Below, piece after piece: positions 1 through 26,369 of a stretch of 26,369 bases of DNA. Made by a program: the position numbers and the translations under genes. Source of the DNA: a virus (lineage: Duplodnaviria; Heunggongvirae; Uroviricota; Caudoviricetes); IMG/VR virus record IMGVR_UViG_2660238444_000003, positions 1-26,369 of that record. The stretch is one strand, 5' to 3'. The notes beneath the pieces were generated by a model. It ran no database searches. It was not told where the DNA came from and saw only the letters and a list, made by a program, of their open reading frames with translations. How positions within the stretch are numbered: position 1 is the first letter of the stretch; each line of letters opens with the position of its first letter.

Positions 1-9248: not shown

Positions 9249-9851
9249 AAGCAGCCGCTCCTTCTAATTCGTCTCGTCTGATGTTGTAAACGTCCTGCGC
9301 TTTTTGCTGCTCCGGTGTGCCTTCGAGCATCTTCCACGCTTTGGCGAACGCCTGTTTAAGCTCTTCCACGGTGTTTTTCTGCAATGCTGCGTCAGTGAAT
9401 GCTTTTAGAACCTGTTCAGGTGTAGGTGATGGTTTTGATTGCTTTACTGCTGCGTTCTGCTGATGTTTATGCTCGTCTGTATCTGCATCTTTCGCATCAT
9501 CAATGCCGAACAAACCATTAAGGCAATACTTGCGCGCATAAGAGCTTGTAGCTCCAGTAACTTGTGCAGAATCCATTCCTTTCTTGCTTTCTTCCTCTCG
9601 TGCAAGAGCGGTTGCCGTATGACTGTTTTCGCCATCGGTAATAGTTGCCGTGGCTTTCACGTAATACCGATCACCAATCAACACAACTTCATCGCTGATT
9701 GATAAAAACAGACCATTCAGTAACGGCTTAACGCCTTCAAGAATGTCTTCGCAGCTTCTGTATTTATATTTACCGAATGAGTTGTACTGATTCTTTGGCG
9801 CATTCAGATTCTCCTGAATAGCTGCCAGTCTTGCGTAAAATTCTTTGCTCA
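9247..9851 (-). CDS. erf: Erf-family single-strand annealing recombination protein (P22 Erf-like)
   Basis: MSKEFYARLAAIQENLNAPKNQYNSFGKYKYRSCEDILEGVKPLL... matches P22 Erf as recalled; start taken at the internal ATG of ORF 9247..9882. Confidence 0.8.
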
Positions 9852-9941
9852 TATGATTGTTCTCAGAATGGACACGGCCCAAGTAAATAACGCTGATTTA
9901 ATACTTCAGTCTTTGCCGCATTTAAAAATACGCGAACACCT

Positions 9942-10113
9942 TCACGATCTCCCTTCTGGCGATACATTAACGCCTGCTGCGTGTACATGCGTCTCTGTAA
10001 CTTGCTCTCCTTCACTGTGGTTGCAAGTGACATGAATATCTCCTTCGTTACCGATTAATTCTTTCATCTGACGAATGAATTCTTCGTCTGACCAGTTATC
10101 TGTAAAACTCATG
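9942..10113 (-). CDS. Hypothetical small protein in the kil position
   Basis: ATG overlapping the cIII stop; MSFTDNWSDEEFIRQMKELIGNEGDIHVTCNHSEGEQ...; lies between cIII and erf. Confidence 0.4.
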
Positions 10114-10278
10114 GACGGCCTTGTTGTTTCAAAATATCCCAAAGCTTTTCGAGCAAACTTTTCATTCTTGGTTGTTTAAAGTCTGCTCCGGTTAAAATGT
10201 TTTTTCGTGAATGCTGTACCGATAAAATCGGGTTGAAAGGGCGAACCGATGCCGCCCCTGCAATAGCGAACTGTTGCA
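10109..10278 (-). CDS. cIII: CIII-like protease inhibitor (FtsH inhibitor)
   Basis: 56 aa MQQFAIAGAASV...SLLEKLWDILKQQGRP; resembles lambda CIII (MQYAIAGWPVAGCPSESLLERITRKLRDGWKRLIDILNQPG) in MQ-AIAG start and SLLE...ILxQ-G-P core; internal start of ORF 10109..10384. Confidence 0.6.
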
Positions 10279-10462
10279 TAGGATGCTCCTTCTGTTTGAT
10301 TGCATAACGAAAACGCCTCGAGTGAAGCGTTATTGGTATGCATATAAAAAGGCCCTCACACTGGAGGGCAAAGAAGACTTCCAATAATCAGAACAAGTCG
10401 GCTCCTGTTTAGTTACGAGCGACATTGCTCACATAGCAGACTCGCAAATCTGCTATAGGTGC

Positions 10463-10621
10463 TTATTCGCATCGCATGACAACATCAAATTTTTCGAGAT
10501 TACTTTGTCGCAACAATCCTTCTTCTACGCGGTCAGCTTTTCTATAATTATCAAATTCGAAATGTTTAATTACTTCTTTCGTTTCTCGCTCTATAACTTC
10601 AACAATGTATTTCTTATTCAT
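10463..10621 (-). CDS. Hypothetical small protein (52 aa), translationally coupled
   Basis: ATG overlaps the TGA of the upstream gene; MNKKYIVEVIERETKEVIKHFEFDNYRKADRVEEGLLRQSNLEKFDVVMRCE; below the ORF-track cut-off, found by hand translation. Confidence 0.35.
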   Translation of the reverse strand: MNKKYIVEVIERETKEVIKHFEFDNYRKADRVEEGLLRQSNLEKFDVVMRCE

Positions 10622-10917
10622 CATTCTTCCCCAAGAGCTTTTCTGATTGCTGCAAGACCTTTATTAACAGCTCCATACCATTCTGGATATGTTGTCTTTG
10701 TTCTATTTTTGGTTTGCTTAAGTAATAACTGAAGTGCTTCGAGAAGGTCAGGTGCTGCCGCTATTAGATTGGCATCTTCAATGCATTGAACTTCCTCACA
10801 GATTGCAATATACGAACGCCAGCCTGCGCCATTTTCAAGTGAGTCTGCCTGGATGATTTTAATCTCACCGCCATCCATCATTATTTCCCACTTACCTTTA
10901 GTACCTTTGAATTCCAT
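10621..10917 (-). CDS. Hypothetical protein
   Basis: Internal ATG (MEFKGTKGKWEIMMDGGEIK...) of ORF 10621..10983, preceded by GAGGTGAAT. Confidence 0.5.
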   Translation of the reverse strand: MEFKGTKGKWEIMMDGGEIKIIQADSLENGAGWRSYIAICEEVQCIEDANLIAAAPDLLEALQLLLKQTKNRTKTTYPEWYGAVNKGLAAIRKALGEE

Positions 10918-10972
10918 ATTCACCTCTATGCTTGCTGCCAAAACAATGAACCATCCGGAAATTCCAGATAGT

Positions 10973-11197
10973 TCATAATTCACTCTTCAATACTTCCAAC
11001 TTACTAATCGCCGATAGATATCCGCGCTGATAGGGCATCATCATTCCTTCGAGCTTGCCACTTCTTAACTCCTCCCTGAGCAATTGTATTGCTTGATCAA
11101 TAACCTCTGCCTTAGCGTCCTTTATGGCTTGCTTGCGGGGCTTTGCTTTCTGCTTTGGCAGATTTCTCAAGCATGATGGAATGTATGTCTGATTCAT
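10973..11197 (-). CDS. Hypothetical protein
   Basis: 74 aa, ATG one codon after the GTG of ORF 10973..11200; GAGGT 5 nt upstream; immediately follows N. Confidence 0.5.
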   Translation of the reverse strand: MNQTYIPSCLRNLPKQKAKPRKQAIKDAKAEVIDQAIQLLREELRSGKLEGMMMPYQRGYLSAISKLEVLKSEL

Positions 11198-11200
11198 CAC

Positions 11201-11473
11201 TTACCTCGCCGTCAGTTGTTTTGATTTCCGGTAGCCTGCCGCGTAAATAGCTACGTTTGGCAGGCAAATACTTCCACTGCATTCATCTGCCTTCTTGCAG
11301 CGAAGGCTTCCGAGTGATGCTGCTTTATCTGCTCTGACGCAACCAGAGAGCTTTAGCGCAATTTTTCGCGCCAGTCGCTGCTCTTGCATTGCCTGTTCAC
11401 GTTGAGCCTGTCTGCGTGCTCTGCGGCGATTTCTGGCGTTATCGTCAGCCAGATATGTAATGACTACTGTCAT
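11201..11473 (-). CDS. N: N-like transcription antitermination protein (P22 gene 24 type)
   Basis: 90 aa from MTVVITYLADDNARNRRRARRQAQREQAMQ...; arginine-rich motif near the N-terminus as in lambda N (MDAQTRRRERRAEKQAQWKAAN); GGAGGTCAAC precedes the ATG. Confidence 0.78.
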   Translation of the reverse strand: MTVVITYLADDNARNRRRARRQAQREQAMQEQRLARKIALKLSGCVRADKAASLGSLRCKKADECSGSICLPNVAIYAAGYRKSKQLTAR

Positions 11474-11528
11474 GTTGACCTCCGATGAAACAACTTTGGA
11501 ATTGATAGTGATTGCAAAGTGGTTTCTG

Positions 11529-11547
11529 GCCCCTCGAACTGAGGGGC
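11529..11547 (-). promoter_or_regulatory. GC-rich hairpin in the N leader, about 55 nt upstream of the N start
   Basis: gcccctc / gaggggc stem with 5-nt loop; no U-run on either strand, so not a canonical intrinsic terminator; position recalls the processed hairpin in the lambda N leader. Confidence 0.35.
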
Positions 11548-12034
11548 AGAAAGAGCATCTCGCCACCTAATAGGTCAATGCTCGGATCGAGAGATTTAAT
11601 TAACCTCGGTTTTGAAGTTATGCATTCACATAAATCCTCCTGTTGCATGTGCAGCATTGGCTGTGTTTGGCGGCTGCATTTCGCCTATGGAATTGACTTT
11701 GGCGGTGACGCGCCGGGTGCTTATCTTCCGGTTGCCGTCGTGCAGCTGCACTTCACGTCACCCCAAAGCCAACTACTCTTTGACTCACACTCTCGCAGTG
11801 AGCGCGCCCATGCCATTGAGTCTCTGCCGCTTCATCGCCGCTGATAACCGGTGCGCGTCTGGCATTCGTGCTGCTTTACCGGAGCTACTTTTAATATATT
11901 GACCTTAACCCGATGCTAAGCAGGCTCGCTCAATGACGACTCAGGGCAGTATCATTACTGCTGCATTGCCTTTCGGCTGCGGTCTAACCGCGTTAGTGCA
12001 CCATTACGGCACCTCCTGTTTGGTTAAACTCAGT

Positions 12035-12075
12035 TCCCGCATTTCGGCGGGACAATCCCATCAATGTTAAAGAGC
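12035..12075 (-). promoter_or_regulatory. nutL (boxA GCTCTTTAAC plus boxB hairpin TCCCGCCGAAATGCGGGA)
   Basis: Minus-strand reading gives GCTCTTTAAC-15 nt-TCCCGCCGAAATGCGGGA; the boxB 18-mer is identical to the one after cro (nutR), and boxA matches CGCTCTT-type boxA. Confidence 0.7.
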
Positions 12076-12123
12076 CTGCCAATCTGTTCCGTTTGGCTTC
12101 CAGCGTCCTGCTGATGGCTAAAG

Positions 12124-12164
12124 AATACTGTAGGTATTTTATTGTGTAAATACCCAAGGTATTT
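12124..12164. promoter_or_regulatory. OL operator region (two palindromic repressor sites) overlapping the leftward early promoter
   Basis: aatacTGTAGgtatt (12124..12138) and aaataccCAAggtattt (12148..12164): AATAC...GTATT half-sites, same motif as at OR; located between the rex-position gene and nutL. Confidence 0.6.
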
Positions 12165-12295
12165 GTTTTTGGTGAAATAATGATAAACAAATGAATACAA
12201 AGGATATTTATTTTTTTCGGTGTCTGCTTGTTCAGTGCTTTTTATGCGGGATATGTGAAGTGGATCCCGATAGCTATTGCTGCCGGGATTATAGG

Positions 12296-12664
12296 TTAGT
12301 CAGCGAAGGTTAAGACGAGAATTACCTTAATGATGTCTGCTACAACAGACACGGCCATAGATAAACCAAAGACGATCCAAGCCACAGTGATGTCTTCACT
12401 ACCATCGTATAGAGTTCCGTAATCACTGGTGTAAGGCGTAAATGTCGCGCCTTGATACAATAGGTATAAGCTTGATCCATAGAGGATAAATGCAGATATC
12501 CCTTGTATTGCTATGATCACAAGAATCATGAAACGAGCTGATCTATGCGCCCAAGCCTGGCTTATTTTTTCTGATAGAGATTTCGCAATAAAAGCATGCG
12601 CTAAGCCGTAAATTGTCGAGATTGCCAACATCCCAAAAAAGCTTGCTATAGCGGTTCCAACCAT
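12296..12664 (-). CDS. Small multi-pass membrane protein in the rex position (candidate superinfection-exclusion / abortive-infection protein)
   Basis: 122 aa from ATG at 12664 (AAGGGG 6 nt upstream); several long hydrophobic stretches (e.g. FMILVIIAIQGISAFILYG, VAWIVFGLSMAVSVVADIIKVILVL); immediately downstream of cI on the same strand, between cI and OL. Confidence 0.6.
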   Translation of the reverse strand: MVGTAIASFFGMLAISTIYGLAHAFIAKSLSEKISQAWAHRSARFMILVIIAIQGISAFILYGSSLYLLYQGATFTPYTSDYGTLYDGSEDITVAWIVFGLSMAVSVVADIIKVILVLTFAD

Positions 12665-12681
12665 AAGCGCCCCTTGCGTGA

Positions 12682-13398
12682 TCAAACCAGCCTTAGTTTT
12701 GTCTCAATTGCAACGCCTATAATCTTGCAGTTTCCATTGATTGGCACGAGAGGCCATGCAGGATTAAGTCCCTTGAGGTATTTATTTCCGCCGTCGATTA
12801 TCAGCTTCTTGAATGTTGCTTCGTTAGAGTCAGAAAGTTTTGCTATGACCAAGCTGCCGTTGATCGCCTCCCTTCCGGTATCGAAAAGAACGAATGTTCC
12901 CTCTGGAATGCTTAACCCAACCGGTGCCGTCATTGAATCACCTTCCACTTTAAGCCAGAACGCATTACCTTGAATATGCGCGTCAGACTCAAGCCAAACA
13001 TCTATGTCTTTAATGGTGTATGGTTCGCATGCTTCACACCACGAGCCAGCCTGGATACTGCTTAACACCGGATACCTCTTTCCTGCTCTGTATTCCCCTG
13101 CATACCTTACGTTGGCATCGCTCTTAAGGCTTTCTGCCTGTTCTGCAACCTTGGCAGCAATTGACTGGCTAAAATCAGCAATTGAGACTTGCAACAGTCG
13201 TGCAAAACCAGATGCAACCTCAACGTTTAGCGCGTTTCTGCCATTAAGATAATGCCCTACCGCTCCTTGGGTGATACCCAGTTCATCAGCGATTGAGTAT
13301 TGGGTTATTCCCAATTCTTTCTTTTTTGACTCATACAAAGCCTTAAGCCGCTTAGCGTCTTCGAGCTGTTCTGTCGTCAGTGATTTTTTATTTTCCAT
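12682..13398 (-). CDS. cI: CI-type prophage repressor (HTH plus S24 autopeptidase domain)
   Basis: 238 aa; LTTEQLEDAKRLKALYESKKKELGITQ..., AG cleavage site (IQAGSW), FWLKVEGDSMTAP and FKKLI catalytic motifs; very similar in layout to lambda CI as recalled. Confidence 0.9.
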   Translation of the reverse strand: MENKKSLTTEQLEDAKRLKALYESKKKELGITQYSIADELGITQGAVGHYLNGRNALNVEVASGFARLLQVSIADFSQSIAAKVAEQAESLKSDANVRYAGEYRAGKRYPVLSSIQAGSWCEACEPYTIKDIDVWLESDAHIQGNAFWLKVEGDSMTAPVGLSIPEGTFVLFDTGREAINGSLVIAKLSDSNEATFKKLIIDGGNKYLKGLNPAWPLVPINGNCKIIGVAIETKLRLV

Positions 13399-13433
13399 AG
13401 CTTAATTCTAATAGCTAAGGTACTTAAACTAAA

Positions 13434-13474
13434 AATACCCTGAGTATTGATTGCTTTGAATACCTGTAGTATTC
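13434..13474. promoter_or_regulatory. OR operator region (palindromic repressor sites) with divergent PRM/PR promoters
   Basis: aatacCCTGAgtatt (13434..13448) and perfect 17-bp palindrome gaatacCTGTAgtattc (13458..13474) between the cI start and cro. Confidence 0.65.
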
Positions 13475-13504
13475 TTTGTTCATGGTTAATAACGGAGAGT
13501 GCAT

Positions 13505-13699
13505 ATGATTCGAATGACACTTGCCGATTACGCCAAAATCCATGGACAGGCTAAAGCAGCCAGTGACTTTGGTGTAATCCAGTGCGCTATCAGCAAGGCC
13601 ATTCTGGCAGGTCGTAACATTATGGTTACGGTAAAGCCTGATGGCAGTGTGATTGGAGAGGAAGTTCGTCCTTTCCCAAGCAACAAGAAAAACAAATAG
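13505..13699 (+). CDS. cro: Cro repressor
   Basis: [62 protein letters not shown] resembles lambda Cro ([59 protein letters not shown]); GGAG 7 nt upstream of the ATG at 13505. Confidence 0.85.
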
Positions 13700-13706
13700 T
13701 AACACC

Positions 13707-13749
13707 GCTCTTTAACAGTCATGGTCCTCATTCCCGCCGAAATGCGGGA
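13707..13749 (+). promoter_or_regulatory. nutR (boxA GCTCTTTAAC plus boxB TCCCGCCGAAATGCGGGA)
   Basis: Located 8 nt after the cro stop; boxB 18-mer identical to nutL; a further GCGCAT/ATGCGC hairpin follows at about 13756..13775 (possible tR1). Confidence 0.75.
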
Positions 13750-13807
13750 ATACAACGCGCATAAGTTGATGCGCATAACTTCTTATTAGTTAAGGAAATA
13801 CTTACAT

Positions 13808-14086
13808 ATGCAACTTACAAGTACTCGCAAGAAAGCGAATGCAATTACAAGCAACATCCTGAATCGAATTGCTGTACGTGGTCAGCGAAAGGTTGCCGAC
13901 GCGTTAGGGATTAATGAATCGCAAATTTCGCGATGGAAAGACAGCTTCATCCCAAAAATGGGAATGCTTCTTGCTGTTCTTGAATGGGGTGTTGAAGACG
14001 AGGAGTTGGCGGAACTGGCTAAGAAAGTAGCCAGAATGCTGACAAAAGAAAAAGCCCCGAAGAACGGCGAATTCTTCGAGGCCTGA
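13808..14086 (+). CDS. cII: CII transcriptional activator
   Basis: 92 aa; ...NESQISRWKDSFIPKMGMLLAVLEWGVEDEELAELAKKVARMLT matches lambda CII (DKSQISRWKRDWIPKFSMLLAVLEWGVVDDDMARLARQVAAILT). Confidence 0.85.
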   Translation: MQLTSTRKKANAITSNILNRIAVRGQRKVADALGINESQISRWKDSFIPKMGMLLAVLEWGVEDEELAELAKKVARMLTKEKAPKNGEFFEA

Positions 14087-14120
14087 TGTAGAAAGACTGG
14101 ATCAATCCACAGGAGTAATT

Positions 14121-14282
14121 ATGACAAAACGTCGTAAGAAATACCAGGAAAAAGAAGAGATTCGACACCCTGATTCACCTGAGGGATTAGTGGTAGCCGC
14201 AGCAAATAACAGGGCGTTCGCAGAGCGCCTTGTTGGTGTTTACAGACTAGCCAAAGCAGGAGTGAAACATGGGCGTCGTTAA
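14121..14282 (+). CDS. Hypothetical small basic protein (53 aa) between cII and the replication initiator
   Basis: ATG preceded by AGGAGT; MTKRRKKYQEKEEIRHPDSPEGLVVAAANNRAFAERLVGVYRLAKAGVKHGRR; below the ORF-track cut-off. Confidence 0.3.
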   Translation: MTKRRKKYQEKEEIRHPDSPEGLVVAAANNRAFAERLVGVYRLAKAGVKHGRR

Positions 14283-15159
14283 GTTAGCTGATTACAGGCA
14301 TAACCCTGTACAACATCAGGAGGCATCCAGTATGGGGTATGTCTCTATACACCGCCAGTTTATGGACAGCAGGCTCTATAAGGACTCTCAGGCAGTACAT
14401 CTTTGGCTTCACTTAATCCTCAAGGCTAATCACGAATCTACTGTCGTCAATACGGATATCGGTCCGATAACTGTTGATCGCGGTCAGATGATAACTGGAC
14501 GCCCGTCGCTGGTCAGAGAAACATTCATCCCCGACAACAAAGTTCGGAGCTTATTACGGACTTTTGAGTCGAAAGGGATGCTTAATATTTGCTCGATGGG
14601 GAAGAAATTTAGCCTGTTTACAATCGTTAAATATGACGATTTTCAGGCAAAAAATTGTCCAACGGTTGTCCAACGGTTGTCCAATGCAAACACCAGTAAT
14701 GGCGCGGCTCTCAGCGGAGATTGTCCAACGGTTGTCCAACGGTTGTCCATAAACAATAATATAAATAATATCTCTAATACTGACGTATTAGAGAGTGCCA
14801 CAGCAGACAAAAAGTCTGACAAGAAAAAACCTTCCGTTAGCTGTCAGGATGTTGTCGATGCTTACCACGAAATCCTTCCTGAAGCGCCAAGAATCCGCGC
14901 ACTGAATGACAAGCGTAAAAACCAGATCCGAACGTTCTGGCGCAAAGCCGGAGTGATAACCCGCCAGCTTGACGGGCATGGGTTCACGATGCAGGACTGG
15001 AGAAATTATTTGAGCTACGTAGGCGAAAATTGCCGATGGATGTTCGAAGAACGCCCAAACCATCAACGCGGAACCGTCTGGCACAAAAAGGGATTTGATT
15101 TCCTGCTTAACGACAATACCTACCTGAAAGTTCGTGAGGGTGAACACGATGACAGATAA
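14269..15159 (+). CDS. Replication initiator protein (lambda O / P22 gene 18 analogue) containing the ori iterons
   Basis: 296-aa ORF upstream of the helicase gene, stop overlapping the helicase start; internal iterons encode repeated CPTVVQRLS; alternative start at 14332 (MGYVSIHRQF, preceded by CAGGAGG). Confidence 0.72.
   Translation: MGVVKLADYRHNPVQHQEASSMGYVSIHRQFMDSRLYKDSQAVHLWLHLILKANHESTVVNTDIGPITVDRGQMITGRPSLVRETFIPDNKVRSLLRTFESKGMLNICSMGKKFSLFTIVKYDDFQAKNCPTVVQRLSNANTSNGAALSGDCPTVVQRLSINNNINNISNTDVLESATADKKSDKKKPSVSCQDVVDAYHEILPEAPRIRALNDKRKNQIRTFWRKAGVITRQLDGHGFTMQDWRNYLSYVGENCRWMFEERPNHQRGTVWHKKGFDFLLNDNTYLKVREGEHDDR
14655..14750. repeat. Origin-type iterons: two clusters of three tandem 11-bp repeats TTGTCCAACGG, followed by an AT-rich segment (14751..14795)
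   Basis: Direct reading: ttgtccaacggttgtccaacggttgtccaa (14655..14684) and ttgtccaacggttgtccaacggttgtccat (14721..14750); in-gene placement as for ori-lambda in O. Confidence 0.7.
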
Positions 15160-16585
15160 TTTTTATGCGCCGCCCCATAGCATCGAGGCAGAGCAGGCGG
15201 TGATTGGTGGATTGCTTCTGGATGATGACAGCAGTGAGCGCGTCCAGAAAGTTCTGGCGATGCTGAAGCCTGATTCATTTTACAGCCGACCACACAAAAT
15301 CATTTTCGAAGAAATAACCAGAATGCACCGGGAGCAAAAGCCAGTAGATGGCCTGACGCTTTTCGATGAACTGGAGCGTAAATCGTTAACGGCGTCTGTT
15401 GGCGGTTTTGCTTATATCGCTGAGATCGCAAAGAACACGCCAAGCGCCGCAAACATCGTTGCCTATGCAATGCAGGTTCGCGAAACCGCAATGGAACGCT
15501 ACGCCATCAACCGCATGACTGAAGCGACGGAATTGCTCTATTCCCGCAACGGAATGACTGCAACGCAGAAGTACGAAGCTATTCAGGCGATTTTCACGCA
15601 ACTGACAGACCATGCAAAAACCGGATCGCGTCGCGGCCTTCGCTCATTTGGTGAGGTCATGGAAGACTGGGTTAGCGACCTTGAGAAGCGATTTGACCCG
15701 TCAGGCGAACAACGAGGAATGAGCACAGGGATCCCATCGCTGGACAGGATGCTGTCACCGAAAGGTCTGGTGAAAGGCTCTCTGTTTGTCATTGGCGCTC
15801 GCCCTAAGATGGGGAAAACGACGCTATACAGCCAGATGGCAATCAACTGCGCAGTGCATGAGAAAAAGCCCGCTCTGATGTTCAGCCTTGAAATGCCAGG
15901 TGATCAGATACTGGAAAAACTGGTAGGGCAGAAGTCTGGTGTTAACCCGAATATTTTTTACCTTCCGGCGACAAATGACGCTGATGACGGCTATCAGGGT
16001 GATTACGATGTTGACTTCAACAGGGCGATCGAAACAGCTAATCGTTTGAGTGAAATCGACCTGCTTTACATCGACGACACGCCGGGGTTATCTCTGGCTC
16101 AAATCGTTAGCGAAAGCCGTCGAATCAAGCGAGAAAAGGGATGTGTTGGCATGATTCTGGTCGATTACCTGACACTAATGACCGCTGAGAAGGCCGATCG
16201 CAACGACCTTGCTTACGGCATGATCACCAAAGGACTGAAGAACCTTGCCAAAGAGCTTGATTGCGTTGTTGTGCTTCTGACGCAGCTTAACCGCGCACTG
16301 GAAAGCAGAACCAATAAACGCCCATTACCAAGTGACTCACGAGATACAGGGCAAATTGAACAGGATTGCGATTATTGGGTGGGGATCCATCGTGAAGGTG
16401 CTTTTGATGACAGTGTTCCACCTGGTGAAACCGAACTAATCCTTCGTCTCAATCGTCATGGCAATACCGGCACGGTGTATTGCATTCAGGCAAATGGCGC
16501 TATTTATGACACAGACCAACAGTCTGCTGAAATGCGCCGACGTGAACGCGAGGAACCGCAGTCCAAGAAGAAAGGAGGATTCTGA
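15149..16585 (+). CDS. DnaB-family replicative DNA helicase
   Basis: MTDNFYAPPHSIEAEQAVIGGLLLD N-terminus typical of DnaB; Walker A GARPKMGKTT; about 478 aa from the ATG at 15149. Confidence 0.9.
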   Translation: MTDNFYAPPHSIEAEQAVIGGLLLDDDSSERVQKVLAMLKPDSFYSRPHKIIFEEITRMHREQKPVDGLTLFDELERKSLTASVGGFAYIAEIAKNTPSAANIVAYAMQVRETAMERYAINRMTEATELLYSRNGMTATQKYEAIQAIFTQLTDHAKTGSRRGLRSFGEVMEDWVSDLEKRFDPSGEQRGMSTGIPSLDRMLSPKGLVKGSLFVIGARPKMGKTTLYSQMAINCAVHEKKPALMFSLEMPGDQILEKLVGQKSGVNPNIFYLPATNDADDGYQGDYDVDFNRAIETANRLSEIDLLYIDDTPGLSLAQIVSESRRIKREKGCVGMILVDYLTLMTAEKADRNDLAYGMITKGLKNLAKELDCVVVLLTQLNRALESRTNKRPLPSDSRDTGQIEQDCDYWVGIHREGAFDDSVPPGETELILRLNRHGNTGTVYCIQANGAIYDTDQQSAEMRRREREEPQSKKKGGF

Positions 16586-16615
16586 TGACCATCTACATCA
16601 CTGAGCTAATAACAG

Positions 16616-16643
16616 GGGCTATTTACACAGTAGCCCTTTTTTA
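16616..16643 (+). terminator. Intrinsic terminator-like hairpin after the helicase gene
   Basis: gggcta / tagccc stem with 9-nt loop followed by TTTTTTATT. Confidence 0.5.
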
Positions 16644-16669
16644 TTGGATTAAGAACGAGGGGGATCCTG

Positions 16670-16882
16670 ATGGACACCGTTAACGGAATATGTTCAGACG
16701 CACCGCGTGCCAAAAAATGTAAATGCGGAAAATCACCGACAATATTCGACATGGAGAACGGATGCCAAATCTACTGCGCTAACCATGCTGCTGTGGCGGC
16801 CGCGAATTATCGCAGTGCGGTAACGGAGTGGAATAACCTGAAATCTGTTAGAGAGGGAAGTCATGAAAAAACTAACCTTTGA
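16670..16882 (+). CDS. Hypothetical Cys-rich small protein
   Basis: 70-aa ORF with CKCGK...C..YC..H spacing suggestive of a zinc ribbon; GAGGGGG upstream. Confidence 0.5.
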   Translation: MDTVNGICSDAPRAKKCKCGKSPTIFDMENGCQIYCANHAAVAAANYRSAVTEWNNLKSVREGSHEKTNL

Positions 16883-17303
16883 AATTCGATCTCCAGTACA
16901 TCAGCAAAACGCTATTCACGCAGTACAGCAAATCCTTCCAGACCCAACAAAACCAATCGTAGTAACCATTCAGGAGCGCAACCGCAGCTTAGACCAAAAT
17001 CGGAAGCTTTGGGCTTGCCTTGGTGACGTCTCTCGTCAGGTTGAATGGCATGGTCGCTGGCTGGATGCAGAAAGCTGGAAGTGTGTGTTTACCGCAGCAT
17101 TAAAGCAGCAGGACGTTGTTCCTAACCTTGCCGGGAATGGCTTTGTGGTAATAGGCCAGTCAACCAGCAGGATGCGTGTAAGCGAATTTGCGGAGCTATT
17201 AGAGCTTATACAGGCATTCGGTACAGAGCGTGGCGTTAAGTGGTCAGACGAAGCGCGACTGGCTCTGGAGTGGAAAGCGCGATGGGGAGATCGGGCTGCA
17301 TGA
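16863..17303 (+). CDS. ninB: NinB recombination protein
   Basis: MKKLTFEIRSPVHQQNAIHAVQQILPDPTKPIVVTIQERNRSLDQNRKLWACLGDVSRQVEWHGRWLD... near-identical to lambda NinB as recalled. Confidence 0.9.
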   Translation: MKKLTFEIRSPVHQQNAIHAVQQILPDPTKPIVVTIQERNRSLDQNRKLWACLGDVSRQVEWHGRWLDAESWKCVFTAALKQQDVVPNLAGNGFVVIGQSTSRMRVSEFAELLELIQAFGTERGVKWSDEARLALEWKARWGDRAA

Positions 17304-17827
17304 CTATCAAATCAAATACGCCAGCACACGACAAGGACTGCTGGCAAACGCCGCTTTGGCTTTTTGATGCACTGGATATTGAGTTTGGATTCTGGCTGGA
17401 TTCGGCAGCGAGCGACAAAAATGCTCTGTGCGCTCACTGGCTGACTGAGGCCGACGACGCGCTCAATTCTGAGTGGGTAAGCCACGGTGCAATCTGGAAT
17501 AACCCACCGTACAGCAATATCAGGCCGTGGGTGGAAAAAGCCGCTGAGCAGTGCATACAACAGCGACAGACGGTAGTGATGCTTGTGCCAGAGGATATGT
17601 CAGTCGGATGGTTCAGCAAGGCTCTGGAGAGTGTCGACGAAGTTCGCATCATCACTGATGGACGGATTAATTTTATCGAACCATCGACAGGGCTGGAGAA
17701 GAAGGGAAACAGTAAAGGCTCAATGCTGCTGATTTGGCGACCGTTCATCAGTCCTCGACGGATGTTTACTACCGTATCCAAAGCGGCATTGATGGCGATC
17801 GGGCAGGGCGTCAGGAGGGCGGCATGA
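17300..17827 (+). CDS. Phage Dam-type DNA N6-adenine methyltransferase
   Basis: 175 aa from ATG at 17300; NPPY catalytic motif (IWNNPPYSN); in the nin region between ninB and ninE. Confidence 0.78.
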
Positions 17828-18000
17828 GGCGACAGCGACGAAGTATCACCGACATAATCTGCGAAAACTGCAAATACCTTCCAACGAAACACTCCAGAAA
17901 TAAACGCAAGCCAATCCCAAAAGAATCTGACGTAAAAACCTTCAACTACACGGCTCACCTGTGGGATATCCGGTGGCTAAGGCATCGTGCGAGGAAATGA
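17824..18000 (+). CDS. ninE: NinE protein
   Basis: [58 protein letters not shown] matches lambda NinE as recalled; ATGA overlap with the upstream stop. Confidence 0.8.
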
Positions 18001-18356
18001 CAATGGATTATTCACAGTTAAGTGATTTTGAAATTAACAAGCGAGTGGCAATTTGCTGTGGATTTGCTCCCGAAGATTGCGAAATCGCAAAGTTGGGAAC
18101 ATCAATCGTTGGTGTTGAGTGGGATGACGAAACTGGTTATGCAATAAAAACGGTTGATTACTGTAAAAGCCCATCAGACGCAGAGCCGATTATCGTAGAG
18201 AACAGAATTGGCATTATTCCAGCGCCAGAAAATGGATTATGGAAGGCAGCGCATAGAAAAGTTGGCAGTGATAGTACCCCATATCATATGACTCAAGATG
18301 AAAACCCACTCCGCGCCGCCATGATTGTCTTTCTCATGATGCAGAGAATCCAATAA
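17997..18356 (+). CDS. Hypothetical nin-region protein
   Basis: 119 aa from ATG overlapping the ninE stop; no motif recognised. Confidence 0.55.
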
Positions 18357-18532
18357 TGCTTAGCCCATCCCAATCCATTCAATACCAGAAAGAAAGCGTC
18401 GAGCGGGCTTTAACGTGCGCTAACTGCGGTCAGAAGCTGCATGTGCTGGAAGTTCACGTGTGTGAGCACTGCTGCGCAGAACTGATGAGCGATCCGAATA
18501 GCTCAATGTACGAGGAAGAAGACGATGAGTGA
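18356..18532 (+). CDS. ninF: NinF protein
   Basis: 58 aa [58 protein letters not shown], matches lambda NinF as recalled; below the ORF-track cut-off. Confidence 0.75.
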   Translation: MLSPSQSIQYQKESVERALTCANCGQKLHVLEVHVCEHCCAELMSDPNSSMYEEEDDE

Positions 18533-18737
18533 TTACCTGAAATGGTATCTCTGCCACCGCTGGTTAATTAAGTTTGCTGTAAAAGACTGGATGACAGCGG
18601 ATGCCAACAAGCTTAAGCAACGAAAGGACTATTACTACGCCAGAATGAAGGAAAACTACTGCTCAATTCGCACTCGCATATTTATTAAAAAAGACCTTCA
18701 GTCAATTCTTCAATTGCGAGGGAAGGTAAATGGCTAA
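18525..18737 (+). CDS. Hypothetical nin-region protein
   Basis: 70-aa ORF, start overlaps the ninF stop; end overlaps the next gene start. Confidence 0.5.
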   Translation: MSDYLKWYLCHRWLIKFAVKDWMTADANKLKQRKDYYYARMKENYCSIRTRIFIKKDLQSILQLRGKVNG

Positions 18738-19020
18738 CCTACGCAAAGAAGCATGCGGCAGAGAATGCCAGGTACGTATTTACGGCGTATGCAATGGTAA
18801 TCCTGAAACCACAGTTCTGGCACATTACCGGATGGCTGGAATTTGCGGAACTGGAATGAAGCCTGACGACCTGATCGGCGCATGGGCTTGTAGCGCGTGT
18901 CACGATGAAATCGACCGACGCACCCATAATCTCGACAACAAAGACGCCAGGCTTTACCACCTCGAAGGCGTGATCAGGACGCAGTCGATACTGCTGAAGG
19001 AGGGGAAGATTAAGTCATGA
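18730..19020 (+). CDS. YbcO-like (DUF1364-type) Cys-rich protein upstream of rusA
   Basis: 96 aa with Cys/His clusters (CGRECQ...C...C...WACSACHDE); same size and position relative to rusA as ybcO of the DLP12 prophage, as recalled. Confidence 0.6.
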   Translation: MANLRKEACGRECQVRIYGVCNGNPETTVLAHYRMAGICGTGMKPDDLIGAWACSACHDEIDRRTHNLDNKDARLYHLEGVIRTQSILLKEGKIKS

Positions 19021-19379
19021 GCGAATATCAGTTTGTGCTTCCATACCCGCCGTCGGTGAACACCTACTGGCGAAGACGGGGAAGCCAATACTACATCAGC
19101 GATAAAGGCCAGAAATACCGAAAAGACGTTCAGCAAATCATCCGCCAACTTAAGTTAGACATTTTCACCAAATCACGACTCCGCATCAAAGTCATCGCAG
19201 ACGTTCCAGACTCCCGCCGCCGCGACCTCGACAACATCCTGAAAGGTTTACTCGACTCCCTTATCCACGCCGGATTTGCGGAAGACGACGAGCAATTCGA
19301 TGACATTCGCGTAATTCGTGGCGTGAAAGTACCAGGCGGAAGGCTTGGAATAAAAATCACCGAACTGGAGAACGCATGA
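19017..19379 (+). CDS. rusA: RusA Holliday-junction resolvase
   Basis: 120 aa; ...DSRRRDLDNILKGLLDSLIHAGF...GGRLGIKITEL matches the RusA catalytic core (RRRDLDN, GGRL). Confidence 0.85.
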   Translation: MSEYQFVLPYPPSVNTYWRRRGSQYYISDKGQKYRKDVQQIIRQLKLDIFTKSRLRIKVIADVPDSRRRDLDNILKGLLDSLIHAGFAEDDEQFDDIRVIRGVKVPGGRLGIKITELENA

Positions 19380-19564
19380 ACGCCACAATTCAAACGATAC
19401 CAGAGCTTCTTATCCAGACACGAGGCAATCAGACTGAAGTGGCAAGGATGCTTTCCTGCGCAAGAGGAACAGTGCTCAAGTACAACCGAGACAGCAAAGG
19501 CGAGCGTCATGTAATAGTTAACGGCGTCCTGATGGTCAAACAGGGCAAGAGGGGAAGACGATGA
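19376..19564 (+). CDS. ninH: NinH-like protein
   Basis: 62 aa; TIPELLIQTRGNQTEVARMLSCARGTVLKY...VNGVLMV resembles lambda NinH (TIPDMLVEAYGNQTEVARRLKCSRGTVRKY). Confidence 0.65.
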   Translation: MNATIQTIPELLIQTRGNQTEVARMLSCARGTVLKYNRDSKGERHVIVNGVLMVKQGKRGRR

Positions 19565-20184
19565 GACTCGAAAGCGTAGCTAAATTTCATTCGCCAAAAA
19601 GCCCGATGATGAGCGACTCACCACGGGCCACGGCTTCTGACTCTCTTTCCGGTACTGATGTGATGGCTGCTATGGGGATGGCGCAATCACAAGCCGGATT
19701 CGGAATGGCTGCATTCTGCGGTAAGCATGAACTCAGCCAGAACGACAAACAAAAGGCTATCAACTATCTGATGCAATTTGCACACAAGGTATCGGGGAAA
19801 TACCGTGGTGTGGCAAAGCTTGAAGGAAATACTAAGGCAAAGGTACTGCAAGTTCTCGCAACATTCGCTTATGCGGATTATTGCCGTAGTGCCGCGACGC
19901 CGGGCGCAAGATGCAGAGATTGCCACGGTACAGGCCGTGCGGTTGATATAGCCAAAACAGAGCAGTGGGGGAGAGTTGTTGAGAAAGAGTGCGGAAGATG
20001 CAAAGGCGTCGGCTATTCAAGGATGCCAGCAAGCGCAGCATATCGCGCTGTGACGATGCTAATCCCAAACCTTACTCAACCCACCTGGTCACGCACTGTT
20101 AAGCCGCTGTATGACGCTCTGGTGGTGCAATGCCACAAGGAAGAGTCAATCGCAGACAACATTTTGAATACGGTCACACGTTAG
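19561..20184 (+). CDS. Q: Late-gene antiterminator Q (lambda Q type)
   Basis: 207 aa MRLESVAKFHSPKSPMMSDSPRATASDSLSGTDVMAAMGMAQ... essentially identical to lambda Q as recalled; Cys cluster CRDCHGTG...CGRCKG. Confidence 0.92.
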   Translation: MRLESVAKFHSPKSPMMSDSPRATASDSLSGTDVMAAMGMAQSQAGFGMAAFCGKHELSQNDKQKAINYLMQFAHKVSGKYRGVAKLEGNTKAKVLQVLATFAYADYCRSAATPGARCRDCHGTGRAVDIAKTEQWGRVVEKECGRCKGVGYSRMPASAAYRAVTMLIPNLTQPTWSRTVKPLYDALVVQCHKEESIADNILNTVTR

Positions 20185-20226
20185 CTGCATGATTGCCACG
20201 GATGGCAACATATTAACAGCATGATA

Positions 20227-20255
20227 TTGACTTTTTGAATAAAGTTGGGTAAATT
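20227..20255 (+). promoter_or_regulatory. Late promoter PR' (-35 TTGACT, 17-bp spacer, -10 TAAATT) with overlapping qut region
   Basis: ttgactttttgaataaagttgggtaaatttgac closely resembles the lambda PR' sequence as recalled. Confidence 0.65.
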
Positions 20256-20291
20256 TGACATCAACGATGGATAAATGCACTCGTTAAATAA

Positions 20292-20327
20292 AGCCCTGAG
20301 TTAATAGCTCGGGGCTTTTTGTGTTTT
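20292..20327 (+). terminator. Intrinsic terminator downstream of PR' (tR'-equivalent)
   Basis: agccctgag / ctcggggct stem (one G-U pair), 7-nt loop, then TTTTTGTGTTTT. Confidence 0.6.
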
Positions 20328-20465
20328 AAGCACGGCCTTTCTGAAAGCACATCAAACCAAATACCAGACAGACAAAAATAATCACCTTATCCGCTGTGGC
20401 TACGGTGCGGTGTGCTTTGCATAAAAGAAAACTAGCTCAATGTCTGGCTTCGTGAAAGCTGGTGA

Positions 20466-20498
20466 CAGGAGGTTGCGCTAACAACCTCCTGCCGTTTT
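20466..20498 (+). terminator. Perfect 10-bp stem hairpin followed by a short U-stretch, upstream of S
   Basis: caggaggttg / caacctcctg with loop cgctaa, then ccgTTTTg. Confidence 0.45.
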
Positions 20499-20618
20499 GC
20501 CCGTGCATATCGGTCACGAACAAATCTGATTACTAAACACAGTAGCCTGGATTTGTTCTATCAGTAATCGACCTTATTCCTAATTAAATAGAGCAAATCC
20601 CCTTATTGGGGGTAAGAC

Positions 20619-20942
20619 ATGAAGATGCCAGAAAAACATGACCTGTTAGCCGCCATTCTCGCGGCAAAGGAACAAGGCATCGGGGCAATCCTTGCGTTTG
20701 CAATGGCGTACCTTCGCGGCAGATATAATGGCGGTGCGTTTACAAAAACAGTAATCGACGCAACGATGTGCGCCATTATCGCCTGGTTCATTCGTGACCT
20801 TCTCGACTTCGCCGGACTAAGTAGCAATCTCGCTTATATAACGAGCGTGTTCATCGGCTACATCGGTACTGACTCGATTGGTTCGCTTATCAAACGCTTC
20901 GCTGCTAAAAAAGCCGGAGTAGAAGATGGTGGAGATCAATAA
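20619..20942 (+). CDS. S: Holin S (dual-start S107/S105 motif)
   Basis: [58 protein letters not shown]... matches lambda S; Met1-Lys2-Met3 dual start present. Confidence 0.92.
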
Positions 20943-21402
20943 TCAACGTAAGGCGTTCCTCGATATGCTGGCGTGGTCAGAGGGGACTGATAACGGACGT
21001 CAGAAAACCAGAAATCATGGTTATGACGTCATTGTAGGCGGAGAGCTATTCACTGATTACTCAGATCACCCTCGCAAACTTGTCACGCTAAACCCCAAAC
21101 TCAAATCAACAGCTGCAGGCCGTTACCAGCTTCTTTCCCGTTGGTGGGATGCCTATCGTAAGCAGCTTGGCCTGAAAGATTTCTCTCCGAAAAGCCAGGA
21201 CGCTGTGGCATTGCAACAGATTAAAGAGCGTGGCGCTTTACCGATGATTGATCGCGGTGATATTCGTCAGGCTATCGACCGTTGCAGCAATATCTGGGCT
21301 TCACTGCCTGGCGCTGGTTATGGTCAGTTCGAGCATAAGGTTGACAGCCTGATTGCAAAATTCAAAGAAGCTGGCGGAACGGTCAGAGAGATTGAGGTAT
21401 GA
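20926..21402 (+). CDS. R: Endolysin R (lytic transglycosylase)
   Basis: 158 aa [51 protein letters not shown]... matches lambda R. Confidence 0.92.
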
Positions 21403-21836
21403 GCAGAGTCACCGCGATTATCTCCGCTCTGGTTATCTGCATCATCGTCAGCCTGTCATGGGCTGTTAATCATTACCGTGATAACGCCATGACCTACAAA
21501 GAGCAGCGCGATAAGGCCACATCCACAATCGCTGACATGCAGAAGCGTCAACGTGATGTAGCAGAACTCGACGCCAGATACACAAAGGAGCTTGCTGATG
21601 CTAACGCGACTATCGAAAGTCTCCGTGCTGATGTTTCTGCTGGGCGTAAGCGCCTGCAAGTCGCCGCCACCTGTGCAAAGTCAACGACCGGAGCCAGCAG
21701 CATGGGCGATGGAGAAAGCCCAGGACTTACAGCAGATGCTGAACTCAATTATTACCGTCTCAGAAGTGGAATCGACAGGATAACCGCGCAGGTTAACTAC
21801 CTGCAGGAATACATCAGGACGCAATGCCTTCGATGA
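21399..21836 (+). CDS. Rz: Spanin inner-membrane subunit Rz
   Basis: [34 protein letters not shown]... matches the lambda Rz N-terminus; ATGA overlap with R. Confidence 0.85.
21592..21783 (+). CDS. Rz1: Spanin outer-membrane lipoprotein subunit Rz1 (embedded in Rz, +1 frame)
   Basis: ORF wholly inside Rz; signal peptide with candidate lipobox (LLGVSAC) and Pro-rich mature region ([13 protein letters not shown]). Confidence 0.65.
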
Positions 21837-22009
21837 TAGCGATAATTTTACTCATCATCCTTCACATCTGGCTCTGTAGACAGGGTGATGATCACTTCTG
21901 GAGTGAATCCAGATTAAACATCTCATTGCTGATGCTTGATATTGAGCATCTGGCGCGCGGTAAGGGGCTGCGTTGAGATAAGAGCCAGTCATTACAAATA
22001 CCAGGATTT

Positions 22010-22034
22010 AGCCTCGCATTTGCGGGGCTTTTTT
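22010..22034 (+). terminator. Intrinsic terminator-like hairpin downstream of the lysis cassette
   Basis: agcctcgca / tgcggggct stem followed by TTTTTT. Confidence 0.45.
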
Positions 22035-22182
22035 ACATCTGCAGTAAACCGCGCATCGCAGCGCGTAACAATCCCGAGTCTTTCAGAAAGCTGAGCCTGA
22101 GAATTGCCGTATATGGTGGCGACCATCTCGGGGACGGCTTTTCTGTGCGAACAGGCTCATCTTTCTAAAAGGTAAAGACGCA

Positions 22183-22725
22183 ATGAACTACCCAACCGTT
22201 GTTAACGATATAGATTTCAGAGACCTAATTTTTGTAGCAAACAACGATCCGGTTACAGATTCTTTTATGGTGGCAAAAGCATTTGGAAAGCTGCCGAAGA
22301 ACGTGGTTCGTGACATTGAACGAACCATAGAAGCTTGCCCTCCTGAGTTTGATACAAAGCTCAACTTTGAGCTTTGCTATAAAAACAATGAGTTACAGAA
22401 TGGTAAGCCGCAAAAATTCTACCGTCTCCGCAAGGATGGGTTGATGCTTTTGGTTATGTCCTACACCAAAAAAGAAGCAATGCGTATCAAAATTGCTTAC
22501 ATCAACGCATTCAACTGGATGTACGCCATGCTTCAGGTTGGTCATCGTCAATTTGAAGAAGAGAGAAATGCCGTAATGCTGGAGTACATGAAAGAGAAGG
22601 ATGTTGCCAGCATGTCAGGCCGCCTGCTTAATCGCTGGGGAAAAATTAAGAAGCCTCAGCTACTGGCGAGAATTGAACGCCTTGAACAGCACGGGCAAAC
22701 CGTAATCCCCGGACTCACCAATTAA
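22183..22725 (+). CDS. rha: Rha-family phage regulatory protein
   Basis: 180 aa; N-terminal FVANNDPVTDSFMVAKAFGKLPKNVVRDIERTI resembles the Rha domain as recalled; P22 carries rha at the same place (after lysis genes). Confidence 0.6.
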   Translation: MNYPTVVNDIDFRDLIFVANNDPVTDSFMVAKAFGKLPKNVVRDIERTIEACPPEFDTKLNFELCYKNNELQNGKPQKFYRLRKDGLMLLVMSYTKKEAMRIKIAYINAFNWMYAMLQVGHRQFEEERNAVMLEYMKEKDVASMSGRLLNRWGKIKKPQLLARIERLEQHGQTVIPGLTN

Positions 22726-22883
22726 CGGCAGTACAGCGAAACAACCCAAGCCAGAAAGTGGGGAAATAACACTGGCAGCCACTGAAAGATGAACCTCCAG
22801 CCTTATGGCAAAAAAGATTCTTTGTGGTGGCGGACTGATGGAAAGACATCCTAATCAAGCAACCACTCTACAGGGTCATAATT

Positions 22884-23255
22884 ATGAACGACCAGCAAAT
22901 CGAAAAAGAAATCGTTGAGAAAGGCAAAACGGCACCGCGCGTTACGCCAGACCATATCGAAGGCATTATTGCTCAGGAGGCATATTTCACAGCAGAGGAT
23001 GGTGCCTTTGGCAAAGCCATAAAAGCGAAACATACTGGCGGAGAGGTAAACTACCAGCCGCACGAATCACTTTCTCTGCTTACGTTCTGCGTCCTGGTGC
23101 TGCGCAACGGCTTCACCGTCACCGGAGAGAGTGCCTGTGCAAGTCCGGAAAATTTTGATGCAGAAATTGGTCGGAAGATTGCCCGGCAGAATGCTGTAAA
23201 CAAAATCTGGATGCTCGAAGGTTACTTGCTGAAGCAGAAGCTAAGCGAACAGTAG
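22884..23255 (+). CDS. Hypothetical protein
   Basis: 123-aa ORF between rha and terminase; no motif recognised. Confidence 0.5.
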   Translation: MNDQQIEKEIVEKGKTAPRVTPDHIEGIIAQEAYFTAEDGAFGKAIKAKHTGGEVNYQPHESLSLLTFCVLVLRNGFTVTGESACASPENFDAEIGRKIARQNAVNKIWMLEGYLLKQKLSEQ

Positions 23256-23358
23256 TTATTACAAAAGCCATTCCCTACAGAGTGGCTTTGATAATGGCTT
23301 ATACCCTACACGGGATAACTTAACTGATATCCCTTTTAACGGATAAACGGAGCCAACA

Positions 23359-23601
23359 ATGGCAGAGATTATTCCCATGACTGAAGAACAGAAATTCAAG
23401 TTAGAAATTTACCGACTGCTATCTAAGAACAATTCAGCGGCAGAGGAAGCTTTTGCATTCATTGGTGCTGACCAGCTGAAACTGGAATTGTTCAAGTTGC
23501 ACTACAACGATGGTGGTGCAAATCCAGACTTCACATCTCGCACTATCGAAGCGGTGCGTAAATCGAAGGAAGCGTTAGACCTGTTCACTACCGGAGCATG
23601 A
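23359..23601 (+). CDS. Hypothetical protein
   Basis: 80-aa ORF with AACGGAG 7 nt upstream; no motif recognised. Confidence 0.5.
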   Translation: MAEIIPMTEEQKFKLEIYRLLSKNNSAAEEAFAFIGADQLKLELFKLHYNDGGANPDFTSRTIEAVRKSKEALDLFTTGA

Positions 23602-23636
23602 TGCTCAACCTGAAATAACAACTAAGTGAGATGAAT

Positions 23637-24125
23637 ATGGCAGCACCAAAGGGCAACCGATTTTGGGTGGCCCGCAGTAGTCATGGGCGAAATCCTAAAT
23701 TCGAATCGCCTGAGGCGCTGTGGGCTGCTTGTTGTGAATACTTCGAGTGGGTGGAAGCTAACCCGCTATGGGAGATGAAGGCGTTCTCGTATCAGGGTGA
23801 AGTGATACAAGAGCCTATCGCCAAGATGCGAGCGATGACCATTACCGGCCTCACTCTGTTCATTGATGTGACGCTTGAAACATGGCGCACATATCGCCTG
23901 CGAGAAGATTTATCTGAAGTCGTTACGCGAGCAGAACAGGTCATCTACGACCAGAAATTCTCTGGCGCAGCCGCTGACCTTCTCAACGCTAACATCATCG
24001 CCCGTGATTTGGGCCTCAAAGAGCAGTCGCAAGTTGAAGACGTGACACCTGATAAGGGAGATCGCGATAAGCGGCGCTCTCGTATCAAGGAGCTATTCAA
24101 CCGTGGAACTGGACGCGATTCTTGA
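23637..24125 (+). CDS. Terminase small subunit (P22 gp3 type)
   Basis: [48 protein letters not shown]... matches P22 gp3 as recalled; second ATG of ORF 23631..24125 chosen on SD spacing. Confidence 0.8.
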
Positions 24126-25602
24126 TAACCTGAGCGACGAAGAGCAAATCGAATTGCTCGAGCTACTCGAAGAAGAAGAGAACTACCGGAACACACACCT
24201 GCTATATGAATTTACGCCATACAGCAAACAGCGTGAGTTCATCGACGCCGGGCATGACTATCCAGAGCGCTGTTTTATGGCTGGTAACCAGCTTGGTAAG
24301 TCATTTACCGGTGCTGCCGAAGTCGCGTTTCACCTTACAGGGCGTTATCCGGGCACAAAAGGCTATCCTGCTGATGGTAAATATGGCGGTGAGTGGAAAG
24401 GTAAGCGTTTCTATGAGCCCGTTGTCTTCTGGATTGGTGGCGAGACAAACGAGACTGTAACCAAAACGACTCAACGCATCCTGTGCGGTCGTATCGAAGA
24501 GAATGATGAGCCTGGCTACGGTTCCATACCGAAAGAAGACATCATTAGCTGGAAGAAGTCTCCTTTCTTTCCGAACCTTGTTGATCATCTTCTGGTTAAG
24601 CATCACACGGCTGATGGCGTTGAAGATGGCATTTCAATCTGCTACTTCAAACCATACTCGCAAGGCCGCGCTCGCTGGCAGGGTGACACAATCCACGGCG
24701 TGTGGTTTGACGAAGAGCCACCATACAGCATTTATGGCGAAGGGCTTACCCGTACCAACAAATACGGGCAATTCTCAATTCTGACGTTTACCCCGCTGAT
24801 GGGAATGTCTGACGTTGTTACCAAGTTCCTGAAGAATCCCAGCAAGTCGCAGAAAGTGGTCAACATGACCATCTATGACGCTGAGCACTACACCGACGAG
24901 CAGAAAGAGCAAATCATTGCATCCTATCCCGAGCATGAGAGAGAGGCGCGTGCTCGCGGTATTCCTACGATGGGTAGCGGTCGAATCTTTCAGATACCGG
25001 AAGAGACGATTAAGTGTCAGCCGTTCGAGTGTCCTGATCACTTCTACGTAATTGGCGGGATGGATTTCGGATGGGATCACCCGCAGGCGCAGGTTCAGCT
25101 TTGGTGGGATAAAGACGCAGACACAATCTACGTTTCACGCGTGTGGAAGGCGAAAGAAAAAACAGCCGTTCAGGCGTGGGGAGCCGTTAAATCATGGGCG
25201 CATAAAGTGCCAACAGCATGGCCTCATGACGGAAACCAGCACGAGAAGGGCGGCGGTGAGCAGCTCAAAGGGCAGTATGCAGACGCTGGATTTATGATGT
25301 TGCAAGAGCATGCGACATGGCCTGATGGCGGTAACGCTGTTGAGCCAGGCATCACTGAATTGCGCGACATGATGCTTGATGGTCGCTTCAAAGTATTCAA
25401 CACCTGTGAGCCATTCTTTGAGGAGTTCCGCCTCTATCACCGTGATGAAAACGGGAAAATCGTCAAGCTTAACGACGACGTTCTCTCAGCCGTTCGTTAT
25501 GCATACATGATGCGCCGCTTCGCAAAAATGATGCGCGACATCAAAAAACCAAAAGAGAAAAAGATACCAGCCCCAATCAGGCCCATCGCACGGAGAACTT
25601 AA
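24103..25602 (+). CDS. Terminase large subunit (P22 gp2 type)
   Basis: 499-aa ORF overlapping the small subunit gene; ATPase then nuclease domain organisation; N-terminus [37 protein letters not shown]. Confidence 0.88.

Positions 25603-26369: not shown

Follow-up and report, generated by a model that had tools for sequence, protein, structure and literature searches.

The window analysed here is the whole 26,369-nt stretch of a tailed-phage record (IMG/VR IMGVR_UViG_2660238444_000003, positions 1 to 26,369), whose early-left control region is read on the minus strand. In this direction, the region contains cI (13398..12682), a small membrane ORF, a pL-like promoter, nutL, and the N gene (Table 1). 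The promoter (12150..12122) was the sole sigma-70-like site found on the minus strand in a promoter scan, and the nutL region is 99% identical to the annotated nutL of phage HK620. Likewise, N is 99% identical to HK620 N, and a protein near-identical to the window's N matches the Pfam family N_peptide (PF25694, E = 5e-15). Between boxB, which ends at 12035, and the start codon of N at 11473, 561 nt (12034..11474) are untranslated, in agreement with the leader of about 560 nt that had been proposed from the letters alone (hereafter, the sequence-only reading). The leader had also been described as GC-rich, which holds relative to its flanks only (G+C of 0.52-0.57 over 11600..12100 vs 0.37-0.46). 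Transcription from pL should start near 12114 and, because an internal promoter and a minus-strand terminator were both sought in the leader and neither was found, the N message is predicted to carry a 5' UTR of about 640 nt.

Table 1. Features of the early-left control region and the N leader of the window
Feature	Position	Strand	Description
pL-like promoter	12122..12150	-	TTTACA, 17-nt spacer, TATTCT; coincides with annotated pL and OL1 of HK620 through a 99% identical alignment
nutL	12035..12076	-	boxA-like GGCTCTTTAAC (12076..12066) and boxB hairpin tcccgccgaaatgcggga (tcccgc-cgaaat-gcggga, 12052..12035); equals the HK620 feature 'nutL; putative N-utilization leftward'
Module A	~12023..11780 (~245 nt)	-	Insertion at 12032..11783 relative to HK620 and HK140; full-length match to the covariance model (272.9 bits)
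Mini-ORF of A (5' end)	11993..12016	-	SD GGAGG (12016..12012); ATG GTG CAC TAA (12004..11993)
First conserved hairpin of A	11991..11979	-	GCGG-UUAGA-CCGC; mini-ORF stop lies 1 nt 5' of the hairpin
Module B	11692..11782 (91 nt)	-	Long hairpin; contains the palindrome gtgcagctgcac (11740..11751) and the ggtgacg/cgtcacc arms (11762..11756 and 11710..11704)
Module C	11489..11691	-	Adjoins N; in HK140, CUS-3 and UTI89-type prophages; absent from HK620 and mEp213
Start-stop of C	11626..11641	-	SD AGGAGG (11641..11636), ATG (11631..11629), TGA (11628..11626)
3' hairpins of C	11488..11547	-	gcccctc/gaggggc (11547..11529); AAACCACTTTG/CAAAGTTGTTT (11525..11515 with 11498..11488); just 5' of the SD of N; consensus fold
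N gene and SD	11201..11483	-	GGAGG (11483..11479), ATG (11473..11471), 90 codons, arginine-rich motif NARNRRRARRQAQRE; from the ORF list

Most of the individual elements that the sequence-only reading had listed within the leader were recovered at the same positions, namely a strong SD (CAGGAGG) followed by the mini-ORF ATG GTG CAC TAA, the ggtgacg/cgtcacc arms, and the gcccctc/gaggggc hairpin. The palindrome is present as well, but lies one base off the position reported there (11739..11750). As claimed before, the interval holds no credible ORF. A conserved ORF is absent, and the only sense ORFs, a 41-aa frame starting with GTG and a 70-aa frame, are both disrupted by 2-nt indels in the alternative allele. 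Neither a tRNA nor a tmRNA was detected in the leader using ARAGORN.

Comparing the leader to those of related phages by similarity searches and pairwise alignments showed that it consists of three conserved non-coding RNA modules (A, B, and C) placed end to end. The window has the order nutL, A (12032..11783), B (11782..11692), C (11691..11489), and the SD of N with N, and the module breakpoints are sharp (12033/12032, 11783/11782, 11692/11691, and 11489/11488). Other phages carry subsets of these modules: HK620 has nutL-B-N with a leader of 107 nt, HK140 and CUS-3 have nutL-B-C-N, the second N gene of mEp213 is preceded by a degenerate boxB followed by A and B, and both the Stx2c phage EH1904 and the Hafnia phage yong1 show nutL, A, and a variant of B. 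The 561 nt correspond to the 107-nt leader of the HK620 type extended by two optional cassettes, A and C, and the modular recombination that had been suggested for this interval is borne out in this form. Among 5426 complete E. coli genomes, 117 carry A and 159 carry full-length C (at 100%, 92%, 74%, or 70% identity), and the complete pL-to-N arrangement is present in eight (at least 80% coverage of a 1101-nt query spanning pL to N), indicating that it is rare, not unique.

The Rfam scan as well as the structure prediction and covariation analysis proposed by the sequence-only reading were carried out on these modules. None of the three matched a family when the Rfam 15 covariance models were run against positions 10500..13000 of the window at E values up to 1, and structure was supported for A and B. 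The suggestion of a structured regulatory RNA is upheld by both modules, as the palindrome and the ggtgacg/cgtcacc pairing fall within the single 91-nt hairpin of B (dG -40.2 kcal/mol, z = -4.9), and A is an RNA family backed by covariation.

Module B, which directly follows nutL in HK620, links the locus to phage lambda. Its lower stem, GGCUUUGGGG...CC(N)CCAAAG including one bulged nucleotide, recurs in lambda, whose N leader adopts the same type of fold, and in seven other N leaders, some of them with a P22-type N (NRG857C, Stx2c phage EH1904, Hafnia phage yong1, and four IMG/VR phages). The inner stems of these seven variants differ in sequence while pairing is kept, and their apical part ranges from about 90 to about 190 nt. 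The order of elements (pL, boxA/boxB, long hairpin, SD, and N) is shared with lambda too, as is an N protein with an arginine-rich N terminus and a match to Pfam N_peptide. Judged by the shared fold and lower stem, B is the homologue of the structured hairpin in the lambda N leader. The two leaders differ in that hairpin B is flanked in the window by the extra modules A and C, and in the spacing from nutL to N. With boxB at 35518-35534 of the lambda record, and with lambda N taken to be the 107-aa protein starting at the AUG at 35360 (the CDS in the lambda RefSeq record is drawn longer), this distance is about 157 nt in lambda, compared to 107 nt in HK620 and 561 nt here; the sequence-only reading was wrong in placing lambda nutL a few tens of nucleotides from N. 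In published work, lambda nutL is placed roughly 200 bp upstream of N and the RNA between the two is described as highly structured; the same source, citing Wilson et al. (1997, 2002), presents its hairpin as an RNase III target that modulates the repression of N translation exerted by N and Nus factors at nutL (PMC5725501). In the window, nutL, B, and N make up an ordinary lambda-type N leader, in which RNase III is predicted by analogy to cleave B.

Module A was characterised using a covariance model, with which 102 copies were aligned, and the refined structure comprises about ten helices. Covariation was measured mostly on this alignment, which had been fitted to the model. Here, 92.2% of cells were paired in the refined structure vs 29-41% when partners were slid by 1-3 columns, and changes on both sides were observed in 27 of 46 pairs (281 cells), values that none of 500 shuffles reached. 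The concern about a model-fitted alignment is partly answered by two helices outside the search model that are supported equally well: a CCY:RGG pairing (66 C-G, 32 U-A, 0 unpaired) and a small hairpin with G-C, U-A, and C-G variants. The first of these, helix P4, also displaced the first helix that had been predicted, in which the SD was paired with the same CCY; RGG is the better-supported partner. Two positions have G-U as their most frequent pair, and the tetraloop GAAA is conserved, which fits an RNA fold on the sense strand only. A contact between the loop sequences AUGCC and GGCAU is suspected. Folded alone, A was no better than shuffled sequence (z = +0.2). In the copy of the window, helices P3 and P8 each lose one pair to a G-to-A change, and this copy may be slightly decayed. 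When ten loci with divergent copies of A were compared to Rfam (E up to 0.1), one tRNA was the sole match, and a literature search returned no description of the module. A is apparently a widespread and undescribed family of structured phage RNAs of about 245 nt.

The structure of A, together with the allelic differences in C, bears on the possibility that the interval represents debris of recombination or a protein gene, whether decayed or hidden, in either sense or antisense orientation. Hypothetical proteins are indeed annotated here by GenBank/PGAP (HK140_048 in sense; UTI89_RS28850 and KEH54_RS08855 in antisense; two more in phage RothC), and a frame antisense to A is open along the whole module in 33 of 102 copies. 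However, this frame is stopped in most copies, in the window at 11900..11902. A 110-member 'protein cluster' antisense to A was rejected as a gene, since it consists of homologous DNA that had been translated in a single frame. The entropy of columns, split by codon phase (0.74, 0.71, and 0.70), revealed no 3-base periodicity in A, its covariation fits RNA helices, and C alleles are separated by three 2-nt indels, lengths that are not multiples of three. Since the sharp-bordered modules are moreover conserved in many phages, a protein gene or debris is a highly improbable account of the interval. In the same way, the proposal that the leader is the remnant of a deleted gene did not hold up: A, B, and C are each kept as non-coding units in many phages, and no conserved intact gene was found at this position in the related loci examined. 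No gene has been lost from the interval, and several of the database 'hypothetical proteins' over these modules are probably mis-annotations.

Copies of A were found in more than 100 enterobacterial phage contigs, nearly always co-oriented with the flanking genes and their transcription, and in three settings: between nutL and N, between Q and holin, and between lysis genes and terminase. A pattern scan of IMG/VR returned at least 120 loci, and full-length copies were detected by nhmmer in at least about 118 loci, with 104 unique copies among the matches listed. Copies with 77-86% identity to A occupy the gaps from Q to holin, from Q to a tRNA gene, from Acb2/Tad1 to DUF2560, and from spanin/endolysin to terS, with the flanking genes confirmed by Pfam. 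In the Q-holin setting, A starts about 10 nt past a GC-rich hairpin with a T-rich tail that resembles tR'. Further copies occur in Kluyvera, Citrobacter, Morganella, Klebsiella, Hafnia, and Providencia, as well as in plasmid records of Pantoea, Rahnella, Pectobacterium, and Yersinia. In a pattern scan of genome contigs, chance matches were abundant in GC-rich genomes and real loci were confined to Kluyvera, Pseudocitrobacter, Silvania, Citrobacter, and Morganella. A tRNA gene follows A (3') in just 6 of 132 loci, and a general link to tRNA is absent.

Two further ideas about the origin of the modules were discarded. No terminal inverted repeat typical of a transposable element (MITE or IS remnant) is visible, and TGAGT, found at both ends of the A insert, is not a target-site duplication, because the empty site in HK620 and HK140 (GGGAAC/CAAAGAG, with the slash marking the junction) lacks TGAGT. 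Module C is not a diverged A either, as a covariance-model search with filters off gave no match in C. The sole other match of the A model in the window, at 20600..20706 with 11.8 bits, falls across the holin gene start and is attributed to chance.

Because the downstream neighbour of A varies (N, holin, DUF2560, terS, or tRNA), A is not regarded as the regulator of one downstream gene. Such variation also speaks for a trans-acting phage ncRNA, for instance one involved in host-function takeover or anti-defence, which would be made early from pL or late from pR' and freed by processing at B, with the long leader as a side effect. The position of A fits this proposal, as it is located directly past nutL, or past the tR'-like hairpin downstream of Q, and would be among the first sequences made by the antiterminated polymerase. 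Many invariant unpaired positions and the conserved GNRA loop suggest a specific partner, and one group of copies lies beside the Acb2/Tad1 anti-defence gene. On the other hand, a promoter and a terminator belonging to A itself were looked for and not found, no gene is constantly adjacent to A among the loci, and a conserved SD with a mini-ORF has no obvious role in a trans-acting RNA. We consider it rather unlikely that A works in this way.

The mini-ORF at the 5' end of A is conserved in form and variable in content. An SD followed by ATG and 1-6 codons was present in 90 of the 104 unique copies and the frame was never longer, with three codons in 62 copies and a bare start-stop in 14. The codons vary freely (MVH, MKQ, MKH, MHK, MQI, and others) and none is fixed. 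SD-like motifs (GGAGG, GAGGA, AAGGAG, and others) stand at the usual spacing to an almost invariant ATG, and a few copies have a TTG start behind AAGGAG. As the stop codon abuts the first conserved hairpin, a ribosome at the mini-ORF would cover this hairpin; the shortness of the frame could in part be a by-product of the conserved TAA just 5' of it. A second strong SD with a start-stop is located in C. Its sequence, AGGAGGATTTATGTGAAT (SD and AUG-UGA), is identical in both C alleles despite about 70% overall identity. Downstream of it, the window has a 9-codon frame (ATG CAT AAC ... TAA) that is not conserved; the other allele reads ATA there.

These frames recall the bar minigene of lambda, which consists of AUG AUA stop and is transcribed from pL, and other start-stop mini-ORFs of bacteria. 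Like them, the window has a strong SD with a frame of one to few codons in a non-coding stretch transcribed from pL (12016..11993 and 11641..11626). Unlike in bar, no codon is fixed, the specific AUG-AUA-stop frame is absent, and the mini-ORFs are joined to a large conserved structured RNA. If they nevertheless acted as bar-type minigenes, translation of their 1-6 codons would release peptidyl-tRNA or hold ribosomes and so dampen host translation after induction, and the structured RNA would only stabilise the transcript. The constant layout of strong SD, ATG, few codons, and stop would suit such a role. We nonetheless regard it as improbable, as free codon variation leaves no particular tRNA as the target, and neither module C nor 14 of the copies of A, all of them bare start-stops, yield peptidyl-tRNA. 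In addition, 220 nt of conserved structure would be left unexplained, and the toxicity of bar is largely a feature of hosts deficient in Pth. A published observation in favour of this role is that minigenes of 3-8 codons tie up tRNA in the form of peptidyl-tRNA (PMC2490762).

Module C ends about 16 nt before an N-like gene in the seven loci with annotation that were inspected, and it also precedes P22-type and other N alleles. Its fold is more stable than that of shuffled sequence (z = -3.4), and its two 3' hairpins show compensatory changes: CCCCTC/GAGGGG is replaced by CCCCGTC/GGCGGGG, and the last stem is re-paired in the leaders of P22-type N. Covariation in C is slight (five pairs among nine sequences), and the IMG/VR copies of C were collected on the condition that they contain its start-stop sequence.

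That a strong SD and a start codon open both A and C, with the remainder base-paired, would also be expected of cis-only anti-polarity or stability cassettes, in which a loaded ribosome and tight folding avert Rho termination or RNase decay, mostly before N exists, and which are otherwise nearly neutral passengers. Both modules are found only in transcribed intra-operon gaps, co-oriented with the operon, and A RNA contains more G than C (C/G = 0.75), which would make it a poor Rho loading site; module C, in contrast, has C/G = 1.21. Moreover, HK620 and mEp213 lack C and HK620 and HK140 lack A, so that neither module is needed for N expression, and the dozens of invariant unpaired nucleotides and roughly ten helices seen across genera of the Enterobacterales would not have been maintained in a neutral passenger. 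A purely protective role in cis is, in our view, doubtful.

Taken together, the comparisons establish the mosaic make-up of the leader, the conservation of its modules, the structure of A and B, the layout of the mini-ORFs, and the variety of settings. We consider it fairly probable that the 561 nt form the 5' leader of the pL-N message and are composed of separately inherited modules, with ribosome-loaded mini-ORFs, an RNase III cut at B, and A as a portable RNA 'moron'. In this model, polymerase starting at pL would transcribe nutL first and A next. A ribosome would load on the mini-ORF of A and terminate against the first hairpin, and the rest of A would fold into a compact multi-helix body. 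RNase III would then cut the lower stem of B at about 11770 and about 11700, as in lambda, to yield an RNA of about 350 nt containing nutL and A, and a message containing C and N. A ribosome parked on the start-stop of C, together with the C hairpins, might protect the new 5' end and set access to the N start. A itself would be carried on early (pL) or late (pR') antiterminated transcripts.

Other known systems account for parts of this picture. The HK620-type boundary sequences, for which the modules of the window would qualify by joining at conserved stretches (nutL, B, and the SD of N) as recombination linkers should, are exemplified by 'bsq5; boundary sequence' of CUS-3, where the cI-to-N interval holds nutL, B, and C. 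This idea concerns recombination at the DNA level, however, and leaves the RNA covariation in A and B, the mini-ORFs, and the presence of A in the late operon unexplained. The put RNAs of HK022 are cis-acting antiterminator RNAs located just 3' of pL and pR, and A resembles them as a structured RNA of a lambdoid phage that immediately follows an early promoter or a late terminator. In contrast to A, the put RNAs are about 70 nt long, comprise two stem-loops, replace N, and have no mini-ORF, and A was rejected as a put-type antiterminator RNA on the grounds of its length of about 245 nt, its roughly ten helices, and the nutL and N encoded by the window phage; the similarity matches of A included no HK022 record. 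With phage morons, A shares its optional occurrence, sharp borders, and location in intergenic gaps of several operons in many phages. Morons are, however, usually protein genes with their own promoter and terminator, whereas A encodes no protein and neither signal was found.

More tentatively, A could be the first recognised member of an undescribed class of structured phage RNAs. Members would be about 245 nt long with about ten helices and a 5' ribosome-loading mini-ORF (a start codon, 0-5 further codons, and a stop), and would be inserted as a cassette directly 3' of antitermination sites (nutL or a Q-dependent terminator) in lambdoid phages across the Enterobacterales. Such an RNA may have a specific molecular partner and may serve early or late development or anti-defence, with translation of the mini-ORF as part of its action.

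The lambda N leader is a textbook case of autoregulation, in which a transcription factor governs the translation of its own message by way of RNA looping and RNase III. The phages compared here are natural relatives in which this leader is extended from about 100 to 560 nt by conserved RNA cassettes, and they allow the influence of distance and structure on N autoregulation to be tested in naturally occurring variants. Module A adds a structured RNA with well-supported covariation and no Rfam family, which occupies the first-transcribed positions of early and late operons in many enterobacterial prophages, including Stx2c-converting phages, and its fusion to a mini-ORF is unusual and can be tested. 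With its three modules, the extended leader represents a new form of the lambda-type N leader.

Module A, the structured RNA of about 245 nt in the N leader, contains two hairpin loops which are both nearly invariant and whose GCC/GGC cores are complementary (up to AUGCC/GGCAU). This complementarity suggests that the loops may form a kissing-loop contact; both being invariant, they yield no covariation. Comparing the window's A to the family consensus and to the copy of an Stx2c phage revealed two G-to-A differences, each of which converts a G-C pair into a mismatch, one in helix P3 and one in helix P8. Either incipient decay of a resident prophage or variation that is tolerated could account for these changes. 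Large insertions were observed in some A copies (up to 171 nt in the P2 loop, 48 nt in the P3 loop and 25 nt in P6), and the loops bearing them tolerate expansion. In one A subgroup (L014, L051, L073 and related copies), the SD region reads GAGGATAAACCAATG, immediately 5' of the ATG. Its GGATAAACC stretch resembles the 3'-terminal part of the type I-E CRISPR repeat of E. coli (...GGGGATAAACCG), a likeness that may be due to chance.

Six of 132 loci have one or two tRNA genes 7-90 nt 3' of A and in the same orientation as A. For L017, whose flanks were examined among the six, A and the tRNA are located in the interval between the late antiterminator gene Q and the lysis genes. Copies of A are also present on plasmid records, seven of which are predicted to be conjugative.

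The early-left operon of phage mEp213 carries two annotated N genes, the second of which is HK620-type. Upstream of this second N lie, in order, a degenerate boxB (CCCTCCGAAATGCGGG), A and module B, the N-leader hairpin; boxA is absent from this stretch. Across the N-leader hairpins compared, the lower stem and a single bulged base are kept from lambda to P22-type leaders, and the apical two thirds differ greatly in sequence and length.

A 408-aa ORF of the window has a tRNA-Thr (CGT) gene on the opposite strand, 15 nt away. Because this ORF occupies the position of an integrase, the junction is probably the attachment-site boundary of the prophage.

Features of module A, the leader and their surroundings
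Feature	Location	Detail
A conserved loop 1	window 11866..11858	AAUGCCAGA
A conserved loop 2	window 11816..11811	AUGGCA; family consensus AGGGCA
G-to-A differences in A	window ~11950/11960; ~11869/11855	P3; P8
A insertion points	ahead of model positions 55, 74 and 113 (alignment A3)	example copy L134 628-1051
tRNA after A	L017, L027, L030, L065, L081, L187	Thr, Asn+Phe, Met+Arg, Ser
Plasmid records with A	NZ_CP093490, CP036162, NZ_CP019065, CP009363, Pantoea plasmids	Klebsiella, Pectobacterium, Rahnella, Yersinia, Pantoea
mEp213 N-region features	L002 874-1206, 2359-2631	early-left operon, JQ182733
N-leader hairpins compared	L258 455-640 (-); L006 2740-2930; L010, L264, L290, L293, L310, L325	L258, lambda; L006, Hafnia yong1
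tRNA-Thr (CGT) / 408-aa ORF	window 2727..2802 (+) / 2817..4043 (-)	
'Hypothetical protein' stretches	window 11626..11751 (-), 11512..11844 (+); L001 2032-2157; L007 1320-1709; L008 1320-1736	

Database 'hypothetical proteins' (HK140_048, UTI89_RS28850 and KEH54_RS08855) overlap the leader, and in Klebsiella phage RothC two such annotations overlie A. Their reading frames lack conservation, and these 'hypothetical proteins' over the leader and A are probably mis-annotated structured RNA.

Follow-up and report, generated by a model that had tools for sequence, protein, structure and literature searches.

In lambdoid prophages, genes that lie in the slot between cI and N and are expressed with the repressor exclude other phages; RexAB, Hex, 933W Stk and BstA are described examples (PMC3564112; PMC8585504), and the site downstream of the repressor is an accessory-gene site in lambdoid phages generally (PMC8585504). 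In phage 434, RT-PCR revealed that hex is co-transcribed from PRM, and the gene is associated with heterologous exclusion of P22 (PMC3564112). Hex, which occupies the same position in 434, has also been reported to lower spontaneous induction, and in the published model it protects cI in the cytoplasm from RecA-stimulated cleavage (PMC3564112). P22 SieA, a small (about 160 aa) inner-membrane protein with three TM segments, acts alone and blocks DNA delivery (PMC10883804).

The window analyzed here, a stretch of 26,369 nucleotides, is a lambdoid prophage integrated beside proB/proA (157-2612) at a tRNA gene, and mEpX2, HK542, HK620 and IME10-like segments make up its mosaic early region. The immunity region is ordered cro(+) / OR / cI(-) / hkaS(-) / hairpin / OL-pL / nutL / N(-). 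A first-pass annotation had placed an ORF in the rexAB slot, and this ORF, hkaS, is indeed present between cI and OL on the same strand, as are rexA and rexB in lambda. The features of the window are:

2727-2799: tRNA gene, the integration site, immediately downstream of proB/proA
2817-4043, minus strand: integrase
11201-11566, minus strand: N, with a long leader between N and nutL
about 12033-12076, minus strand: nutL
about 12115-12186, minus strand: OL1-OL3 operators and pL, the left limit of the slot
12150 and 12122, minus strand: pL elements, -35 TTTACA at 12150 and -10 TATTCT ending at 12122
12183-12213, minus strand: position equivalent to tIMM, transferred from HK620 coordinates (+/-1 nt)
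12264-12289, minus strand: hairpin 3' of hkaS (-13.7 kcal/mol, z = -3.3)
12296-12664, minus strand: hkaS coding sequence (122 aa plus stop)
12665-12685, minus strand: cI-hkaS junction, holding TTG 12685-12683 and the Shine-Dalgarno sequence AAGGGG 12675-12670
12682-13398, minus strand: cI repressor (238 aa, HTH_3 + Peptidase_S24), the upstream gene on the same presumed PRM/PRE transcript
13505-13699, plus strand: cro (64 aa from ATG), the divergent partner within the same immunity module
13808-14086, plus strand: cII

Over 12033-13450, the window shares 98.6-99.5% identity with the immunity regions of HK620, HK630, HK140, mEpX2, HF4s, phi296/phi367 and two Stx2c phages. On its left side, the immunity module common to HK620, HK140, HK630 and mEpX2 has its mosaic boundary at 12033 in nutL (the 'bsq5 boundary sequence' in CUS-3 naming), and on the other side the recombination boundary of the module lies beyond cro. 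A segment of about 250 bp from the N leader to nutL (about 11783-12032 of the window) is missing from HK140 and HK620 and is also found in mEp213, Hafnia phage yong1 and two Stx2c phages. With this additional sequence, the start of N is located about 470-560 nt downstream of nutL.

The hkaS gene and its presumed transcript

The flagged ORF is the HK620 gene hkaS, annotated as "unknown" in record AF335538, and the window protein is 97.6% identical to HK620 HkaS. As an ORF, hkaS is therefore not new: it is already annotated, though uncharacterized, in HK620. The window protein also matches PHROG 6534 (unknown function; E = 2.9e-79).

The product had been described as 122-129 aa long, with a start codon close to or overlapping the cI stop. 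In the 129-codon reading (12296-12685, minus strand), a TTG start overlaps the cI stop TGA (12682-12684), whereas an in-frame ATG at 12664 yields 122 aa and starts 17 nt past the cI stop. The described proximity to cI is correct for either codon. Regarding length, 122 aa stands and 129 aa does not, because the true start of hkaS is ATG 12664, not TTG 12685. The AAGGGG sequence (12670-12675) lies 5 nt upstream of this ATG, the 122-position profile of PHROG 6534 aligns over its full length (positions 1-122 of 122) to residues 8-129 of the longer reading, and HK620 annotates a 369-nt hkaS 17 nt after cI. Moreover, the seven-residue N-terminal extension is not conserved, because the Salmonella lineage has an in-frame TAA directly before the ATG. 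The TTG start was dropped, since the profile, the HK620 annotation, the ribosome-binding site and the Salmonella TAA all favor the ATG. In other lineages, a Shine-Dalgarno sequence and an ATG are likewise found 17-20 nt past cI, and the Shine-Dalgarno sequence is kept in every lineage.

Most probably, hkaS is made from the cI transcript, from PRM in the lysogen and from PRE during establishment; we infer this co-expression from the position of hkaS, 17 nt downstream of cI inside the immunity module. A simple sigma-70 scan detected no internal hkaS promoter between cI and hkaS (comparable to PLIT for rexB), and the only promoter-like site that it returned in 11900-13600 was pL.

The hairpin at 12264-12289 begins 9 nt past the hkaS stop and has no U tract. 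A hairpin of differing sequence (-12 to -18.5 kcal/mol), also without a U tract, was present 9-22 nt past the stop in all nine lineages, and its probable role is to mark the 3' end of the cI-hkaS transcript or to stabilize that transcript. At the tIMM position annotated in HK620, further downstream, no convincing hairpin or terminator was found in the window, and the hairpin, rather than the annotated tIMM, may be the true end of the immunity transcript. The post-hkaS hairpin is GC-rich, and its structure is kept though its sequence is not (window, L004, L008, L010, L156, L175, L177, L179 and L181). A 40-codon Cys-rich ORF at 12191-12313 (+), antisense to the hkaS 3' end and the hairpin, had no support in any search and is probably spurious.

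Predicted structure of HkaS and comparison with known families

The first-pass annotation described a protein with several long hydrophobic segments and no soluble domain. This description was borne out: HkaS has three hydrophobic stretches of about 26-30 residues, which appear as three helices both in hydropathy analysis and in the AlphaFold model. The segments span approximately residues 3-27, 45-70 and 93-120, with Kyte-Doolittle 19-residue means of 1.6-2.3 and a GRAVY of 0.98 for the protein. Loop 1 (28-44), which is predicted to be cytoplasmic and to contain a short amphipathic helix, has 3-5 Lys/Arg in all nine lineages. Loop 2 (71-92), which is Tyr-rich and predicted to be periplasmic, has 0-1 Lys/Arg and 2-4 acidic residues in all nine lineages. 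According to the positive-inside rule, the basic loop 1 and acidic loop 2 predict an N-out/C-in topology. An AlphaFold2 model built from an input of only seven sequences (pLDDT 92, pTM 0.79) has helices at 2-29, 31-38, 41-73 and 89-121; the helix at 31-38 is short and amphipathic and lies in the cytoplasmic loop, and a small beta-hairpin is located in the periplasmic loop. HkaS is thus predicted to be a 122-aa integral inner-membrane protein with three helices, a periplasmic N-terminus and a cytoplasmic C-terminus. Across lineages that are 51-61% identical to the window protein, with some pairs as low as about 48%, 33 columns are invariant; Q54, D110 and K113 are invariant polar residues within the membrane, and the loop motif K-x-x-Q-x-W-x-H-x-x-A-R-F and a C-terminal L-T-x-A are also invariant.

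Class I holins, such as lambda S105, resemble HkaS in topology only: they are about 105-120 aa long and have three TM helices in the N-out/C-in orientation predicted for HkaS. Unlike these holins, HkaS has no charged cytoplasmic C-terminal tail (its C-terminus, LVLTFAD, has no basic tail) and is encoded in the lysogenic cI operon, not in a lysis cassette. No holin family in Pfam or PHROG matched HkaS.

HkaS is similar to RexB in that its gene occupies the slot between cI and OL, on the same strand and presumably on the PRM transcript, and encodes a small polytopic inner-membrane protein with no soluble domain. RexB depolarizes the membrane when activated and excludes T4 rII. By analogy, HkaS could be a latent ion channel or pore that opens on infection and collapses the membrane potential, causing abortive infection. 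RexB, however, requires the cytoplasmic sensor RexA, and no rexA-like partner was found: there is no second gene between cI and OL, hkaS being the only ORF with coding support in this interval. HkaS itself has no cytoplasmic domain to sense infection beyond the 17-residue loop. It is also smaller than RexB, at 122 aa with three helices compared with 144 aa with four, and no link between the two proteins was found in Pfam, PHROG or PADLOC. The profile comparison with lambda RexB that had been suggested in the first-pass annotation revealed no relationship (hhalign probability 0.7%). The lack of a sensor partner and of a cytoplasmic domain makes a RexB-like depolarizer less likely, and we consider this explanation unlikely.

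Like P22 SieA, HkaS would be a prophage-expressed inner-membrane protein with three predicted TM helices. By contrast, sieA lies in the immI region under its own promoter, not behind the repressor, and SieA has a soluble loop of roughly 50 residues. In addition, SieA targets P22-like ejection proteins, whereas hkaS is carried by several virion types. As with hkaS, the 434 hex gene is immediately downstream of a related 434/P22-type cI and its product is directed to the envelope, but the sequences are unrelated, and in place of a bundle of membrane helices Hex has a soluble body behind an apparent signal peptide at its N-terminus. BstA, found in BTP1 and other prophages, is likewise a lysogen-expressed single-gene defense encoded directly downstream of the prophage repressor (PMC8585504); it is, however, a large cytoplasmic protein that localizes to phage DNA and is accompanied by an anti-BstA DNA element, and it has no resemblance to HkaS. 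The hhalign probability was 0.3% for P22 SieA (only the P22 type was compared) and 0.1% for 434 Hex.

The N-terminus of 434 Hex (134 aa, OL657226; 1447-1851 (+) of locus L174), MIRIAALLSILLTTSANSE/CW, resembles a Sec signal peptide, and Hex is probably periplasmic. This signal-peptide-like start is hard to reconcile with the model of cI protection in the cytoplasm (PMC3564112).

We found no match to HkaS in PADLOC-DB v2 at E <= 1, and the divergent homologue L156 gave the same result. No other PHROG matched at E <= 0.01, and no Pfam family, colicin immunity included, matched at E <= 0.1; searches of NCBIfam and PDB sequences were also negative. A Pfam match to TssN was below threshold (14 bits versus a cut-off of 30) and was rejected as noise from hydrophobic composition. 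Fold searches returned generic helical bundles only. In the literature covered, which did not include the original HK620 report (J Mol Biol 2001), there was no experiment on hkaS, on PHROG 6534 or on exclusion phenotypes of HK620, HK140, HK630 or mEpX2 involving hkaS. Judging from these searches, HkaS is outside every known exclusion or defense family, and its likeness to such proteins would be one of kind, not of descent.

Another explanation is a host-directed role unrelated to phages, in which HkaS would act in lysogenic conversion through bacteriocin immunity, transporter modulation or tolerance of envelope stress. The small inner-membrane immunity proteins of pore-forming colicins resemble HkaS in size and three-TM architecture, and this likeness argues for such a role. 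A gene expressed from the repressor operon could serve any function useful to the lysogen, and the family is limited to gut Enterobacteriaceae and Hafnia. On the other hand, the absence of a Pfam match at the above threshold extends to the colicin-immunity families, no bacteriocin gene is nearby, and the known occupants of the slot are mostly anti-phage. Lysogenic conversion is, in our estimation, rather unlikely.

Other cargo is found in the slot of more distant repressors. Relatives of cI at 76-78% identity are accompanied by a 141-aa ORF with an MqsA-family antitoxin, by a convergent homologue of 434 Hex or by an acidic 131-aa protein. Seen over long periods, the slot acts as a site for accessory genes. 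In L162, L167, L168, L169 and L172, whose cI is 76% identical, the 141-aa ORF precedes an MqsA-family antitoxin of 205 aa (PF15731, E = 8e-19); the pair, at about 3334-4386 in L167, resembles a toxin-antitoxin pair in the rexAB position and has no PADLOC match. The Hex homologue (34% identity; 3248-3634 (-) in L160) is located downstream of a cI relative at 76% identity, on the opposite strand and convergent with it.

Linkage of hkaS to cI and selection on the gene

A second profile search gathered the HkaS family into 35 clusters at 90% identity, all 121-122 aa long except for a few entries with frameshifts or truncations. All 35 clusters are at least 51% identical to the window protein, and none carries a domain, name or annotation. 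The source names of homologues are E. coli, Salmonella, Hafnia, Citrobacter, Enterobacter, Klebsiella aerogenes, Raoultella and Cronobacter, and the family is small and limited to Enterobacteriaceae and Hafnia. An exhaustive HMM search of 1.84 billion representative proteins returned nothing beyond this family, with one full-length cluster at 50% identity, and no hkaS copy was present in GTDB species-representative genomes. Among complete E. coli genomes, hkaS and cI were each found in 146 of 5426 genomes, at 147 places; the query for hkaS extended into the 3' end of cI, and all matches listed overlay a LexA-family gene.

In every locus inspected, cro is followed in the divergent direction by cI (238 aa), hkaS, OL/pL/nut and N, with a gap of 17-20 nt between cI and hkaS. 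This order was examined in loci of five named genera (E. coli, Salmonella, Hafnia, Enterobacter and Citrobacter), and named homologues from Klebsiella, Cronobacter and Raoultella bring the number of genera to about eight. The window, 16 of 16 phage records and the other loci inspected all have a 238-aa cI with HTH_3 and S24 domains directly upstream of hkaS, and hkaS is present in every examined locus with a cI at 84-100% identity. The flanking modules vary, with N_peptide or N36 antiterminators, cII or YdaT, and O/P, DnaB or IstB replication genes. The carrier virions also vary, including P22-like podoviruses, lambda-like siphoviruses and Stx phages; hkaS travels with cI, not with virion type. 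The association of hkaS with cI is old and invariable.

Divergence in cI correlates with divergence in HkaS (Pearson r = 0.77), but the latter varies much faster: one pair with 99.6% identity in cI has 86.9% in HkaS, and lineages at 86-89% in cI are at 48-61% in HkaS. Synonymous sites are saturated between hkaS lineages. Between loci L008 and L175, dS is 0.11 for cI and 0.35 for hkaS. Although the two genes are otherwise strictly linked, this difference suggests that a breakpoint of recombination lies at or close to their junction in at least one lineage.

A strict and old linkage to a single cI lineage (1:1 in the 146 E. coli genomes), together with the correlated divergence, would suit a HkaS that modulates the lysogenic switch or induction, either by stabilizing lysogeny or by making induction of the prophage that encodes it depend on the state of the envelope. 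Comparable roles have been proposed for 434 Hex, RexA and RexB. However, the linkage is trivially explained by the 17-nt gap inside an exchangeable module bounded at nutL and beyond cro, and this alone suffices to account for it. A membrane-buried protein also has little surface with which to reach cI or RecA, and the near-invariance of cI while HkaS changes freely is evidence against a tight protein-protein fit. We regard modulation of the switch as very unlikely.

All 80 hkaS copies retrieved from IMG/VR are intact; a complete cI lies upstream of 79 of them, and the remaining copy is at a contig end. Among these copies, piS is similar in the two genes (0.027 for hkaS and 0.026 for cI), and piN/piS is 0.26 for hkaS versus 0.014 for cI. 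Most of the 22 variable HkaS residues are singletons with conservative replacements. In comparisons between lineages, hkaS has a dN/dS of 0.07-0.20 and cI one of 0.02-0.04, and dN of hkaS is 3-10 times that of cI. We found no signal of diversifying or positive selection on hkaS, given a piN/piS of 0.26, a dN/dS of at most 0.2 and conservative variants. These results indicate that hkaS is under purifying selection and is several-fold less constrained than cI. At codons 93-94 (window 12385-12390), at the periplasmic end of TM3, Thr-Val and Ser-Met forms are split 43:37 among the 80 IMG/VR copies, and other amino-acid variants are rare.

The PHROG match (E = 2.9e-79), the 35 clusters of uniform length, the intact copies and the low dN/dS strongly support hkaS as a genuine gene, not a chance ORF. 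A functionless ORF that hitch-hikes in the immunity module, kept only through its position, would be consistent with the lack of a known function and with the weaker constraint relative to cI. Yet such an ORF would hardly have remained intact in 80 of 80 copies, fixed at 121-122 aa across synonymously saturated lineages at a dN/dS of 0.07-0.2, with 33 invariant columns including charged residues in the membrane and a Shine-Dalgarno sequence in every lineage. This explanation is strongly disfavored, the selection data having essentially ruled it out, and we give it almost no credence.

Possible roles of HkaS in the lysogen

The position of hkaS, given the precedents for this slot, and the wholly membrane-embedded nature of its product make HkaS a plausible candidate for a role in exclusion or abortive infection. 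Our best explanation, which we put forward tentatively, is that HkaS is a prophage-expressed inner-membrane exclusion protein directed against superinfecting phages. Consisting of membrane helices and two short loops, HkaS would act only on membrane-embedded or membrane-adjacent components; with essentially no soluble surface, its partners are expected to be in or at the inner membrane. It may act against heteroimmune superinfecting phages at the step of DNA entry, where it would either disturb their ejection or tape-measure conduit or mask a host factor of the inner membrane that the phages need. Q54, D110/K113 and the conserved cytoplasmic loop might serve as an interaction or oligomerization surface. 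T4 Imm and HK97 gp15 are precedents for proteins that block DNA entry, and among the precedents a block of this kind would fit HkaS best. Faster evolution than that of cI, as seen for hkaS, is common among accessory interface proteins.

Several observations count against exclusion. Carriage across several virion types indicates that HkaS is not tuned to one injection apparatus. The protein has no similarity in sequence or fold to exclusion or defense proteins, and diversifying selection is lacking. The old and invariable association with cI also differs from the rapid turnover typical of defense cargo, and the role of HkaS could be tied to the immunity switch.

Along this line, HkaS could be an integral, sensor-less third component of the cro-cI module in place of exchangeable defense cargo. 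It would then be either a self-contained abortive-infection device that combines trigger and pore and senses incoming phage proteins as they insert into the membrane, or a link from the state of the inner membrane to maintenance or induction of its own prophage. Such a role would explain why hkaS has stayed with one repressor lineage across Enterobacteriaceae, beyond the time that synonymous sites can resolve, while the N type, cII/YdaT, replication and virion modules were exchanged; we nevertheless judge it distinctly unlikely. The hkaS gene is best filed as a sequence-orphan example of the accessory membrane proteins of prophage repressor operons.

About 2.7% of complete E. coli genomes have hkaS, with Stx-converting prophages and O111:H8 STEC among the carriers, and related prophages with hkaS are found in Salmonella, Klebsiella, Enterobacter, Citrobacter, Cronobacter and Hafnia. 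Its operon is probably among the most highly expressed prophage operons, and the family is without any relative of known function. At 122 aa, with a confident structural model and with HK620, HK140, HK630 and mEpX2 as existing model phages, hkaS is cheap to test. If exclusion, the explanation that we favor, is true, HkaS would be a sequence-orphan, single-gene membrane defense that current defense-finder tools miss, and it would affect the host range of phages used in therapy and the competition among prophages in gut enterobacteria.

Follow-up and report, generated by a model that had tools for sequence, protein, structure and literature searches.

The closest described systems to the gene considered here are M.EcoVT2Dam of the Stx phage VT2-Sakai, the Dam enzymes of phages HP1 (orf13) and T1, PamA of the S. 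aureus mosaic phi11 and M.Phi93DAM of the lactococcal phage phi93. T1 Dam is reported as a GATC enzyme. M.EcoVT2Dam is stated to target 5′-GATC-3′ (PMC6602927), with its cloning paper cited in PMC7556043, and the same source names HP1 Dam as a phage-encoded Dam-like protein, reported to be a GATC enzyme, and cites its cloning paper as well. PamA, a protein of 141 aa with NPPY at residues 64–67, renders genomic DNA sensitive to DpnI, an effect that is lost in NPPY point mutants (PMC11042277), and its demonstrated role is the regulation of host genes. For M.Phi93DAM, the modified site was identified as G6mATC by SMRT sequencing together with DpnI and DpnII digests, and the enzyme protects DNA from DpnII in vitro (PMC4190342). 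The hosts of PamA and M.Phi93DAM have no Dam of their own, so that the methylation brought by these two phages is new to the cell. A separate group, the Hia5-type adenine methyltransferases, is non-specific; these enzymes are larger, with DPPY, a motif I of the form FxGxG and ~90 residues that make up a divergent recognition region (PMC3299994).

The locus described here lies in a window of 26,369 nucleotides (the whole stretch of DNA analysed) and encodes a methyltransferase whose protein is identical over 175 of 175 residues to orf32 of VT2-Sakai (NP_050531). Indeed, no difference from M.EcoVT2Dam was found at the protein level, and the slot between ninB and ninE and the reported GATC target are shared too. 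The two genes differ in their phage background, since VT2-Sakai is a Stx phage, whereas the present copy sits in a P22-like prophage at a tRNA-Thr gene by proBA. The other relatives are more distant: identity to the methyltransferase is 38% for HP1 Dam, 33% for T1 Dam, 29–34% for PamA and 33% for M.Phi93DAM, the last of which is 62% identical to PamA. HP1 Dam and T1 Dam share with the present protein the PF05869 domain, the small size, NPPY, an N-terminal D-x-W-x-TP, the L-D pair at motif I and R-x-x-F near the C-terminus; their genomic contexts are different (HP1 is P2-like and T1 is virulent), and T1 Dam is longer by 45 residues at the N-terminus and by an insertion of 14 residues. PamA and M.Phi93DAM differ by being shorter (140–141 aa) and by having no C-terminal helix.

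Family assignment is based on consistent profile matches. PF05869 (DNA N-6-adenine-methyltransferase, Dam) was found with E=6.4e-65 and 218.4 bits over model positions 1–167 of 169, against a cut-off of 28.1 bits, and the NCBIfam equivalog TIGR01712 (phage N-6-adenine-methyltransferase) with E=9.7e-80 and 265.9 bits over positions 1–165 of 165, against a cut-off of 97.05 bits; such scores place the assignment far beyond chance. In addition, the protein matched phrog_111 ('DNA methyltransferase', E=9e-88), and HP1 Dam, T1 Dam and PamA each score as PF05869 themselves. When aligned with HP1, T1 and PamA, residues T17, P18, L33, D34, N68–Y71, R122 and F125 are invariant, and W15 is kept in HP1 and T1 and absent from PamA; these positions are likewise kept in 35 close homologues. 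The protein is a small, single-domain class I SAM methyltransferase (this family spans about 140–240 aa) with no separate target-recognition domain, and it has the motif IV NPPY, the N-terminal W-x-TP and a motif I-like L-D. Neither the PF02086 match nor the recognition domain between motifs I and IV that mark the classical alpha-class Dam family (E. coli Dam, T4 Dam and DpnM) was found in it. As judged from its sequence, the gene is therefore a member of the T1/HP1/VT-2 'phage Dam' family, PF05869. Membership of the non-specific Hia5/Hin1523/Nma1821-type family was considered and rejected, the protein having NPPY, no FxGxG and only 175 aa, and matching PF05869 alone.

The preliminary description of this DNA had reported a 175-aa open reading frame with NPPY between ninB and ninE and had called it an N6-adenine DNA methyltransferase. 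Its coordinates proved exact (Table 1), NPPY falls on residues 68–71, the two flanking genes were confirmed by their own profile matches, and the methyltransferase motifs were present on alignment with HP1, T1 and PamA. The choice of start codon deserves a comment, as the longest mechanical reading frame is 195 aa, opening at a GTG at 17240. Three observations identify the ATG at 17300 as the true start: the PF05869 match starts with residue 4 of the shorter, 175-aa protein, the N-terminus MTIKSNT pairs with MMTKSNT of HP1 Dam, and the 175-aa form is the version annotated in VT2-Sakai and RefSeq. From this ATG, the frame runs on the plus strand to a TGA that ends at 17827. The segment L33–S38 is likely the equivalent of the AdoMet-binding motif I, an assignment consistent with the invariance of L33 and D34 across T1, HP1, PamA and the close homologues. 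Antisense reading frames within the gene (17434–17958 and 17312–17560, minus strand) were discarded as spurious, their best family match (E=0.023) lying below the cut-off. The methyltransferase gene is real and intact.

Table 1. Positions of the methyltransferase gene, its motifs and the adjoining elements of the operon (window coordinates)
Feature	Position	Strand	Remarks
Terminator-like hairpin with T-run	16614..16638	+	downstream of P, upstream of the nin genes
ninB (Orf-type recombination mediator)	16863..17303	+	PF05772, E=4e-54; upstream neighbour, same operon
ATGA overlap, ninB stop and methyltransferase start	17300..17303	+	
Phage N6-adenine DNA methyltransferase, coding sequence	17300..17827	+	PF05869/TIGR01712; protein identical to VT2-Sakai orf32 (M.EcoVT2Dam)
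L33-D34-S35-A36-A37-S38 codons	17396..17413	+	end of predicted strand beta-1
Catalytic motif IV NPPY, codons AAC CCA CCG TAC	17501..17512	+	residues 68-71; invariant in every aligned homologue
ATGA overlap, methyltransferase stop and ninE start	17824..17827	+	
ninE	17824..18000	+	PF05322, E=4e-43; downstream neighbour, same operon

A sequence search of the PDB returned no relative of the protein (the best match, SdiA with E=0.24, is noise), and the structure was modelled with AlphaFold from 36 homologues. The model (mean pLDDT 84, pTM 0.83) shows an alternating pattern of strands and helices, in which NPPY comes just after strand beta-4 (residues 64–68). In fold searches with this predicted structure, proteins 2 to 8 times larger were matched through their catalytic domains over about 140 of the 175 residues, so that a separate recognition domain could not be accommodated. 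The protein is thus predicted to be essentially a bare N6-adenine methyltransferase catalytic domain without a separate target-recognition domain. It follows that the enzyme, which would work like Dam, stands outside the E. coli Dam/T4 Dam family, and the GATC specificity common to the phage Dam and E. coli Dam/T4 Dam families looks convergent. A mode of GATC reading that has not been described before, for example through a dimer or a hairpin, could operate in this 175-residue enzyme.

With regard to the target, the preliminary description had left the specificity undefined, which is out of date, as homology leads directly, through the complete identity with VT2-Sakai orf32, to an enzyme for which GATC is stated (PMC6602927). 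The annotation of VT2-Sakai holds no methyltransferase besides orf32, and we infer from its being the sole recognisable one that orf32 is the M.EcoVT2Dam of REBASE. The 2806-aa giant protein of VT2-Sakai was examined as an alternative candidate for M.EcoVT2Dam and was ruled out, no methyltransferase domain having been found in it. On the basis of secondary citations, REBASE-derived statements and this equation of orf32 with M.EcoVT2Dam, the N6 position of the GATC adenine is assigned to the enzyme as its target.

The genomic surroundings are those of an ordinary lambdoid early operon. N, cI, cro, cII, O, P and Q are all present in the lambda order, and the methyltransferase is followed by NinE, NinX and then NinF, YbcO, RusA, NinH and Q. 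The overlaps at both of its ends imply translational coupling with ninB and ninE; note that overlaps of the ATGA type are general in nin regions (bioRxiv 10.1101/2020.10.05.325894). In lambda, ninB and ninE are separated by ninC and ninD, so that what may appear as an insertion of the methyltransferase gene is a normal mosaic alternative. The hairpin upstream of ninB presumably occupies the position of the lambda tR2, which suggests that the nin genes, including the methyltransferase, need N antitermination. Scans of promoters and terminators gave counts no higher than those of shuffled controls, and of their predictions the strong hairpin at 16614–16638 alone was retained, as an analogue of tR2 by position. 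By analogy with lambda, the gene would be transcribed from pR, past the tR2-like terminator, once N is active, and as part of the delayed-early rightward operon, its product would be made mainly during lytic growth.

Two further stretches of the operon were noted. Between the tR2-like hairpin and ninB, positions 16670–16882 hold a cysteine-rich reading frame of 70 aa whose only match is phrog_6308 (function not assigned); it was considered as a counterpart of the 'Lar-like restriction alleviation' gene found at the same position in VT2-Sakai, and this was rejected as the two show no similarity. Further downstream, positions 18525–19379 encode another 70-aa reading frame (phrog_3973), the putative nuclease YbcO (phrog_131, 'HNH endonuclease') and RusA, linked by stop/start overlaps.

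The absence of a restriction partner, as put forward in the preliminary description, was upheld. The best PADLOC matches of the methyltransferase are the orphan-methyltransferase models PDLC03721 and PDLC03726, none of the nine neighbouring reading frames matched a PADLOC defence or restriction model, and, likewise, none of the reading frames scanned across the window carries a Pfam domain of a restriction endonuclease. YbcO and RusA are ordinary nin-region nucleases and do not constitute a restriction partner. The methyltransferase is an orphan, with no cognate endonuclease gene adjacent to it.

Altogether, we consider it highly probable that the gene is best explained as an orphan phage Dam identical to M.EcoVT2Dam, acting on the N6 of the GATC adenine and belonging to the lytic nin operon. 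Regarding the benefit for the phage, virion DNA of lambda and P22 is reported to be under-methylated by host Dam, possibly as replication outruns the enzyme (bioRxiv 10.1101/2020.10.05.325894). Host Dam alone would leave such phage DNA under-methylated, and a phage Dam would bring this fast-replicating DNA to full GATC methylation. The fully methylated progeny genomes would then resist nucleases that cut unmethylated GATC, such as enzymes of the MboI/DpnII type and possibly the host MutH. The part of this role that concerns protection from restriction is tentative, and we stop a little short of favouring it. An anti-restriction function, which had also been proposed at the outset, is a plausible, reasonable reading for the methyltransferase at the level of the family: M.Phi93DAM protects against DpnII, as mentioned above, and DefenseFinder places the methyltransferases of EHEC phages under anti-RM (PMC12502783). 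Since E. coli Dam already marks GATC, the benefit of a phage Dam would be conditional and the anti-restriction role not straightforward.

The distribution of GATC sites also bears on this question. For the prophage part of the window (2803–26369), an order-2 Markov model predicts 119 ± 11 sites, and 57 are present, a depletion of about two-fold that makes GATC the second most depleted 4-base palindrome there, after CTAG. No such depletion is seen in the host genes alongside, with 14 sites for 16 expected. A similar depletion was found in VT2-Sakai and in the nin region of lambda, and a weaker one in T1. Such depletion indicates that sites are avoided as well, and the phage may owe its protection mainly to something other than methylation.

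These numbers enter into an alternative that keeps the same GATC biochemistry and places the selected role elsewhere, namely in protection from the host mismatch-repair nuclease MutH and from SeqA binding, and not from classical restriction enzymes. MutH would cut phage DNA that is under-methylated, recombining and mismatch-bearing at its unmethylated GATC sites, and the phage Dam, produced along with NinB and RusA for recombination, would prevent this. We regard this alternative as serious, if unlikely. Evasion of MutH and SeqA would explain both the coupling to the recombination module and the two-fold depletion of GATC; indeed, the methyltransferase is translationally coupled to ninB, which encodes an Orf recombination mediator, and shares its operon with RusA and YbcO, and the depletion concerns the prophage and not the host genes, with the same depletion in VT2-Sakai and the lambda nin region. 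Deschavanne and Radman (1991) reportedly attributed the depletion of GATC in enterobacterial phages to MutH. Moreover, E. coli hosts are Dam+, so that the phage would seldom face classical restriction at GATC among its usual hosts. The under-methylation of lambda and P22 virion DNA (bioRxiv 10.1101/2020.10.05.325894) fits this alternative as well. However, the relatives PamA and M.Phi93DAM act in Dam-less Gram-positive hosts and cannot have a role in MutH evasion, and for M.Phi93DAM the protection against DpnII was demonstrated directly in vitro (PMC4190342). It is unlikely, yet conceivable, that in Dam+ enterobacteria the true role of the phage Dam is not to defeat restriction enzymes and is instead to complete the GATC methylation of fast-replicating, recombining phage DNA so that MutH and SeqA neither attack nor sequester it.

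A less probable explanation is that the enzyme would be mainly an epigenetic regulator, produced to some extent from the prophage or upon induction, whose GATC methylation at host or phage promoters would alter the maintenance of lysogeny or host phenotypes, as PamA does in S. aureus. The methylase activity of PamA reprogrammes host transcription and virulence (PMC11042277), and the protein of phage Phi24B, identical to the present one, was recovered when lysogen cultures were screened for expressed genes, the authors proposing that it supplements host Dam in the maintenance of lysogeny (PMC3342100); stable lysogeny of 933W is also reported to need host Dam, as cited in PMC3342100. Nevertheless, nearly all GATC sites are methylated in Dam+ E. 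coli, so that an extra methylase would add little in a lysogen, and the location of the gene downstream of the terminator-like hairpin, in an N-dependent operon, points to expression in the lytic phase. The signal in lysogen cultures may stem from spontaneously induced cells, and the detection of the Phi24B protein could reflect either some expression in lysogens or spontaneous induction only. For these reasons, a mainly epigenetic role appears improbable to us. Finally, the idea of a relaxed or non-specific adenine methyltransferase (Hia5- or M.EcoGII-like), giving broad protection from restriction and for which GATC was merely the part assayed, can be invoked from the lack of a recognisable target-recognition domain, from older assays that, as cited, used restriction enzymes and were blind to off-target methylation, and from the occurrence of prophage-borne non-specific adenine methyltransferases in E. 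coli (PMC6602927, Table 3) and in Mu-like prophages (PMC3299994), but it is hardly credible, as the known non-specific enzymes belong to another family with DPPY and FxGxG (PMC3299994) and the present protein matches only PF05869, SMRT sequencing gave specifically G6mATC for the family member M.Phi93DAM (PMC4190342), and for strain 95NR1 (O111), with its two near-identical copies (99.2%), the reported 6mA motifs are GATC, CTGCAG and CRARCAG, none of them non-specific (PMC6602927).

The preferred reading, that of an orphan GATC methylase of the lytic nin operon, concerns a gene that is widespread. DNA of the methyltransferase was found at 95–99% identity in 1566 of the 5426 complete E. coli genomes (~29%), with up to five copies per genome, and these copies are always annotated as 'phage N-6-adenine-methyltransferase' and lie between NinB and NinE. 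Among phages, the ninB–ninX query region (16800–18400) matches 440 records at the DNA level, including HK97, HK544, Sf101 and many Stx phages, and the protein search retrieved 2134 phage records that encode a relative of the methyltransferase. In HK544, HK97, IME10 and Sf101, the corresponding DNA is 97–98% identical. The same protein is reported in Stx2 phage II, with 99% identity in HK97, and 'dam' of Phi24B was reported to be 100% identical to NP_050531 (PMC3342100). The gene is therefore already known and routinely annotated, an ordinary phage methyltransferase, and little is left for discovery, the identical protein having been cloned and assigned to GATC. It should be noticed that the prophage copies represent extra GATC methylase capacity, with which methylome studies have to reckon.

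The element that carries the gene is a P22-like/lambdoid prophage integrated at a thrW-type tRNA site adjoining proBA. The 5′ end of the window is host DNA, with proB (157–1347), proA (1359–2612) and tRNA-Thr(CGT) (2727–2802), directly followed by a tyrosine integrase (2817–4043, minus strand), and this tRNA was the sole Rfam match in the whole window. Besides the integrase, the prophage encodes Erf, Abc2, N, cI, cro, cII, O, a DnaB-like P, the nin genes, Q, lysis genes, a P22-type gp3 and a large terminase. Its best DNA matches (mEpX2, HK542, IME10 and HK620) are patchy and cover 37–47% of the query, as expected for a mosaic lambdoid/P22-like phage. The anti-RecBCD protein Abc2 (8547–8840, minus strand) and the Erf recombinase (9247–9882, minus strand) are of P22 type, and the packaging genes comprise a gp3-type small terminase (23631–24125) and a T4-type large terminase (24103–25602). 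These P22-type modules and the terminases indicate a P22-like headful packager and not a cos-type lambda.

Several other reading frames of the prophage were recorded. In the early-left region, positions 6854–7933 (minus strand) encode a protein of 359 aa that combines a dATP/dGTP pyrophosphohydrolase domain (PF04447) with DUF551. A 129-aa reading frame (12296–12685, minus strand) overlaps the end of cI at the position of rex in lambda, with phrog_6534 as its only match and no match in PADLOC; the densest run of GATC in the window, seven sites within 600 bp (12263–12862), lies in and around it. Another reading frame of 129 aa, towards the integrase end (4660–5049, minus strand), has part of a Peptidase_S24 (LexA/UmuD-like) domain as its only domain, a DNA-binding one being absent, and may represent a repressor that has been truncated or a fragment resembling UmuD.
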